This document shows, one piece after another, positions 1-62,604 of a stretch of 62,604 bases of DNA. How positions within the stretch are numbered: position 1 is the first letter of the stretch; every line of letters begins with the position of its first letter. The notes under the pieces are model-generated. The model worked only from the letters and a program-made list of their open reading frames with translations, was not told the DNA's origin and ran no database searches. The DNA is from a bacterium (lineage in GTDB: Bacteria > Patescibacteriota > Minisyncoccia > Phycocordibacterales > SBAW01). The stretch lies in contig JBAXFJ010000003.1 in the NCBI GenBank assembly GCA_037139975.1, forward strand, positions 1 to 62,604, in the 5' to 3' direction. The translations under genes and the position numbers were made by a program.

Positions 1-54
1 CGCCTATGCCAGTGCCGCCGCCTATGCCAGTGCCGCCGCCTATGCCAGTGCCGC
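1..54. repeat. three perfect tandem copies of 18-bp unit cgcctatgccagtgccgc
   Basis: Direct reading. The array continues off the window edge and encodes GGTGIG hexapeptide repeats on the minus strand. Confidence 0.9.
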
Positions 55-913
55 CAGGACCCGATCCAGCAGCATTTACCGTCACACTAGCCGAACAGTG
101 GGCAGTGCCGCCGGGGCCGGTGAACGTCCCCTGAAAGACGGTGACGCGTGCAGAGGAAGGCAGGGTGTTGAGCGAGCCTGAAGGGGCGACATTGCCGATG
201 GAAGAGATGTTAGCCGCAGTAGCGTTCCTGCTTGTCCACCGAATGGTGACACTATCCCCCACAAAAATACTGCTTGGGGTCACCGACATATAGCACACAG
301 GAGCAGGGGGCGCTGTCGTGGCCGCGACCAGTACATACGTCGCCCCCGTAACAGGGAACGTGCCCGCCACAGCAGGGGCGCCCGCCACAGCGTTGAGCGC
401 AAATGAAAATGTATTGCCTTGCGCCGTGGTGGGTGCGCTTGCGACAATATTCCCCCACACCACAAACGTGTGCGCGTCCCCAGGAGCCAGGTGCAAAGGC
501 ACAGGAAAAGTCAAAGTGACGTCTTGTGTTGTGTTTAATATGGTTGCACCAGACACCTCGGCCGCAAGATAGTTGGCGGTGGTATCCACAAGGCCAACAT
601 TGCTGAATAAAGCGTTTGGAGCAGTGCCGCTTTTGTGGAGCGTGATGCTACTGACTGTTGCTGCGGTTGTGCTGTTGTTTTTGATTCCAAAAGCCACAAG
701 CGGAACATCGGTTCCAGGAGAAACACTTGCATCTTGCGGCTGCCCACTGGGCAAAACGAGCGCGAGCGAATTACTTGCGGTTGCTGACGCGCCGGACTGA
801 CTCGTTACAACAAGTGGTGTTTGTGCAACTGCCGGTTTTGAAAATACTCCCACAAACGACACAGAGAGGAGCGCAACAAAAAACACAGCGAGTACATGGT
901 GGTGCGACTTCAC
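1..913 (-). CDS. secreted repeat-containing protein, partial (3' end lies beyond window start); GTG start, absent from ORF track
   Basis: Manual minus-strand translation from GTG at 913 gives (M)KSHHHVLAVFFVALLSVSFVGVFSKPAVAQTPLVV... (signal-peptide-like), then T/A/S/V-rich sequence. There is no stop down to base 1, and it ends in GGTGIG x3. Confidence 0.6.
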   Translation of the reverse strand, partial: MKSHHHVLAVFFVALLSVSFVGVFSKPAVAQTPLVVTSQSGASATASNSLALVLPSGQPQDASVSPGTDVPLVAFGIKNNSTTAATVSSITLHKSGTAPNALFSNVGLVDTTANYLAAEVSGATILNTTQDVTLTFPVPLHLAPGDAHTFVVWGNIVASAPTTAQGNTFSFALNAVAGAPAVAGTFPVTGATYVLVAATTAPPAPVCYMSVTPSSIFVGDSVTIRWTSRNATAANISSIGNVAPSGSLNTLPSSARVTVFQGTFTGPGGTAHCSASVTVNAAGSGPGGTGIGGGTGIGGGTGIG

Positions 914-1028
914 ACCACAATAATAGCATGCTTGTTTTGACACACTGGGTCAAACCGGGACATTTGTCGACAACGTGCGGAAAATGGATTATCCTGTGCC
1001 TACTGTGCTGTGCGTGTTCGATATATAT

Positions 1029-1111
1029 GCGTCGGTGGTAGAGTGGTCAATTACAACAGGCTGTAAACCTGTCGGCTTCGGCCTTCGTTGGTTCGAATCC
1101 AACCCGGCGCA
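1029..1111 (+). tRNA. tRNA-Tyr (anticodon GTA), long variable arm, no encoded CCA
   Basis: Acceptor gcgtcgg/ccggcgc (one G-U pair). Anticodon arm is acagg-ctGTAaa-cctgt, with a long variable arm and T-loop ggttcgaatcc. Confidence 0.9.
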
Positions 1112-1120
1112 CATGACAGA

Positions 1121-1160
1121 AAAAATACCCAGCCTCATATGGTCGGGTGTTTTTTATTTT
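1121..1160. terminator. bidirectional intrinsic terminator between tRNA-Tyr and clpB
   Basis: Hairpin acccagcc-tcatat-ggtcgggt is flanked by an A-run upstream and a T-run downstream. Confidence 0.6.
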
Positions 1161-1183
1161 AAATGTTTTCTCCACGCAACCTG

Positions 1184-1204
1184 TCCTAAGGTTAAACCTT
1201 AGGA
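1184..1204. repeat. 21-bp perfect palindrome tcctaaggtt-a-aaccttagga abutting the clpB stop codon
   Basis: Direct reading. The arms are exact reverse complements. Confidence 0.8.
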
Positions 1205-3907
1205 CTAGGCAATCAGCTCGCTTATCTGTGTCTTGACCCGGCGCGGAGCGCCTTTGCGTACGTCAAACACAAACTCAGGAGCAACGCCTTCTTTCCCTGG
1301 CTTCATATCCACCGTCACTGCACCACCCGAGAGCACACCGCGAGCGACCATGAGGCTCGCCACCTTGGTGAGAATTTTATCTTGGATGAGTCGGCGGAGC
1401 GGCCGCGCGCCATAGTGCGGATTATAGCCCTCTTTTGCAAGGTAGTCATAGACCGCGGGCGTGAGCGTGAGTGTGATGTCTTTTTCGGCCAAACGTTTGA
1501 CCACAACCTTCACTTGAATGTCGACAATTTCTTTGATTGCCTCAGGCGAGAGGATGTTGAAGACGATAGTTTCGTCGATACGGTTGAGGAATTCGGGACG
1601 GAAGTAGTCTTTGAGCGACTGCATCACGCGTTCCTTTGCGATGACATAGTCCCCTGCGTCAGTGCGTGTACCCAAGGCAAAGCCGAGCTGCTCCATCTTG
1701 TCGATGTATTGCGCGCCGATGTTTGAAGTCATGATGATGATGGTGTTGCGGAAGTTCACTTTACGCCCCTTGGCGTCGGTAAGGTGGCCGCTGTCGAGTA
1801 CCTGCAAGAGGATGTTGAAGACTTCCGGGTGCGCCTTTTCAATTTCGTCAAACAAAATGACCGAATATGGTCGGTGACGCACCAGCTCAGTGAGGCCACC
1901 ACCTTCGTCATAGCCCACATAGCCCGGCGGCGAACCAATGATTTTTGAGACCGAATGCTTCTCCATATATTCCGACATGTCGACACGGATGAGCGCTTTC
2001 TCGTCGTCAAACATGAACTCTGCCAGCGCTTTAGTCAGCTCGGTCTTGCCCACACCGGTGGGGCCCAAAAACATGAACGAGGCAATCGGGCGGTTTGGGT
2101 CGGCGATGCCAGCGCGACTGCGCTTCACCGCATCGGCGATTTTTTGCACTGCTTCGTTTTGACCAACCACGCGCGACTCAAGCACCCTCTCGATGCGCGA
2201 GAGCTTTTCGGCCTCTTCCTCGAGCATGCGCGAAACAGGGATGTTGGTCCACTTGGAAACTACCGACGCAATATCAGCCTCAACGATTTCTTCTTTCAAA
2301 ATACGGCGCGTTGCCTGGAGTTTTTTGAGACGTTTGTTTTTAGTGTCCAACTCTTGTTCAAGGCCGGGCATGTCGCCATAGCGGATCTCGGCTGCACGCG
2401 AGAGGTCAGCGGTCGACTCGGCCATCTCGGCCTCGTTGCGCAGCGACTCGAGTTCTTTTTTAATATTTTTAATGTCTGAGAGCGTTTGCTTTTCATTCTT
2501 CCAGCGCTGTTCGAGTTCGCTGGTCTTTTCTTTCAATTCAGCAATGTCACGCTCAATTGTTTTGGTACGCGTTTTGGCGTTGCTTTCGCCTTCTTCAGCC
2601 GCTTCTTTGCGCAAGGCTTCTTTCTCGACTTGGAGGCGCATTATTTTGCGATGCGCATCTTCAAGCAGGGGTGGTTTATTCTCGAGGCTGATGCGCAAGC
2701 TCGATGACGCCTCGTCGATGAGGTCAATTGCTTTGTCGGGCAAAAAACGGTCGGCGATGTAGCGCGCAGAAAGTTCGACTGCGGCGACCACTGCGTCGTC
2801 GGTAATGTGCACCCCGTGAAAGAGCTCGTATTTTTCCTTGAGTCCGCGCAAAATGGACACTGCGTCGTCGATGGTTGGCTCCAGCACATAGACGGGCTGG
2901 AAGCGCCGCTGAAAGGCCGGGTCACGCTCGATGTGTTTTTGATATTCACGCAACGTCGTTGCGCCGATGACGTGCAAGTCGCCACGCGCGAGCGCCGGCT
3001 TGAGCATATTGCTCGCGTCCATCGCGCCCTCGGCCGCGCCTGCGCCGATGACGGTGTGTATCTCGTCGATAAAGAGAAGTACTTTTCCTTCGCTACGCTC
3101 GATTTCTTTCATAATGGCTTTGAGACGCTCTTCGAATTCACCGCGATACTTGGTGCCAGCGATGAGCGCGCCCAAGTCCAGCGAGACGAGTTCTTTGCCT
3201 TGCAGCGACTCGGGCACGTCGTTGAGCGCGATGCGCTGAGCCAAGCCTTCGGCGATGGCAGTCTTGCCCACACCGGCCTCGCCTATCAAAATGGGATTAT
3301 TTTTGGTGCGACGACTGAGAATCTGGATGACACGAGTGATCTCCTCGTCGCGGCCAATAACCGGGTCGAGTTTATTTTCAAGCGCCATCTTAGTGAGCGA
3401 TCGGGTGTACTTTTGCAATGCGCGATTCTTTTTCTGATCACCGCCAGCATTGGTGACCTTGCTGGAGCGCAATTCAAGCAGTGTGCGCACCACCGACTCG
3501 CGCGTGATGCGAAAGCGCGAAAGCGTCTCGCGCGCCATGCCGGGTACATCGAGAATGGCCACAAACAGGTGCTCGGTCGAGACAAACTCGTCGTGCAGCT
3601 CCGTGGCAACTTTTGCGCTGCGCTCAAGTGCCTGTACCAACTCGGGCGTAAGGTACAGTTGATATGACGGCGAGAGTGTTGCCCCACCCGACGTGCCTTC
3701 GAGCGACTCAAGCATGGTGTCGGTGAGGAGGATCATATCTACTTCGAGTCGCTCGAGCACCGAGGTGACCAGCGACTCTTCTTGCAAAAGCAGCGCCGCG
3801 AGCAGGTGCATGGGCCCAACCTGGTTTTGCCCACGCTCAACCGCCAGCTCGTGTGCTCGCCTTACGGCTTCTTTGGCTTTGGTGGTGAAGTGATTAAATG
3901 GTGGCAT
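1205..3907 (-). CDS. clpB: ATP-dependent chaperone ClpB
   Basis: 900 aa with two AAA+ modules (GEAGVGKT and GPTGVGKT Walker A), a long coiled-coil middle domain and a Clp N domain. Confidence 0.95.
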
Positions 3908-3928
3908 ATATTTTATTATACGAAGTAA

Positions 3929-4744
3929 TTATGGTTTTGGTTCTGGTTTTGCAGGGACGGCGGGCGCGGCAGCAACCTGCGGAAGAGAGACAAATGTGTA
4001 GGTTGCACTGCCGCCCGAATCCAGCGACGAACTGGTGGTCATGCCGACCACTTCGCCAAAGAGCGTTGCGAGAATGGCGCCCGGCACAGACGAACCAACA
4101 CTGGCGTCAATTGTTTTAGCATATGTGCCACTTGACGGGAGCGTTGCAATGACACCCACAGCGACCGTGTCCACACCGGTGCCACCGATGCGCAACACAG
4201 TTTGCCCAAGGCGCAGTTTTGAACGATCAGCCAAAGGAGCGCTCGCAAGTCCAGTCGAGGTGCCAACACGGACATCGACAAGCGCGAGCGTGCTCGTCCC
4301 CATCGGGTCACGCATGACCAGCGGCACACGCTCACCGCTTGGCAAAATTGCATCAAAAGCAGTCACGCCCGTGGCATCGAGTGACGCTCGGTCGGTAAGC
4401 GCAACACCTTTTGCGTCAATAAATACCCCACGTGCAACCAAATCCTGCCCCCCTTTGACGGTAATCCTGATGATGCTTTTTTGCAACGCAGCAATTGACT
4501 GAGCAATGAGGTCGTCGTCTTTTACGACAACAGTCTTTTGTGTTTGCACCACCGTGGTGCCCTGGGTTGAAGACGCAACCGTCTGTATGGTGTGTTCAAC
4601 GATCTGATTGATGGTACGACTAATGACTGGCGGCGCGTGGGACATGAGTGCCACGGTGACGATGCCGGTCGCAATGGACGTCATAAAACTCACCAAAAGC
4701 GTGAGCAGAACGATTTGATGTTTCGTGAGGTTCTCTATGTCCAT
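3929..4744 (-). CDS. membrane-anchored HtrA/trypsin-like domain protein with degenerate catalytic triad
   Basis: N-terminal TM helix. The C-terminal region resembles the S1C fold (LRLGQTVLRIGG..., GSSVPGAILATLFGEVVGM versus GNSGGPLVN..GEVVGI). Confidence 0.5.
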   Translation of the reverse strand: MDIENLTKHQIVLLTLLVSFMTSIATGIVTVALMSHAPPVISRTINQIVEHTIQTVASSTQGTTVVQTQKTVVVKDDDLIAQSIAALQKSIIRITVKGGQDLVARGVFIDAKGVALTDRASLDATGVTAFDAILPSGERVPLVMRDPMGTSTLALVDVRVGTSTGLASAPLADRSKLRLGQTVLRIGGTGVDTVAVGVIATLPSSGTYAKTIDASVGSSVPGAILATLFGEVVGMTTSSSLDSGGSATYTFVSLPQVAAAPAVPAKPEPKP

Positions 4745-4751
4745 AGCACGG

Positions 4752-6104
4752 TTAGTATACCTCAGATCGATACCTCTTTACAACTTTCACAAGTGCTTCT
4801 GCAATATACAACGCGTCTTTTTTGGTCAGGTCGGGAAGCAGCGTTATCCGGATCGCTGTTTTTGACATTGCGCCTGAGACACCGAGTGCTTTGATGACGT
4901 GCGAGGGCTCGTCTGAGCCGATATTGCAGGCCGAACGGGTCGAGACCGCAACACCTTCGACATCGAGCGCAATAACGGCCATTTCAGCATCAAGGCCAGG
5001 AATCGAGATGTTAAGATTGTTTGCGACCCTCTTTTTCAGCTCTCGTTTTTCGTTCTGTTTTTCCTCTCTTGCGTGAAGTTTAGCTTCACGCAGATGCAAG
5101 TCGAGTACTGGGCCATTCACCAACACATCGGGAATTCTTTTTTTGATTTCAGTATAAAGAAAATCGCGCATCGCTGCTGTTTTTTCTGCACGAGCCTCCA
5201 CACCACTTGCGGCTTCGGCCATGGCAACACCAAACGAGCCTGCAAGCGGTGTGTTGGGCGTCCCCGCGCGCAGGTTGAATTCCTGCACACCACCACGCAA
5301 AACTGGTTCAATGTCGCTTCCCCTTCGCACATAAAGGCAACCGACACCCTTGGGACCCAACACTTTTTGTGCATCAAGCGTCATCAAGTCCACCCCGAGC
5401 TGGTCAACCCGCAGCGGCATCCACAACGGCGCCTGCGCTGCGTCAGTGTGGAAATATAGAGGCAAAACGGGAAGCGCAACCCCACCCTGGAGCGAGGGTT
5501 GGACTTGGCCTAGCGGCCCGGAGCGCCCGAGCGCAGGGGTGGGGTGGAGCTGATTAGCACGGCTCCGCTTTGCTTGACGAATTGCTTTGGCAATTTCATG
5601 CACCGGCTCGATGGTCCCCACTTCACTGTTGACCAACTGAATGGAGATGAACACGGTTTGCTCGTTGATCGCCTCTTTCAGCTGCTCGAGGGAAACAAAC
5701 CCCTGACTATCAACTGGAAGTTCGGTGACATAGAGGCCTTCGACCTCAAGTGCACGAAGCGGCTCAAGCACTGACTGATGCTCGATGGCGCAGGTGATGG
5801 CATGCAATTCGCCACGTTCTTGCAGCAGCGGCCGCAAGATGCCCTGGATGGCTAGGTTGTTTGATTCTGTCCCGCTGGCGGTAAAAATTATTTCGTCGCT
5901 GTGCGCACCAATCGCTTTTGCTATTTTTTCGCGCGCCTCGTCCATCGCTGCTTTTGCTTCGAGCGCTTCTTTGTGCAAGGCCCCTGCATTGCCATAGACA
6001 CCCAAAAGCTGCACCAGCTCTTTCGTGGCGTTCTTCGAGATCGGCGTCCCCGCCGCCGCATCTGCGTATATTCGCGTCTTTTGTATCAGCTTTCTAAGTG
6101 ACAT
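4752..6104 (-). CDS. cysteine desulfurase (class V aminotransferase, NifS/IscS-like) with two inserted segments
   Basis: Motifs FTASGTESNNLAI, HTDAAQA, a PLP-Lys region (DAQKVLGPKGVGCLYVR) and an STRSAC active-site Cys loop. ATG at 6104 is preferred over the GTG at 6158. Confidence 0.85.
   Translation of the reverse strand: MSLRKLIQKTRIYADAAAGTPISKNATKELVQLLGVYGNAGALHKEALEAKAAMDEAREKIAKAIGAHSDEIIFTASGTESNNLAIQGILRPLLQERGELHAITCAIEHQSVLEPLRALEVEGLYVTELPVDSQGFVSLEQLKEAINEQTVFISIQLVNSEVGTIEPVHEIAKAIRQAKRSRANQLHPTPALGRSGPLGQVQPSLQGGVALPVLPLYFHTDAAQAPLWMPLRVDQLGVDLMTLDAQKVLGPKGVGCLYVRRGSDIEPVLRGGVQEFNLRAGTPNTPLAGSFGVAMAEAASGVEARAEKTAAMRDFLYTEIKKRIPDVLVNGPVLDLHLREAKLHAREEKQNEKRELKKRVANNLNISIPGLDAEMAVIALDVEGVAVSTRSACNIGSDEPSHVIKALGVSGAMSKTAIRITLLPDLTKKDALYIAEALVKVVKRYRSEVY
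5068..5095. repeat. 28-bp hairpin repeat cttgcgtgaagtttagcttcacgcagat (copy 1 of 2)
   Basis: 27/28 identical to 19501-19528. Stem is gcgtgaag/cttcacgc. Confidence 0.85.
5479..5545 (-). repeat. 67-bp palindromic element with conserved 33-nt core (copy 1 of 2), in frame in the cysteine desulfurase gene
   Basis: Core 5494-5526 (minus strand) is 32/33 identical to 28021-28053. Flanking arms are accccaccctg/caggggtggggt. Confidence 0.85.
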
Positions 6105-6126
6105 ACATTTGAGTATACTGCTTACT

Positions 6127-6672
6127 ATGCATCTTGCATCTCTTTTTGTAACCACCACCTCGCCAGGAAGTTTCGCCTATTATTTTGCGCTGACTGTTCC
6201 CTACCTCGCGCTTGGAGCGTTTATATTTTCGCTACTCGCACTGGTCTTCTTTTTTATGATGCGACTGCGGATGAAGCGTCTTGCGCTGGGCAAAAGTGGC
6301 TCGCTTGAAGAAACACTGGCTATTCTTTCTCGCAATATGAAAGAACTCGAAAAATTTCGTAGCGAGATGGAGGTCTATCTCAAACACGTGGAGGCCCGGG
6401 TGCAACACTCGACCCAAGGTGTTGGTTTTGTGCGTTTCAACCCATTTCCCACGGGCGGAGGCGGCGGAGGCAACCAAAGTTTCGCTGTTGCGTTTATTGA
6501 CGAGAAGCTCTCTGGTGTGGTACTGTCAACACTCTACGCGCGCGACCGAGTGGGCGTCTATGGCAAACCAATTGAAAAGGGCATCTCAACCTTTGAGCTG
6601 ACCGCCGAAGAAAAGGAGGCAATAGAAAAAGCAAAGCAATCACTCACCACCCACGCCAAACGTGAAGCATAA
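6127..6672 (+). CDS. DUF4446-like membrane protein
   Basis: N-terminal TM segment, then GVGFVRFNPF...GGNQSFAVAFIDEKLSGVVLSTLYARD, typical of DUF4446. ATG at 6127 is preferred over the GTG at 6025. Confidence 0.7.
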   Translation: MHLASLFVTTTSPGSFAYYFALTVPYLALGAFIFSLLALVFFFMMRLRMKRLALGKSGSLEETLAILSRNMKELEKFRSEMEVYLKHVEARVQHSTQGVGFVRFNPFPTGGGGGGNQSFAVAFIDEKLSGVVLSTLYARDRVGVYGKPIEKGISTFELTAEEKEAIEKAKQSLTTHAKREA

Positions 6673-6687
6673 CCACACAGAACTACT

Positions 6688-8220
6688 ATGGAACAGAAAG
6701 AAACCTATCAGGGGCGTCCCCCTATCGTTGCAATTGTTGGCCACATCGACCATGGCAAGTCGACGCTGCTCGACTATATCCGCAAGACTCGGGTTACAGA
6801 AGGCGAAGCGGGCGGCATAACGCAACACCTCTCGGCATATCAGGCCACGCACGAAACCAAGAGTGGTTCACACTTGATCACCTTCTTGGACACACCAGGA
6901 CACGAAGCGTTTCGCGCGATGCGCTCGCGCGGTCTTGGTGTCGCCGACATCGCCATTTTGGTGGTTGCTGCCGACGACGGCGCCAAACCCCAGACCGTTG
7001 AAGCGATAAAACTCATCGAAGAAGCAAAGACCCCCTATATCGTCGCATTCACCAAAATCGACAAAGAAGGCGCCAACCTCGAACGCGCAAAGCTGTCGCT
7101 CATTGAGCATGGCGTTTTCCTTGAAGGCCAGGGCGGCACCATCTCGTTTGCCCCAGTCTCGAGCAAAACGGGCGAAGGCATTCCCGAGTTGCTCGACCTC
7201 ATCCTCCTTACCGCCGAACTCGAAGAGCTGACTGCCGACGCCGACGCTCCCGCCTCAGGTGTCGTCATCGAGGCCAACATTGACAACAAGCGTGGAAATA
7301 CCGCGACACTCATCGTCCTAAACGGCACCATCGAAAGCGGCGAATATGTTGTGTCGGGAGAGAGCTTTGCCCCGGTGCGCATCATGGAAAATTTCTTGGG
7401 CAAACCAATCAAAGAAGCGCTGCCAGGAAGCCCGGTGCGTATCGTGGGCTTCTCGTCCCTTCCTGCGGTGGGAGCAGCATGGCGCGTAGTTGAAAGCAAA
7501 AAAGAAGCAGAAAACTCTGTACGTGAAGCTAAACTTCCCACAACAAGCACATCTTCAACAGACGCAGACGACTTGGTCATCCTCCCCATCATCATCAAAA
7601 GTGACTTTTCGGGCACCGGCGACGCCGTGCTGCACGAGCTGCAAAAGCTCCCCATACACGAGCGTTTCGAGGCGCGCGTAGTGGCGCGCGGCGTGGGACC
7701 CATCACCGAAGGCGATGTGCGCCTGGCAGGCAGTGGCAAAAACCCAGGACTCATCGCGGGGTTCAACGTCAAACTTGACCGTGAACCACGCGAGTTGGCC
7801 GAGCGCCTGGGCGTCGAAGCAAAAACCTTTACCATCATCTATGAGCTCGCGCAGTGGCTTGGTGAAGAAATAGAAAAGCGCCGACCGCGCTCGGAAGCAG
7901 AAGAGGAACAGGCGGTGGCAAAAGTGCTCAAAATTTTCAGCAGCCAAGGCGCCAATGTTGTCTTAGGTGGCCGCGTTGAGAGCGGCGAGATGGTCCCAGG
8001 AAACGTCAAGTTTATGCGCCTTTCTCAATCCACACAGGCAGGTGCAGAAACAGAAAGTGAAATGATTGAGGTGGGTCGTGGCGAGTTGATAGGCCTTCAG
8101 TCCCAAAAAGAACAAGTCAAAAAAGTCCCCAAGGGTCAAGAGTTTGGCGCCATGGTCAAGACCAGCACACCGCCCCAGCCAGGAGACCAGATGATCGTCT
8201 TTGAGGCGGTGTTGAAATAG
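6688..8220 (+). CDS. infB: translation initiation factor IF-2 (short form)
   Basis: GTPase motifs [14 protein letters not shown] and TKID, followed by IF-2 C-terminal domains. Confidence 0.95.
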
Positions 8221-8239
8221 AACTCAAACGAAACCGTAT

Positions 8240-8596
8240 ATGAAAAAACGACAGGAACAAGAACAAGAAGGAAACACGCGACACCAAAAAATACGCGAAG
8301 CGCTACGCACCAGCGCGGCAGAGTTTCTTGCCCGCGAAGCGGGCCGGCAGTCGCTGGTGACCGTGACCGAGGCACGCGTCTCGAACGACGGCCGCAGTGG
8401 TCGCGTCTACATCACCGTGCTGCCACAGAGCGCCGAGGAAAGCGCACTCGCCTTTGCAAACCGCAACCGCGGTGAATTCTCGAAGTTTTTTAAAAAGAAA
8501 ATACGCGGTATCTCCCCGCTCCACATCGAGTTTGTTATAGACGAGGGCGAAAAGAGCCGCCAACGACTCGACGAGTTGGGCACAGAGCTTTCATAG
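8240..8596 (+). CDS. rbfA: ribosome-binding factor A
   Basis: 118 aa with LVTVTEARVSNDGRSGRVYITVLP, in the conserved position after infB. Confidence 0.9.
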   Translation: MKKRQEQEQEGNTRHQKIREALRTSAAEFLAREAGRQSLVTVTEARVSNDGRSGRVYITVLPQSAEESALAFANRNRGEFSKFFKKKIRGISPLHIEFVIDEGEKSRQRLDELGTELS

Positions 8597-8640
8597 GTGC
8601 CGCAAGTGAGTTACAGTATAAGCGCGCCGTGTAAATACAT

Positions 8641-8712
8641 GGCCACGTAGCCAAGTGGTAAGGCAAGGGACTGCAAATCCTTTATACGCGGGTTCGATTC
8701 CCACCGTGGCCT
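8641..8712 (+). tRNA. tRNA-Cys (anticodon GCA)
   Basis: Acceptor ggccacg/cgtggcc, anticodon loop ctGCAaa, T-loop gggttcgattccc. Confidence 0.9.
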
Positions 8713-8739
8713 CAAATTTGTTTTATACTGGGGTGACCA

Positions 8740-8825
8740 GCCGGGGTGATGAAATGGTAGACATAGGAGACTTAAAATTTCCAGGCCGCAAGGCCGTGTG
8801 GGTTCGAGTCCCACCCCCGGCACCA
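8740..8825 (+). tRNA. tRNA-Leu (anticodon TAA), CCA encoded
   Basis: Acceptor gccgggg/ccccggc, anticodon loop cTTAAaa, long variable arm aggccgcaaggccgt, T-loop gggttcgagtccc, 3' acca. Confidence 0.9.
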
Positions 8826-8851
8826 GATATTTCAAATTTTTTCTTTGCGTT

Positions 8852-10378
8852 TTAGGACAATGACAATGACAGCGCAGCGATGAACACGTCGCCGAGCGCC
8901 TCTATTTCTTGTGCGGTCTCGGTCCCAACACTCACGCGCACAAACGCGTCTTTTTCTGTCGCAGTCCGCCCCGGGACATACACCCGCGTGGTGGTAAAGC
9001 CAAACCCCGTTCCCCCAACAAGCGGCACGTCACGCTTTTTTGCCTCGGCAAACACGCGTGCCACAAACGCATCATACTGAGCAAAGGTTTGTTTCCCCGG
9101 ACGAAACGCAATCACAAAAAAACCACCGCAAAACGGCAGGTCTTTTGCCCATGCGTACGAAGGATGGGACGGGAGGCCGGGATACACAATGTGCGACGCG
9201 GGCCCCGAGCCGCTCTTAAGCGCGCGGTCGAGCCGCTCTGCAAGACGCTGCGCATTGCGTCCAATCCGCAGCAGGCGCGTTTCAAACAATGCACGGTTGG
9301 GTTTGTGCAGCGCGTGCAGTGATGTGTCTGGCAGGTTGGTGCCCATATGTATCCGCGCATGCCCCAGCTCTTGTATCGAAAGACCCGCAGGCGTCCACAG
9401 AATGCCACCGTTTGCGCGGTCAAAACCAAACTGGTGATATTTCGAAAGGCTTTCAACCACAATGAGCCGCATATGCAGCCCAACTGGCAAAAAACGCAGC
9501 GGCTGCGCGAACACTCCCAGGGTGGTATTGTCAAGCACGAGCGTTGCGTGACGAGAAAGCACGTGCGCAAGTGCGGGAATCAATTCTTTGAGATGTGCCA
9601 TGGGCAGCTCGCCCGAATTCCCTATCGAATCAAACACGACAATAGACGGCTGCTGTTCCCGCGCAAAGGCAACAATGCCTTCAGTGTCAAGCTCGTCAAT
9701 ATACACGACCTGACCCGGGAACAAATGCTCGAGTATCCATTTTGTTTGAAAATAGGTGGATCGCCCCACAAGAATACGGTCGCTTTCTTTGACCCCGAGG
9801 CGCAGGTGACCAAGCACGGTGGTTATGGCCGCCATGCAACTGCTGGTCGGAAACGCCACCGGCGCCAGACGCGGGCCCTGGTCAACATAGGCAGCCACAA
9901 ACTCTTGCGCATACGCCCGTTCGTCTGGATACATGTCGCGCTTATAGTCGTTTGCGCCAACCTGGACCGTGCCTGTTTTGCTCCCCGCTTCAGAAAAAAC
10001 AGAATGCAAAAAAGACGGCGATTGCCATTCGCCTGCCGACAGCACAGATGCAAGCTCGCTTTGTAATGTGCGTGCCACATCAGAGAGTGCTTTTTTGTGT
10101 GCGAGCGCCTCTGTCAAAGCAGTGTCACTGTCGCCACCTGAACTCGCCATGCGCTGTACGTCCTCATTGATAGCCGCAAGAATCTTCTGGAACTTTTTTT
10201 CGAGCTCACCCGCAGATGTTTCTAGCTGCTCAAAAGTTTGTGGTTGATACTGCTGGCGCATGCGCTCAAGACCTGCCTGATGTGCCTGCACGCGCGCCAG
10301 CCCGCTCTTCACCAGCGCATGGAGCTCGGCAAAGTCGGCCACTAAGTCGCCCCGAGTCTCTTCATCCATGACGCCCAT
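8852..10378 (-). CDS. PLP-dependent Cys/Met-metabolism family enzyme with a long helical N-terminal extension
   Basis: ESLSKYHQFG (S-x-x-K PLP-lysine motif) and a fold-type I pattern. ATG at 10378 is preferred over the longer ORF start. Confidence 0.7.
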   Translation of the reverse strand: MGVMDEETRGDLVADFAELHALVKSGLARVQAHQAGLERMRQQYQPQTFEQLETSAGELEKKFQKILAAINEDVQRMASSGGDSDTALTEALAHKKALSDVARTLQSELASVLSAGEWQSPSFLHSVFSEAGSKTGTVQVGANDYKRDMYPDERAYAQEFVAAYVDQGPRLAPVAFPTSSCMAAITTVLGHLRLGVKESDRILVGRSTYFQTKWILEHLFPGQVVYIDELDTEGIVAFAREQQPSIVVFDSIGNSGELPMAHLKELIPALAHVLSRHATLVLDNTTLGVFAQPLRFLPVGLHMRLIVVESLSKYHQFGFDRANGGILWTPAGLSIQELGHARIHMGTNLPDTSLHALHKPNRALFETRLLRIGRNAQRLAERLDRALKSGSGPASHIVYPGLPSHPSYAWAKDLPFCGGFFVIAFRPGKQTFAQYDAFVARVFAEAKKRDVPLVGGTGFGFTTTRVYVPGRTATEKDAFVRVSVGTETAQEIEALGDVFIAALSLSLS

Positions 10379-10411
10379 TTTAGCACGCAGCCCTTGTGTT
10401 ACAATGCTGAA

Positions 10412-11269
10412 ATGTTTGGCATGTCCCGTTTGCGCTTGGCACAAAAACTGCCAGCACCACCCGCGTGTGACATACAAGGGCGCACAGCGGGAAACACGCT
10501 GCTCATAACTGCCGGCATGGACGGAGACGAATACGCGGGCATCGAAGCCGCGCACCTACTGATAGAAAAATATCGCTCTGGTAATTTTAACGGCAGGCTA
10601 GTGGTCGTGCCCATCATCAACCTCGCCGGGTTCGAAAACAAAAGCTCACACAACCCCACAGACGGGAAATTGCCTAAAAACATCTTCCCCGGCCGCGCGC
10701 GCGGCAGTGCCAGCGAGCAGCTCGTGCACTGGCTTGTTGCCACCCACGTGTCTGCTGCAGATGCGTGGCTCGACCTGCACGGCGGCGCACTGACCGAATC
10801 ACTCACCCCATTTTTGTGGACATATCAAACAGGTGTCAAATCGGTAGACGCACGCACCGAGAAGTTTTACAAAGCCTCAGGTGCCGAAATAGTGCTACTT
10901 CAAAAAGCGGGCATGTTTACAAAAGCGCGCGCACTCGCCAAAAGAAAGCGGCCGTGCACCTATGTGATGGCCGAGTCGGGCGAACGCGGCGAGAGAAAAC
11001 AAGAAGATATTGAGCGGCATATACACTGGGCAGAAGTGCTCATGCGCCAGCTGGGCATGTTGCCCGCCACAGACCACACACAACAACCAAACGAATTACC
11101 GGGAGAATCACTAAGAGAGTTACCCAAAAAAGCTCAACTCGTTTTGCGCAATATACAATACGGGTACACCAGCGAGCGCATGGCACATGACAGCCTGCGT
11201 GGCATTATTTTGTGGCACAAAGAAAAGAGCGAGCGAAAAGACGACATTCTGTATGGCATCGGATATTAA
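10412..11269 (+). CDS. succinylglutamate desuccinylase/aspartoacylase (AstE/AspA, M14-like) family protein
   Basis: LLITAGMDGDEYAGIEA...VVVPIINLAGF...LDLHGG. The start is ambiguous (10394 TTG, 10412 or 10421 ATG). Confidence 0.6.
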   Translation: MFGMSRLRLAQKLPAPPACDIQGRTAGNTLLITAGMDGDEYAGIEAAHLLIEKYRSGNFNGRLVVVPIINLAGFENKSSHNPTDGKLPKNIFPGRARGSASEQLVHWLVATHVSAADAWLDLHGGALTESLTPFLWTYQTGVKSVDARTEKFYKASGAEIVLLQKAGMFTKARALAKRKRPCTYVMAESGERGERKQEDIERHIHWAEVLMRQLGMLPATDHTQQPNELPGESLRELPKKAQLVLRNIQYGYTSERMAHDSLRGIILWHKEKSERKDDILYGIGY

Positions 11270-12161
11270 ACACACCACACAAAAAAAAGACGTGTCGTGC
11301 CTGTGGGGCGCGTGCGAGGCAACGCTGCCTGCCGGGTTTGTGCCGCGTTACCTGTGGCCCGAATATATGCCCGAGTGCGACATCGACGTGTTTCTGCGCC
11401 CACAGGTAGTGCCAGGTGTGCAGGGCGCGATGCGCTGGGGGCGTTGGCCAGTCTATTTTGAACAATACCTGGGCGACGCCGAACCAGAGCCAAACCACCC
11501 CACCCACAACCCCGATGCCCCAGCGCGCATCGTGCGGTGGATACGGCTCGACCGCACCGACATTCCGCCAGGGTGGAAACAATGGTCGGATAATCCCTAC
11601 CAGATGGAAGGGTTTGTCGACATCTCAGGCAGAAGCGACTTTGTCCCACACTGGTCACGGTCGGTGCGCACCATGTATCGCCACTGGGAACAACTCGAAG
11701 CGAGCGGCGACTACACACTAGTGCCGCTCACCTATGAAGCATTTGCTGCTGGCTACAAAAAAAGCTCGGTCGCCAAACGCACCATGGGCGCAAGCCTTGA
11801 CTCGACCACAGAAAAAATACGCAGAGGTTCAAAGCATGTGCGCCTGTGGGGCGTGTTGCATGCGGGCAAGGTCATTGCGGGCATGTCGGCGCTCGATTCC
11901 CCCACCTGCAGTTCGTCGTACTACATTGCAGGGTTCATCCAGCCCGAGGCCGAAGAAGTCCCCGCGATGATCGGCTTGATGCACCATTGGCACACAAGCT
12001 CTGCACAAGAAGGCATCGCTCATCTGCACTTTGGGCTGTTTTGGCACCCGGGGCAGCCGCGAGCGTGGAAAGGCTTTTCAGCATTCAAGCGTAAATTTGG
12101 GCTCACCTATGTCGCCTATCAACCAGCGCTCTACAAATTCATGGGTAAAAATAAAATATAA
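11253..12161 (+). CDS. FemAB/BioF2-like GNAT-fold acyltransferase family protein
   Basis: C-terminal pattern YYIAGF...GIAHLHFG...WKGFSAFKRKFG resembles the FemAB/Acetyltransf_6 families. Confidence 0.45.
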   Translation: MASDIKHTTQKKDVSCLWGACEATLPAGFVPRYLWPEYMPECDIDVFLRPQVVPGVQGAMRWGRWPVYFEQYLGDAEPEPNHPTHNPDAPARIVRWIRLDRTDIPPGWKQWSDNPYQMEGFVDISGRSDFVPHWSRSVRTMYRHWEQLEASGDYTLVPLTYEAFAAGYKKSSVAKRTMGASLDSTTEKIRRGSKHVRLWGVLHAGKVIAGMSALDSPTCSSSYYIAGFIQPEAEEVPAMIGLMHHWHTSSAQEGIAHLHFGLFWHPGQPRAWKGFSAFKRKFGLTYVAYQPALYKFMGKNKI

Positions 12162-12179
12162 TAAAAATATAAACCTGTT

Positions 12180-12872
12180 ATGAATCTACTGCGAACCTAT
12201 GACGAATATCCCTCAGAAAAAAACGGCACTGTGTTTGTGTGGCGCACCTTCCCCTGGAGTCACTGGCAACTCGGCGCAAGCGGCTATGGTCAGACCACCG
12301 ACTATACCAACGCCATGTGGCTCGAAGTTACAAGAGACATCGCACGTATGAAAGAGAAAGCTGACGAACGCCTGGCGCGCGTCTTCATCGGCGGGCTCGG
12401 TGGCGCAGGGCACCTGCCTATTCTGAAAAAATTCTTCCCCAACTGCCACATCGAGGTGGCCGAGCATGACCCCGTGATAATTAACGTAGTTGAGAAATAT
12501 AACCTGTGTCCGCAAGCAAAAAATACAGATAAAGATACAAGCATCAAATCAAGTACAAAAAAAGATATAGAAATAATAGAGGGTGATATGTTCGAAGTAT
12601 TGGGGAACCAAGTAGCGCTGGGAAAAAAATATGACCTATTGTGCATCGACATCTTTACCGGCGAGTATCCATCGAACGCGACAGTGCGACAAGACTCGGT
12701 GGCGTTGGCCCGCTCGGCGCTCGCGCCAGAGGGCATCTTGGTTGCAAACGTCTTCAAAAATGCAGAATACCTCGACCCGCTTGCCACAGCCTTCAAGCAT
12801 CACAAAAAAGTCGTCTTTCGCGCCAACACGTTGGGGATATTTTGGGACCATGAACTGGAACGTCGTACGTAG
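12180..12872 (+). CDS. spermidine synthase-like class I methyltransferase-fold protein
   Basis: FIGGLGGAGHLP...IEVAEHDPVII...DLLCIDIF. Confidence 0.65.
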   Translation: MNLLRTYDEYPSEKNGTVFVWRTFPWSHWQLGASGYGQTTDYTNAMWLEVTRDIARMKEKADERLARVFIGGLGGAGHLPILKKFFPNCHIEVAEHDPVIINVVEKYNLCPQAKNTDKDTSIKSSTKKDIEIIEGDMFEVLGNQVALGKKYDLLCIDIFTGEYPSNATVRQDSVALARSALAPEGILVANVFKNAEYLDPLATAFKHHKKVVFRANTLGIFWDHELERRT

Positions 12873-12890
12873 TGCTGGGAGGGAGACTTG
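12870..12890 (-). repeat. 21-bp duplicate of the tRNA-Leu(TAG) 3' end (att-like or decayed tRNA fragment)
   Basis: tagtgctgggagggagacttg is identical at 12870-12890 and 13000-13020. The first copy overlaps the stop of the 12180-12872 gene. Confidence 0.85.
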
Positions 12891-13002
12891 GTCACGAATA
12901 ATCCTGCTGCAGCAGGATTTTCTCGACCCCGACTCGCAGTTTTTCTTGCTAGAAAAACATAGCTCCGCCTTTCAACTCTCCGCAGAATTACTGCGTAATT
13001 AG

Positions 13003-13084
13003 TGCTGGGAGGGAGACTTGAACTCCCACGGGTTGCCCCACTAGTTCCTAAGACTAGCGCGTATACCAATTCCGCCATCCCAGC
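13003..13084 (-). tRNA. tRNA-Leu (anticodon TAG)
   Basis: Minus-strand acceptor gctggga/tcccagc, anticodon arm ctagt-cTTAGga-actag, long variable arm, T-loop gggagttcaagtctccc. Confidence 0.9.
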
Positions 13085-13218
13085 ATTTTATTTTCAACTG
13101 ATTGAACTTATCGTCACAGATAATTTTCTGCTGAAAATTTCCGCGACCCCGTCTCGGCGCCGATGCGCCTCCGACCCGGCCACGCTAAAAACTATGCCCT
13201 TGCATACTTTTTATCGTG

Positions 13219-13291
13219 TCCGCCCACCAGGGCTCGAACCTGGGACCGTCTCCTTAAGAGGGAGCTGCTCTACCAACTGAGCTATAGGCGG
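13219..13291 (-). tRNA. tRNA-Lys (anticodon CTT)
   Basis: D-arm tagctcagttggtagagc, anticodon loop ctCTTaa, T-arm ccaggttcgagccctgg. Acceptor ccgccta/tgggcgg implies C1:G72. Confidence 0.8.
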
Positions 13292-13428
13292 GTTTGGTGA
13301 TTATACACAAAAACCTATGTTTTTTCTACTTTCCCTTGCATATTAAACACTCGCCATGCTATACTTCAAACCTAAACGGCTTCGGCCTCGGCTGCGCGAA
13401 AGCGTAGTCAGACAACAACAAAAATCGG

Positions 13429-13869
13429 TTATAAGCTGCAAAGGTTTATAACCGTTTTTTGTATTTCCATATAGTTTACTTCATCAATAACTCCAATTTT
13501 ATCAATAAGTCTCTTGGCATCAGTGAGTCGCAGTTGAGACACAATCGCGACTCGATCAACGCCATCTCCTAAACGCACTGATGCGTAAAACTTTGTGGTC
13601 TTTACTTTTGTAGACAGAGGCAATGCCCAAAACACTTCTTTGTTAAATTTCTTGAATATGAGCACCGGCCGAGCAAACGCCTGGCCTTTGCCATCCTGTT
13701 CAAAACCAACATTACTGCCTACCGAGCACCACCAAACCTCTCTTTCGTGAAAGAATACTCGCGTGTCATCATTATGTTCAATTTCAGATTTTTTTGTGTG
13801 CCATTTTGTATAATCCTTTTTCATGCCTTTAGTATACCTTGTTTCTAATAAAAACTTGACATAAACCAT
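13429..13869 (-). CDS. PemK/MazF-family type II toxin-like protein (no antitoxin ORF seen)
   Basis: REVWWCSVGSNVGFEQDGKGQAFARPVLIFKKFNKEVFWALPLSTK...VSQLRLTDAKRL matches the PemK/MazF-like family pattern. An alternative ATG lies at 13824. Confidence 0.65.
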   Translation of the reverse strand: MVYVKFLLETRYTKGMKKDYTKWHTKKSEIEHNDDTRVFFHEREVWWCSVGSNVGFEQDGKGQAFARPVLIFKKFNKEVFWALPLSTKVKTTKFYASVRLGDGVDRVAIVSQLRLTDAKRLIDKIGVIDEVNYMEIQKTVINLCSL

Positions 13870-13968
13870 TTTTCATGTATTATGTGCGGTGGAACAAGAT
13901 TCCGCGGCATCCTGCCGCAATCAACCCTGGTTCTTTGAAAAGGACCGTAAACAAGGAAGGACTAGCCC

Positions 13969-14973
13969 ATGTCTGGAACGACAACCGCCCCGACCACCAC
14001 ACCGCTGCGCAAGGGGTTGCGCATTGACATCGCGCAACCGCAAGACAGCGACATTATCGATCGTGATCGCGCTCTGCGTTGGTTGGTTTTTGGCACCACC
14101 ATGATACTCGCTTTTCTGACACCTCCTCTGCTCCTGTATTACTGGTTCTCACACATCGGACCCAGCGTCGCATGGTTTGGTGCATTTGTGGGAATCGTTG
14201 TCGGTGCAACAGTGAGTGTTTTTACATCGTGGCGTCTGGTTGTATCAAACGAGGAGTGGATGGCTTACGCAACACTCAACCCATTCACGGGCAAACGCGT
14301 CCTCTATGGACCCGGTATGCACATATCGCTTCCATGGGAGGAACGGAACGCTTCAGGGGAAATTTCCTTGAAAGCCATTTCCGTCCCGTTCACGGTTGCG
14401 GTACCAACAAAAACTTCGAATATTATCTCGAAGGGCCTGCTGGACTACCAAGTTGATCTCGGAAATCTCGGGAGCTACATTGGGGTGGATGAATCAACTA
14501 TACAAAGAGGCTTCCTTGCCTATGTGAGCAGCTTCCTCACAAGTCAAATCTCAAATGGAACTATGGAGGAAGCACGAGGAAGGGTGGATGAGATAAACGA
14601 CGCCCTTGCCGACGAGTTTATGGGTGTCGCAATCCCAGCAACGAGCGTAGGCGCGTCAAGCTCGTCTGTGACCGAATTCGAACGAAAGTTTGGTATTCGG
14701 GTGGTCAGCATTTTCATCAGCCAAATGGAACTGCCGCCAGAAGTGCAGAGAGCGCGCGATGGACAGGATGAAGCAGTGCGAATCAGTATGATATGTGCTG
14801 ACCTGATGGGGCTTACGAAAGCTCAGTTCGATGCAAAAGTTTTTGATGGCAGCATAACCCCAACTGACTTTGCCGACGTGCAAAGACGAGCAATGGTCAT
14901 AACAGGCAATGCAACGGCTCATTATGATCGTATCGACGGCAACGCCAGCGCAATCGTTATGCGGCCCACCTGA
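13969..14973 (+). CDS. SPFH/band-7 domain membrane protein
   Basis: TM helices, then VVSNEEW...YGPGMHISLPWE...LDYQVDL, typical of stomatin/prohibitin-like folds. Confidence 0.6.
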   Translation: MSGTTTAPTTTPLRKGLRIDIAQPQDSDIIDRDRALRWLVFGTTMILAFLTPPLLLYYWFSHIGPSVAWFGAFVGIVVGATVSVFTSWRLVVSNEEWMAYATLNPFTGKRVLYGPGMHISLPWEERNASGEISLKAISVPFTVAVPTKTSNIISKGLLDYQVDLGNLGSYIGVDESTIQRGFLAYVSSFLTSQISNGTMEEARGRVDEINDALADEFMGVAIPATSVGASSSSVTEFERKFGIRVVSIFISQMELPPEVQRARDGQDEAVRISMICADLMGLTKAQFDAKVFDGSITPTDFADVQRRAMVITGNATAHYDRIDGNASAIVMRPT

Positions 14974-14998
14974 AAACTCAAACAGAAAGGAGCCATCA

Positions 14999-15457
14999 AT
15001 GGCAATAGCACCCGTAAGCTCACACTCGCGGACAAGCTTCAAAGCTTGGAGCATAAGGGTGGGTGTTATCGGGACAGGTGTCGCTCTCGCAGCACTTGTC
15101 ACTTACTTGATCGCAAGACCGAGCAGCGACCAAAAATCTGCTGGCGTCCAAAACCAGCAGAACACCTACAATCCACAGCAACAACAGGCGGTCCCCACTA
15201 ACACCTCCCAAAAATGCCCTGGAGAACTTCAGGTTGTCGAGGTCAGTGCCATCAAAGTGGTAATCAACCCCGGCAAACGATGTGTCGTAAAGTTTGGTGT
15301 TGAAGCTGGAGGTAGTCGAGTTGAACTGCTCGACACCAACGACTCTGTGATCATGACGGTGGGACCAGAACCCACAAACACCAACCGATTCTTCGAAGCG
15401 ATACGAGCTGTAAGTGGCGGAAAAGCAACTTTCCACTACAAACTAACAAGTTCGTAA
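14999..15457 (+). CDS. membrane-anchored hypothetical protein with a beta-rich C-terminal domain
   Basis: ATG at 14999 is preceded by aaaggag. One TM helix, a Q/N-rich linker and a beta-like C-terminus. An intrinsic terminator follows. Confidence 0.55.
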   Translation: MAIAPVSSHSRTSFKAWSIRVGVIGTGVALAALVTYLIARPSSDQKSAGVQNQQNTYNPQQQQAVPTNTSQKCPGELQVVEVSAIKVVINPGKRCVVKFGVEAGGSRVELLDTNDSVIMTVGPEPTNTNRFFEAIRAVSGGKATFHYKLTSS

Positions 15458-15470
15458 CGTTTCAAACTAA

Positions 15471-15506
15471 AGCGGCGACCCACAAGGTCGCCGCTCTTTC
15501 TTTTTC
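15471..15506 (+). terminator. intrinsic terminator
   Basis: agcggcgacc-cacaa-ggtcgccgct followed by ctttctttttcc. Confidence 0.7.
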
Positions 15507-15552
15507 CTATTTTATTTTCTTTTTTTACACCTACACCCCCTCTTTTTTTCAC

Positions 15553-15834
15553 TCACCCCAAGCTCGCAACAGTTTTGACAAGAACGTTGAAAATTGCAAA
15601 TGCAAAGAGGAGAATGAACATCCCGACCATGCCCCACAACATATGCTGCTTGCCCTCACCTGTCCCCTTTTCACCTTTGTTGAGGCTGATCAGGAATTGC
15701 ACGATGCCCCACGAGAAGATGAGTAGAGCGACCCCCGAAAGCAGCAAAAGTGCCGGATTAATGATGTTGTTTACCAACGCGCCAACGATGGTGCAGTAAC
15801 TCGCACCAGATGGGCAATATTCCAAGAGGTACAT
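15553..15834 (-). CDS. small two-TM membrane protein, TrbC/VirB2-like (T4SS-pilin-like) paralog 1
   Basis: 93 aa with two hydrophobic helices separated by the basic/Gly loop NKGEKGTGEGKQH. It shares this layout with the next three ORFs. Confidence 0.55.
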   Translation of the reverse strand: MYLLEYCPSGASYCTIVGALVNNIINPALLLLSGVALLIFSWGIVQFLISLNKGEKGTGEGKQHMLWGMVGMFILLFAFAIFNVLVKTVASLG

Positions 15835-15869
15835 GTGTGTGCTGCGTTGACCAAATATTTACCTAATAC

Positions 15870-16205
15870 TTATTGGAAGTGCGGTGCGGAAAGAGGTGTG
15901 GGTGTTGCATTGATCCCCAGTGCTTGCTGCGCAAAGATAACAATACCCCAGATTGAAATCATGATGAATAGTGAGATGATGCCTGCAATCATAGTGTCTT
16001 TGCCTGCTTTAATATCAGGGTGTCGGATGTATGAAACAAGACCCCAGAAGAAGTATACGAGAGCAAGACCAACGAGGATGGGGATGAGGTAGTTGATGAT
16101 GACGGCAATCTGCTGAATGAGCGCTATGATATTTTCGAGCGGTGCGGCAAACGCCACGAATGGAAGAGCAAAAAGTGAAGACGCGATGAGTGCTATTTTT
16201 TTCAT
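15870..16205 (-). CDS. small membrane protein, T4SS-pilin-like paralog 2
   Basis: Signal peptide MKKIALIASSLFALPFVAFA, then two TM helices with a short charged loop. Confidence 0.6.
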   Translation of the reverse strand: MKKIALIASSLFALPFVAFAAPLENIIALIQQIAVIINYLIPILVGLALVYFFWGLVSYIRHPDIKAGKDTMIAGIISLFIMISIWGIVIFAQQALGINATPTPLSAPHFQ

Positions 16206-16326
16206 AAAATTATTATTGTTTATATGCCCCTAAGTGTAACGAACCTCCCCCCATCCGACAAGCACCCACGACACAGCCCTGTGGATAGCGCACGGCCCAA
16301 AATCAAGTTCCCGCGCCGCCAGTGGC

Positions 16327-16665
16327 TCATGAATTGGGACACCCGCCGCTCTGTGCAAAGAGACTCCCACAAAAGAAGTTGAGAATACCCCCGAGTGAAA
16401 AGAAAATAAACAGAGCAATGATGCCCCACTGCATCAGCTTATATCCCTGGCTATGCGCGTGGGTGTCGCCCGACTTCCTGACAAACTGCGCAACGCCATA
16501 GAAGAATACAACAATAGCGACCCCTCCCATCAGCCACACGAGCAAATTGATCACGTTCATGAGCCCCGCAACCAGTGAGGTGAAGGTGGCGCTGGTGGTT
16601 TTTGAAAGTATGGGTGAAAGAGCTGCAGCGGCTGGCGCAAGCGTTGATGTAAATGGTGTAAACAT
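16327..16665 (-). CDS. small membrane protein, T4SS-pilin-like paralog 3
   Basis: Same helix-loop-helix layout (..VFFYGVAQFVRKSGDTHAHSQGYKLMQWGIIALFIFF..). Confidence 0.6.
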   Translation of the reverse strand: MFTPFTSTLAPAAAALSPILSKTTSATFTSLVAGLMNVINLLVWLMGGVAIVVFFYGVAQFVRKSGDTHAHSQGYKLMQWGIIALFIFFSLGGILNFFCGSLFAQSGGCPNS

Positions 16666-16683
16666 AGTGGTTGGTACTATCTC

Positions 16684-17133
16684 CTAGCTGCACGAACCGC
16701 TCGTGTTGACGGTCCCCGGGGCAACGGTGTTGATGGTGTTGGCGACCACCTGCCCGAGGAGCCACGCGCCCAGGAAGATGCAGATGCCGAGGATGACGTG
16801 GGTGATATTGCGCTTGGCGGTCCCCAGCTTGGTTGGGTTGCCACGCGCCAGCACAAACATGAAGCCTGCATAGACAAGAAAGAGGACGGCCACCGGCGTG
16901 CCCAGCGCCAGGAAAATCGAGAGGATTTGTTTAACTAAACCACAAATAGTGTTGATTTTGAGAGGGTTTTGAAAACAAAATCCAGAGGTACACCCTGCAC
17001 TACTATTAAGACTACCTGAAACACTATTCAAACCTCCAGCGTTACTGTTTAACTGTGCAAAAGAAACAAGCGGCAAGAAGAGAAAGACGAGGGCAAAAGT
17101 GGTAAAGAGTTTTTTTATGCGAATACGTGTCAT
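16684..17133 (-). CDS. small membrane protein, T4SS-pilin-like paralog 4
   Basis: Signal peptide, an N/S/G-rich segment, then two TM helices (..LFLVYAGFMFVLARGNPTKLGTAKRNITHVILGICIFL..). Confidence 0.6.
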   Translation of the reverse strand: MTRIRIKKLFTTFALVFLFLPLVSFAQLNSNAGGLNSVSGSLNSSAGCTSGFCFQNPLKINTICGLVKQILSIFLALGTPVAVLFLVYAGFMFVLARGNPTKLGTAKRNITHVILGICIFLGAWLLGQVVANTINTVAPGTVNTSGSCS

Positions 17134-17145
17134 TTATTTTTTATT

Positions 17146-18480
17146 TTATTGTGGTTGTGTGCTGCCGCTTGCGTTGTGATAAAAGAGACCAAGCGCTCGC
17201 GCCGCTTCGGCAACCGCCCGGTCAGGCGTCGAAGCGCCCGTCACGACTGATTCTATCATTGTTTTAAAGATATCGTCGGTCTGTGTGGGGTTTGGGTCGA
17301 GCCACGCGCGCGCCATGAGCGCTGACTGCACAAACACGCTCGCCGCCGCGCTGGCGCTGGTGTCCATCGTCACGTCGCGGCGCACGGGGGGGAGCTTTGC
17401 CGCGCTGGCAAGCGCCGAGACGCCCGCGACCCCTCCCATCAGTTCGGCCACGGTCAGCGCGCCCGAGGGGTTGGCCGCAGTGCGAGCAATTGCAACGCCC
17501 GTCATGCGCCCATAGGTCAGGCGCACGCCGCCGTCTTTGATCTGCGGTATGACCGCCACAGCGATGTGCAAGTTGGGGTTGCGTGCAAGCAAGGTTGGGT
17601 AGTCGCTCGCAAACCCAAAGTAGAATGCGAGTTTGCCCGACACAAACGCGTCGGCAGCTTCGGGCAGCGAGCGATTCCACGAATAGCTCGTTTTGACTGG
17701 GTTCGAAAACTCAGTATAAAACTGCAACGCCGAAGCAGCTGGGCTTGTGGCGGCGCCTTCGGGCACTTCACCCAAAAACGCCACTTGCTTGCCCGACGTG
17801 GGGTCCTCAGCCACAATGGGGTCGCCCGCTTGAATGATGAGTGTCGAGAGGACTTCTTTTGCATAGGCGATGTTGCCCCAACCACCCAGCGCCACAGCGC
17901 TCTTTTGTATAGCAGTATTCCCGTCGGTTGAAAGGGTGGTAAGGCTGGGTGCAATAGTCAAAATTGTGTCCCAGTCTTTTGGCGCCTGCGCCACACTCGC
18001 GGCGGCAAGCGTGTCACGGTTCCAATACATCACGAGCGGGTCGATGAGGATGGGTATGGCGCTTGGTCCTTGGGCGGTCAAAAAGAGACTTCCTTCGTCG
18101 ATGTAGGCACTGGTGAACGCTTGTTGCGACACCGCGCTGTAGGGGATGGTGGTGATTTTATTTGCAAAGCTCCCCACCATCTCGGGTGAAACAAAGAATA
18201 GATCAGGGCCTTTGCCGCTGGCCATCGCTTCCACCAATGCGTTTTCATAGAGCGCTGGTTTTTTATACACATAGGTCACGTTGGCAAACGACTTGTCACC
18301 CGAACGCAAGGTTGCGAGCGCCGTTTCCATCACCGTGGGGTCTATGTCACCCCAGATCGAAACGTTGCCGACTCCTGCACCACCGCTTCCACCACCCTTG
18401 GTTGCAAAGATCCCCGCCCCCAAAAAAATGAGCGCAACAAAAACACCAATCACTGCAATTTGAAAACTAGAACTCTTCAT
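17146..18480 (-). CDS. extracellular solute-binding protein (ABC family 1-like), orphan
   Basis: N-terminal TM/signal anchor plus a Gly-rich linker, and GKGPDLFFVSPEMVGSF. No permease or ATPase gene lies nearby. ATG at 18480. Confidence 0.75.
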   Translation of the reverse strand: MKSSSFQIAVIGVFVALIFLGAGIFATKGGGSGGAGVGNVSIWGDIDPTVMETALATLRSGDKSFANVTYVYKKPALYENALVEAMASGKGPDLFFVSPEMVGSFANKITTIPYSAVSQQAFTSAYIDEGSLFLTAQGPSAIPILIDPLVMYWNRDTLAAASVAQAPKDWDTILTIAPSLTTLSTDGNTAIQKSAVALGGWGNIAYAKEVLSTLIIQAGDPIVAEDPTSGKQVAFLGEVPEGAATSPAASALQFYTEFSNPVKTSYSWNRSLPEAADAFVSGKLAFYFGFASDYPTLLARNPNLHIAVAVIPQIKDGGVRLTYGRMTGVAIARTAANPSGALTVAELMGGVAGVSALASAAKLPPVRRDVTMDTSASAAASVFVQSALMARAWLDPNPTQTDDIFKTMIESVVTGASTPDRAVAEAARALGLFYHNASGSTQPQ

Positions 18481-18487
18481 ACATACA

Positions 18488-19066
18488 TTATGCGGCAGGT
18501 GCGTTTTTTTTGCGAACAACGAATCCCCAGTGGTAGGCGCCCGCAGGAACGTCTTCAATGTATGCAAAGCCGGCTTTTTCAAACAGGTCGCGCGCAGCCC
18601 CCGTGGTCAATACATGGTCTGGGTGGGGCCCAAGGCCCCCAAACGAGTCCTTCCAGTCCACCACCACTGCTCGCCCATGGGGACCAAGCACCCGGTAGGC
18701 CTCCTGTGCCACCTGCAGCTTCTCGTCTGAGGCAAAGAGCGTGTTGGCGATGATGACCAGGTCGAAGCGCCCGGGCGGCAGGTTGCTGCCGCCCGGGCGC
18801 TCAATGTCGCCTTGGACTATCTCAACATTGGGCAAGCCCTCGACAAGCGAGAGGTTCTTGATGCGCACGAGCAAGTCGGTGTTGGTGTCGACGGCCCAGA
18901 CCACACCCGCTTGCCCACCATCCCCACCCGCGACCAAACGGGCCGCGGCACGAGTAAAAAAACCGGCGCCCGCGCCAAAGTCGGCCACACGCATCCCCGC
19001 CTGCACTTTCACGTGCTCCAACACATCGGCGGGATTCAAAAATGAACTATCTTCCCCATCTTGCAT
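18488..19066 (-). CDS. class I SAM-dependent methyltransferase
   Basis: Motif I VADFGAGAGFFT and post-I DLVIIANTLF. ATG at 19066. Confidence 0.75.
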   Translation of the reverse strand: MQDGEDSSFLNPADVLEHVKVQAGMRVADFGAGAGFFTRAAARLVAGGDGGQAGVVWAVDTNTDLLVRIKNLSLVEGLPNVEIVQGDIERPGGSNLPPGRFDLVIIANTLFASDEKLQVAQEAYRVLGPHGRAVVVDWKDSFGGLGPHPDHVLTTGAARDLFEKAGFAYIEDVPAGAYHWGFVVRKKNAPAA

Positions 19067-19194
19067 AGTGTCTCTAGTATACAACCAAAAAAGAAAAGCC
19101 CCCGCCAAATAACATATAGCTTTTCTTATTCCTATACTATATAGTTTTCTCAGCTGAGGCCGCACCAAAACAAAAAGAGAATGGAGGGCTTGTT

Positions 19195-19413
19195 ATGCAG
19201 CAAGACACGGGAAAGATCCGATACATAGCCTATGTGGGAGATCTGGAATATTTGGAGGACACCTTCGGACAATCCTATACACTTCATATGAAGGGGGTAG
19301 GGGGTGGAAAAGGAATTCTGACCATAGAAACAGCGTTCCCAGAAGGAGTGAGGAAGTTTGTGGACACACACTTCCTCCTAACAGAAATCCCAAATGGATG
19401 CACACCCATCTAA
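19195..19413 (+). CDS. hypothetical small protein
   Basis: ggaggg lies 7 nt upstream of the ATG and an intrinsic terminator follows immediately. No family recognised. Confidence 0.5.
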   Translation: MQQDTGKIRYIAYVGDLEYLEDTFGQSYTLHMKGVGGGKGILTIETAFPEGVRKFVDTHFLLTEIPNGCTPI

Positions 19414-19448
19414 ACCACCCCGGCCCGCCTCGGTGGTTTTTATTTTTA
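19413..19448 (+). terminator. intrinsic terminator
   Basis: aaccacc...ggtggtt hairpin followed by tttttatttttat. Confidence 0.6.
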
Positions 19449-19500
19449 TATATTACACAAAAGTTTCCTGTATATACCCTAACAGCTCGGGGAACGGCTC

Positions 19501-19528
19501 CTTGCGTGAAGTTTAACTTCACGCAGAT
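19501..19528. repeat. 28-bp hairpin repeat (copy 2 of 2)
   Basis: cttgcgtgaagtttaacttcacgcagat is 27/28 identical to 5068-5095. It lies about 50 nt downstream of the stop of the 19580-19885 gene. Confidence 0.85.
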
Positions 19529-19579
19529 AACGGGGAGCGCAGGGTTGCCATGATTAGTGTTTGTTTTGTAACATTATTT

Positions 19580-19885
19580 TTACGCTTTCACCATCTTCTT
19601 AGTCACTGAATCTACAAACAATCTGAAGGCGGGACGGTTTTCTTTCTCATATACAATCTTAACTCCCAACAAGTGCCCTTGAGCACAACTCAAATCTTTC
19701 CTTGTTAAAGAAACTTTCGCACCAGAGATTCGATCTATATACATCCGGCGCAAACTCCCCGGTCCATCTTTTTGATACTGACAGATTGCGCTTCCGCACT
19801 TCTGGCAACTCACCAACAAAAGCCGCGAGTATCCTACCCGCGCTTTTTTGTATTTGTCGTTTTTTAAAACAGAATTCTTTTTCAT
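19580..19885 (-). CDS. hypothetical small basic protein with a CxxC...CxxH zinc-ribbon-like pattern
   Basis: CQKCGSAIC...SCAQGH. Lys-rich, no family recognised. Confidence 0.5.
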   Translation of the reverse strand: MKKNSVLKNDKYKKARVGYSRLLLVSCQKCGSAICQYQKDGPGSLRRMYIDRISGAKVSLTRKDLSCAQGHLLGVKIVYEKENRPAFRLFVDSVTKKMVKA

Positions 19886-19891
19886 ATATTA

Positions 19892-20014
19892 CTTGAGCAA
19901 GGTTTCGCCTTGCTCAGCGGGCTTCACTTTATATAAATCGCCCTTGTAATGCCGAAAAACTTCTCCCGTCTTGGGCGCGTTCGCTGGAATTGGAATAACT
20001 TTTCTATCAGTCAT
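19892..20014 (-). CDS. 40-codon ORF with a DUF1653-like N-terminal motif (possibly truncated)
   Basis: Manual translation gives MTDRKVIPIPANAPKTGEVFRHYKGDLYKVKPAEQGETLLK. The ATG lies 1 nt after the gyrA stop. Too short for the ORF track. Confidence 0.3.
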
Positions 20015-20015
20015 T

Positions 20016-22523
20016 TTACAAACACACAAAGGAGGCGATTGCATCACCATCACGGAGTTTCATGATGCGGACGCCTTGGGTCGAGCGCGAGAGGGATGGG
20101 ATCTCCGAGAGGTCGGTGCGGATGACTTGGCCGTTTCGTGAGACAACGACTACTTCGACCACTTCCCCATCTACACCGTTAGGGCCCGAACCACTCTTAC
20201 TCACTACTTTAGCGGCGATCAATGGGCCGGTCTTGGGGGTTACCTTTACCGTCTTGATGCCCGAGCCGCCGCGGTTTTGGGTTTTATATTCTTTGTTTGG
20301 TGTCGTCTTGCCGTAGCCGTTTTTGGAGACGACCAATATCTCAGCATCTTTATCACCTTTGCGGATCACGTCGGCGCCCACGATGACGTCGTTTTTGCCG
20401 AGCTTCATGCCACGCACGCCGCCCGCCGTGCGGCCCATGGTGCGGATGTCGCTCTCTTTAAAGCGGATCGCCTGCCCACTCGCTGAAGCCAAGACGATTT
20501 CGTCGCCTTTCTCAACCAACAGCGCGGCGATGAGCTCGTCGCCGGGGGTGAGCTTCATCGCGATGAGGCCTGAGCGGCGCACGTCGTGGAAGGCGGTTGC
20601 ATCCACCTTTTTGGTGACGCCCTGCTTGGTCACCATATACAACGATCTTTCTCCCTCTTTGTCGGCCTTGCGCATCGAGAGCACCGACGAAACTTTTTCG
20701 GTGTCAGAAATTGAGAGGAAGTTAACGATAGCCTTGCCCTTGGTCGAGCGTTTGCCCTCGGGCAATTCATACATTTTGATTTGATACGCCTTGCCCACAT
20801 CGGTAAAGAAGAGCAGGTCGCTGTGGCTCGACGTGGTCAAGAAGGTGGTGACGAAGTCTTCTTCTTTGGTATTTAAATCAATAACGCCCACGCCTCCCCT
20901 CTTTTGCCTTTTATACTCTTCTGGGTTGGTGCGCTTGACGTAGCCGCCCGCGGTCAAGACGAGCACCTGCTCTTCTTCGGGGACCAAATCTTCAACATTG
21001 ATGATGCCCGCCGAACCTTTCATAACTTTGGTCTTGCGGTCGTCGCCAAAGCGCTTGCCTGCGGCCAGCACCTCGTCTTTGACGACACCAAGCATCCTTT
21101 TCTCGCTTGCCAAAAGCGCTTGCCACTCGGCGATCCGAGCCTGCACTTCATCGAGCTCGTCGTTGATTTTCTTTCGTTCGAGGTTAGCCAGGCGCGACAG
21201 GCGCATCTCGAGAATCGCTTGTGCTTGCAGTGGTGAAAATTTGAATTTTTTTATCAAATTGATTTCGGCTTCGGCCACATCTTTGGACGCGCGAATGGTC
21301 TTAATGACCTCGTCGATATGGTCGAGCGCTTTCTGCAAACCAAGCAGGATGTGTTCGCGCTCCTGTGCGCGGGTCAGGTCAAAGAGCGTGCGGCGGCGCA
21401 CCACCTCGCGGCGGTGCTTGATGAATTCTTCCAAAATCCCCTTAAGGCTGAGCGTTTGTGGCACGCCGTCAACCAAACAAACCATATTGAAGTGGAAGGT
21501 GTCTTCGAGCGCCGTGTGTTTGTAAAGATAGTTGAGGACTTTTTGCGGATGTGCACCGTTTTTAAGCTCGATGACCACGCGGATGTCGCGGGTCGACTCG
21601 TCGCGCAGGCCGCGGATGCCCTCGAGCTTTTTGTCGCGCACCAGGTCGGCTATGCGCACGATAAGGTCGGACTTGTTGACGCGATAGGGAATGGAGGTAA
21701 TCACGATTTGGAAATTACCTTTTTTGTCTTCGACGATTTCGGCAACGCCGCGCACCACCACGCCGCCGCGGCCGGTCGAGTAGGCGTGGAGCAAGTCTTT
21801 TTTATTAAACGCCACCGCCCCTGTGGGGAAGTCGGGGCCCGAGACATGCGCCATCAAATCCTCGACGGTTGCTTCGGGGTTGTCTATCAAATGCGTGAGC
21901 GCGTTCAAAACCTCCTGCAGGTTGTGTGGCGGGATGGAAGTCGCCATACCCACGGCGATGCCGAGCGTTCCATTCAACAAAAGATTGGGCACCGCCGCGG
22001 GCAACACTTCAGGTTCCTTCAGTGTGCCGTCGTAGTTCAGGCGCCAACCCACGGTGTCTTTTTCGAGATCGCCAAGAAGCTGTTCACTCATGCGCGACAT
22101 CTTTGCCTCGGTGTAGCGCATCGCGGCAGCTGAGTCGCCGTCTATTGAGCCAAAGTTACCTTGGCCGATAATCAGCGGGTAGCGCATCGAAAACTCTTGT
22201 GCCATTTTGACCATCGCGTCATACACCGACGCGTCGCCGTGCGGGTGATACTTTCCCAGCACATCCCCCACCACTGCCGCGCTTTTGCGAAAGCGCGCGC
22301 CCGAGGTGAGTCCCATGCGGTGCATCGCATAGAGGATGCGGCGGTGCACCGGCTTGAGCCCGTCGCGCACGTCGGGCAGGGCGCGGCTGGTGATAACCGA
22401 CATCGCGTAGTCCAAGTAGGCTTCGCGCATCTCGGTCGAGATGTTGCGACCGACCACGTTCACATGGGCTACCTGCTCCCCCGCTTCTTCTTTATTATTC
22501 TTTTTATCTTTTTCTCCTGCCAT
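20016..22523 (-). CDS. gyrA: DNA gyrase subunit A
   Basis: [26 protein letters not shown], the active-site Tyr region and C-terminal beta-pinwheel repeats. Confidence 0.97.
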
Positions 22524-22553
22524 ACAGTTATGAGTGAATAGTATTTTGCGTGA

Positions 22554-22913
22554 CTATTGCGGACTGACCAGCGAGTCGCCTGTGTTGCTGCTTGTGGCCA
22601 CAACAAGCGTATTGCTTGAACCACCCATCGCAGCGCCGCCGTCGCCCGGCGCAGCACTCACCACGCTCGCGAGTTGCGATTGGTTCTGGTCAGTGCCGTT
22701 TGCAATGGTGGTCTGAGTATCGCTTGACGCTTCTTTGGTTGGTCCAAATGTGTGCACCGAGAGCCGCACGCCAGTGGCCGTCAACCACACAAAAAAGACA
22801 GCAAGTGTAATGATACTTGAAAGCCGCGCTGCATGCACACGCCTCTCGTGAGGTTTTTTCGCTTGCAGGTTTTGGATATATTGCTTCATGCGTTGAGTAG
22901 AATAAGAGAACAC
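22554..22913 (-). CDS. hypothetical membrane-anchored protein
   Basis: One TM helix, then a low-complexity S/T/G tail. Confidence 0.45.
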   Translation of the reverse strand: MFSYSTQRMKQYIQNLQAKKPHERRVHAARLSSIITLAVFFVWLTATGVRLSVHTFGPTKEASSDTQTTIANGTDQNQSQLASVVSAAPGDGGAAMGGSSNTLVVATSSNTGDSLVSPQ

Positions 22914-23552
22914 CTAGGATTCCAGAACAACAATCTCACCCTCTTTGCCCTCTAAATCTTTCTTTTTTATTGTGAGCTTCTCTATTGGCTTTACCCCTTC
23001 CGCACTCGCTTCTTTCAAAAAAGCTTTAAGCGTTTGGTCGCTGCTATGCATAGGGATAATGACTTTTGGCTCGAGCTGAACCGCGAGTTTGTAGCCTTCA
23101 GCATATTCAAGTAAGCCGTTTTTACCGTCGCCGCCAATCGGCAAAAAGAGAATGTCGATGTCGTCGAGCTCCTGTTTTGCCTCTTGGGGCAGCGTACGCG
23201 TGCCGAGCGCACCCAAAAAGCACAGGTTCATTCCTTCGAGCATGATGCTATATACTGTGTTGATTGTTTCTTTTTCAGCCACTTGCCCATAGGTCGACAC
23301 GACCCCAAAGCCACGCACCGCAACATCACGGATTTCATATTCACCCGGCCCGTTAATGACGAACGGCTCGCGTTCGCCAAAGACGCCGTTTTCTGTGCCG
23401 TTAAAGTCGGGATGGTCTTGGCTGACAAAGACGATGTCTGAGCCAAACTTAACGCTCTTAAGGTCAGAGTCTTTTGCAGGCAAATTAAATGCCAAGGTGA
23501 GCTCGCCTTGGGTAATCTTAAAGCACTCCCCACCGAGGTAGTTGATAACCAT
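22914..23552 (-). CDS. metallo-beta-lactamase-fold hydrolase (UPF0173-like)
   Basis: 212 aa with INYLGGECFKI...VFVSQDHPDF...IPMH. Confidence 0.75.
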   Translation of the reverse strand: MVINYLGGECFKITQGELTLAFNLPAKDSDLKSVKFGSDIVFVSQDHPDFNGTENGVFGEREPFVINGPGEYEIRDVAVRGFGVVSTYGQVAEKETINTVYSIMLEGMNLCFLGALGTRTLPQEAKQELDDIDILFLPIGGDGKNGLLEYAEGYKLAVQLEPKVIIPMHSSDQTLKAFLKEASAEGVKPIEKLTIKKKDLEGKEGEIVVLES

Positions 23553-24082
23553 ACGCCTATTCTAGCATATTTTGCAAAACCACACCTCACTACAACGTAG
23601 CTTTACAAAAACAGATCTTTGGTGTAGGGTTTTATGTACATGGTGCTCCCCTCACCATGTGCCAAGCAAGGGTGGCTTCCGTGCTCCTCACCCCCTCGAC
23701 GGGAGCCACCCGAGCGCAGGCAGTTCTTTTTGTCTAATTTATCTAAGATTTTAGCTGTACATTCGTTTGGTTATTGCACTCCGCACATAACCCTTGGACA
23801 AGTTCCCCACTTGCCCAAGTACCCACCCGCAAAACTTCCCCAGCGTGAAAGCGCTGGGGCCTTTTCGTATCAATTTTTGAGCCTTTCATAAGACTTTGCA
23901 AATCAAAACTTTTGCTGTATATTGCCCTTAATTGCTTTATTAACAGCAATCGCCCTCCCTTAAAAAGAAGGCAAAAGCCCGCCGAAAGTCGGACAAGCGC
24001 GCAGGAGTAACCTTCAAATTTCCCCAAGGTTTAACCTTCCAGAAATTTGAAGCCCCTGCCGTACAATTACATACACATTATT

Positions 24083-25195
24083 ATGTCTACAAAAGCCATC
24101 GACAGTGCTGACGTTCCCGCAATTTCCACCCCCATGATGGGGTTTTTTGAGCAAGCTCAAGAACCCCCAAAGCCCGGCGATATTATCGAAGGTGTGGTGA
24201 TTTCACTCGACCGCGCCCGCCTCTACATTGACCTGCCACCGTTTGGTACGGGGGTGATTTTTGGGCGCGAATACATGAACGCGCGCGAAGTCATCAAGCG
24301 CATCAACGTGGGCGACACCGTTGCCGCCAAAGTCATCGAGACGAACACCAAAGACGGCTACATCGAGCTCAGTCTCAAGGAAGCGCGCCAAGCAATCGTC
24401 TGGGCCGAGGCCGAGGAAGCAGTCAAGCAAAACAAGCAGTTTGAACTCACCATCAAAGAAGCCAACAAAGGTGGGCTCATTTTGGATTGGCAGGGCCTCT
24501 CTGGTTTCTTGCCTGCCTCGCAGCTCAAGGCCGACCACTACCCACGCATCGCTGACGGCGACAAAGACAAGATCTTGGACGAGCTCCGCAAACTGGTTGG
24601 GCAGAAAATAAACGTAACGCTCATCTCAGCAATGCCCAAGGAAGGCAAGCTCATTTTCTCTGAAAAGGGCCAAAACAACGAAGAAAAGAGCGGTATGATC
24701 GAACACTATGGCGTCGGCGACGTCGTGACAGGTACCGTGACCGGTATGGTTGACTTTGGTGTCTTCGTGAAGCTCGAGGAGGGCCTCGAGGGCTTGGTAC
24801 ACATCTCTGAAATCGACTGGGGTCTTGTGGATGACCCTCGGCACTTCTTCACTGTGGGCGATGCCGTCAAGGTAAAGATTATCGATATCAAAGATGGAAA
24901 GGTGTCGCTCTCGATCAAATCCCTTAAAGAAAATCCGTGGCAAGAGGCAAGCAAGCGCTACCACAAGGGCGACCAAGTCGAAGGCGTTATTATCAAGTTC
25001 AACAAACACGGCGCACTGGCTTCCATTGAAGAAGGTATCGCGGGCCTGGTGCACGTCTCAGAGTTTGGCGGCGAGGACAAGCTCCGTGCCGGCCTCGAAC
25101 TGGGCAAACGCTACCCATTTACCATCGCCCTCTTTGATCCAAAAGAGATGCGCATGGCGCTTTCGGTCAACCCAGTTGCCCCAGAACAAAAATAG
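24083..25195 (+). CDS. rpsA: 30S ribosomal protein S1 (four S1 domains)
   Basis: Repeated S1 motifs (GDIIEGVV.., GDVVTGTVTGMVDFGVFVKL, GDQVEGVIIKFNKHGALASI). ATG at 24083. Confidence 0.9.
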   Translation: MSTKAIDSADVPAISTPMMGFFEQAQEPPKPGDIIEGVVISLDRARLYIDLPPFGTGVIFGREYMNAREVIKRINVGDTVAAKVIETNTKDGYIELSLKEARQAIVWAEAEEAVKQNKQFELTIKEANKGGLILDWQGLSGFLPASQLKADHYPRIADGDKDKILDELRKLVGQKINVTLISAMPKEGKLIFSEKGQNNEEKSGMIEHYGVGDVVTGTVTGMVDFGVFVKLEEGLEGLVHISEIDWGLVDDPRHFFTVGDAVKVKIIDIKDGKVSLSIKSLKENPWQEASKRYHKGDQVEGVIIKFNKHGALASIEEGIAGLVHVSEFGGEDKLRAGLELGKRYPFTIALFDPKEMRMALSVNPVAPEQK

Positions 25196-25216
25196 CACGT
25201 ACACAAATATCAGAAA

Positions 25217-25765
25217 CTAGCGGCTGTGGATCTCCATGGTCGCTTTTTCTCTTCCATCTACCACCAGCAACTCCAACGCCTCGCCGACCAGCTTGTGTGC
25301 TTTTTTGAGTTTTTCTTGCTCAGACGGCTTGAATGTGCCCAACACAAAGTCAATAACTTTTTCTTGATCCGGCTTTTTGAGCTTGCCGCCGGGTGTTGCG
25401 GGTGAAATGCCCACGCGTACACGCACAAAGTCTTTTGTTTTGAGGGCTTTTTGGATGGACGCGACCCCGCGATGGCCACCCGCGCCGCTTCCAAACGAGA
25501 TTTTAACTTTTCCAAGCGGCAGATCGAGATCGTCATGCACTACCACGAGCTCCGCGAGTGCTTTTACACTGGGTTTTTCTCCCCACAACTTCTTGACCGG
25601 CTTCCCCGAGTCGTTCATAAAGACGTCGGGAAGAATTATTTTTGTGCTTTTGTCTGTTTCAAGAATTTTTTTTTCAAGCGCAAGCAAAAAGTCACGCCCC
25701 ACATTGTGTCGTGTGCCAACGTATTCGTCTCCTGGATTGCCCAAGCCAACAAAAATCCATTTCAT
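25217..25765 (-). CDS. pth: peptidyl-tRNA hydrolase
   Basis: GLGNPGDEYVGTRHNVG and VVHDDLDLPLGKV. Confidence 0.95.
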   Translation of the reverse strand: MKWIFVGLGNPGDEYVGTRHNVGRDFLLALEKKILETDKSTKIILPDVFMNDSGKPVKKLWGEKPSVKALAELVVVHDDLDLPLGKVKISFGSGAGGHRGVASIQKALKTKDFVRVRVGISPATPGGKLKKPDQEKVIDFVLGTFKPSEQEKLKKAHKLVGEALELLVVDGREKATMEIHSR

Positions 25766-25895
25766 GCACAAATACTAGCACCAAAATAATTAAAAGTAAT
25801 TCTAAAGACGCTTGCATGCATCTTTTTTGTGTTCTCCACTGCACTTTTGTCTTGTGGACGCTTGCACAGAAAAAAAAATCCACTACACTGTTTGC

Positions 25896-26462
25896 ATGGA
25901 AGAGGAGCAGCGTGAAAATTTCTTCACCGAACTCCTCAAGTTTGCGTTTGTCGCATTGTGCATCGTTGTTCCTATCCGACTTTTTATTCTGCAACCATTC
26001 ATTGTCTCTGGACAATCAATGGTGCCAACCTTTCAAAACAGTCAGTACCTCTTTGTCGACGAACTCTCATACTATTTTGAAACACCACAGCGCGGCGACG
26101 TTATTGTGTTCCACTACCCAAAAGACACTTCCCAGTTTTTTATCAAACGCATCATCGGCCTCCCTGGCGAAACTCTGCACATCTCTGACACTGGCGTCAC
26201 CATTCAAAAACCAGGCAGCGCAAGCACCACAGACATAACCATTGCCGACTCATACATCGTCAACCACGGCAACGGTGGTGAGCAGACCTACACCGTTCCT
26301 CTGGGCGAATACTTTGTGATGGGTGACAACCGACCCGAAAGTTCGGATTCGCGCGTGTGGGGTTTCCTGCCAAAAAAAGACATTGTTGGCCGAGTGCTTC
26401 TACGTTTATTGCCCGTCTCCGTTGCCGCACTGTTTCCTGGGGCAATCACCTTACCACAATGA
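25896..26462 (+). CDS. lepB: signal peptidase I
   Basis: SGQSMVPTF, KRIIGLPGE and GDNRPESSDSR. Confidence 0.9.
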   Translation: MEEEQRENFFTELLKFAFVALCIVVPIRLFILQPFIVSGQSMVPTFQNSQYLFVDELSYYFETPQRGDVIVFHYPKDTSQFFIKRIIGLPGETLHISDTGVTIQKPGSASTTDITIADSYIVNHGNGGEQTYTVPLGEYFVMGDNRPESSDSRVWGFLPKKDIVGRVLLRLLPVSVAALFPGAITLPQ

Positions 26463-27655
26463 TAAAAACCCCGAGCTCGTTCATCGCACATGCCACGGAT
26501 GTGGCCTCGTTTTATGGGTTTCGCCCGTTGCGCGATGTTGAAAAAGAACTACAACAAGCCACACGAGCACACACCATCGCCACACTTGGGCGCAAGGCAC
26601 TCACCCCAGCACCACCACGAACACCTCACTCGTTCGGCGCCAGTATCGACACGTGCGTGAAGCGCTTCAAACAAAGAGACACTGAACCTGTGCTTGCTTT
26701 CTATACAAGTGCATCACCAACACACACACCCAGAACCGTTACCACAAACACCGTGGGTGAATTTGGCTTGCAAGTAGTTGGATCAAGTGAGAGCTTGGGT
26801 GAAATACTCCTTCTTAAGACACTCTTTGCAATTATGAGCGAATGGGGAGCGGGCGTCTCGCGTGTACGCGTCAATGCGTTGGGCGACCACGACTCAAAAG
26901 TGCGCTTTGAGCGAGAACTTGCGTTCTATCTGCGAAAACACAGCGCCGCACTCGACCCCACCTGCAGAAAAACAACGAGCGAGAACATGCTTGGAGTGTA
27001 CACATGCCAAAACGAACACTGCCGGCAAGTCCTCGCCGACGGCCCACGCGCAATGAACTTTCTGTCTGAAAAAAGCCGCGCACATTTTCGCGAAGTTTTG
27101 GAATATATCGAGAGTCTGGGCCTCCCCTACGAAATAGATGATTTGCTCGTGGGCGACGAGCGAAACCCCCACGTGGTCTTTGCGCTCGACCTTTTAGACA
27201 CCGACACCACCGTGCTGGGGAGCGCAGGTGGCCGCTACGATGAGTATGTTCGCAAAGCACACAACCACAAAGAAGGCTCAGCTGTTTCAGCGAGCATCTT
27301 CTTCCACAAAAAAGGCACAGCTCGATCTGATTTTGCCTCCTCAAGCACACAACAAAAAAGCACACTGCCTCCCAAAGTATACTTTGTACAACTCGGCAAC
27401 CGCGCCAAACTCCAAGGACTTGCGGTCATCGACATACTCCGCCAAGCACACGTGCCTGTGATGCAGTCGTTTGATGCAAAAGGCTTAGCGCCCCAACTCG
27501 AATCAGCAAAAGCGCGAGGCGCCTCACACCTGCTCATCATGGGCCAGCGGGAAGCGCTCGACGGCACCATCATCGTCCGCTCAGCCGCCACCAGCGCCCA
27601 AATGATCGTTGGTCTCGATGCCCTTCCCCGCTTCCTCAAGACACTGAAGGTGTAG
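26459..27655 (+). CDS. histidyl-tRNA synthetase-like protein with degenerate class II catalytic motifs
   Basis: Colinear with HisRS (NALGD..., AGGRYDEYV, C-terminal anticodon-binding domain VYFVQLG...LLIMGQRE). The motif 2 and RGLDYY equivalents are not conserved. Confidence 0.7.
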   Translation: MIKTPSSFIAHATDVASFYGFRPLRDVEKELQQATRAHTIATLGRKALTPAPPRTPHSFGASIDTCVKRFKQRDTEPVLAFYTSASPTHTPRTVTTNTVGEFGLQVVGSSESLGEILLLKTLFAIMSEWGAGVSRVRVNALGDHDSKVRFERELAFYLRKHSAALDPTCRKTTSENMLGVYTCQNEHCRQVLADGPRAMNFLSEKSRAHFREVLEYIESLGLPYEIDDLLVGDERNPHVVFALDLLDTDTTVLGSAGGRYDEYVRKAHNHKEGSAVSASIFFHKKGTARSDFASSSTQQKSTLPPKVYFVQLGNRAKLQGLAVIDILRQAHVPVMQSFDAKGLAPQLESAKARGASHLLIMGQREALDGTIIVRSAATSAQMIVGLDALPRFLKTLKV

Positions 27656-27728
27656 TGTGTGCATCATTTCTCCGTCTTTGGGGGACTCTTGCGCAGAAAC
27701 CACCAAGCTGGTATTATCATTAGCACAT

Positions 27729-27983
27729 ATGGCAATAAACGCAGAAGTGCAAAAAATGGACGCCGAAACATCGGTCAACCTCATCCGTCGCTTTACCAAG
27801 CGCGTGCAAGGTGCTGGGCTCATCCAGCGCATGCGCAATCGCCGCTACTATGCCCGCGTGAAGTCTTCTGAGGTCCGCCGCAAGCAGACCCTCAAAGTCA
27901 TCGCCCGCCGTGAAAACGTTCAAGAGCTCATCAAGCTCGGCAAACTGGTCGAGCGTACTACTCGTGGCCCTCGCCGCAAATAG
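27729..27983 (+). CDS. rpsU: 30S ribosomal protein S21
   Basis: SVNLIRRFTKRVQGAGLIQRMRNRRYYARVKSSEVRRKQ. ATG at 27729. Confidence 0.9.
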   Translation: MAINAEVQKMDAETSVNLIRRFTKRVQGAGLIQRMRNRRYYARVKSSEVRRKQTLKVIARRENVQELIKLGKLVERTTRGPRRK

Positions 27984-27988
27984 CAACC

Positions 27989-28447
27989 GTGGCAATACGC
28001 CGACAAGTACGAAAAAGAGTGCGCTCCGGGCCGCTAGGCCAAGTCAAACCCTCTTTTTCACACTTGTCGGCTCCAAAGACCTCATCTGATTTTGAGGAAA
28101 TCAAAGTCGCCGTGCTTGGTAAAAAATACGACCTTTCGGTCGCTTTTTTAATTCCTGCCGAGATGCAAAAGATTACTAAAGAAAGACTCTCTAAGGTAGA
28201 GAAAAAAGACCCGGGACATATTTCAAACGTACTCTCGTTCCCGCTTTCAAAAACCTCCGGCGAGATTTTGTTATGTCCAAAAGTCGCCGAGAAAGAGTGT
28301 GCAAGTTTTTCGATGGACAAGCGCACCTACCTTGCCTTTTTGTTTATCCACGGATGCTTTCATTTAAAAGGATTGAAACATGGTGCTACAATGGAGAGTG
28401 AAGAAAAACGAATCATGAAGCGATTCGGTCTTCGCCCACGCGAATGA
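27989..28447 (+). CDS. ybeY: rRNA maturation endoribonuclease YbeY
   Basis: NVLSFPL and the HGCFHLKGLKHG metal motif. The start is uncertain: GTG at 27989 (the hairpin element would be translated) or TTG at 28064 (inside the 3' hairpin arm). Confidence 0.85.
   Translation: MAIRRQVRKRVRSGPLGQVKPSFSHLSAPKTSSDFEEIKVAVLGKKYDLSVAFLIPAEMQKITKERLSKVEKKDPGHISNVLSFPLSKTSGEILLCPKVAEKECASFSMDKRTYLAFLFIHGCFHLKGLKHGATMESEEKRIMKRFGLRPRE
27999..28071 (+). repeat. 73-bp hairpin element with conserved 33-nt core (copy 2 of 2)
   Basis: Arms gccgacaagt-ac-gaaaaagag / ctctttttc-ac-acttgtcggc enclose core 28021-28053, which is 32/33 identical to the minus strand of 5494-5526. Confidence 0.85.
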
Positions 28448-29622
28448 ATAAAATTGTAACTGGAATAGATGTCGGCACCTATCACGTGAAAGTGGTGGTG
28501 GCTGAACTCGCAGACGACCCGCGCCAACCACCACACGTCTTGGGCACCGGCTATGCTGAAAGTCGCGGCCTCAAACAAGGGTACGTGGTCGCCCCCCTTG
28601 AAGCAGCGCACTCCATTGGTGCAGCAGTCAACCAAGCCAGCCGTGCCGCGCGCGTTCCTATCAAAAAAGCCTATGTATCACTTAGCGGCGTAGGTTTAAA
28701 TGAAGTATTTTCTCGAGGCGAAGCAGTCGTGGAGCGCGGCGACTCTGAGATCGTCGACAGTGACATTTCCCGCGTCATTGCTGCCAGCGAAAAAGCGTTG
28801 CCACCAGGCACCACGCTCAACCAAAAAACCATTCACACCATTCCGCTCCACTTCACTGTCGATGGGGTGCGCGTCATGGGCACTAACCCTGTGGGAATGA
28901 AAGGCATGCGCATCGCAGTCGAAACACTCTTCATCACCTACCAAGAAGTACACATGCGCAACCTGGTGGAAGCAGTTGAAGCTGCGGGCGTTGAGGTGGA
29001 AGACTTTGTTGCTGGCCCCATCGCCGCAAGCTTTGTTGCGCTCACTAAAACTCAAAAACGCCTTGGCTCTATCCTGGTCAACATTGGCTCTGAAACACTT
29101 TCAACCGTTGTGTTTGAAGATACGCGTCCCGTTTCAATAAAAATATTCCCCATAGGTGGCGCCAACATCACCAACGACCTGGCACTGGGGCTGCGCATCT
29201 CACCCGAAGAAGCAGAACAGCTCAAGATGGGCGCGGTTCTTGGCGGCAACATCCCAAAAAAGAAAGTGGACGACATCACACATCGTCGCCTCACCGAGAT
29301 ATTTAAATACATCGAAGCACATTTGAAAAAAATAAACCGGGACGAGCTTCTGCCTGGTGGAGTCGTCCTCACTGGCGGCGGCGCATCAGTTGTTGGCATC
29401 AGCGAAATCGCTAAAGCAGTACTACGTCTCCCTTCACGCATCGCGTCCCTTTCAGAGAGCAACGCAACCCAAATGCAGCTGGGCGACAATTTGTGGGCGA
29501 CAGCCTATGGCCTGACCATCTGGGGCTTTACTCACGGGGGCGACATTGAACACCACGGGGACAGCAACTTCCGCGACACCTTCAAAAACTTCTGGCGCTG
29601 GGCAAAGAAGTTTTTACCATAA
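28444..29622 (+). CDS. ftsA: cell division protein FtsA
   Basis: Actin-like ATPase with an IVTGIDVGTYHVKVVVAE N-terminus and LTGGGASVVGI. Confidence 0.9.
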   Translation: MNKIVTGIDVGTYHVKVVVAELADDPRQPPHVLGTGYAESRGLKQGYVVAPLEAAHSIGAAVNQASRAARVPIKKAYVSLSGVGLNEVFSRGEAVVERGDSEIVDSDISRVIAASEKALPPGTTLNQKTIHTIPLHFTVDGVRVMGTNPVGMKGMRIAVETLFITYQEVHMRNLVEAVEAAGVEVEDFVAGPIAASFVALTKTQKRLGSILVNIGSETLSTVVFEDTRPVSIKIFPIGGANITNDLALGLRISPEEAEQLKMGAVLGGNIPKKKVDDITHRRLTEIFKYIEAHLKKINRDELLPGGVVLTGGGASVVGISEIAKAVLRLPSRIASLSESNATQMQLGDNLWATAYGLTIWGFTHGGDIEHHGDSNFRDTFKNFWRWAKKFLP

Positions 29623-29744
29623 ACTGCACAAGACAAGACAAAACAAGACAAGAATAGCCTTGTTTTTCAAACAGATTTTCTGAAACGTCTAGACCTGTCT
29701 TGCCGACAAGGCAGATTTGCAAAGGAATGTGCGGGTGGTAGAGT

Positions 29745-31022
29745 ATGGGCACAACAGCTAGCCCAGTAATAGACGTAATAGATTTATTTATGCCACAAGT
29801 ACAGCCAGAAATTGAAGCGTTCGCACGGATCCGCGTTGTTGGTGTTGGTGGCTCAGGAAAAAATGCTGTCAACCACATGGTTGAGAACAAAGTGCGCGGC
29901 GTCGATTTTGTCTCAATCAACACTGACGCACAAGACCTACACCATTCACTCGCCAAAAAGAAAATTCACATTGGCAAAAACCTGACCCGAGGGCTTGGCG
30001 CCGGAATGAATCCTGAAATCGGCAAGCGTGCGTCTGAAGAGACCAAAGAAGAAATCCAACAAGCACTCAAAGGCTCTGACATGGTCTTCATCGCCTGCGG
30101 CATGGGTGGCGGCACCGGCACCGGAGCCGCGCCCATCGTTGCCAAGACTTCAAAAGAGCTGGGAGCCCTCACCGTGGCCGTTGTGACCAAACCATTTTCA
30201 TTTGAAGGCCAACAGCGCATGCGTCTGGCAGAACAAGGCCTTGAAGAATTGCGCAAGGAGGTGGACGCACTCATCGTCATCCCCAACGACCGTTTGCTCG
30301 CTACCGTCGCCAAAGACACGACACTCAAAGCAGCTTTTGCCATGTCTGACGACGTGCTGATGCAAGCCGTTGAGGGCATCTCAGACCTCATCACCCACCC
30401 CGGCATCATCAACGTTGACTTCGCCGACATCCGCGCCGTGATGGAGAATGCAGGTAGCGCGCTCATGGGCGTGGGCATCGCCTCAGGCGAAAATCGCGCA
30501 GTCATGGCCGCTAAAGCAGCCGTCTCCTCACCCCTGCTCGAGCTTTCAATCAACGGCGCAAAGGGTGTTTTGTTTGCAATCGCGGGTGGCGATGACTTGG
30601 GGATGATCGAAGTCCATGAAGCAGCGAAGATTGTGACCGAGTCTGTCGACCCGAACGCAAAAATCATCTTTGGTGCCATCAAAGACGAGAAGCTCAAGAA
30701 AAACGATGTGCGCGTCACTGTCATTGCAACCGGCTTCCCCACCGGCGCCAGCTTAGGCAACCAACGCGGCATGCCACTTTTCAACTTCAATAGTCGCGAT
30801 GGCAAAGAGGCAGACGTCCCACCAGTGGGTGCAAATACGAGTACTATTGGAAAAATATTCAACACCTCGCCACAGCCTGTGGCCGCACCAACCCAACCAA
30901 CCCTCAAAGAAGAAATAAAGCCCGTTGAATCCAACGAACCAAAAGTCAAAAAAGACGTCGAGGACGAGACCGACGACTGGGGTTCGATGCCTTCTTTCCT
31001 GCGCAGACCAAAGATTAAATAA
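29745..31022 (+). CDS. ftsZ: cell division protein FtsZ
   Basis: VVGVGGSGKNAVN and the GGGTGTGAAP tubulin signature. An alternative ATG lies at 29790. Confidence 0.95.
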   Translation: MGTTASPVIDVIDLFMPQVQPEIEAFARIRVVGVGGSGKNAVNHMVENKVRGVDFVSINTDAQDLHHSLAKKKIHIGKNLTRGLGAGMNPEIGKRASEETKEEIQQALKGSDMVFIACGMGGGTGTGAAPIVAKTSKELGALTVAVVTKPFSFEGQQRMRLAEQGLEELRKEVDALIVIPNDRLLATVAKDTTLKAAFAMSDDVLMQAVEGISDLITHPGIINVDFADIRAVMENAGSALMGVGIASGENRAVMAAKAAVSSPLLELSINGAKGVLFAIAGGDDLGMIEVHEAAKIVTESVDPNAKIIFGAIKDEKLKKNDVRVTVIATGFPTGASLGNQRGMPLFNFNSRDGKEADVPPVGANTSTIGKIFNTSPQPVAAPTQPTLKEEIKPVESNEPKVKKDVEDETDDWGSMPSFLRRPKIK

Positions 31023-31046
31023 ACACTCCCCTTCTGACCTTCTGAC

Positions 31047-31079
31047 AAAAAAACCTGCTCATGTGAGCAGGTTTTTTTG
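31047..31079. terminator. bidirectional intrinsic terminator between ftsZ and groEL
   Basis: aaaaaaacctgctca-tg-tgagcaggttttttt. Confidence 0.85.
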
Positions 31080-31115
31080 TTTATAAGAAGTTTATTCTTA
31101 ACACTACAACAGAAA

Positions 31116-32768
<1,653 letters not shown>

Positions 32769-32829
32769 TTAAAGACGACTCCTTGCTGCTTGCCAGAAAG
32801 GTGTTGCCTTGAATTTTATTAGTTAGTAA

Positions 32830-33249
32830 TTACTCAACAATAAGCGTCACGTCTGACTCAGAAATAATGTAATACTCGACGCCTTTAATTTTAATAGGCT
32901 CGTCCCACGGCTTTTTGAAGTAGACCGTATCGCCAACTTCCACATCGAGCTCGATGCGCTCGCCTTGGTCGTTTTTGCGGCCAGGACCCACCGCAACCAC
33001 GGTGCCTTGCTCGGGCTTTTCTTTTGCCGAGTCGGGAATAATCAAACCAAACGAAGTAGTTGTACCCATTTCTTCAGCTGTCAGTGGGCGAATCAACACT
33101 CGGTCACCAAGCGGCATCACACCCGACGTGTTTTTCGGCGCAGTGCTTTTTACTGCTGTTTGATTTGCTTTGGGAGCAACTTTTTTTACAGCTGGTTTTG
33201 CCGCTTTTTTAACTACTTTTTTTTGCTGAACTTTCTTCTTTTTCTGCAT
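32830..33249 (-). CDS. groS: co-chaperonin GroES with a Lys-rich N-terminal extension
   Basis: The core PLGDRVLIRP...GTVVAVGPG...GDTVYF is preceded by about 44 aa of K/A/V-rich sequence. An internal ATG lies at 33117. Confidence 0.9.
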   Translation of the reverse strand: MQKKKKVQQKKVVKKAAKPAVKKVAPKANQTAVKSTAPKNTSGVMPLGDRVLIRPLTAEEMGTTTSFGLIIPDSAKEKPEQGTVVAVGPGRKNDQGERIELDVEVGDTVYFKKPWDEPIKIKGVEYYIISESDVTLIVE

Positions 33250-33309
33250 AGGAAAAATTCTTTATTTTAAGCTTATAAATTCGGCTTTTTTGGGCCCTTG
33301 GTGCTGTAA

Positions 33310-33338
33310 AATATAGTCCATAGAGTAGACGTGGTCAA
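33310..33338 (-). promoter_or_regulatory. candidate sigma70-type promoter for groES-groEL
   Basis: Minus strand reads TTGACC, 17 nt, TATATT. Confidence 0.45.
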
Positions 33339-33358
33339 GTTGCACCCCCACCCCGATT

Positions 33359-33607
33359 ATGCTAAAATCGTTGCTAATGACTCTGCACAGTATCTTGCCG
33401 TATATACAGATGGTTTTGGCGGTAGTCCTGATAGTCTGCATCCTTTTGCAGCAAACGGGAGCCTCTCTTGGCGGCGCATTCGGCGGCGACAACTTTAGCG
33501 CGGCATATCACACTCGCCGCGGAAGCGAAAAATATCTGTTCTACGCGGCCATTGTCAGCGGCACGTTGTTTGCCCTGTCTGCGTTCGTTGCGCTTCTCAT
33601 CCACTAG
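33359..33607 (+). CDS. secG: preprotein translocase subunit SecG
   Basis: 82 aa with two TM helices and LLQQTGASLGGAFGG. Confidence 0.85.
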   Translation: MLKSLLMTLHSILPYIQMVLAVVLIVCILLQQTGASLGGAFGGDNFSAAYHTRRGSEKYLFYAAIVSGTLFALSAFVALLIH

Positions 33608-33668
33608 TCACTTCCCTATACGAGTCTCAAAAACCACGTTACTCAAATCTTATTACTTATAAACTACT

Positions 33669-35387
33669 ATGATCCGAACAGCGCGCGCGCTGCTGCAGTC
33701 CTTTTCTGCCAGCGGGAAAGCACTCTTTCTTTTTTTTGCAGGACTTTTAATTGTCAGCGCTATTGGCCTTGTCTATCTGCTGAACCAACGCCTGCTTGTG
33801 AGTGTCCCTACCCATGGCGGATCTTTGGCTGAAGGCGTCGTTGGCGCCCCACGATTCATCAACCCCGTACTTGCCGCTTCAGATTCCGACAAAGACCTCA
33901 CCGCCCTTGTGTATTCAGGCCTTTTGAAAGCCCTGCCTTCTGGTGCATACACGCCAGACTTAGCAGAGAGCTATTCCATCTCAGCAGACGGGAAAACATA
34001 CACCGTGCAACTCAAACCAGCGGCGACCTTCCAAGATGGAACGCCCGTGACCGCAGACGACGTACTTTTTACTATAGGAAAAATCCAAAACCCAACACTC
34101 AAAAGCCCCCTTCGGGCAAACTGGGACGGCGTACTGGTCACAGCCACGGGCCCACTCACGGTGCAATTTGTTGTGCGGCAAGCATACACACCATTTATTG
34201 CGAACCTCACCTTGGGCATTTTGCCGAAACACCTCTGGGACGGCGTGGGCGACACTGACTTTTCGTTTAGCGCTCTCAACGGTACCCCTGTTGGATCTGG
34301 CCCCTTTAGCGTTGGGCCCATTTCGCGCAATGCTTCAGGACTCCCAACCTCTTATACTCTTTTGGCCTTCAAACACTACACCCTGGGGTGGCCATACCTT
34401 GACTCACTTGTATTCCATTTTTATCAAAACCAAAACGACCTCACGCGAGCACTCAAAAGTGGTGACATAGATTCCGCGAGTGGTATTTCCCCAGAGGCTC
34501 TTTCAGGTATAACAGACCGAAACATTGTGCATTCACCACAGGGCCGCGTGTTTGCCGTCTTCTTCAACCAAAATCAGTCGACAGTCTTGCGTGATGTAAA
34601 CGTCCGCCAAGCACTCGACGACGCACTCGATAAAGACGCGCTGGTCAAAGACGTGCTCGGTGGATACGGCATAGCCATTGACGACCCCTTGCCCCCTTCG
34701 CTCCCTGGCGGAGTCGCATGGCAAGGAGAAGCAGACATTTCAAGCACTGAACGCATCAACGGGGCTCGTCAGGAATTGCTCAAAGCAGGTTGGACTGTGG
34801 GACAAGACGGCACGCTGCAAAAAGTCACCGGGTCGGGCAAAACCGCCAAAATAATACCACTTTCATTCACCCTCGCGACCGGCAACGTACCTGAGCTGCA
34901 CAACGCGGCGCTCTTCGTCCAAAGAACGTGGCAACAGATGGGTGCCAAGGTGGGGACGGCAGTCTATGACCAGGGAGACTTGTCGCAAAACGTCATCCGC
35001 CCACGACACTATGACGCCCTGCTCTTTGGCGAAGTGGTGGGGAGACAGCCAGACCTTTATGCATTTTGGCACTCGTCGCAACGCCTCGACCCAGGGCTCA
35101 ACATTGCACTCTATGCCAACACGAGCGTCGACAGCGCGTTGGCAACCTTGCGCACCACACAAGACGCGAGCGCCCAGCAATCCCTGTACAAGAGCGTCCA
35201 GACCGCACTCCAGAAGGACATCCCCGCACTATTTCTCTATACGCCAGACTTCGTGTATACTGTGCCAAAAGACATCGTGGGCGTGGATTTAGGCTTTATC
35301 GAGACACCAAGTGACCGATTCTTGAGCGTTGCGCAGTGGCATCGCGAAACAGACTCTGTATGGCCCATCTTCGCTTCGCGAAGATAA
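33669..35387 (+). CDS. ABC-type solute-binding protein, family 5 (peptide/nickel type), orphan
   Basis: 572 aa with an N-terminal anchor and an SBP_bac_5-like pattern (FQDGTPVTADDVLFT). No permease gene is adjacent. Confidence 0.8.
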   Translation: MIRTARALLQSFSASGKALFLFFAGLLIVSAIGLVYLLNQRLLVSVPTHGGSLAEGVVGAPRFINPVLAASDSDKDLTALVYSGLLKALPSGAYTPDLAESYSISADGKTYTVQLKPAATFQDGTPVTADDVLFTIGKIQNPTLKSPLRANWDGVLVTATGPLTVQFVVRQAYTPFIANLTLGILPKHLWDGVGDTDFSFSALNGTPVGSGPFSVGPISRNASGLPTSYTLLAFKHYTLGWPYLDSLVFHFYQNQNDLTRALKSGDIDSASGISPEALSGITDRNIVHSPQGRVFAVFFNQNQSTVLRDVNVRQALDDALDKDALVKDVLGGYGIAIDDPLPPSLPGGVAWQGEADISSTERINGARQELLKAGWTVGQDGTLQKVTGSGKTAKIIPLSFTLATGNVPELHNAALFVQRTWQQMGAKVGTAVYDQGDLSQNVIRPRHYDALLFGEVVGRQPDLYAFWHSSQRLDPGLNIALYANTSVDSALATLRTTQDASAQQSLYKSVQTALQKDIPALFLYTPDFVYTVPKDIVGVDLGFIETPSDRFLSVAQWHRETDSVWPIFASRR

Positions 35388-35472
35388 ATAAAAAAGTGTA
35401 AAGCAAAGATACAAACTGGTTTCCCAAAATTAAAATTTACTAATTACTCATATAACTAACTTCATAAGTATC

Positions 35473-37377
35473 ATGCCAACAGAACCATCAAAAGGACCAC
35501 ATCGCCCGCACACTGCCCGCCCAAGCGGCACTGGCACAGGCCCACGACGTCCATTTAGTGGCGGCCAAGGCGGAAACAGAGGCAAACGCAGCGGCCCTGG
35601 CCGCGCCGGCAGCCCACGCCCCCACCAAGCGCACCCCGTGCGCGAGTTGCCCATCCCCGGCAGCCAGAGCGGCAATGGCGACGAGAAGCCAATCCCCCCT
35701 TTAGGTACAGGCAACATCCGCATCATCCCGCTCGGCGGCGTCGAAGAAATCGGCCGCAACATGACCTGCATCGAATACGGCAATGACATTGTCATCGTCG
35801 ACTGCGGCTTCCAATTCCGCGAGGACGATACCCCGGGCATCGACTACATCCTCCCCAATACGAAGTATCTCGAAGATCGCCAGGACAAAATTCGCGCGAT
35901 GTTCATCACCCACGGACACCTCGACCACATTGGTGGCATCCCCTATGTCATCGACCGCATCGGCTATCCGCCCATTTACACACGAAGGCTCTCGGCGGTG
36001 ATGATCAAAAAGCGCCAGGAAGAATTCCCCAATCTCAAAACACTCGAGATCCACGAGGTTGAAAAGGACGACGTCGTGCGTGTGGGCGACCTGCGCGTGC
36101 GCTTCTTCTCGGTCTCGCACACCATCCCCGATGCAATGGGCATCATCATCGAGACACCCTACGGCATGGTGGTCTTCACCGGTGACCTGCGCCTCGACCA
36201 CACCGACGGCATTCCTTCAGAACAAGAAGAAAAAGAGTTCGCTTATTTCAAAGACAAAAAAGTGCTCTTTTTGGCCGCTGACTCGACCAACGCAGACAAG
36301 CCGGGCTTCTCACTGCCCGAGCGAATCGTGCAAAAGAATCTCGATGCGATCATCACCAATACTAAAACACGCCTGATTGTTGGCACCTTCTCCTCACAGC
36401 TCGAGCGCATCATGCGTATGCTTGAGGCGGCAGAGCGATGCGGTCGCAAGGTGCTTGTTGAGGGCCGCTCGATGAAAGTAAATATCGAAATTGTGAAGCA
36501 CTTGGGCATGCTCAAGGTAGACGAAAAGATGTTTATCGACGCCGCCCAACTTGAACACCTGCCCGACCACAAAGTGATGGTCTTAGCCACCGGCGCCCAA
36601 GGCGACGAATTTGCCGCGTTGATGCGTGTGGCGATGAAGACCCACAAGTATGTGAAGATCAAGAAAGGCGACACGGTGGTGCTCTCGTCTTCGGTGGTAC
36701 CCGGCAACGAACGCGCCGTGCAAAAACTCAAAGACAACCTCAGTCGCCAAGGCGCCCAGATCATCGACCGCCAGATCATGGACGTGCACGCCTCGGGCCA
36801 CGCCAACCGCGACGAAACCTTCTGGATCCACTCAAAAATCAATCCAAAATTCTTTATGCCCTTGCACGGCTACCACTACATGCTCCGCGTGCATGCCGAC
36901 ATCGCCAAGGCCTGCGGACGCGGTGAAGACGACATCATCGTCCCCGACAACAGCTGTGTTATAGAGATTCAAGAAGAGGGCACCAAGATTGTCCGACTCA
37001 AAGAGATGGCACCTGCGGGCCTGCGCCTGGTGGACGGCTTCTCGATTGGCGATATCCAAGAAGTGGTCATCCGCGACCGCACGGTGCTCGCCCAAGAAGG
37101 CATGTTCGTCATCATCGCAACCGTGAATCCAAAAACCGGCCACCTTAGAAAATCTCCCGACATTATTTCGCGTGGCTTTGTCTATTTGCGCGAGAATCAA
37201 GACCTGCTTTCGCAGACACGCCTACTGATTAAGAAGACAATAGAGGACGGGACAAAGAACCAACAGCCAATCAACTTCGACTTTGTCAAAAATAACGTCA
37301 CCGACGCCGTCGCCCGCTTCCTCTTTGAGAAAACCAACAAACGCCCCATCGTCATCCCCGTGGTGCTGGGGGTTTGA
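35473..37377 (+). CDS. rnj: ribonuclease J with a Gly/Arg/Pro-rich N-terminal extension
   Basis: Metallo-beta-lactamase HGHLDHIGG plus beta-CASP and C-terminal domains. Confidence 0.9.
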   Translation: MPTEPSKGPHRPHTARPSGTGTGPRRPFSGGQGGNRGKRSGPGRAGSPRPHQAHPVRELPIPGSQSGNGDEKPIPPLGTGNIRIIPLGGVEEIGRNMTCIEYGNDIVIVDCGFQFREDDTPGIDYILPNTKYLEDRQDKIRAMFITHGHLDHIGGIPYVIDRIGYPPIYTRRLSAVMIKKRQEEFPNLKTLEIHEVEKDDVVRVGDLRVRFFSVSHTIPDAMGIIIETPYGMVVFTGDLRLDHTDGIPSEQEEKEFAYFKDKKVLFLAADSTNADKPGFSLPERIVQKNLDAIITNTKTRLIVGTFSSQLERIMRMLEAAERCGRKVLVEGRSMKVNIEIVKHLGMLKVDEKMFIDAAQLEHLPDHKVMVLATGAQGDEFAALMRVAMKTHKYVKIKKGDTVVLSSSVVPGNERAVQKLKDNLSRQGAQIIDRQIMDVHASGHANRDETFWIHSKINPKFFMPLHGYHYMLRVHADIAKACGRGEDDIIVPDNSCVIEIQEEGTKIVRLKEMAPAGLRLVDGFSIGDIQEVVIRDRTVLAQEGMFVIIATVNPKTGHLRKSPDIISRGFVYLRENQDLLSQTRLLIKKTIEDGTKNQQPINFDFVKNNVTDAVARFLFEKTNKRPIVIPVVLGV

Positions 37378-37433
37378 TATTTCTTGTAAGTTCGGGTAGT
37401 GTACCTTTACGCAACAAATAGGAGCTTGCGGCG

Positions 37434-37625
37434 ATGTACATCCTTGTTTATTCGATTGTGGTGCTGGGAACCTTTGGTGCCCCCGCTATTGCAACCGGGG
37501 CACACGAGTTCAATTCAAAGGCGGCCTGCGAATTTGCGGCTAATGATCTGAGAAAAGAGAATGGGGTTTCCAAAAAAGCCGGGGTAATGGCCATGTGTTA
37601 CCCAAAGGGCGAACGAGACAAATAA
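37434..37625 (+). CDS. hypothetical small secreted or membrane protein
   Basis: aggag lies 9 nt upstream. Hydrophobic N-terminus and two Cys. A terminator follows. Confidence 0.5.
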   Translation: MYILVYSIVVLGTFGAPAIATGAHEFNSKAACEFAANDLRKENGVSKKAGVMAMCYPKGERDK

Positions 37626-37632
37626 CTGAAAG

Positions 37633-37670
37633 AAAAAACGGCGCCCAAATTGGGACGCCATTTCTTTTTC
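37633..37670. terminator. bidirectional intrinsic terminator (copy A)
   Basis: aaaaaacggcgccc-aaatt-gggacgccatttctttttc. It is nearly duplicated at 38383-38420. Confidence 0.8.
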
Positions 37671-37687
37671 TATAGCGACATTTGAAA

Positions 37688-37707
37688 CACTACGATATAT
37701 CGTAGTG
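37688..37707. repeat. perfect 20-bp palindrome CACTACGATATATCGTAGTG (copy 1 of 3)
   Basis: Direct reading. It lies 15 nt downstream of the stop of the TrpR-like gene. Confidence 0.95.
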
Positions 37708-37722
37708 CCTAAAACATCTATT

Positions 37723-38124
37723 TTATATTCTGTCTACCCAGTTCCACCGCGGCGCATGGACTGGGCGTGGAGCACTTACCAAAGCCGCAAGGGCAGCGAG
37801 TAGCCCAGTACTCACTTTGTTCTTTTTTGCAATCCGAATCGTTTGATCAAATTTGCCTTTCTGCATCGCAGACCAAATACGCCCAACGGTAGATGGGCTC
37901 ACGCGGAGCGTTTCTTGAATATCGTCAAACGAAAACCCCTCACCGAGCATACAAATAATCGCAAGGCGTTTGGCCAGCATAATTTGCTCAGTGCGTGTAA
38001 AGAGTTCTGCACACACAAGTGAGCGGTCTTTTGCGCTGCCTCTGTTGGTGAGGTGATCCAAAAGCCGAACGTAGATCTCGTCAGCAATTTTCTTCTCTGG
38101 TTCGTGTCGTGACACATGTGGCAT
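37723..38124 (-). CDS. TrpR/YerC-YecD-like helix-turn-helix protein
   Basis: FTRTEQIMLAKRLAIICMLGEGFSFDDIQETLRVSPSTVGRIW matches the Trp-repressor-like YerC pattern. ATG at 38124. Confidence 0.7.
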   Translation of the reverse strand: MPHVSRHEPEKKIADEIYVRLLDHLTNRGSAKDRSLVCAELFTRTEQIMLAKRLAIICMLGEGFSFDDIQETLRVSPSTVGRIWSAMQKGKFDQTIRIAKKNKVSTGLLAALAALVSAPRPVHAPRWNWVDRI

Positions 38125-38126
38125 AG

Positions 38127-38146
38127 CACTACGATATATCGTAGTG
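38127..38146. promoter_or_regulatory. perfect 20-bp palindrome (copy 2 of 3); candidate operator and -10 element of the TrpR-like gene
   Basis: It begins 2 nt upstream of the ATG. The internal TATATC lies 8 nt upstream of the start codon. Confidence 0.5.
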
Positions 38147-38186
38147 GAAGTAACACAAAGTTTCTTATCCACAAATCCACTGCGTC

Positions 38187-38224
38187 AACGGCCCATCGTG
38201 ATCCCTGTGGTGCTGGGGGTGTAG
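38187..38224 (+). pseudogene. orphan duplicate of the RNase J 3' end (encodes QRPIVIPVVLGV-stop)
   Basis: Compared with 37341-37377 (KRPIVIPVVLGV-stop), all differences after the first codon are synonymous (cgc/cgg, gtc/gtg, ccc/cct, gtt/gtg, tga/tag). Confidence 0.6.
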
Positions 38225-38382
38225 AGGTGCTATAGTTCCGCTGTAAATCGGGTGGGAGATGCGCTGATGTTCTTTACTCGACGACCCCAAACGGAACCGC
38301 CCTCAGGGGTGATTCTCATTTGCGTAGTTATTTTAGGAGCTTGCCTTATTATATCTTCGTTCCTTTAATTAATCACGGATGC

Positions 38383-38420
38383 AAAAAACGGCGCCCCGGG
38401 AGGGACGCCATTTTCTTTTT
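38383..38420. terminator. bidirectional intrinsic terminator (copy B), downstream of rpoBC
   Basis: aaaaaacggcgcccc-ggga-gggacgccattttcttttt. Confidence 0.8.
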
Positions 38421-38442
38421 ATAATTATTCTTACCTACTTAC

Positions 38443-41400
38443 CTACCCTGCTATCTCTTTTTCTACTTCGACTGGTTCGGTCACCGCAGGGCCGTACTTA
38501 TTTATCATGCGTTCCTTGGGCGAGCCTTTGAAGCCGGTGCCTGCGGGGATGAGGCGGCCGATGATGACGTTCTCTTTGAGGCCCTCGAGGTGGTCAACCG
38601 ATCCATACATCGCGGCTTTGATGAGCATGCGCGTGGTGTTCTGGAACGACGCTGCCGAGAGGAACGATGCGCGCGAGAGGCTCACATCGAGGATACCCAT
38701 CACCAAGTGTTCATAGGTCGCAGGTGTCTCAAGCTCGCCGATACGGCCGTTAGCCAAGACAATATCGTTCTCGCTGCAGACGTCACCGGTCGAGAATTCG
38801 GTTGCGCCTGGGAGTGTGATCTTCACGCGGCTGAACATCTGGCGCACTATTGTTTCTAGGTGCTTGATAGAGATGCTTGCGCCTTGGAGTTCATAGATCT
38901 TCACGATCTCCGTGATGATGTACGCTTGGGTTGCTTCGCGGCCTGCATATTTGAAGAGGTCCGAAAGATCTGCCGAACCGTCGGTCAGCATCTGGCCTTT
39001 TTTGATTGTCTCCCCCACCTTCACCAAAGACTGGCGACGAGCGTTGACCGTGTATTCGATGATATCCTTTTTGCTCTTGCCGCGGTCTTCGAGACTTGGA
39101 GCAATGCGGATTATTTTTTCTTTGTCTTCTTGTTTAATTTCAACCACTTCGCCCGAGACGGTTGCAACAATTGCTGGGTTGCGTGGGCTGCGGCGCTCGA
39201 AGATTTCTTCAACGCGCGGCAAACCTTGGGTCACGTCGCCACCTGCTGAAGCTGCGCCACCGGCGTGCTTGACGTTCATCGTCAGCTGGGTGCCTGGCTC
39301 GCCGATTGCCTGTGCAGCAACGGTGCCCACCGCTTCACCGAGCGCGACTGGCTTCATGGTACCGAGGTCTGCGCCGTAGCAGTGCGCACAGATCCCACGG
39401 CTCGAGATGCAGCCAACAGGACTGCGCACATAGACTGACTCGCTGCCCAATTCTTCAATGTGCTTGGCGTCAACGCCGGTGATGAAGTGGCCTTTCTTGT
39501 AGACTACTTTGCCTTCAGCGTCTGCGACGTCTGCAGCCAAGTAGCGGCCTTCAATGTTTTTGGCCAAGAACGTGCCAATGCCTGAGGCGCTTTCGCGCGT
39601 CACGACAAGACCTTCTTTGGTGCCACACTCCTCTTCAACCACCACGATGTCTTGCGCGACATCAAAGAGACGTCTTGTGAGGTAGCCGGCCTTAGCGGTC
39701 GAGAGCGCTGTGGAAGCGAGGCCCGAACGTGAACCGTGTGTTGTGAGGAAGTACTCAATGGGCGAGAGGCCTTCTTTCATCGACTTGGTCACAGGGAGCT
39801 CAATGGTGTCACCCGATGGCGACGCGATGAGACCTTTCATACCGGCCATCTGGGTCACCTGTGCGACCGAACCGCGGGCGCCTGACTTGAGCATGTCTGA
39901 CACGGGGCCGTTGACGGGGAGTGTGCCCGGGATGTGCTTTTCAACTTCAGACTTGGCAGCGTGCCAGATCTCGATGTTCATGCGATAGCGCTCTTCTTCA
40001 GACAAGAGACCTTCTTGCCAATGTGCCACCACTTCTGCTGACTTCTTTTGTGCTGCGGCAACAATCGCGTCTTTCTCCTCAGGGATACGGATGTCGTCGA
40101 GCGACCAGGTGATGCCAGACTGCGTCACATAGCGGAAGCCAAAGTTCTTAATCTTGTCCATAATGTCGGGGATCTTCTCGAGACCGTAGCGTGCGATGAG
40201 ATCGTCGATGAGTTTGGCAAGCGACTTCTTGTCCATCGGTGCGTTGATGAACGGATAGTTGCTTGGAAAGACGGTGTTGAAGATGAGTCGGCCAACCGTG
40301 GTCTCAAAGAGCTGTCCACCGAACGCAGCGTATTTTTCTTTTTCACTTGGCATGACTTTGATCTTTGCTTGGAACGCCAAGTGTCCATAGTCGTATGCAA
40401 GGATGGCGCTGTTTGGGCTCGAGAAGGAAAGGCCTTCACCCTTAGCACTTTCGACTTCTTTGGTCATCCAATAGGTGCCCAGGAGAATATCGAGAAGCTT
40501 GCTTGCGATAACCACGTCGCCACTTCCTGGCTTGAGGATGTTCTTACTTGCAGACATAATCTCACGCGCTTCGGTCTGAGCTTCAGGCGAGAGCGGCACG
40601 TGCACGGCCATCTGGTCGCCGTCGAAGTCAGCGTTGAAGGCTGAACAGACGAGTGGGTGCAGCTGGATTGCATTGCCTTCGATGAGGATAGGTTGGAAGG
40701 CCTGGATGCCGAGGCGGTGCAGGGTTGGTGCGCGGTTAAGCAACACGTATTTGTCTTTGATGATGTCTTCGAGGATTGCCCACACTTCTGGCACGCCTTC
40801 GTCGATGAGGCGACCGGCACCACGGATGTTGAAGGCGAGTTCTTTCTCAAGCAATTTGCCGATAACAAATGGTCGGAAGAGTTCGAGCGCCATGTGTTTT
40901 GGAAGACCACACTGCGAGAGCTTGAGCTCTGGGCCCACCACAATCACCGAGCGACCCGAGTAGTCCACACGCTTGCCGAGCAGGTTCTGGCGGAAGAGGC
41001 CATGCTTGCCTTTCAGGTTGTCGGCGAGCGACTTCAACGGACGGGTGCGTGCTTGCGCACCTGCAGCAAACGCTGCGCCACCGTGACGGATGGAACTGTC
41101 GATGAGCATGTCGACTGCTTCCTGCAAGATGCGCTTCTCGTTGCGGAGGATGACGTCTGGTGCGTGGATTTCGATGAGTTTCTTGAGGCGATTGTTGCGG
41201 TTGATGACGCGGCGGTAGAGGTCGTTGGCGTCGGAGGTCGCATGGCGGCCACCGTCGAGTGCAACCATAGGGCGCAGGCCTGGTGGGATGACGGGAATGC
41301 GAGTCAAGAACATCCACTCGGGGCGCACGTTTGCGCGGATCATACCGCGGAGGATAGAGAGGCGCTTGCCAAACTTCTCGCGGTCAGCGGCGCCAGCTTT

Positions 41401-44400
41401 CACGAGCGCTGCTTCCACATCCTCGGTCATCTGCTTGAGATCGAGGTTTTTGCACAGATTGTGGATTGCTTCAGCACCGATACCTGCCTCGAACATCGCA
41501 CCATACTTGATGGTGTAGCGGTGATACTTTGGTTCATCGAGGACCGAGCCGACATAGATGTTGTCGATGTCTCGCTTTGCCTCGAGGAAGAGTTCTTTCA
41601 TCTTGTCTTTCGACTTTTCGTCTTGGAGATTTTTCAGTTTTGATTTGTATTCAGTCTCAAGCTCGCCAATGATGCGCTCTTTTTCAGCTTTGTGCACCTG
41701 GGTCACCATGAAGCCCGCAAAGTACACCACGCGCTCGAGTTCGCCCGAGGAGATGCCGAGGACCATCGCGAGGCGCGAAGGAATAGCGCGGAGGAACCAC
41801 ACGTGTGCCACGGGCACCGCGAGGTCGACGTGGCCCATGCGCTCGCGACGCACGATTGCGCGGGTGATTTCGACGCCACACTTCTCACAGACAATGCCTT
41901 TGTAACGGATACCGCGGTATTTGCCACAGTAACATTCGTAGTCACGCTCCGGTCCGAAGATCTTTTCGTCAAAGAGAGAGTTTTTCTCTGGACGCTGGGT
42001 GCGGTAGTTGATGGTTTCAGGTTTGGTGACTTCACCATGCGACCACTCGAGGATCTTTTCAGGAGACGCAGGACGGATGTGTACTGCGTCAAAGTCTGAA
42101 ATGTCTGCACCCGGCATCTTGCCCGCCTGTGAAAGGCGCGTGCTTGATACTATCTGTCCGCCGCGCATAAGCGCCACGTCCAAAGCGAGACCACGCAGCG
42201 TGTGGAGCAGCACGTTGAACGACGCAGGTGCGTAGTGGTGCGCGATGCGTTCCCCGCGAACAATAGAGTCAAAGGCAGCAGAGCGACCTTGGATGTCGTC
42301 AGACTTAATGGTGAGCATCTCACGAAGCGTGTATGCAGCACCATAACCAAGAAGCGCCCACACTTCCATTTCACCAAAGCGCTGGCCACCGCCTTGCGCT
42401 TTGCCACCGAGCGGTTGCTGGGTGATGAGCGAGTAGGGTCCGATTGAGCGCATGTGGATTTTATCTTCAACCATGTGGTGAAGTTTGAGGATGTACATGT
42501 AGCCGACCGCGATTTCTTGCTCAAATGCTTCGCCGGTGCGACCGTCATAGAGCTTCATCTTTCCAGACTCATTGAAGCCAGCCTTTTTGAGCTCACCACG
42601 AATTTCAGTTTCAGTTGCGCCAGCAAACGGTGGGCAGATTGCTTGATAGTTGAGTGTGTTTGCTGCGAGGCCGAGGTGCAATTCGAGGATCTGTCCCAGG
42701 TTCATACGTGACGGCACACCAAGCGGGGTCAAAATCACGTCAACCGGGCGACCGTCTTCCATGTACGGCATGTCTTCTTCGGGCAAGATGCGTGAGATAA
42801 CACCCTTGTTGCCGTGACGGCCTGCGAGCTTGTCGCCAACCGACACCGTGCGGAGCTGTGCCACTTCGATGTGCACGCGCTTGATGATGCCACTTTCGAG
42901 ATGGTGGCCTTGTTCACGAGAAAATACTTTAACGCCGATGACGCGACCACGCTTGCCGTTCTCCATGCGGAGTGACGAGTCTTTTACATCGCGTGCCTTG
43001 TCGCCGAAGATAGAACGCAAAAGGCGCTCTTCAGGAGTAAGCTGCGTCTCGCCTTTTGGAGTAATTTTACCAACAAGAATGTCGCCGGGGCGCACCTCAG
43101 AGCCTTGACGGATGATGCCGTCTTCGTCGAGGTTACGGAGTTTGCCTTCAGAAACGTTGGGGATGTCGTGGGTAGTCTCTTCTTCGCCGAGCTTGGTGTC
43201 ACGCACGTTGCAGACAAACTCTTCGATGTGAATCGAGGAGAATTTTGAGTCTTTGACCATGCGCTCTGAGATGATGATGGCGTCTTCGTAGTTTGCTCCC
43301 GACCAGCACATGAAAGCCACGAGGGCGTTCTGCCCAAGCGCGAGCTGGCCGTTGTCGGTCGACGACGCGTCAGCCAAAAGCTGACCTTTTTCAACTTTTT
43401 GACCAACCGAGACTGATGGGCGTTGGTGCAGTGTGGTAAAACCGTTGGTGCGCACAAAGTTGACGAGCGGATAGATGGTGTCTTTGCCTTTTGCATTTTT
43501 GACGACGACACGCTTGCCGTCAGCCTCAGTCACCACGCCTTCTTCAAGCGCGAGCGCGATGCGTCCAGTGTCTTTTGCGGCGCGCGCCTCCATGCCGGTG
43601 CCCACGAGTGGCGCCTCGGGAAGAATGCAGGGCGTACCCTGCTTCTGCATGTTTGAACCCATGAGCGCACGGTTTGCATCGTTGTGTTCAAGGAATGGGA
43701 TCATCGAAGTGGCAACCGAGAATGGTTGCTCAGCCGCAACGTCGATAAACGTCACTTCCTCGCGAGCGATGCGTGTTGGCACCCCGTTGAGACGCGCCTC
43801 CACCATGGCGTCTGCGATTTTTTCTCCTTCGAGCTTGGTTGCACCGTGAACAATATATTCTTTTTCTTCTTCAGCAGCATTGAGGTATTGGATTTTACCG
43901 GTGACCACGCCTTTCTCGACACGCACGTACGGCGTCTCGATCATGCCGAACTCGTTGACACGCGCAAAGGTCGAGAGACGCAAAATAAGACCAATGTTAG
44001 GGCCTTCAGGAGTCTGGATCGGGCAAAGGCGCCCATAGTGGCTGGGGTGCACGTCGCGCACTTCAAAGCCTGCGCGCTCACGAGTGAGGCCGCCGGGTCC
44101 AAGCGCCGAGAGTGTGCGGAGGTGTTCGAGCTCTTCGAGCGCATTGGTCTGTTGCATGAACTGCGACAGCTGGTTGGTGGTGAAAAATTCTTTGATGCGT
44201 GCTTGCAGCGGACGCGGGTTGACGAATTGCTGCGGCATCGACGCGTCGGTGTCGATGGTCGACATGCGGTCTTGGATATTGCGCTTCATGTGTGTGAGGC
44301 CAACACGGAGGCGCTGCTGGAGCATTTCGCCCACATAGCGCACGCGGCGGGAACCAAGGTGGTCGATGTTGTCTTCAACGGCATTCGGGTCATTCTCGAG

Positions 44401-45303
44401 GCTCAGAACCGTCTCAAGCACGGTCACCAAGTCGTCGATGTTGAGTGTCTTGCGGGCCAGACCTGCTTCGTCCATCTCTTTATCAAAACGCTGGTTAAAG
44501 CGAAAACGCCCAACACGCGAGAGGTCGTAGCGGTCTTCACCAAAAATAGAGTTGATGTATTCGCGGGCGTTCGCGGCGGTTGCCATGTCGCCGTCGCGAA
44601 GGCGCTTGTGGATCTCGACATATGAGTCTTCAACTGTTTTTGCAGGGTCATTTTCAATTGCGTTCGCGATCCACGCTGAGCCGCGCTCAGAGTTTGCAAA
44701 CAATGCCTTCATGTCAGCATCCGAAGACACACCAAACACGCGCAACAGCGACGTCACGGGGAACTTGCGCTTTCGGTCGATGCGCACCGACAAGTCGCCA
44801 TCGGCACCTGCCTCTATTTCGATCCACGCACCGCGCGAAGGAATGATCTTTGCACCAAAGTGACGCTTGTTCTTTACTTCCTCAGTCGTGAAAAAGACGC
44901 CGTATGAACGCGCAAGCTGGGGCACAATGACACGTTCCACACCACTGATGATGAAGGTGCCGTGTGGGGTCATCAGGGGGAAGTCAGCCAAGAAGATCTC
45001 CTGCTCCTTCTCGCCACCCATCGCTTTGTTTTTGAGGAGCACGGTCGCATGCAGAGGCACGTCGAGCGTGAGCTTGTGGGCCTTGGCATAGTGCTCGTCG
45101 AACTTTGGCTCACCGATGTGAACCTTTACAAACTCAAGGTCAAACTTTTTGCCCGAGTAGTCTTTGATGGGGGTGAACTCTTTAAAAATGTCACGAACAC
45201 CGCTTTCAAGCAGTGTTTTGTATGAATCGGCTTGCGCAGCGACGAGGTTGGGGGTCTCGACACGAGGGGCTCGGAACCGTGAGAAGGTTTTTTGTTCGCG
45301 CAT
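38443..45303 (-). CDS. rpoBC: fused DNA-directed RNA polymerase beta-beta' (RpoB-RpoC) single ORF
   Basis: 2286 codons. The first 1062 aa or so are RpoB-like. From M at 42117 onward the sequence is RpoC-like (..[32 protein letters not shown].., NADFDGD). No stop separates them. Confidence 0.9.
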
Positions 45304-45423
45304 AGTTTTTAAGGCTAGTTAATAAAACTATTTGGGTAATAAAACGCACATGCCCAATTGCTCACCCATTCACTCGTTCTTACGGAAAGAATTTCTGCAA
45401 GAGAGTTATCCACACCCACTAGA

Positions 45424-45455
45424 CGCAAAAATACCGGGAGTATGCAAAACTCCCT
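45424..45455 (-). terminator. attenuator-like hairpin plus U-run inside the rpoBC leader
   Basis: Minus strand reads gggagt-tttgcat-actccc followed by ggtatttttg. Confidence 0.4.
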
Positions 45456-45580
45456 ACTTCACTCCTGTTGAAGCTATACTTTCTGTGCGAACACTGTTTT
45501 TGTATCGAAACCCCCGCTCTCGATACTCAATCGCTACTTAGGATTTCCCCCAAATAGACCCCGCTTTGGTTTCATTAACT

Positions 45581-45608
45581 AGTATAACTGCCCAGAAACC
45601 CCTGTCAA
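45581..45608 (-). promoter_or_regulatory. strong sigma70-type promoter candidate for rpoBC
   Basis: Minus strand reads TTGACA, 16 nt, TATACT. It lies about 275 nt upstream of the rpoBC ATG. Confidence 0.6.
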
Positions 45609-45630
45609 GCACCATCTACCCAATTTGGGG

Positions 45631-45666
45631 ATAAAAAAGGCCACGAACAGGAGTGCTGCTGTGGCG
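45631..45666 (-). terminator. intrinsic terminator candidate
   Basis: Minus strand reads gccacagcagcactcctgttcgtggc followed by ctttttta. Confidence 0.5.
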
Positions 45667-45875
45667 CGTTGATGGGAAAGTCGCCTTTTGAGCTTCTTTA
45701 GGCTTGTTTGGGCGGTACAGTAGTGTCTGCACCCTCTTTCGAGGGTATTTGCCGTTGCCAGGGCGACGGGCGTTCATATTTCGAGCGTACCATTTAAAAA
45801 AACTCCTTCTGAGGTTGTTCAGCCTTTGAAATAGTACAATTATCTGGGTATAGAGTCAATGGTTTATTATCAGAC

Positions 45876-46535
45876 TTATTCCAACTCCACATACGCGAGT
45901 GGATCTTTGAACCGGCGGGCGTTTGCTTCAGTGTCTTTCACCAACCCATATCCATCCAGACTATCAAAAGCATTATTTGCAATAAGTTGATCAAAAAAAG
46001 ACTGTTCTATGGCCTGCAAGTGTAAGTGTGAAAACCAATTGCCATTGTATGGAGCCTTGCCCACTTTCGCAAAAATTTGATCTTTTTTGAGAATGTCACC
46101 AATCGCACATTGTGGATCCCGATCCAAATGGGCAAATATAAAGTAGAGTGGCAAGTTCTGATGCTTAACGACCACGTGCGGACCCCAACCACCGTCAAGC
46201 GGGTGATCATCCCCCACAAGCACTACCTCTCCATCAAAATCGAGAGCAATTTCAGTAAATGCGGGGGCATTAAAGTCGACACCGAGATGTGTATAGGTGC
46301 CCGTCTTGTCTAAATAACTCCCCTTCCACAAAAAACTACGATCTTCAAACCAGCCCCCATACGAATAATCGAGCCCGTACTTTTTATGCACATCATCAAC
46401 CATGGTCTGACAGATACTTGAGTCAATGAGCGGATTTTGTTCTGTACCCAAACCCCTTTCTTTAATCCATAAACGCGCCTCGGTGTCTAGATTTACATAA
46501 CCAACAGACTTGCCAGAAAGTTTTGGGAAAAGCAT
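45876..46535 (-). CDS. M23/LytM-family metallopeptidase-like protein
   Basis: HLGVDFNAP...FAHL...WFSHLHLQ (HxxxD and HxH motifs). ATG at 46535. Confidence 0.7.
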   Translation of the reverse strand: MLFPKLSGKSVGYVNLDTEARLWIKERGLGTEQNPLIDSSICQTMVDDVHKKYGLDYSYGGWFEDRSFLWKGSYLDKTGTYTHLGVDFNAPAFTEIALDFDGEVVLVGDDHPLDGGWGPHVVVKHQNLPLYFIFAHLDRDPQCAIGDILKKDQIFAKVGKAPYNGNWFSHLHLQAIEQSFFDQLIANNAFDSLDGYGLVKDTEANARRFKDPLAYVELE

Positions 46536-46618
46536 ATCCTCATTATCGCAAAAAAAGAGGGCCACCACAATGTGGCGGCCAATAAAACAAAACTAGGTTG
46601 AACGAAGGCGATGAATCT

Positions 46619-47182
46619 TCAAATGGCGCGATACAGCTCCATGATCACAGCGCGAGGTTTAAATCCGAGCCGCTCAAAAAACTTGTGCGCCCGAGCATTG
46701 GTGTTTCCGGTTTCGAGATACCATGATAACAGCCCAAGCGAACGCGCTTGCTCGTCGACCCATTTGAATAATGCATTACCAACTCCTTCACTACGATGCC
46801 CTTTTTCGACAACAATGTCTTCGAGGACCACGTGCGGATTCAGCCCGTGTCGAAAAGAAACGACCATGAGGCCAGCAAGCGACGCATCGTCTCTGATGGC
46901 TGTGACCACCAACTCTGCGTTGCGGCCGGGCACGGGCTCTAGAGACTTAATACGTTCTGCAAGAGCGGCTATATTCTCCTGATGCCTAGTACTCCACGAG
47001 GAGTATCCAAGTATCCGTGGTGGCTTGCCCGAAAAGGTTGAATAATCTTCAGGCACATTTGCGACGAAGAATCGCATAAGAGCAGATGCTATGGCTGGAT
47101 CCTTACACCACCCCACAATGGGACGATTAGCGACCGGCGCAGCAACAGTTGAAGAACCTTGCCTTAGCGGAGTTACGTTCAT
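46619..47182 (-). CDS. GNAT family N-acetyltransferase
   Basis: VVEKGHRSEGVGNALFKWVDEQARSLG (acetyl-CoA motif A). The start is either 47182 or 47239. Confidence 0.75.
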   Translation of the reverse strand: MNVTPLRQGSSTVAAPVANRPIVGWCKDPAIASALMRFFVANVPEDYSTFSGKPPRILGYSSWSTRHQENIAALAERIKSLEPVPGRNAELVVTAIRDDASLAGLMVVSFRHGLNPHVVLEDIVVEKGHRSEGVGNALFKWVDEQARSLGLLSWYLETGNTNARAHKFFERLGFKPRAVIMELYRAI

Positions 47183-47316
47183 TCCTTGTTTCCCCCTCTT
47201 TATTTGGCTCTGAGGTACTGTGCATGTCCAATCCCCCATGGATAAGACCCAAAAACATCATACTTATTATTTAAATTTGTGTCAAATGTCCTCTGTGCAT
47301 AAGCTACATTTGAGAG

Positions 47317-48093
47317 CTATTCTGGCTTGCTGCGCCCCGCCCGTACCGAAAGTACGTTCGGGCGGGTTTTTTTCCTCCATTCCTCCATATTGGCATGGTG
47401 ACCCGAGAGCAGAACTTTGGGGACCGTATAGTTTTTGTTTTTCCCTTTTGAGTCTTTATGCATCAATACCTCTGGGCGGGTGTAGATCTCGTGGCTCGCA
47501 ACCCTCCCCTCCTCGAGCGATTCAAACTTTCCCAACACACCAGGAATCTGCCTTGCTGTTGCATCAATGATAGTAAGCGCTGGAACTTCCCCACCGGTCA
47601 AAATGTAGGGACCGACTGAAACTTCTTCAACTTGCGCGCCCATACTTTTGATAACTTTTTTAACCCGAGCGTCTATCCCCTCGTAGCGGCCACACAAAAT
47701 AATCACTTCGTCATACTTAGTGAGCGCTTTGGCATACGAATTCGTCAGCTCTTTGCCGCCCGCTGCCGTGATCAATACTTTTATTTTTTTACTGGCTGCG
47801 GTTGATTTTGCAGGCTTACTTACTTTTTTCTGAATAGACTTTTGGATAGATTCAACTGCCTTGATGAATGGCTCGGCGCGCAAAACCATCCCCGGGCCGC
47901 CACCATAGGGCCGCTCATCGACTTTTGCATAAAACCACTTACCTGCCCGACCCTTGGGCGGGTTGCCCGAGAAGTCGCGCAACTGATAGGTCTTCACGGT
48001 AAATTTCTTTTCCTTCTGTGCGCGCCCCAAAATCGACACATTTGTGTATGCGTCTATCGTCTCAGGAAACAGAGTGATTACATGAAAATTCAT
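47317..48093 (-). CDS. trmD: tRNA (guanine37-N1)-methyltransferase
   Basis: MNFHVITLFPE, CGRYEGIDARV and the SVGPYILTGGEVPAL trefoil-knot region. It contains a Lys-rich insertion. Confidence 0.9.
   Translation of the reverse strand: MNFHVITLFPETIDAYTNVSILGRAQKEKKFTVKTYQLRDFSGNPPKGRAGKWFYAKVDERPYGGGPGMVLRAEPFIKAVESIQKSIQKKVSKPAKSTAASKKIKVLITAAGGKELTNSYAKALTKYDEVIILCGRYEGIDARVKKVIKSMGAQVEEVSVGPYILTGGEVPALTIIDATARQIPGVLGKFESLEEGRVASHEIYTRPEVLMHKDSKGKNKNYTVPKVLLSGHHANMEEWRKKTRPNVLSVRAGRSKPE
47335..47373 (+). terminator. strong GC hairpin plus T7 run on the plus strand, embedded in the trmD 3' coding region
   Basis: ccccgcccgtac-cgaaa-gtacgttcgggcggg followed by ttttttt. It is antisense to trmD. 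Confidence 0.45.
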
Positions 48094-48205
48094 AGAGAAG
48101 CGAAAATAATTTGAGCAGAGACTCGCGCAGGGCGACGGCCCGAGCGCGAGCAAATTTCTAGCAAGAAATTATGCGTACTCTGCGAGAATTCATTTTTGCG
48201 AAAAT

Positions 48206-48598
48206 TTACAAGCCTAGCCCTTCCATCGCTTCGTCGATGTTTTTCATCACTGGAGAAGAGGTGACGCCCTCGGCGTGTGAGCCGTCCCAGCCGGTGTTTG
48301 CGCTACCGCCCGAGTCTTGTGTGCTTTGGCTGTGCGCGCCGCCAGTGCCGCCCGCTGGCTCGTTGATCTTGAGGTTGACGCGTGCGTTATGCTTCATCCC
48401 CACCACGCGCAGGAGCGTGCGAATGGCTTTGGCGGTGTTGCCCGAGCGGCCGATGACCTTGCCCATGTCTTCTGGGTTGAGGTCGAGCGTGAGCAAAACA
48501 CCCATCTCGTCGACTACACGGTGTATTTTGACCTCTTCGGGGTGTTCAACCAGGCCTTTGATTACAAATTCCAAAAACTGTTCGTCTTTCTCTGCCAT
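48206..48598 (-). CDS. KH-domain RNA-binding protein (YlqC/UPF0109-like) with a C-terminal extension
   Basis: MGKVIGRSGNTAKAIRTLL (GxxG KH motif), in the conserved rpsP-KH-trmD neighbourhood. Confidence 0.85.
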   Translation of the reverse strand: MAEKDEQFLEFVIKGLVEHPEEVKIHRVVDEMGVLLTLDLNPEDMGKVIGRSGNTAKAIRTLLRVVGMKHNARVNLKINEPAGGTGGAHSQSTQDSGGSANTGWDGSHAEGVTSSPVMKNIDEAMEGLGL

Positions 48599-48651
48599 AA
48601 CAAGTCGTCTGTGTATTTAATTTTAAGTAAAACGCCCGCACTCGTTTTAGT

Positions 48652-49098
48652 TTAAGATGCTGATGCCTCGCCCGCAACCGCGCTCTCCACAGGCTCTGCT
48701 GCTGCCTCGGCCTCTGGCGCTGATGCTACTTCTGCTTCTGCCTGTTCAGTTTCTGGTTGTGCTGGGGCCGCCTCTGCTTCTTTGACCAGCTCTGCGACTT
48801 CAGCTACTACTTCAACTGGCTTGGTGTAGGTTTTCTTAGGAAGCACGTTTATCTTTTTTGCATCAATAATTTTATTTGAAACAAGCAGGTTGTGGACCGT
48901 GTCTGAAACAGTTGCGCCTTCTTTCATCCAGGCCAAAATGCGCTCGCCTTTGAGGTCGACGCGATTGACGCGTGGGTCATACGAGCCCACCATCTCGAGG
49001 TAGTTGCCGGTCTTTACTTTCTTTTTTGAGTCGAGCACCACCACGCGAAAAGACGGGTCGTTCTTTCTGCCGCGGCGCTGTAGGCGAATGGTTATCAT
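48652..49098 (-). CDS. rpsP: 30S ribosomal protein S16 with an Ala/Glu-rich C-terminal tail
   Basis: MITIRLQRRGRKNDPSFRVVV. Confidence 0.95.
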   Translation of the reverse strand: MITIRLQRRGRKNDPSFRVVVLDSKKKVKTGNYLEMVGSYDPRVNRVDLKGERILAWMKEGATVSDTVHNLLVSNKIIDAKKINVLPKKTYTKPVEVVAEVAELVKEAEAAPAQPETEQAEAEVASAPEAEAAAEPVESAVAGEASAS

Positions 49099-49208
49099 GT
49101 TTCTTTATAGTTTCTGTCTTTTCGGTAAAAAGACCCGGGAACCCGGGAGTGAAGACACTGTAGCAGTGGGCTGTAATAAAGTCAATAATCTGTTATACTG
49201 CAACTCAC

Positions 49209-51248
49209 GTGAACAAAAAGACCGTGTCAGGAATCATCCAAATCACCCGCAAAGGGGTGGGCTATGTTGCGTGGCCGCGCAGTGAGGCGGCAGTGGCGAG
49301 CAAAGCTGAAAAAGAACAAGAGGACATCGAAATCCCTATTGAAAATCTGGGCGGTGCATTTAACGGCGACGTGGTCGAAGTCGAGCTAGGAGGCTTGGCC
49401 CAGACACCCTTCCGCAAACCACGCGCCGGGGCCAGCAAGCCTGCAAAATCAGCAGGCGGGCGGTTTACGGGCAAAGTAGTCGCGGTTATTGAGCGTGCCA
49501 AAACCGAGTTCGTCTGCACCCTCGCCCACCAAAATAATATTTGGATGGGCGTTGCCGACGACACGCGCATGTACAAGCCTTTTCATATACAAAATGTGCC
49601 GACCGGGACCAAAGAAAATACCAAAGCACTCGTGAAATTGGTTTCTTTTTATGGAGGTGCAGAGAATCCGCTCGGTGAGATTCTTGAAGTGATCGGCCAG
49701 GCGGGCGAGCACCGCGCCGAGATGAACTCTATCGTCATCGAGCACGGCTTCCGCACCGAGTTCTCAAAAGAAATCCAAGAAGAGGCAAAAAAGATCGAGG
49801 AGGAGCATGCACAGACTATTCAAAATGAAGCGCATCACCGTGTTGATTTTAGAGGCGTCACAACCATGACTATCGACCCGCTCACGGCCAAAGACTTCGA
49901 CGACGCACTCTCTATACAAGAAATTACTGAGGCAAGTGCAAAGACTGGAGGCAATACTGAAACAGAGTACGAAATCGGCGTCCATATCGCTGACGTGACC
50001 TTTTTTGTGCGCCCCGGCAGCGCCATCGAAGAAGAAGCGCGCAAGCGCGGCACCAGCGTGTACCTTGTTGACGCAACCATTCCTATGCTCCCCGAGGAAC
50101 TCTCAGGCAACGTCTGCAGCCTCAAAGAAGGTGAGGATAGGCTCGCCTTCTCGGCTGTGTTTCGCATCAATACCCGCGGCGAAGTGCTCGCGCGCCGCTT
50201 CGAGCGCACCATCATCTGCTCGCAAAAACGCTTTACCTATGAAGAAGCCCAGGAGGTACTCGATATTCAAAAAGGACAATTTCTTAAAGAACTGAATACG
50301 CTCAACACGCTTGCAAAAATACTTAGAAAAGCGCGCGAGCAGGAAGGCGCGATAGACTTTGGCGACAACGAGGTAAAGTTTGTCTTAGACGCCTCAGGCA
50401 AGCCCATAGGGGTTGAGCGGAAGGTGCGCATCGCGACCAACGAGCTTATCGAAGAGTTCATGCTCCTCGCCAACCGCGAGGTCGCGAAGCATGTTTCCGT
50501 CTTGGCACAAAAGGTACCCGAGAAAAATTATGTCTTCCTCTACCGTATCCACGACGAACCAAAGGCAGACCGCATAGAAGAGCTCTCGACCTTTGTGCGC
50601 GCCATCGGCTATGACTTTGAAAAACGAGGCAAGAAAGGGTACTCGGCGCGCGACATTGGCCAATTGCTCAAGCAAATCGAGGGCAAGCCCGAACAGCACC
50701 TCATCCGCACCGCAACCCTGCGCTCGATGGCCAAAGCGATTTACACGACCAAAAACATCGGGCATTTCGGCCTCGCCTTTGACTACTACACCCACTTTAC
50801 CTCGCCCATTAGGCGCTACCCCGACATGCTCGTGCATCGTATTTTGAATTCACATATTTTAGGCAACCCGATGACCAGGCGCGAATACGACAGCCTCGAG
50901 AACCTCTGCATCAAAGCGAGCGAGCAGGAGGCAAAGGCGGTGAGCGCCGAGCGTGATTCCATTCGCTATAAACAAGTTGAGTATATGCAGGAGAAAATTG
51001 GCCAGACCTTCGAAGCGGTCATCTCGGGTGTGACCGACTGGGGCTTGTATGTTGAAGACACCGTCTCGGCCTGCGAAGGCCTCGTACGAGTTAAAAGTAT
51101 TGGGGGCGACTTTTACAATCATTCACAAAAAGAATACTCCCTCGTAGGCGAGCGCACAAAGAAAAAGTTCACCTTGGGCGACAAGGTGAACGTGAAGCTT
51201 GTGGCCGCCGATTTGATTCAGCGAACACTGGATTTTGAGTTAGTCTGA
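49209..51248 (+). CDS. rnr: ribonuclease R / exoribonuclease II family (RNB domain plus C-terminal S1)
   Basis: GTG start. DPLTAKDFDDALS, HFGLAFDYYTHFTSPIRRYPD and an S1 domain at the C-terminus. Confidence 0.9.
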   Translation: MNKKTVSGIIQITRKGVGYVAWPRSEAAVASKAEKEQEDIEIPIENLGGAFNGDVVEVELGGLAQTPFRKPRAGASKPAKSAGGRFTGKVVAVIERAKTEFVCTLAHQNNIWMGVADDTRMYKPFHIQNVPTGTKENTKALVKLVSFYGGAENPLGEILEVIGQAGEHRAEMNSIVIEHGFRTEFSKEIQEEAKKIEEEHAQTIQNEAHHRVDFRGVTTMTIDPLTAKDFDDALSIQEITEASAKTGGNTETEYEIGVHIADVTFFVRPGSAIEEEARKRGTSVYLVDATIPMLPEELSGNVCSLKEGEDRLAFSAVFRINTRGEVLARRFERTIICSQKRFTYEEAQEVLDIQKGQFLKELNTLNTLAKILRKAREQEGAIDFGDNEVKFVLDASGKPIGVERKVRIATNELIEEFMLLANREVAKHVSVLAQKVPEKNYVFLYRIHDEPKADRIEELSTFVRAIGYDFEKRGKKGYSARDIGQLLKQIEGKPEQHLIRTATLRSMAKAIYTTKNIGHFGLAFDYYTHFTSPIRRYPDMLVHRILNSHILGNPMTRREYDSLENLCIKASEQEAKAVSAERDSIRYKQVEYMQEKIGQTFEAVISGVTDWGLYVEDTVSACEGLVRVKSIGGDFYNHSQKEYSLVGERTKKKFTLGDKVNVKLVAADLIQRTLDFELV

Positions 51249-51497
51249 ATACCCAGACAACTCGTGCGGGAACAGATCCTCGGCAGAGATTCCCGCGAGG
51301 GTTTCTACCGCGCCTGGCTGGGTGCAGAAAAACATATGCACTGGGCGTAGCGCATCTGGTATAGCGTCGTACGGAATAAATTGCTCGCCAACACCCGGCA
51401 GATCGGTCAACCCTCGACGCGAAACTGCCAGATCCTGGCCAGTTTTCACAAAGGTATACAACCAATCCCCTAAGGGGAAAGATCTCTCGATATTCAT
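51240..51497 (-). CDS. hypothetical protein
   Basis: aggagg Shine-Dalgarno sequence 6 nt upstream of the ATG. No family recognised. It overlaps the rnr 3' end by 9 nt. Confidence 0.5.
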   Translation of the reverse strand: MNIERSFPLGDWLYTFVKTGQDLAVSRRGLTDLPGVGEQFIPYDAIPDALRPVHMFFCTQPGAVETLAGISAEDLFPHELSGYSD

Positions 51498-51545
51498 TGT
51501 TGCGGCCTCCTGATTGAACCAACCTAAACTAAACTACAAAAAGGG

Positions 51546-53849
51546 TTATTTCGCAACTGCTAGGGCTTCTTCAAATTTAACCGAGAGGAGTTTGGAGACA
51601 CCGTCGGAGCCCATGGTAACGCCATAGAGCACGCCCGCGCGGGACATGGTCTCGCGGTTATGGGTGATGAGGATGAGCTGTGAGTGCCGCGCGAGGGTCT
51701 CTATCATGTCGCCATAGCGGCGCGAGTTGGCCTCGTCGAGCGCCGCATCGGTCTCGTCGAGTATCAAAAATGGCGGCGGGTTGACCTGCGACATCGCAAA
51801 TATCAAAGCAATTGAGGTGAGCGCCCGCTCGCCACCCGAGAGCGCGTGCAGGCCTTTGAGCCGCTTATGTGGGAGCGAGACGGTTATCTCGACTCCTTCT
51901 TCTTTGTCTTCGTCTTCTTCATCGCCATTCTCTTCGCTTCCACCCTTGTCACCTTCCCCCTTCACCTCAAAATAGCCACCGTCTTCTGTATCTAACGCTG
52001 CAGATTTTGCACCGCGAGTTTTCTTTTTTTCTGCAACTAAAGCGAGTGAAGCCGAACCCCCGCCAAACATCACCTGAAAGAACGAATTAAACGCTACATT
52101 TATTTTTTCTATTCCGCCTACAAACCGCGCCTCGAGCGTGCCCGTGAGCTCGTCTATCAAACCGTTCAGTGACTCAGCCGAAGCGGCCAGATCGTTAAGC
52201 TCGCGTGCCAGAAATTGGTCGCGCTCGAGTGTTTCTTGATGCTCTTTTAAAATTTCACTTGCGCTCCCCAAACCCGCTTCTTCGAGCCTGATTTTCTGGC
52301 GTTCGAGCTTGCGTCTTCGCTCTCCTTGAACAGTTCGGTCTTCATCGACCATGTCTGCATCAGTGACCATGTCGCCACTCTGCGCATACAAAACCGTGTT
52401 TTCATATTCCATCACCGCGCGACCCATGAGCGCCGCGGCCTCACCGCACTCGGCCTTGAATCGCGCTTCGTCTTCAACTAAGGCCTGCGCGCGCGCCTCA
52501 AGGCGCGCCAACGCCACTTCGAGTTCGCTGCGACGCGACATCGCCACAAAGAGCTCACGCTCCGCGCTGCGATTTTCATCCTTTTCGCCTTCAATCTGTA
52601 AGCGCAAAACCGACACTTCAGCACGCAGACTTCCTTCTTTTTTCTGGATTTCTTGCAGCTCGTTTTCAAGCCGTGTCTTTTTTTCGAGCAGCTCTTCGTG
52701 CGAGACGGCCGGTTTGTGCGCTATCTCGCCTCGGGTCGCAATGCGACGCAAAAACTCTTGAGCAAACACCACAAGCCCGAGTAATGTATTTTTGATCTCA
52801 GACTCGCTTCCTTTCAGCGCAGCGTCGAGCTCTTGTTCGACGCGCTCAACAAACGTGCGCACCTCGCCCGAGGGAACCGACGCCTCTTTGGAGGGCACAG
52901 GGACCATACGCGCTTCTGCTGCGAGCTCACCTTCGATACGTCCGAGTTCGCGCACCAGAGCGTCGCGACGCCCGGCGGCGCCATGCATCTCGCTCTCGAG
53001 CCTCATCAATTCATTCGTTTCGCTGTCTTCGCGCTTCTTTTCGAGCACGCTCCGCAGATGAGCGATAGTTTGATTCAAAAGCGCGTGCTCTTTTTCAGGA
53101 GCGTCTCTTTCTTCTTTTGCAAGAGACTTTTGGATACGTAGGTATACGCTCTCGCGCTTCAGATATTCAAGATATTTCTGCCCCAGGTCGTCACGCAGCT
53201 TTTGTGAGTCCTCTATCTTTTTGACCTGCCCAGCCAAAAAGCGCAGATGCGGGGCAAGTTCGCGGCGCAAGCTTTCAACCTTCTGACTGTTCTCGGCAGT
53301 CTTCTCGAGTTTGCGCTTTGCCTCCTGACGTTTATATAAAAAACTAGTCAATCCCAATGCATCCTCGAGCATCTCGCGGCGCTCGCGGGGCGAAGCACTT
53401 AAAGCTCTATCCGCCTCGCCTTGGGAAATAATATGATGTGATGATGACCCAATGTTGGCTTGTGCTAAAAGTTCGGCCACGTCGCGCAGGCGCACTTCCG
53501 AACTATTCAATAGATACTGATTCGTCCCGTCCCTATTCACCACACGCTCTATCACCACTTCATCAAAGTCCAGCGCCAAAGCCCTATCCGCATTATCAAA
53601 AATAAGCTTCACCGATGCCCGCCCAGCCCTGGGTGAATTCTGTGAGCCGTTCCAGATCATGTCTTCACCCCGGCGGCCGCGCATGCTCTTCATTGACTGC
53701 TCACCGAGTGCAAACCTGAAGCTTTCAGCAATATTACTCTTGCCCGACCCGTTGGGTCCAACAATAGAAGTAATAGCCGATGCAAATTCAAGCTCCGTCT
53801 TTTTTGCAAATGACTTAAACCCACTTAACTCTATCGACTTTAGTCGCAT
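51546..53849 (-). CDS. smc: SMC-like chromosome segregation ATPase, short form without a recognisable hinge
   Basis: MRLKSIELSGFKSF...GPNGSGKSN head, a C-terminal LSGGERALTSIALIFA...LDETDAALD, and coiled-coil-like sequence in between. Confidence 0.8.
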   Translation of the reverse strand: MRLKSIELSGFKSFAKKTELEFASAITSIVGPNGSGKSNIAESFRFALGEQSMKSMRGRRGEDMIWNGSQNSPRAGRASVKLIFDNADRALALDFDEVVIERVVNRDGTNQYLLNSSEVRLRDVAELLAQANIGSSSHHIISQGEADRALSASPRERREMLEDALGLTSFLYKRQEAKRKLEKTAENSQKVESLRRELAPHLRFLAGQVKKIEDSQKLRDDLGQKYLEYLKRESVYLRIQKSLAKEERDAPEKEHALLNQTIAHLRSVLEKKREDSETNELMRLESEMHGAAGRRDALVRELGRIEGELAAEARMVPVPSKEASVPSGEVRTFVERVEQELDAALKGSESEIKNTLLGLVVFAQEFLRRIATRGEIAHKPAVSHEELLEKKTRLENELQEIQKKEGSLRAEVSVLRLQIEGEKDENRSAERELFVAMSRRSELEVALARLEARAQALVEDEARFKAECGEAAALMGRAVMEYENTVLYAQSGDMVTDADMVDEDRTVQGERRRKLERQKIRLEEAGLGSASEILKEHQETLERDQFLARELNDLAASAESLNGLIDELTGTLEARFVGGIEKINVAFNSFFQVMFGGGSASLALVAEKKKTRGAKSAALDTEDGGYFEVKGEGDKGGSEENGDEEDEDKEEGVEITVSLPHKRLKGLHALSGGERALTSIALIFAMSQVNPPPFLILDETDAALDEANSRRYGDMIETLARHSQLILITHNRETMSRAGVLYGVTMGSDGVSKLLSVKFEEALAVAK

Positions 53850-53899
53850 CACTTTATTCTACCAAGAAAAACGTCTAGCGCACGGAGGCGTAGAAAAAT

Positions 53900-54424
53900 C
53901 TATTCAAACCGAGGAGGCTCTGCGCCCGCTGGAGGAGCGTCAACAATCACCACACCCTTCGGCTCCCGTACTTTACTTGCAAGAAATCGGATTAGTATCG
54001 AGAACACAGCACAAAAGAATCCGTATAAAACTGAATTGAGCAAGACCATTTCATATAGTTGCCTGGGAGTGTCAAAATTGCTAATTCTTGTCTTAAAACA
54101 CTGAAGAGAGTTAGGGTCATATTGACCATAACTAGAGTAGAGCTCGAACAAATCTATCCCCGTAGGGCCTAGCAGCGAACCATGGCTAGTTGGGCTAGTG
54201 CACGCGACAAAGCCGCCAGAGTCTGTTTTCGCTGCCCTCGCGAGACCGTCCGCGTATAAAAAGTTCACGATGGTAAATATACCTATCGAGATCAGTAAGA
54301 CATTCAATGGTTTGAGAAAAAAATACTTTTTATGGGCGCCGTATTCCCAAATAGGGGCAAACATAAAAAAGATTATGGTGAACGATGCCAAGAAGGCCGG
54401 TAGGATGTTTTCTAAAAAAATCAT
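53900..54424 (-). CDS. hypothetical multi-pass membrane protein
   Basis: Several hydrophobic helices. No family recognised. Confidence 0.5.
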   Translation of the reverse strand: MIFLENILPAFLASFTIIFFMFAPIWEYGAHKKYFFLKPLNVLLISIGIFTIVNFLYADGLARAAKTDSGGFVACTSPTSHGSLLGPTGIDLFELYSSYGQYDPNSLQCFKTRISNFDTPRQLYEMVLLNSVLYGFFCAVFSILIRFLASKVREPKGVVIVDAPPAGAEPPRFE

Positions 54425-54433
54425 GCAATTATA

Positions 54434-55126
54434 TTACCACCCCTTTTTCTCAAGCGCTCCTCTTGCGGCGGTTTGTTCGGCTTCTTGTTTGGATTTGCCT
54501 TCGCCCTCGGCGAGTAAGACATCTTTAACATACACGCCCACCAAAAAGTGTTTGTCATGGTCGGGACCCATTTCTTTGAGCACGGTGTAATAGGGCGTGG
54601 CGGAGTCGTGCTCTTGGGCTTTCTCCTGCAAGGTCGACTTGGCGTCTTGCCACAGGCGGTTTTGTACAATGCCATCTATTTTGGGAAGCAAAAACGTGTG
54701 GATGAATTGCTCGGCAGCCCCGTAGCCTTGGTCGATGTACAGCGCGCCGACCAATGCCTCAAACGCATTAGCGAGCAAGACGCCGCGCGCGCGGCCGGTG
54801 TCTTTGGCCTCGCCACGAGAAAGGAGCAGATAGTCGTTCATGCCGAGCTCGCCGGCAACCTCGGCGCACGTAACGGCGTTGACCAATGCTGCGCGGAATG
54901 CGGTCAGGTCGCCTTCAGGGCGGTCGGGAAATTTTTTATATAAAAAATAAGTCGAGACCAGCTCCAAAACAGCGTCGCCCAAAAACTCGAGTCGCTCGTT
55001 GTGGCCACGCACTTCGCCGCGGTGCTCGTTCAGGTACGAGCGATGCGTGAATGCTTGGCAGAGCAATTCTGGATTGGTGAAAGTCACCCCGATCTTTTCT
55101 TCAAACGGCTTAAAATCTTTCGGCAT
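54434..55126 (-). CDS. rnc: ribonuclease III
   Basis: The NERLEFLGDAVLE signature plus a C-terminal dsRBD. Confidence 0.95.
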   Translation of the reverse strand: MPKDFKPFEEKIGVTFTNPELLCQAFTHRSYLNEHRGEVRGHNERLEFLGDAVLELVSTYFLYKKFPDRPEGDLTAFRAALVNAVTCAEVAGELGMNDYLLLSRGEAKDTGRARGVLLANAFEALVGALYIDQGYGAAEQFIHTFLLPKIDGIVQNRLWQDAKSTLQEKAQEHDSATPYYTVLKEMGPDHDKHFLVGVYVKDVLLAEGEGKSKQEAEQTAARGALEKKGW

Positions 55127-55152
55127 ATATAGTTTCTCGTATAGCTTGGCCC

Positions 55153-56058
55153 TTATTTAGAAGTGAGTTTTTGGACTGCTTTTTGGATGATAGGTAGCAT
55201 GTCTTCGTAGAAGTTGAGCTCGAGCGCATCTTGCAGTCGGAACCACTTGGCGTCATCAAGCCCACCCTTTTGCTCGAGCGTAATGTCGACAAACGGTGAT
55301 TCTGCGAGGAAATAGGTCACGTGTTTGCGCTTCTTGCCCACCTCGGGGTCAGAGGCAACATACTCGTTTTCGCCTATTTTTTCAAGTAGCTTGATGTCGA
55401 GCCCCAATTCTTCTTTGATTTCGCGTATCGTCCCCTCTTCAACTGTCTCGTCTGCAATGTCGGGATTATCCCCAATCTTGCCCTTGGAAAGAGTCCAGTG
55501 GCCAAAGATGTCGTGTACTAACGCTAAGTAGATATCACCTTCATGCTTAGCAAACACAACCGCACCACCCAGGTTCTGGACGGGCATCTGTTCATAGGGC
55601 ACTATCTTTTTCTTTTTTGAGACTTCGTCTTTGCCGGGCTCGCCCAGCTCTTTATAGACGGCGCCCAAGACGCCGTTGACAAAGCGGCCGCTGTTTTCGC
55701 TGCCAAAACTTTTAGCCAATTCGATTGCCTCGTTGATGGCGACTTTGGCTGGCACTTTTTCTCTATCTGCAAAGAGCAGTTCATACAAACCGAGCCGCAA
55801 CACGTTCCGATCTATCAAAGCAATTCTATCAAGTGGCCACTCGGGTGCAGCCTTTGCTATCACCAAGTCTAAGTCTTGCTTGCGCAAGGCCACCCCACGC
55901 ACCAAGTCTTGTATAAAAGCAGTATCGCCCGCGTTTGGAGCAAATTCAACAATGTTGCGCTCAAGTGCGAGGCCAGCCTGTTGTGACGTGAAGTTACGAA
56001 AATCCCACTCGAAGAGTGTTTGCAGCACGACCGACCGTGAAAGGTGCCTGTTTGCCAT
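55153..56058 (-). CDS. nusB: NusB antitermination factor fused to a NUDIX hydrolase domain
   Basis: N-terminal NusB-like region (SRSVVLQTLFEWDF...AINEAIELAKSFG). The C-terminal Nudix box is GKIGDNPDIADETVEEGTIREIKEELG. Confidence 0.8.
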   Translation of the reverse strand: MANRHLSRSVVLQTLFEWDFRNFTSQQAGLALERNIVEFAPNAGDTAFIQDLVRGVALRKQDLDLVIAKAAPEWPLDRIALIDRNVLRLGLYELLFADREKVPAKVAINEAIELAKSFGSENSGRFVNGVLGAVYKELGEPGKDEVSKKKKIVPYEQMPVQNLGGAVVFAKHEGDIYLALVHDIFGHWTLSKGKIGDNPDIADETVEEGTIREIKEELGLDIKLLEKIGENEYVASDPEVGKKRKHVTYFLAESPFVDITLEQKGGLDDAKWFRLQDALELNFYEDMLPIIQKAVQKLTSK

Positions 56059-56116
56059 TTTCAAAAATAAAGAGCGTCTATCGCACTCGCCCTATACCGA
56101 ACAGTATACGCTACTC

Positions 56117-56389
56117 TTATTTCGCAGCGCTAGTCTTTGCCTGTGATTTGGCTGCCTGGGCCTTGCTGCGCCCGCCGTCTTGTCGGGCAAGCTTTTTGGC
56201 AGCTTTTGCGACAATTTTCTTTGCCTTGCCGGCAACGACACGGCCATTGTAACGGCCACACGAGGGGCATGCGCGGTGAGACACACGGACAGAGCCACAC
56301 TCGCAGGTGGCGAGGGTGCGGTCCTTCAGCGCGTGGTGCGAACGGCGGTTAGCCGTATGCGCCCTTGTGTGTCTCATTCGTACAACCAT
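56117..56389 (-). CDS. rpmF: 50S ribosomal protein L32 with a Lys/Ala-rich C-terminal tail
   Basis: [18 protein letters not shown]...CxC...CPSCG zinc ribbon. ATG at 56389. Confidence 0.85.
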
Positions 56390-56456
56390 ATGTACCAATA
56401 CACTACCAGATACCCCGAAAAAAGAAAAGCCCCACACCAGCACGTGGCGCGGAGAC

Positions 56457-56723
56457 TTAAAACAACGCCTTCAAAGCGGAGGCAGAGGCGGACTGGTCGG
56501 CAATATAGGTTTGACAAGGATTATTCCGGGGAACAATCCTTGTTGGATCCTTGTGCCCACTCGCAGGACACATGACCAAGTATCCAGCAGTTGGAACCTT
56601 CACAAAGTGTGCGTTTTCTTCATCGGGCCACTGACCCGTTACGCGAGCACAGTTTGCGCAACGCGACCCACCAGCATCGCTTACAGCGATCGCCTGGACA
56701 AAGCGTGTTACCAGCATGACCAC
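56457..56723 (-). CDS. hypothetical Cys-containing small protein (weak call)
   Basis: The only sizeable sense-direction ORF in the rnhB-rpmF gap. No family recognised. Confidence 0.3.
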
Positions 56724-56795
56724 CCCTTGGTTTGTTTCCCAATCTTCGTCTGGTTTTTCAGTACGAAGTGCTTACGAACAGCAGCTCTCAACATA

Positions 56796-57386
56796 TCACA
56801 AAAACGTCTTTCTGTGTAGTTCACACAATCCACAACGCTCGATTGCTTCGTAATGTTTCTTGGTGCCGTAGCCTTTGTGGATTTCAAACCCATAGTCGGG
56901 GAACTTTTTTGCAAGGTTGCACATCAGCCGGTCACGCTCGACCTTTGCCGCAATAGACGCAAGCGAAATGACCGACTCGGTCACATCGCCTTTAATGATC
57001 GTTTGTTGTGTGTATTCGGGCGGCGCAATCAATAAGCCATCGAGCAATACCATGACTTCTTCTGGATTTGGGACGATTTTTTTAACACCTCGCGACACGC
57101 ACTGTCTAACAGCTTTAGTAATCCCCACTCTATCTATCACCTTTGCTGAAGCGAACACTACGATATATCGTAGTGAGTTTTTTGCAGACGCATCCTGATT
57201 TTTCACTTTATTTTGCAAAAGCTTGTATATCTCTTCCCGCTTTTTGGGCGAAAGCTTCTTAGAGTCCGCGACGCCGGGAAAATACTTTTTGATGTCAAAA
57301 CCCATAGGCACCAAAACGACCCCCACGGCCACCGGTCCCGCCAAAGGCCCCCGGCCCGCCTCATCGACACCAATTAAAAATTTCAC
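56796..57386 (-). CDS. rnhB: ribonuclease HII
   Basis: GVDEAGRGPLAGPV. GTG start. Confidence 0.95.
   Translation of the reverse strand: MKFLIGVDEAGRGPLAGPVAVGVVLVPMGFDIKKYFPGVADSKKLSPKKREEIYKLLQNKVKNQDASAKNSLRYIVVFASAKVIDRVGITKAVRQCVSRGVKKIVPNPEEVMVLLDGLLIAPPEYTQQTIIKGDVTESVISLASIAAKVERDRLMCNLAKKFPDYGFEIHKGYGTKKHYEAIERCGLCELHRKTFL
57156..57175. repeat. perfect 20-bp palindrome CACTACGATATATCGTAGTG (copy 3 of 3), inside rnhB
   Basis: Direct reading. It is translated as ..SLRYIVVF.. in rnhB. Confidence 0.95.
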
Positions 57387-57410
57387 GCTCTTCTATTGTA
57401 TACTGCAAAC

Positions 57411-60400
57411 ATGTCAGCATCTTTTGCCCCGCTCCACAACCATTCACACTATTCACTCTTGGGGGCGCTGCCCAAACTGCCAGCGCTGGTGGCTGCGGCA
57501 AAAAAAGAAGGTTGCACTGCGTTGGCGCTCACCGACCTGGGCAATATGTATGGCACGGTCGAGTTTGTGCAGGAATGCCAGCATGAAGGCGTCAAACCAA
57601 TTATCGGTCTTGAAGCGTACCTTCAAGACGGCGCGCGACTGGTGCTGCTGGCCGAAAACGAGAGTGGGTATAAAAATTTGCTCAAGCTGGTGACCGTCTC
57701 ATACACAGCCGAACACGAAGGCCGACCCATCTGCACACCCGAGATGCTTGCCGCGCACGCGGGAGGCATCATCGCCATCGTGCCCTATCTGCGTGGTGAA
57801 GTGCAAAAGGCACTGCGTGGGCAAGAAAGCGCACAAAACAGAGAGCGTGCCGAAAAACTGCTTACTCAGTATCAAAAACTATTTGGCGCAGAGAACGTCT
57901 ATCTGGAAATCTCGCACTATGCGGGCAATGCCGAGCACGAAGCGTTGTTTGAGCGTCTGCAGGCGTTTGTACAGGAACACCACGCGTCGCTCGTCGCAGG
58001 ACAAGAGGTGTACTACCTGGGCGGCGACGACCGCCTCGCGTGGGAGACGATGCGTAAAATCGAAAACGGCTATGCTGCTGAGGACGACTTGACCGAAGAC
58101 TATGCTTTTCCCAAAGAAAAAGAGATGCAGCAAAAGTTCAAGAAGCTACCCGAAGCACTTGCAAACAGCCTCAAAATTGCTGAACGCTGCACCGTCGAGC
58201 TGGTCTTGGGCAAATTTGTCTTTCCTGCCTTTCCACTACCACCAAACAAAACAGCAGACGAACTGCTCCACGACCTGTGCATGGAGGGTGCTCGCGCTCG
58301 CGGTGTCGCTGAAGACGCCCTTGTGTTGGAGCGGCTCGAATATGAGCTGGGCATCATCAAGTTTAAGGGTTATGCGATGTACTTTTTGGTGGTTGAAGAC
58401 CTCATCCGCTTTGCGCGCGAACACGACATCTACTACAACATTCGCGGTTCGGTGGCGGGCTCGATGACCACCTACCTTTTGCAAATTACCAAAATTGATC
58501 CACTTGAATACAAAATCCCCTTTGAGCGCTTCCTCAACCCTGAGCGCCCCTCGGCGCCCGACATCGACATGGACTTCGCCGATGACCGCCGCGACGAAGT
58601 GATCCGCTATGCGCGCGCAAAGTACGGTGAGACCCGGGTCGCACAAATTGGAACGTTTGGGACCATGCTCGCGCGCGGCGTAGTGCGGGACGTGGCGCGC
58701 GCGCTCGGCTACCCCTACGGCCTCGGCGACCGCGTCGCTAAGGAAATCCCCTTTGGCTCGCAAGGCTTTGCGATGACGCTCGACCGCGCGCTGACCGAAA
58801 ACCCCGAGCTCGGCAAACTCTACAAAGCCGACCAAGAGGTGAAAGAAGTCATCGACTTGGGCAAAAAGATCGAGGGCTGTGCACGGCACATCTCGGTGCA
58901 CGCGGCGGGCGTGGTCATCTCCCCCAAACCCCTTGTTGACTATGCCCCGCTCCAACACGACCCCAAGGGCGGCAAGCTCATCACCCAATACGACATGTAT
59001 TCAGTCGGCGAAGACGGTATCGGCCTCACCAAGTTTGACTTCCTCGGGATCCGCAACCTCACTATTCTTGCTGAGGCAGTGCGGCTGATAGAAAAGCTGC
59101 GCGGCGTCAAAGTCGACATTGAGGCAATCACCATGGACGATGCCAAAACATTTAAAATGCTCGCAGAGGGCAAAACCGAAGGCGTCTTCCAGATGGGCGG
59201 GGCCGGCATGACTAAGTGGCTCGTCGAACTGGGGCCCACCACCATCCACGACATCAACGCTATGGTCGCGCTCTATCGCCCAGGTCCCATGCAATTTATC
59301 CCCGACTACATCAAACGCAAACACAACCCGGAGTTGGTCACCTATCTCGACCCGGTTATGGAACCAATTTTGAAACAAACCTATGGCGTGCTGGTCTATC
59401 AAGACGACCTGCTCATCATGGCCAACCAACTCGCAGGCTATTCGTGGGGCGAGGTCGACAAATTTCGCAAAGCAGTGGGCAAAAAAATTCCTGAAGAAAT
59501 GGCCGCTCAGAAAGAAAAATTTATCCAAGGCTGCGTCACGCATGTGGGGTGGAAGCTTGCCAAAGCTCAAGAAGTGTGGGCGTGGATCGAGCCGTTTGCT
59601 GCCTATGGTTTCAACAAAGCACATTCGGCGAGCTATGGCCGCGTCGCCTACCAGACTGCATACATGAAGGCCAATTTCCCCGTCGAATACATGACGGCGG
59701 TCCTGACCGCAGAGTCGGGCAACATGGATACCATCACCACGATGATCGCCGAGTGCAAACGCATGCACATCCCCGTCTTGCCACCTGACGTGAACGAGAG
59801 TTTTGGAGACTTTACCGTCATTGACGATAGTATTCGCTTTGGCCTCTATTCAATCAAAAATTTTGGCGCGGGTGTTTCTGACTCGATCATCGCTGAACGA
59901 AAAAAGAACGGGCGGTTTAGTTCACTGAGCGATTTTCTCTCTCGTATTACTGACTCAAACCTCAACAAAAAAGGCCTTGAATCGCTCATCGAATGTGGCG
60001 CACTCGACTCACTCTATCAATCAACAAGCGGGCAAGAGTATACTGATGGCGGCCGCGGGCAGATGCTGGCTGCAATCGAGACCCTGCTGCAGTACCACCG
60101 CGACGTAGTAAAAGAAAGCTCCCACGACTCGCTCTTTGGGGCACTGGGTGGCACCACCAGCGAGCTGAAGCTCCCTCCCGCCCCCGAGGTGCCCATGGAA
60201 ACGCGCCTTGCATGGGAAAAAGAATTGCTTGGACTCTATGTTTCGGGGCACCCTCTGGACCGGTTCAAAGAAAAGCTCGACAAGCGCACGATGACCATTG
60301 GCCAAATGCGAACGCAGGTGATGCCTGGCGCCACGACGGTTGCGGCGGGCATGGTCGAGGACGTCCGCGTAATCCTCACCAAAGGCGGCGACCAAATGGC

Positions 60401-60572
60401 GTTCATTAAAATTGCCGACTATGACGGCTCCATCGAAGCCGTGATCTTCCCCAAAAGCTTTGCAGAATATAAAAGCATCATTCAACCCGACATGTGCATC
60501 GCGCTCAAGGGCAAGCTCAGCAACCGCAACGGCGAACTCTCGCTGGTTGCAGACGCGCTCAAGGCGCTTTAA
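57411..60572 (+). CDS. dnaE: DNA polymerase III alpha subunit
   Basis: PHP domain LHNHSHYSLL, then polymerase core and OB fold. ATG at 57411. Confidence 0.95.
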   Translation: MSASFAPLHNHSHYSLLGALPKLPALVAAAKKEGCTALALTDLGNMYGTVEFVQECQHEGVKPIIGLEAYLQDGARLVLLAENESGYKNLLKLVTVSYTAEHEGRPICTPEMLAAHAGGIIAIVPYLRGEVQKALRGQESAQNRERAEKLLTQYQKLFGAENVYLEISHYAGNAEHEALFERLQAFVQEHHASLVAGQEVYYLGGDDRLAWETMRKIENGYAAEDDLTEDYAFPKEKEMQQKFKKLPEALANSLKIAERCTVELVLGKFVFPAFPLPPNKTADELLHDLCMEGARARGVAEDALVLERLEYELGIIKFKGYAMYFLVVEDLIRFAREHDIYYNIRGSVAGSMTTYLLQITKIDPLEYKIPFERFLNPERPSAPDIDMDFADDRRDEVIRYARAKYGETRVAQIGTFGTMLARGVVRDVARALGYPYGLGDRVAKEIPFGSQGFAMTLDRALTENPELGKLYKADQEVKEVIDLGKKIEGCARHISVHAAGVVISPKPLVDYAPLQHDPKGGKLITQYDMYSVGEDGIGLTKFDFLGIRNLTILAEAVRLIEKLRGVKVDIEAITMDDAKTFKMLAEGKTEGVFQMGGAGMTKWLVELGPTTIHDINAMVALYRPGPMQFIPDYIKRKHNPELVTYLDPVMEPILKQTYGVLVYQDDLLIMANQLAGYSWGEVDKFRKAVGKKIPEEMAAQKEKFIQGCVTHVGWKLAKAQEVWAWIEPFAAYGFNKAHSASYGRVAYQTAYMKANFPVEYMTAVLTAESGNMDTITTMIAECKRMHIPVLPPDVNESFGDFTVIDDSIRFGLYSIKNFGAGVSDSIIAERKKNGRFSSLSDFLSRITDSNLNKKGLESLIECGALDSLYQSTSGQEYTDGGRGQMLAAIETLLQYHRDVVKESSHDSLFGALGGTTSELKLPPAPEVPMETRLAWEKELLGLYVSGHPLDRFKEKLDKRTMTIGQMRTQVMPGATTVAAGMVEDVRVILTKGGDQMAFIKIADYDGSIEAVIFPKSFAEYKSIIQPDMCIALKGKLSNRNGELSLVADALKAL

Positions 60573-60583
60573 GATAGGAAGAT

Positions 60584-61813
60584 ATGGAAGAAAAAGGACA
60601 GGAGCAGCACGACCATCGCCGAATTGGGCAGGAACTCGATTTATTTACGTTTTCAGACCTCGTTGGTTCAGGACTCCCTTTATGGACACCCAAAGGCACC
60701 ATCGTGAGGCAAGAGCTCGACAAGTTCGTTTGGGAGATGCGCCAAGCCCGAGGCTATGAGCGCGTGACCATTCCACACATCACCAAGCGCGAACTCTATG
60801 AACAGTCGGGTCACTGGGAAAAATTTGCCGACGATCTCTTCAAAATCACCGCACGTGAAGGCCGCGAGTATGCACTCAAGCCGATGAGCTGTCCACACCA
60901 CACACAGATCTTTGCCCGTCGACCCTTTTCGTACCGTGAGATGCCCCAGCGCTATGCCGAGACAACCATGGTCTATCGTGACGAACAATCGGGCGAACTT
61001 GGTGGCCTCACCCGCGTGCTTTCCATCACTCAAGACGACGCACACGTCTTTTGCCGCGAAGAGCAGATGAAAGAAGAGTTCAAAAAAGTTTGGGATATTG
61101 TAGAAAATTTCTATAACACGTTTGGCTTCTCAGCGCTCAAAGTTCGCCTTTCGCTACACGACCCCGCAGCGCCAGAAAAATATCTAGGCACCACAGAACA
61201 GTGGAAAGTTGCCGAAGACATGCTCAGAGCCATTGCAAAAGAAAAAGGTGTTGAAACATTCGACGGTGTTGGCGAAGCAGCGTTCTATGGCCCCAAGCTC
61301 GACTTTATGGCCAATGACTCACTCGGTCGGCAGTGGCAAGTGGCAACCATTCAGCTCGACATGAACTTGCCCGATCGTTTTGACTTGACCTGCGTCAACG
61401 AAAAGGGCGAAAAAGAGCGCGTCGTCATGATCCACGCCGCGATCACCGGTGCCATCGAGCGCTTTATCGGCATCTTGCTGGAGCACTTGCAGGGCACCTT
61501 GCCCACGTGGCTCTCGCCGGTGCAAGCACGTATTCTCCCAATTGCAGACGCACACAAAGACTTTGCCTACGAAGTGATGCAAAATTTGAAAGACGCAGGA
61601 ATCCGGGTTGAAGTAGACGACAGCAACGAGACGCTCGGCAAGAAAATCCGCGAAGCAAGGATGCAAAAAATTCCTTACACGCTCGTGATTGGCGACGCAG
61701 AGGTAGAAGCGAAAACCGCAACACTCGAGAGCCGTGACCACGGCAAAGTGGGGGCACTTTCTATCGCAGACATAGTCTCAAAACTTTCAGAAGAGATCAA
61801 AACGCGCGCGTAA
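60584..61813 (+). CDS. thrS: threonyl-tRNA synthetase, catalytic core plus anticodon-binding domain only
   Basis: DHRRIGQELDLF..., class II motifs and a C-terminal HGTP anticodon domain. No TGS or editing domains are present. Confidence 0.9.
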   Translation: MEEKGQEQHDHRRIGQELDLFTFSDLVGSGLPLWTPKGTIVRQELDKFVWEMRQARGYERVTIPHITKRELYEQSGHWEKFADDLFKITAREGREYALKPMSCPHHTQIFARRPFSYREMPQRYAETTMVYRDEQSGELGGLTRVLSITQDDAHVFCREEQMKEEFKKVWDIVENFYNTFGFSALKVRLSLHDPAAPEKYLGTTEQWKVAEDMLRAIAKEKGVETFDGVGEAAFYGPKLDFMANDSLGRQWQVATIQLDMNLPDRFDLTCVNEKGEKERVVMIHAAITGAIERFIGILLEHLQGTLPTWLSPVQARILPIADAHKDFAYEVMQNLKDAGIRVEVDDSNETLGKKIREARMQKIPYTLVIGDAEVEAKTATLESRDHGKVGALSIADIVSKLSEEIKTRA

Positions 61814-61822
61814 CTAGAAGAG

Positions 61823-62206
61823 TTATTTTGTGCGCTCCAGCTGCGCAACAATAAATTCGTCTATTGCATCCCCTCGGCCTGCCCCACCAGGAAAAACCTC
61901 GGGTGGTTCTGTGTGCACGGCGTGTGCGTGACCGCCGTGCGCCGCACTATGACTCGCGTGCGACTTTGCAAAAAGCTTTGGTGGATGCTCGTCGACGTGT
62001 GAGTCTTTGGGCGCCTGAGGGTGCGTGCTGTGTGTATGAGATGCAGAGGACTCGCCGTGCGCCTCTACACCGAACAGAAGCGTTCCAAGCCTGTTAGCCA
62101 GCCTGTTTTGCACTTGGCGGACGACTATCAGATAAACAGAGAAGAATGACCAGGCCACCAGAAAGAACCAGTAGAGCGCTTCGGCAAATATCTGCGGTAC
62201 GTCCAT
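61823..62206 (-). CDS. hypothetical membrane protein with a His-rich soluble tail
   Basis: One N-terminal TM helix, then HGESSASHTHSTH...HASHSAAHGGHAHAVH. Confidence 0.45.
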   Translation of the reverse strand: MDVPQIFAEALYWFFLVAWSFFSVYLIVVRQVQNRLANRLGTLLFGVEAHGESSASHTHSTHPQAPKDSHVDEHPPKLFAKSHASHSAAHGGHAHAVHTEPPEVFPGGAGRGDAIDEFIVAQLERTK

Positions 62207-62245
62207 ATACTATGTCCCTTGTTATACAAGAAGTCTAGCCGATGC

Positions 62246-62590
62246 TCAACTTGTTTTTGTTTTGTTGAACTTGCTGTGGATTTGCGCGAACAGGAACGCG
62301 TCAGTGATGTCAGTGGTGTTAGTTTTCTGTGATGGCGCTGGCGACTGAACCGAAGCTTTGTAGTGCGCGACAAGGGCTGGTTGTGACGACGTCTCCCCGC
62401 TCGTTCCAAAAAGAAATTCTTTTACGAGGCGGGGGATGCCCGCGCGCGCACGACGCACTGTCACTGTATAGGCCACACCGAGGCAGAAAAGCACCAATGT
62501 GCTCCAGTACACCACCAGACCAATTGGTCCAAGTTCGAGCCCTGTGTAGGGCACTGCGGAAAGTGATATGTATGGCGTTGTGTTGGACAC
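62246..62590 (-). CDS. hypothetical membrane protein
   Basis: A hydrophobic helix (GLVVYWSTLVLFCLGVAYTV), then a polar tail. Confidence 0.45.
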   Translation of the reverse strand: MSNTTPYISLSAVPYTGLELGPIGLVVYWSTLVLFCLGVAYTVTVRRARAGIPRLVKEFLFGTSGETSSQPALVAHYKASVQSPAPSQKTNTTDITDAFLFAQIHSKFNKTKTS

Positions 62591-62604
62591 AATGGGCGAA
62601 TTAT

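Follow-up and report, generated by a model that had tools for sequence, protein, structure and literature searches.

A palindrome of 67 bases inside a cysteine desulfurase gene of a patescibacterial contig belongs to a family of hairpin repeats of about 80 bases that occurs across the Patescibacteria (CPR) and has apparently not been described before. This copy was found in the window, i.e. the whole stretch of DNA that was analysed (62,604 nt, 62.6 kb). A very large part of bacterial diversity belongs to the Patescibacteria, whose genomes are tiny and whose genetics has hardly been studied; the 29-nt sequence at the tip of these hairpins, which hardly varies, provides them with a clade-specific DNA signature that can be searched for.

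Two hairpins with a common tip in the window

The 33-nt core GCGCTCCGGGCCGCTAGGCCAAGTCCAACCCTC is located at 5494-5526 on the minus strand, and a second core, identical to the first at 32 of 33 positions, at 28021-28053 on the plus strand. In 100 dinucleotide-preserving shuffles of the window no match to the core with three or fewer mismatches was obtained. Each of the two cores forms the tip of a long hairpin with complementary arms on both sides, ACCCCACCCTG and CAGGGGTGGGGT at site 1 (5479-5545) and GCCGACAAGTACGAAAAAGAG and CTCTTTTTCACACTTGTCGGC at site 2; the hairpins reach to the boundaries given in Table 1, which are approximate for site 2. Both are more stable than shuffled sequence (z = -2.3 to -5.1, by copy and strand). 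The near-identity of the core at two loci and the inverted repeats around it, both claimed in an earlier note on this DNA, were thus confirmed. Covariance model R1, run with its filters off, found two copies in the window. The better-folding strand is the plus strand for copy 1, antisense to the NifS-like gene (-47.5 kcal/mol, versus -39 on the minus strand), and the minus strand for copy 2 (-44 kcal/mol, versus -36.6 on the plus strand).

The note had also described the arms as wholly different between the two loci. This holds for the base of the stem, which is locus-specific, and the two window copies do belong to different subfamilies ('CTCG / CTCGCTYC internal-loop' for copy 1, 'AAAAAGnG / CnCTTTTT' for copy 2). 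It does not hold close to the tip, where the arms are common within a genome and the inner stems form lineage-specific subfamilies.

Table 1. Location of the two hairpin repeats, their tips and the associated features in the window
Feature	Position	Strand	Evidence or remark
Class-V aminotransferase / cysteine desulfurase (NifS/IscS-like), host of copy 1	4752..6158	-	Pfam PF00266, E = 3e-53; PDB cysteine desulfurases, E = 5e-63
Second small palindrome, unrelated (NifS site B), TGCGTGAAG-CTAAA-CTTCACGCA	5070..5092	.	encodes ..LREAKLH..
Hairpin repeat copy 1, whole stem-loop	5473..5551	+	R1 match 5479-5545(+), 67.3 bits, E = 3e-17
29-nt conserved tip of copy 1, GTTGGACTTGGCCTAGCGGCCCGGAGCGC	5498..5526	+	
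YbeY endoribonuclease ORF, 3' of or overlapping copy 2	27989..28447	+	Pfam PF02130, E = 2e-14
Hairpin repeat copy 2, whole stem-loop	27999..28071	-	R1 match 28002-28068(-), 76.9 bits, E = 4e-20
29-nt conserved tip of copy 2, GTTTGACTTGGCCTAGCGGCCCGGAGCGC	28021..28049	-	

Copy 1 is inserted in frame in the NifS/IscS-like ORF and encodes the peptide ..ALGRSGPLGQVQPSLQGG..; in the database this protein is called as P0001 (450 aa), with a start farther downstream than that of the mechanical ORF. At the position of copy 1 (site A), 38 window residues stand against 4 in the solved cysteine desulfurase 9wer_A, right before the FHTDAAQ strand, which bears out the claim that a segment before the HxDAxQ-type motif has no counterpart in canonical enzymes. 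A structure prediction, also proposed in the note, places this segment in a low-confidence coil: the AlphaFold model of the window NifS, based on a 114-sequence alignment, has a pLDDT of 87, the element-encoded residues 190-208 have a pLDDT below 50, and residues 187-216 form a coil between a helix (168-186) and a strand (217-221). As claimed, the gene carries two different palindromic inserts. The second palindrome, TGCGTGAAGCTAAACTTCACGCA, lies in another extra segment (32 residues versus 9 in the solved structure). Further copies of it are present in the window at 19503-19525 and, in degenerate form, at 7522-7543 inside the IF-2 (infB) gene; it was found at the same NifS position in locus L121, and in none of the 121 other fetched loci.

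The window NifS protein is present on a single contig in a collection of 15 billion proteins. Among 114 scored homologues the core peptide at site A is canonical in six and variant in two more, and the core is read there in three frame/orientation combinations. The nearest NifS relatives have a different insert or none. Conservation of the peptide in distant NifS homologues independently of the palindrome, which would have spoken against a palindromic element, was therefore not found.

Copy 2 occupies either an 80-nt spacer between an S21-like ORF and ybeY or an N-terminal extension of YbeY; the start codon of ybeY is ambiguous (GTG at 27989 or TTG at 28064). In the long YbeY ORF the PF02130 match covers residues 42-144, corresponding to profile positions 23-119.

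Distribution and structure of the family

The central 20-mer of the core had at least 120 exact matches in bacteria and archaea represented by one genome per species, where about one match is expected by chance (2 x 596 Gb / 4^20). Among the matches listed, every named one belongs to the Patescibacteria/CPR, and several genomes have several copies; the 805-kb chromosome OY970216.1 has at least four. The tip was found across Saccharibacteria, Paceibacteria, Kaiser-, Adler- and Nomurabacteria and Peribacteria. None of 2.9 million viral contigs matched an 18-mer of the core, so the element is not obviously phage-borne. The core is thus neither restricted to the two window sites nor devoid of complementary arms elsewhere, as it forms a hairpin tip in all 124 copies examined. 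The family exists, and among the named matches listed it is confined to CPR.

The family appears to be new. Searched at gathering thresholds, Rfam 15 recognised only 5 tRNAs in the whole window; at 27900-28200, with E up to 10, the sole match overlapping the hairpin was a noise-level snoRNA (E = 6.6). A full-text literature search with the core sequence in four spellings matched only unrelated mouse/human primers, and in literature on CPR together with MITE, palindromic or REP terms no paper combining both was found. An origin of the tip from a tRNA was rejected; the best match, the variable arm of the window tRNA-Leu(UAA) (14/16, estimated E of about 0.04), was taken as a chance likeness of GGCC-GNNA-GGCC hairpins.

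On the better-folding strand the tip reads GUAAGACUUGGCCUAGCGGCCCGGAGCGC, and the family consensus of the 29 nt is GTAAGACTTGGCCTAGCGGCCCGGAGCGC. The tip holds a 4-bp mini-hairpin, GGCC-TAGC-GGCC. In alignment A2, columns 20-48 show no change or are conserved above 90%, apart from columns 22-23 (the W and R of GTWR), at about 75%; since an exact match to the 20-mer was the criterion for collecting these loci, the conservation of those 20 bases is not measurable from this set, and the NifS set alone is free of that bias. The mini-hairpin has compensatory GGGC/GCCC variants in L022 and L123, another is implied by the peptide of protein P0006, and in L078 an extra palindrome is nested within the mini-hairpin. 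Among the forms of the tip are GGCC/GGCC, GGGC/GCCC and one shorter by 2 nt. Judged by eye, the tip sequences do not fit K-turn, bulge-helix-bulge or hammerhead-type motifs.

The elements are typically 70-90 bp long (median 83), with a median stem of 27 bp. The stems covary: 87.7% of the stem cells are paired, versus 61.1% in shuffles, double changes were found at 20/20 modelled stem pairs, and the covariation score is 0.64 versus 0.16. The test of arm covariation that the note had put forward thus came out positive for all modelled pairs, and together with the wide occurrence of the core this supports its suggestion that secondary structure is under selection or that the hairpin is a mobile element of RPE type. 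At positions 5-22 from the core, copies in the same genome share an identity of 0.5-0.9, versus 0.26-0.45 between genomes, with background identity farther out; near the tip the stem is common to a lineage, and its base is peculiar to each locus. The AAAAAGnG subfamily has a T5-6 run after a 4-6 bp inner stem that closes a structured loop of 29-37 nt; copy 1 has no T run.

One strand carries the fold, and it is the complement of the strand on which the earlier note had drawn it. On the note's strand A·C pairs outnumber G·T pairs 155 to 46, which means that on the opposite strand wobble pairs exceed A·C by about 3.4:1. The ratio of A·C to G·T at stem pairs 9-24 is 70:7 and 40:8, and by gene context it is 22:7, 34:8, 51:18, 30:6 and 20:3, in the same direction throughout; the asymmetry is the same for either sign of the GC skew. 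The opposite strand also folds better in 107/118 copies. Because G·U wobble is tolerated on it, this is the strand with the preserved fold, regardless of how the host gene is oriented and of the local GC skew. The asymmetry extends into the locus-specific part of the stem, which a constraint confined to the transposition event would not readily explain. Replication orientation was rejected as the determinant: the written core strand lies on the G-rich strand at 65 loci and on the other one at 36 (44 and 22 at |skew| > 0.03), which is a weak bias, and the window itself has one copy in each orientation within a single region of negative skew.

Genomic context and turnover

Of the 124 copies, 40 lie in long ORFs, 21 in the orientation of the gene and 19 opposite to it. 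The others (about two thirds) fill tight intergenic spacers, 30-50 nt from both neighbouring genes and often where a terminator hairpin would be expected. Such spacers separate convergent genes in 17 cases and divergent genes in 7. Downstream (3') of ftsZ the window has a plain terminator hairpin, and L043 and L101 have the element. Between co-directional genes the two orientations are found 28 versus 18 times; orientation relative to genes is random. That both window copies are sense to their host transcripts, as the note had stated, is correct for the written strand at these two genes, but it is not a property of the family. The tabulation of orientation and frame that it had suggested did reveal in-frame copies, without preference for the sense orientation. 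Four frame/orientation combinations of the tip are in use, giving the peptides RSGPLGQV, ALRAARPS, VRLGLAARS and KTWPSGPER. In-frame copies occupy permissive loops in housekeeping proteins, and their translation would give unstructured linkers. For the copies in ORFs, splicing and ribosomal bypass were rejected, since the four stop-free frames read through and orientation is random.

Clustering of 451 ORFs within 1.5 kb of the 124 copies gave housekeeping genes as the only recurrent families (ValRS, RarA-like ATPase, PrmC-like, NifS, FtsZ, SmpB, EF-P and others) and no transposase. Genes between paired copies, named by eye, included TrmD, an NlpC/P60-like protein, endonuclease IV-like and LigA-like proteins and no transposases, and no Y1 transposase or RAYT gene was seen among the 8-kb loci sampled. 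At the ends of 119 copies, direct repeats of 3-5 nt were no more frequent than by chance, with two six-nt matches; as the stem boundaries were computed, a short duplication absorbed into the stem would escape this count. The boundaries have only a weak TTC|G...C|TC bias. No target-site duplication was found at these boundaries, which, like the lack of a transposase beside the copies, counts against the mobile reading.

Presence, orientation and integrity of the element vary between close relatives at one and the same site. The closest NifS relative (L121, 76% nucleotide identity) is without about 81 nt at NifS site A, that is, the whole hairpin with arms and tip, and core-bearing NifS genes are scattered among 78-89% identical relatives with other inserts or none. 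Three genomes of one NifS clade (80-88% identity) have a site-B element of exactly 82 nt, and that of L123 is the reverse complement of that of L122 (83% identity flipped versus 37% unflipped), an exact flip in place. At site A of L125 the arms were kept and the tip has decayed. At orthologous sites many copies have been retained, the tip intact and the stems compensated. This resembles purifying selection in place and counts against a selfish reading; the 29-nt identity across classes of the superphylum, too, far exceeds what is expected of a selfish repeat. The same protein positions were struck repeatedly across the family, and this needs strong selective filtering or targeting of existing hairpins.

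Possible origins and comparison with known systems

On balance we lean towards a mobile, turnover-prone hairpin repeat resembling RPE and REP elements, with arms that are probably kept, extended and flipped by template switching. It would be selfish DNA of this kind rather than a host regulatory RNA. New copies may be seeded via ssDNA or RNA of the G·U-tolerant strand as a single-stranded intermediate, the conserved tip being recognised by a putative factor encoded elsewhere. In place, the arms would be homogenised and lengthened into locus-specific sequence by replication template switching between them, and the same switching from arm to arm could occasionally invert the element. Template switching homogenises and expands the arms of inverted repeats, inverts spacers, and creates and maintains hairpins (PMC8604942, PMC8794818, PMC13100816). 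It is also possible, though we place it clearly below an even chance, that the invariant 29-nt tip is the docking site of a putative Patescibacteria-wide machinery acting on one folded strand, either as a host signal (transcript-end formation, RNA processing, replication) or as the substrate of a new, hairpin-targeting and transposase-poor mobility in which the target supplies the stem. If so, the hairpins would be the first superphylum-wide, CPR-specific cis element.

A structured element used by the host is rather unlikely. The hairpin, as RNA or ssDNA of the G·U-tolerant strand, would present the tip to a Patescibacteria-wide protein or RNA; the tip would be under purifying selection at each locus, and the stems would need only to pair. 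Possible roles are the formation or stabilisation of transcript ends, processing by RNase III or a YbeY-type enzyme, or a replication/repair signal. A tip that is invariant from Saccharibacteria to Peribacteria, covariation at all stem pairs, compensatory mini-hairpin variants, an intrinsic wobble asymmetry that reaches locus-specific stem positions and the retention of copies with compensated arms at orthologous sites are all in line with such a role, as are intergenic copies at exact terminator places and the excess of convergent over divergent spacers. The copies have, however, no preferred orientation relative to host genes, neither in ORFs nor between co-directional genes, and about half of them have the preserved strand antisense to every known transcript. 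Coding sequence contains one third of the copies, their occurrence among close relatives is patchy, and in L125 the tip has decayed in place between arms that were kept. The presence of only two copies in the window, the lack of an Rfam match and the fact that copy 2 was not called by the terminator scan also count against such a role. The spreading unit might instead be the tip with a short inner stem only (about 45-65 nt), landing in or copied into the loops of pre-existing hairpins such as terminators or older palindromic inserts, a reading that we consider improbable. Landing in existing hairpins would account for the locus-specific stem bases and the repeated occupancy of sites, and what the copies of one genome have in common is limited to about 15-22 nt per side of the core, beyond which the arms are at background identity yet paired. 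Genomes without the tip have small hairpins with other loops at the same NifS and IF-2 positions (L041, L107, L124, window site B), and L042 has a small CCGT-CCTA-ACGG hairpin 5' of a conserved gene start where L093, L001 and L024 have the full element. Filled and empty sites differ by only about 27-30 nt in ValRS (L042 versus L001) and NifS (L107 versus L121), despite stems of about 20 bp, and the further palindrome inside the mini-hairpin of L078 points the same way. The filled and empty pairs are only about 70-76% identical at the nucleotide level, however, which makes their junctions imprecise; at the window NifS site L121 is without arms and tip together; and the outer arms are recognisably related in several genomes (GAGACYCGGC.. 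in JBEKSI01, L069 and L103, C/T-rich in CAYIFE01), which fits whole-hairpin copies diverging outward.

A very improbable alternative is a motif resembling uptake signals (DUS/USS-like), favoured by the DNA uptake or recombination machinery of competent Patescibacteria and spread by biased transformation (molecular drive). It would agree with a clade-wide motif with a few 'dialects', with its terminator places and tolerated reading frames in genes, and with the lack of a transposase and of target-site duplications in the sampled copies; natural competence has been demonstrated in Saccharibacteria (PMC10633639). Against it, the density in the window and in OY970216.1 is far too low, a 29-nt motif could not originate repeatedly by point mutation, and the compensatory changes and strand-specific wobble point to a single strand that folds, a requirement absent from known uptake signals. 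We give hardly any credence to the encoded peptide (RSGPLGQV..) as the selected feature, a functional protein motif added to NifS and YbeY. Both copies in the window do share one frame relative to an ORF, but a selected peptide is contradicted by the four frame/orientation combinations of the tip, three of them at NifS site A alone; moreover, two thirds of the copies are intergenic and the segment is predicted to be unstructured.

Translation of the hairpins into linkers at recurrent 'slots' would account for some of the puzzling additional segments of CPR housekeeping proteins, and gene callers and protein aligners should expect such in-frame inserts. The motif can be used to flag CPR contigs in metagenomes. 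The family also offers a natural system in which template switching may build, maintain and flip hairpins inside essential genes, and recognition of the tip can be addressed experimentally, as genetically tractable Saccharibacteria exist.

Several known systems resemble the family. REP/REPIN sequences are likewise hairpin repeats with tens of copies per genome that fold as single strands and are often located at gene ends. REPs carry a conserved 5' GT[AG]G beside the palindrome, and the tip on the folding strand begins with GTAA or GTAG. In REPs, however, the stem is conserved and genus-specific, the copies are extragenic and a RAYT (Y1 HUH) gene is flanked by them, whereas here the loop is conserved and one third of the copies lie in ORFs. 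MITEs (SPRITE, Correia, ERIC, BOX) are also short, non-autonomous and multi-copy, with inverted-repeat arms and often in terminator positions, and bacterial MITEs occasionally give in-frame fusions (PMC10969869). They are defined by conserved terminal inverted repeats and target-site duplications; in the present family the termini are the least conserved part, with outer arms at background identity even within a genome, and the 119 copies with computed boundaries lack a target-site duplication. Integron attC sites and IS200/IS605 ends function in one folded strand, which fits the strand-specific tolerance of wobble pairs. Unlike here, attC sites conserve structure and not loop sequence, and IS200/IS605 ends are paired around tnpA/tnpB and insert beside a fixed tetranucleotide, an arrangement not seen in this family. 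Uptake signals (DUS/USS) occur about once per kb, with hundreds to thousands of copies per genome, versus 2 in 62.6 kb and at least 4 in OY970216.1. A scan around copy 2 for a terminator (G+C-rich stem of 5-20 bp, short loop, immediate U tract) was negative; the position of the copies does agree with terminators and SPRITEs, after stop codons and between convergent genes, at 30-50 nt from both genes, and the element in L043 replaces the plain terminator after ftsZ.

Hairpins made by template switching share with the family perfect, long and locus-specific stems, and the process accounts for 'compensatory' changes in one step, for expansion of the arms and for inversion of the spacer (PMC8794818, PMC8604942, PMC13100816); the stem bases peculiar to each locus and the 82-nt element exactly flipped between L122 and L123 agree with it. 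As a local mutational process, however, it leaves unexplained that hundreds of species carry an identical 29-nt tip at dozens of unlinked loci. RPEs are about 100-150 bp long, occur within the genus Rickettsia in families that are alike along their full length, and each encode a conserved peptide (PMC10969869). Like them, the present elements are small palindromic repeats of a reduced, host-dependent lineage, found between genes and in frame in unrelated housekeeping genes, with a peptide tolerated by the fold and no associated transposase: the hairpin folds, 40 of 124 copies are in long ORFs and the NifS insert is absent from solved homologues. They differ in their hosts (Patescibacteria), in a median length of 83 nt and in giving four peptides from one tip. 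What is shared is the central 29 nt, with about 15-22 nt more per side within a genome, and these 29 nt are conserved across a superphylum on arms that are lineage- or locus-specific.

A hairpin family in the Patescibacteria

The two 33-nt cores of the window, one on each strand, match at 32 of 33 positions. Both are flanked by complementary arms, both regions fold better than shuffled sequence, and none of 100 dinucleotide-preserving shuffles contained the core at up to 3 mismatches, confirming the pair and its inverted-repeat arms as described in the earlier note. A search of a one-genome-per-species collection took the core well beyond these two sites: the central 20-mer (CCGGGCCGCTAGGCCAAGTC) gave at least 120 exact matches, where about 1 is expected by chance (our own arithmetic). 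All taxon-named matches among those listed were from Patescibacteria (Saccharibacteria, Paceibacteria/Parcubacteria, Kaiser-, Adler- and Nomurabacteria, Minisyncoccia, Peribacteria). The element is a large family, confined to Patescibacteria among these named matches, with at least 9 copies in CAZROM01, at least 6 in JBEKSI01 and at least 5 each in CAYIFE01 and CAZJKG01. The core k-mer had no match in the viral contigs searched, no Rfam family matches the element, and a literature search for the core sequence found no paper containing it. The ~120 loci fetched (L-numbers) were picked by exact 20-mer match, so that conservation of those 20 bases is not measurable from them; the NifS homologues (P-numbers), gathered by protein similarity, are the only sample unbiased towards the core.

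In all 124 copies the core lies at the tip of a hairpin, with a median arm of 27 bp and a median element of 83 nt. On the folding strand, the complement of the strand on which the core was first written (the reader's strand), the conserved tip is G-T-W-R-GACTTGGCCTAGCGGCCCGG-AGCGC (29 nt). Its first G pairs with its last C, and it encloses a GGCC-TAGC-GGCC mini-hairpin. Covariation of the arms, a check suggested earlier, was evident in an ungapped alignment of 100 copies: both sides had changed at 20 of 20 modelled stem pairs, 87.7% of cells were paired (61% in shuffles, 37–53% with slid partners) and the covariation score was 0.64 vs 0.16. A covariance model from this alignment, run with filters off, found exactly the two window copies (76.9 and 67.3 bits; next best 17 bits). 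It also detected divergent copies in other genomes, one with a compensatory GGGC/GCCC mini-hairpin, two missing both partners of one pair and one whose mini-hairpin encloses a further palindrome. The likeness of the tRNA-Leu(UAA) variable arm to the core was judged to be chance, two GGCC-GNNA-GGCC hairpins resembling each other.

Copies within a genome were 0.5–0.9 identical at positions 5–22 on each side of the 20-mer, compared to 0.26–0.45 between genomes; farther out, identity within a genome drops to background, yet the arms still pair. Therefore, the claim that arm sequences differ completely holds for the two window copies, members of separate subfamilies, but family-wide is true of the stem base only.

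Stem mismatches on the reader's strand comprised 155 A·C and 46 G·T; therefore, wobble pairs are carried by the opposite strand. At stem pairs 9–24 the A·C:G·T counts were 70:7 and 40:8, and the bias fades past pair 25. It was present in every context, ORF or intergenic in either orientation (22:7, 34:8, 51:18, 30:6, 20:3), and under both signs of local GC skew (56:10 and 27:3), so the strand constraint is intrinsic to the element and does not derive from the direction of host transcription or replication. In 107 of 118 copies the strand opposite the reader's folded more stably, a difference to which the tip itself contributes. Wobble tolerance on one strand suggests a folded single-stranded intermediate or substrate, recognised via the tip.

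Coordinates of the window copies and of other palindromes and repeats (window positions unless a fetched locus is named)
Feature	Position	Description
Copy 1	5473-5551 (+)	In NifS-like gene 4752-6158 (-); core 5494-5526, minus strand
Copy 2	27999-28071 (-)	Near ybeY; core 28021-28053, plus strand
Small palindrome TGCGTGAAG-YTWAR-CTTCACGCA, lineage-specific, three window copies	5070-5092	NifS site B, encodes LREAKLH
Same	19503-19525	Intergenic
Same	7522-7543	Degenerate, in IF-2 gene, encodes REAKL
Same	L121 2494-2510	
Perfect 20-nt palindrome CACTACGATATATCGTAGTG	37688-37707, 38127-38146, 57156-57175	Three copies
18-nt tandem unit CGCCTATGCCAGTGCCGC	1-55	Three exact copies, successive ones listed with one-base overlap
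Terminator-like hairpin A6-CGACC-TTTC-GGTCG-T6	28128-28143	Readable on both strands; in YbeY coding sequence (..KKYDLSVAFLIP..)
Hairpin beside tRNA-Lys	13177-13222	Family-style AAAAAG...CTTTTT stems, short loop without conserved tip; 17 bits vs model
tRNA-Leu(UAA)	8740-8825	Variable arm TCCAGGCCGCAAGGCC, 14/16 match to core
Nested palindrome	L078 1211-1289	16-nt TCCGCCAGCTGGCGGA within the element's mini-hairpin
Partial tandem duplication	L034 1811-1914	Two tips 84 nt apart

Host genes and genomic context

Copy 1 is in frame within a class-V aminotransferase / cysteine desulfurase gene. In an alignment with 9wer_A, a cysteine desulfurase of solved structure, 38 residues of the window protein stand against 4 directly before the FHTDAAQ strand (site A), where the earlier note had placed an extra segment before an HxDAxQ-type motif, and 32 against 9 at a second site (site B). 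The second palindrome is located in site B, in agreement with the claim that one gene carries two palindromic insertions. An AlphaFold model from a 114-sequence alignment (pLDDT 87) supplied the structural check proposed earlier: the element-encoded residues 190–208 have pLDDT below 50, and residues 187–216 are coil between helix 168–186 and strand 217–221. Since the encoded residues are low-confidence coil in this model, translation of copy 1 would yield an unstructured linker. Copy 2 is placed between an S21-like ORF (named by eye; no Pfam match) and ybeY. If ybeY starts at GTG 27989, the copy forms an N-terminal extension of YbeY; if it starts at TTG 28064, the copy makes up an 80-nt spacer. 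The terminator-like hairpin in YbeY is another within-ORF hairpin of the window genome.

With genes called as mechanical ORFs, 40 of the 124 copies fall within long ORFs, where 21 run with the gene and 19 against it. Intergenic copies take up most of their spacer, leaving 30–50 nt to each neighbour; 17 are between convergent and 7 between divergent genes, and those in co-directional spacers split 28 to 18 by orientation. After ftsZ (proteins 80% identical) the window has an ordinary A7-stem-T7 hairpin; in L043 and L101 the element stands there instead, immediately behind the stop codon. Besides housekeeping host genes, no recurrent gene family was found within 1.5 kb of the copies. No target-site duplication was found at the element boundaries, which show only a weak TTC|G...C|TC bias.

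Slots and turnover

The same protein positions are filled in several species, with varying orientation and frame; recurrent slots are in ValRS, a RarA-like ATPase, a PrmC-like methylase, a membrane protein, IF-2 and NifS, and four peptides from the tip occur at slots (RSGPLGQV, ALRAARPS, VRLGLAARS and KTWPSGPER). Among 114 NifS homologues, site A is 20–60 residues long and site B 8–40. The earlier note had considered that the peptide might be conserved in NifS homologues; the canonical core was present at site A in just 6 of the 114, and at site B in 2. Two more (P0006 and P0019) have a variant core at site A, with mini-hairpins GGGC/GCCC (implied by P0006) and GGGC/GTCC (P0019/L124). Many of the 114 contain other hairpin-type inserts. 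Recurrent types at site A, with peptides that point to palindromic DNA, include SPLRSPSEAL, SGYADFSAEKSAEV and QGDALKSPGVKAS (carriers P0004, P0008, P0018, P0023, P0024; P0009, P0014, P0038, P0082, P0112; and L041, P0048-type); hairpin coding was seen at the DNA level for the QGDALKSPGVKAS type only (L041), the other types being read from peptides. These inserts hint that genes of Patescibacteria contain several more families of hairpin inserts.

In the nearest relatives (78–89% identity) of core-bearing NifS genes, the insert is absent or different. L121, the closest relative of the window (76% nucleotide identity), is without the entire hairpin, ~81 nt, the junctions being approximate as filled/empty pairs are 70–76% identical. 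Other comparisons also differ by the whole hairpin, but some differ by merely ~27–30 nt despite ~20-bp stems (ValRS, L042 vs L001; NifS, L107 vs L121). An intergenic site that holds the full element in three relatives has just a small hairpin in L042. Within one clade (80–88% identity), three genomes have a site-B element of exactly 82 nt, and between L123 and L122 it is 83% identical as reverse complement and 37% unflipped: it was flipped in place. L125 has at site A the arms of L122 with a decayed tip, and L124 has at site B a small hairpin and nothing more. Directly 3' of NifS, L123 has a MazE-antitoxin-like small gene (1736–1881); other relatives have a trypsin-like protease gene there.

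The small lineage-specific palindrome was found, among 122 fetched loci, solely in L121; its IF-2 copy roughly coincides in position with the main element of L041 and L122. Two copies of the 20-nt palindrome are 439 nt apart, beside duplicated stretches (37340–37373 / 38187–38220, 91% identity, and 37621–37669 / 38371–38419), and it resembles an operator or a further family of repeats. The tandem unit could be either repetitive coding sequence or an edge of the assembly.

Probable nature of the element and comparable repeats

In its behaviour the element resembles selfish hairpin DNA with rapid turnover, of the RPE/REP kind: it occurs in multiple copies, patchily among relatives and irrespective of gene orientation, protein loops tolerate it, and no function-linked neighbour accompanies it. 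Together with the covarying stems, this copy number and patchiness support the earlier reading of a mobile hairpin or of selection on secondary structure. Three peculiarities of the element, its long and perfect stems made of local sequence, its paired changes and its exact flips, are known products of replication template switching between inverted-repeat arms, which would account for them here; such switching homogenises arms and inverts spacers (PMC8604942), creates and maintains hairpins (PMC8794818) and expands arms (PMC13100816).

The main rival is a role of the hairpin for the host, which the extreme conservation of the tip favours, as does a wobble asymmetry that extends into locus-specific stem positions. 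However, orientation is random, copies lie within coding regions, presence is patchy and the tip decays in place. Alternatively, only the tip and inner stem would spread, into existing hairpins; several observations agree with this, but the filled/empty pair of the window does not.

The element works most like the Rickettsia palindromic elements (RPE), to which the earlier note compared it. The likeness holds in that it is in frame and tolerated, with no transposase seen in the flanks sampled (PMC10969869 for RPE), but copies are not alike over their full length and encode several peptides instead of a single conserved one. With REPs it shares the single-strand hairpin, but its stem varies and copies are not limited to extragenic sites. 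Unlike MITEs, it has neither conserved termini nor a detectable target-site duplication. We place it among the small palindromic repeats, set apart by a tip that is invariant across a superphylum, by stems particular to each locus and by flipping in place.

Follow-up and report, generated by a model that had tools for sequence, protein, structure and literature searches.

The locus and its palindromes

The window, by which we mean the whole stretch of 62,604 nucleotides that was analysed, contains a short gene on the minus strand at 37723-38124 (ATG at 38124-38122, stop codon at 37725-37723, 133 codons), which lies between two copies of the same perfect 20-bp palindrome, CACTACGATATATCGTAGTG. 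The palindrome-gene-palindrome unit occupies 37688-38146 (459 bp), and a further copy of the palindrome is found some 19 kb away. The features to which we refer below are the following.

37633 to 37670, no strand: canonical bidirectional intrinsic terminator found by the terminator scan, beyond O2, serving RNase J/orf63 on the plus strand and the regulator on the minus strand
37688 to 37707, no strand: O2, predicted downstream operator; identical palindrome that starts 15 nt past the stop codon and lies in the spacer towards the convergent RNase J operon
37723 to 38124, minus strand: regulator of predicted TrpR fold (Pfam, profile, AF2/Foldseek), 133 aa, N-terminus MPHVS, HTH ..LRVSPSTVGR..
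38127 to 38146, no strand: O1, predicted upstream operator; perfect 20-bp palindrome ending 2 nt 5' of the regulator ATG
38131 to 38136, minus strand: TATCGT (TAnnnT) in O1, candidate -10 hexamer, 6 nt from the ATG
38187 to 38224, plus strand: RNase J relic recognised by translation, the last ~12 codons (..RPIVIPVVLGV) and the stop codon, 40 nt beyond O1
38371 to 38420, no strand: second copy of the terminator hairpin, terminating rpoBC, 76% identical to 37621-37669
56796 to 57386, minus strand: rnhB (RNase HII), host of O3; Pfam RNase_HII E=3e-37; divergent from dnaE (57396-60572)
57156 to 57175, no strand: O3, predicted third operator in rnhB; encodes LRYIVV with rare codons

The window holds exactly three copies of CACTACGATATATCGTAGTG (37688-37707, 38127-38146 and 57156-57175), while 0.00 were expected in 100 shuffles. 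A preliminary description of this DNA had argued that three exact 20-mers were beyond chance, and had given the distances of 2 nt from the ATG and 15 nt from the stop codon, the 133 codons and the 459-bp unit; all of this agrees with the sequence. It had also proposed a search for near matches. Run on the window, this search returned the three exact copies and no copy with 1-6 mismatches; the next best match had 7 mismatches, as in shuffled sequence. Two points had escaped the preliminary description, namely that the third copy is intragenic, in the RNase HII gene, and that flanking on both sides is a property of the whole family.

Across both flanking palindromes, zero differences were seen in a 40.6-kb contig of 72x depth or in the contigs of other lake-water runs. 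Since the sequence is identical in independent assemblies, the palindromes must be real DNA and not an assembly artefact. In low-coverage runs the contigs end at the palindromes.

The regulator protein

The window protein scored 26.3 bits against the Pfam family PF01371 (Trp_repressor; cut-off 27, E=7.8e-6), and a precomputed PF01371 match is present in most homologues. When a profile built from 23 homologues was compared with the PDB, it matched the TrpR-like proteins 3frw (E 2.4e-6) and 3kor (E 8.4e-6). An AF2 model of the monomer had a pLDDT of 83.7, and the top 22 Foldseek matches in the PDB were all TrpR or TrpR-like chains, including E. coli TrpR, 3kor, 3frw and 3g1c, with TM values of 0.55-0.80 (normalised to target length), probabilities of 0.9-1.0 and E-values of only 0.09-0.8. 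These results support the original assignment as a TrpR-type HTH regulator, and according to the model the protein has the TrpR fold, a helical bundle with an HTH formed by helices D and E. The term "YerC-like", which had been used as well, does not hold in the sense of orthology: the score against NCBIfam TIGR02531 (yecD_yerC) was 17.1 bits, far below the cut-off of 42.2. We rejected identity with a YerC/HisR orthologue on the same grounds, and also because the palindrome shares only its outer CAC/GTG with the HisR operator and no his genes were seen.

In the ~130-145 aa of a family member the N-terminus MPHVS is invariant and is followed by a TrpR-like core, with ~35 extra residues at the C-terminus. 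The metagenome collection contained more than 560 relatives. Where homologues carried lineage names these were exclusively Patescibacteria, and as far as we have seen the family appears to be confined to CPR/Patescibacteria. Proteins of the TrpR superfamily bind dyad-symmetric operators of roughly 18-20 bp, and form an intertwined dimer that works with a small-molecule co-repressor. The positions that align to Thr44, Arg54, Thr81 and Arg84 of TrpR are conserved in the regulator family, which is only a hint that these proteins, too, might be dimers of the TrpR type with a co-repressor. Profile searches with Pfam and NCBIfam found no HUH/Y1 or other catalytic domain in the regulator, and neither Pfam nor Foldseek indicated any likeness to ParB. 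Our literature searches on YerC/TrpR, on CPR regulators and on the core sequence found no description of the regulator family or of the palindrome. The regulator and its predicted operator are a real pair of a known kind (TrpR family), which is, as far as the searches show, undescribed.

Palindromes on both sides of the gene are a family trait

We collected 71 distinct metagenome homologues with flanks, oriented them on the gene, and scored palindromes of at least 16 bp with at most one mismatch within 80 nt of the start or the stop. An upstream palindrome was present in 62/70 homologues and a downstream one in 55/69. Both were present in 50/68, compared to 2/253 control ORFs of the same loci, so the comparison with other CPR genomes proposed in the preliminary description came out in favour of an association between palindrome and gene. 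In 47 of these 50 loci the upstream and downstream copies share the inner 16-mer. The family-wide core of the palindrome is TAYGATATATCRTA, and the outer arms vary by lineage.

The exact 20-mer of the window was found in 30 stretches, among them Saccharibacteria, Paceibacteria and Moran-, Kaiser-, Adler-, Zambryski- and Nomurabacteria, and in seven of the 30 it adjoins a homologue of the regulator. It also occurs in one Erysipelotrichaceae MAG (L026) and one Bdellovibrionales MAG (L017), which is compatible with chance (we estimate ~0.5 matches to be expected in 596 Gb) or with contamination. Away from the gene the sites are rare: five palindromes in 222 kb of flanks and one in 61 kb of window, i.e. 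~1 site per 45-60 kb. One MAG (JBBTUF01) has two regulator paralogues (L011/L099 and L012), whose flanking palindromes differ, being of the ACTTCGATATATCGAAGT type and the exact 20-mer, respectively; the exact 20-mer is also found 82 nt upstream of the L011/L099 paralogue.

Co-variation between the protein and its site

In the predicted recognition helix, residue 78 occupies the second position; it aligns with Ala80 of TrpR. In 36 cases Ser at this position goes with CGAT..ATCG in the palindrome (CGATATATCG), Gln goes with TGAT..ATCA (TGATATATCA) in 15/15, and Thr, Val or Ala goes with CA(G/A)TATACTG (CAGTATACTG) in about 11/12. A neighbour-joining tree places Gln78 at no fewer than three separate positions and Thr78 at five or more. 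A similar relation is seen for residue 3 in the N-terminal arm, where His is associated with a TATA centre; Gln occurs at this position in three loci only, which belong to two independent lineages and have TGCA or TTCA centres. The repeated co-switching of residues 78 and 3 with bases of the site points to direct readout by a dimeric HTH protein. The preliminary description had proposed that the palindrome is the dyad-symmetric site of the regulator. This prediction is well supported by the family-wide flanking, by the residue-base co-variation and by the published 20-bp operators of TrpR and HisR (PMC9413887), and from these sequence comparisons we predict with high confidence that the palindrome is the cognate operator of the gene that it flanks.

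Upstream copy and promoter geometry

Genes of the window have almost no Shine-Dalgarno sequences, and in about ten of them a TAnnnT box precedes the start codon by 6-9 nt (e.g. TATACT-6-ATG at dnaE and TAGAAT-6-ATG at 22914-23552). This pattern suggests that leaderless mRNAs are widespread in the window. In the preliminary description the hexamer TATATC, 8 nt from the regulator ATG, was taken for the -10 element. Its position is correct, but TATCGT, 6 nt from the ATG, is the better candidate. Because the position of TATCGT fits the leaderless -10 boxes of the other genes, autorepression is plausible in the window, and O1 could plausibly be promoter and operator at once, with the bound protein occluding the promoter. 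The palindrome centre is similarly close to the ATG (12-17 nt) in ~20 homologues; for about two thirds of the homologues the distance is 20-63 nt, so a strict overlap with a leaderless -10 box is not universal. A scan for the sigma-70 consensus gave no -35/-10 pair at O1. No RNA run contained the regulator locus; metatranscriptomes of the same study had short fragments over rpoB/C (40.6-41.2 kb) only, and zero at this locus.

Downstream copy

The role of O2 is less obvious. A canonical bidirectional terminator lies ~20 nt beyond it, so O2 is not the terminator of the regulator gene, and the terminator scan did not call O1 or O2 as intrinsic terminators. In most clades O2 faces a convergent gene, and with such a neighbour there is no downstream gene for which it could be the promoter.

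Across the family the distances between the centres of O1 and O2 range from 429 to 532 bp, and show a periodicity of 10.5-10.7 bp. The phasing was R 0.39-0.42 with p ~0.015 when the loci were dereplicated at 50-60% identity, and p was 0.03 at 80%. Among periods of 5-30 bp only 1-2% score as well as 10.5-10.7 bp. We regard this as a modest hint that O1 and O2 might cooperate via a DNA loop. As an alternative to the loop, O2 may block read-through from neighbouring genes.

Third copy and other intragenic sites

O3 lies 211 nt inside rnhB. The RNase HII strand motif hRYxVxFASA is common to the clade and has the form LRYIVV in 17/120 sequences. Six of the LRYIVV rnhB genes were readable at the DNA level, and five of them use the same codons, CTA CGA TAT ATC GTA GTx, at a protein identity of 62-75%. 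In the window 2% of Leu codons are CTA, 8% of Arg codons are CGA and 9% of Val codons are GTA, and with this usage the probability of the O3 codon string is 1.8e-5. That so improbable a string is kept in five of six genes argues for selection of O3 at the DNA level. O3 is followed by a T-run, and the two together have a terminator-like score on the plus strand, antisense to rnhB.

Intragenic palindromes were seen elsewhere in trmD (L002, L118) and in a reverse transcriptase gene (L010, L021). Those in trmD (L002 5960-6010, L118 11882-11901) are in frame and of a second type (..CCATATATGG..), and may be the site of a paralogous regulator; in L002 the second-type palindrome adjoins an exact 20-mer and is located in a variable linker of the protein. 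In L010 (4077-4096) and L021 (1505-1524) the exact 20-mer is in frame (TLRYIVVF) after the YADD motif of the reverse transcriptase, which by its sequence looks like the type found in diversity-generating retroelements.

Gene neighbourhood

In close relatives (L025, L029-L032, L113-L116; 60-84% identity) one side of the locus has the order secG, SBP, RNase J and then the convergent regulator. Other clades have other, equally stable contexts: glyA > gene > argS > ileS; thrS > gene < gyrB; tkt <> gene < rpe; smc > gene < rnr. In the window a 63-aa ORF (37434-37625, plus strand) separates RNase J from the terminator; it is not shared by all relatives, and matches weakly a PHROG whose function is unknown (E=0.0015).

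The other side of the locus bears traces of a rearrangement. Positions 38187-38220 (34 nt) repeat 37340-37373 with 91% identity, i.e. the 3' end of the RNase J gene is duplicated beside O1. They belong to a partial duplication (37340-37670 vs 38187-38420) that straddles the regulator unit and whose second copy is without the region of the 63-aa ORF. The relic and the second hairpin are located between O1 and rpoBC, where relatives have a gene for an HhH-GPD glycosylase. Judged from these alignments, the relic marks a rearrangement breakpoint directly beside O1. Duplicated terminator hairpins also bracket the unit in L113 and L097, and together with the breakpoint they indicate that the unit was evidently relocated as a whole on rare occasions. 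In the rpoBC gene itself (38443-45303, minus strand) rpoB and rpoC are fused into one ORF of 2286 aa, with the RpoC zinc-finger region in frame after the RpoB C-terminus.

The preliminary description had considered a mobile regulator cassette, and this suggestion did not stand up. No transposase or recombinase was found: the IS630 model covers only the HTH of the regulator and scores 16 bits against a cut-off of 100. No direct repeats that could represent a target-site duplication abut the window palindromes, the regulator gene is single-copy in the window, and gene order is kept in relatives. Phage or defence origin was rejected separately, as the regulator had zero PHROG matches and only a weak, HTH-level PADLOC match, and the single viral contig with the 18-mer is, by our own reckoning, about what chance would produce.

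We also looked for signs of a replication origin. Two perfect DnaA boxes (TTATCCACA) occur in the window and both are isolated, one (38165-38173) 20 nt from O1 and the other (45406-45414) upstream of rpoBC. In five homologous loci (L054, L068, L076, L084, L108) there is a DnaA box 47-54 nt upstream of the start. In all, 6/71 homologues have a box nearby compared to ~2.7 expected, a weak enrichment, and there is no GC-skew switch in the window; we therefore dropped this explanation.

Discussion

The reading that we consider likely is that the palindrome is the operator of a dimeric TrpR-fold repressor encoded between its copies, O1 serving autorepression and O2 and O3 being further operators. 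From the co-variation we infer that the two HTHs would read a half-site each, that residue 78 would face the bases at positions 3-5 from the centre, and that the N-terminal arm MPHVS would read the A/T-rich centre. Since O1 appears to overlap a leaderless -10 box, binding of the protein would silence the gene that encodes it. O2 would be a second operator, which most likely cooperates with O1 via a loop of ~440 bp or else stops convergent polymerases, a part of the scheme that is weakly supported. O3 would be a further conserved target and would form either a roadblock or a remote auxiliary site close to where rnhB and dnaE start divergently. The analogy with TrpR and HisR makes a small-molecule co-repressor likely.

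It is instructive to compare this arrangement with known systems. TrpR and HisR (B. subtilis YerC) have 20-bp palindromic operators, the HisR consensus is cacTTTAnnnnnnTAAAgtg, and HisR sites are found also upstream of hisR itself (PMC9413887). The window regulator resembles both proteins in its predicted fold, in the 20-bp dyad and in the site upstream of its own gene, and the window palindrome shares the outer CAC...GTG with cacTTTAnnnnnnTAAAgtg (PMC9413887). It differs from YerC/YecD by a score far under the family cut-off and by the half-site TAYGATA|TATCRTA. In contrast to HisR and TrpR, its family has the invariant N-terminal arm MPHVS and the ~35 additional C-terminal residues, a second operator just past the stop codon family-wide, and conserved intragenic sites. 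Nor are there his or trp genes near the regulator; HisR operators stand upstream of genes for histidine biosynthesis or uptake, and no his genes were found in the Pfam-annotated loci (L111-L120) or recognised among recurrent neighbours elsewhere.

Loop-forming repressors use an auxiliary operator hundreds of bp from the main one, as in lac (O1-O2 401 bp), gal and deo. The present locus is similar to these in having two identical dyads ~430-530 bp apart, one of them at the candidate promoter, with a weak helical periodicity, but here the auxiliary site brackets the regulator's own gene. With RAYT/REP systems it has in common a single-copy, vertically inherited gene between short palindromes that its product is predicted to recognise; the differences are the HTH repressor fold without HUH/Y1 and the number of sites, ~10-20 per genome and not hundreds. 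Like parS, the palindrome is conserved across phyla, occurs in few copies and is tolerated within coding sequences, whereas the protein belongs to a family unrelated to ParB and no origin-proximal clustering was seen in the window.

Some observations do not fit the operator model easily. O2 usually faces a convergent gene, where there is nothing for a classical operator to control, and there are sites within coding sequences (rnhB, trmD, reverse transcriptase). Three identical sites without degenerate copies are unusual for a regulon. Moreover, among 95 unique 20-bp palindromic sites 55% extend by three or more further pairs (null 8%) and 27% by five or more (null 1.2%). Each site has an extension sequence of its own, and the total length often comes to 26-46 bp. 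A dimer footprint does not account for this extended palindromy. Either DNA or RNA structure matters, or, as we infer, templated mutation makes palindromes grow.

The extended palindromy is one argument for regarding the palindromes as structure elements, i.e. hairpins or cruciforms formed in RNA or in single-stranded or supercoiled DNA, which would act in processing, stability or termination or in a REP-like manner, with the gene as a RAYT-like partner. The arms vary between sites and yet stay complementary. L107 and L080 have arrays of 3-8 copies near the gene; in L107 (3830-5040) at least eight copies of (A)ACATTACGATATATCGTAATGTT follow one another at intervals of 66-105 nt around the regulator gene and downstream of it, and two of the L107 copies have a 19-nt stem-loop (CCGAC..GTCGG) at the exact centre. 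Many sites are in convergent spacers or are flanked by A-runs or T-runs, and O3 with its T-run is terminator-like on the plus strand. However, the co-variation of residues 78 and 3 with the site is what recognition of double-stranded DNA by a TrpR-type dimer would predict, the copy number away from the gene is low (~1 per 45-60 kb), the protein lacks HUH/Y1 and any other recognised catalytic domain, and in the window O2 is already followed by a canonical terminator. No Rfam family matches at the palindromes; at the gathering threshold the window gave five tRNAs only. The extension itself may be a mutational by-product of quasi-palindrome correction or snap-back duplication. We therefore think a purely structural role improbable. 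Somewhat more improbable still is that these are chromosome-organising or centromere-like sites in the manner of ParB/parS, MatP/matS or Noc/NBS, with no part in the control of transcription. Such sites would explain why there are few near-perfect palindromes per genome, some conserved within coding sequences, why many CPR classes retain the exact 20-mer, why the sites flank the protein's own gene, as parS often does, and perhaps why the gene adjoins smc, gyrB or dnaE in some clades. But the protein folds like members of a family of ligand-controlled repressors, in many loci the upstream site is at promoter distance from the start codon, and no clustering beyond the gene flanks was seen; in the window, the skew and the two isolated DnaA boxes do not indicate an origin.

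A mobile cassette, in which the palindromes would be the terminal inverted repeats of a moving 459-bp element, could account for the different neighbourhoods of the unit in different clades and for the breakpoint with the RNase J relic and the duplicated terminator beside O1 (with hairpins also in L113 and L097). Against it stand the absence of a transposase or recombinase (IS630 16 bits vs 100, HTH only) and of a target-site duplication, the single copy in the window, a gene order that is the same in relatives of 60-84% identity and stable within each clade, and the lack of notable PHROG or defence matches beyond one viral contig with the 18-mer. We judge it very unlikely. The explanation to which we give practically no weight is that the copies are a product of chance, coding constraint or assembly. 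It is true that LRYIVV is a natural variant of the RNase HII motif hRYxVxFASA, and that low-coverage contigs break at the palindromes. Nevertheless, shuffled sequence yields zero copies, the 1.8e-5 codon string is present in five of six genomes, and independent assemblies are identical across both palindromes. A DNA uptake sequence, a restriction site and a sequencing linker were rejected because of the low copy number, the in-frame conservation and the agreement of the assemblies.

To return to the repressor model, a more far-reaching form of it can be imagined, although we regard it as rather unlikely. In this form a TrpR-like ligand sensor common to the CPR would form a loop of its own gene, or insulate it, between cruciform-prone operators, and would couple a host-derived metabolite to growth via a few deeply conserved sites in or next to genes of replication and translation (rnhB/dnaE, trmD, aminoacyl-tRNA synthetases, gyrB and smc). 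The extended palindromy would then be functional DNA structure and more than mutational drift.

CPR/Patescibacteria represent a large share of bacterial diversity and have very small genomes with few regulators, and for very few of their transcription factors is a binding site known. Here the family, its operator, the likely specificity residues (78 and 3) and one or more conserved targets (rnhB) could be read from sequence alone, and the pair offers experiments in Saccharibacteria, which are now tractable and open to genetic manipulation (PMC10633639). The family-wide position of the gene between two copies of its own predicted operator, with some indication of helical phasing, makes for an unusual autoregulatory arrangement, which could act as a compact, self-insulating regulatory module. 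In the intragenic sites with their rare codons, selection on the DNA clearly overrides codon choice.

Two other repeats were seen in the window. A second repeated palindrome, TGCGTGAAGTTTAGCTTCACGCA, is present in three copies that are 91-96% identical (5068-5095, 19501-19528 and 7522-7543), and may be the site of another regulator. At the very beginning of the window (1-55), in a coding region, there is a tandem array of three identical 18-nt units (CGCCTATGCCAGTGCCGCC), the 19-nt copies overlapping by one base.
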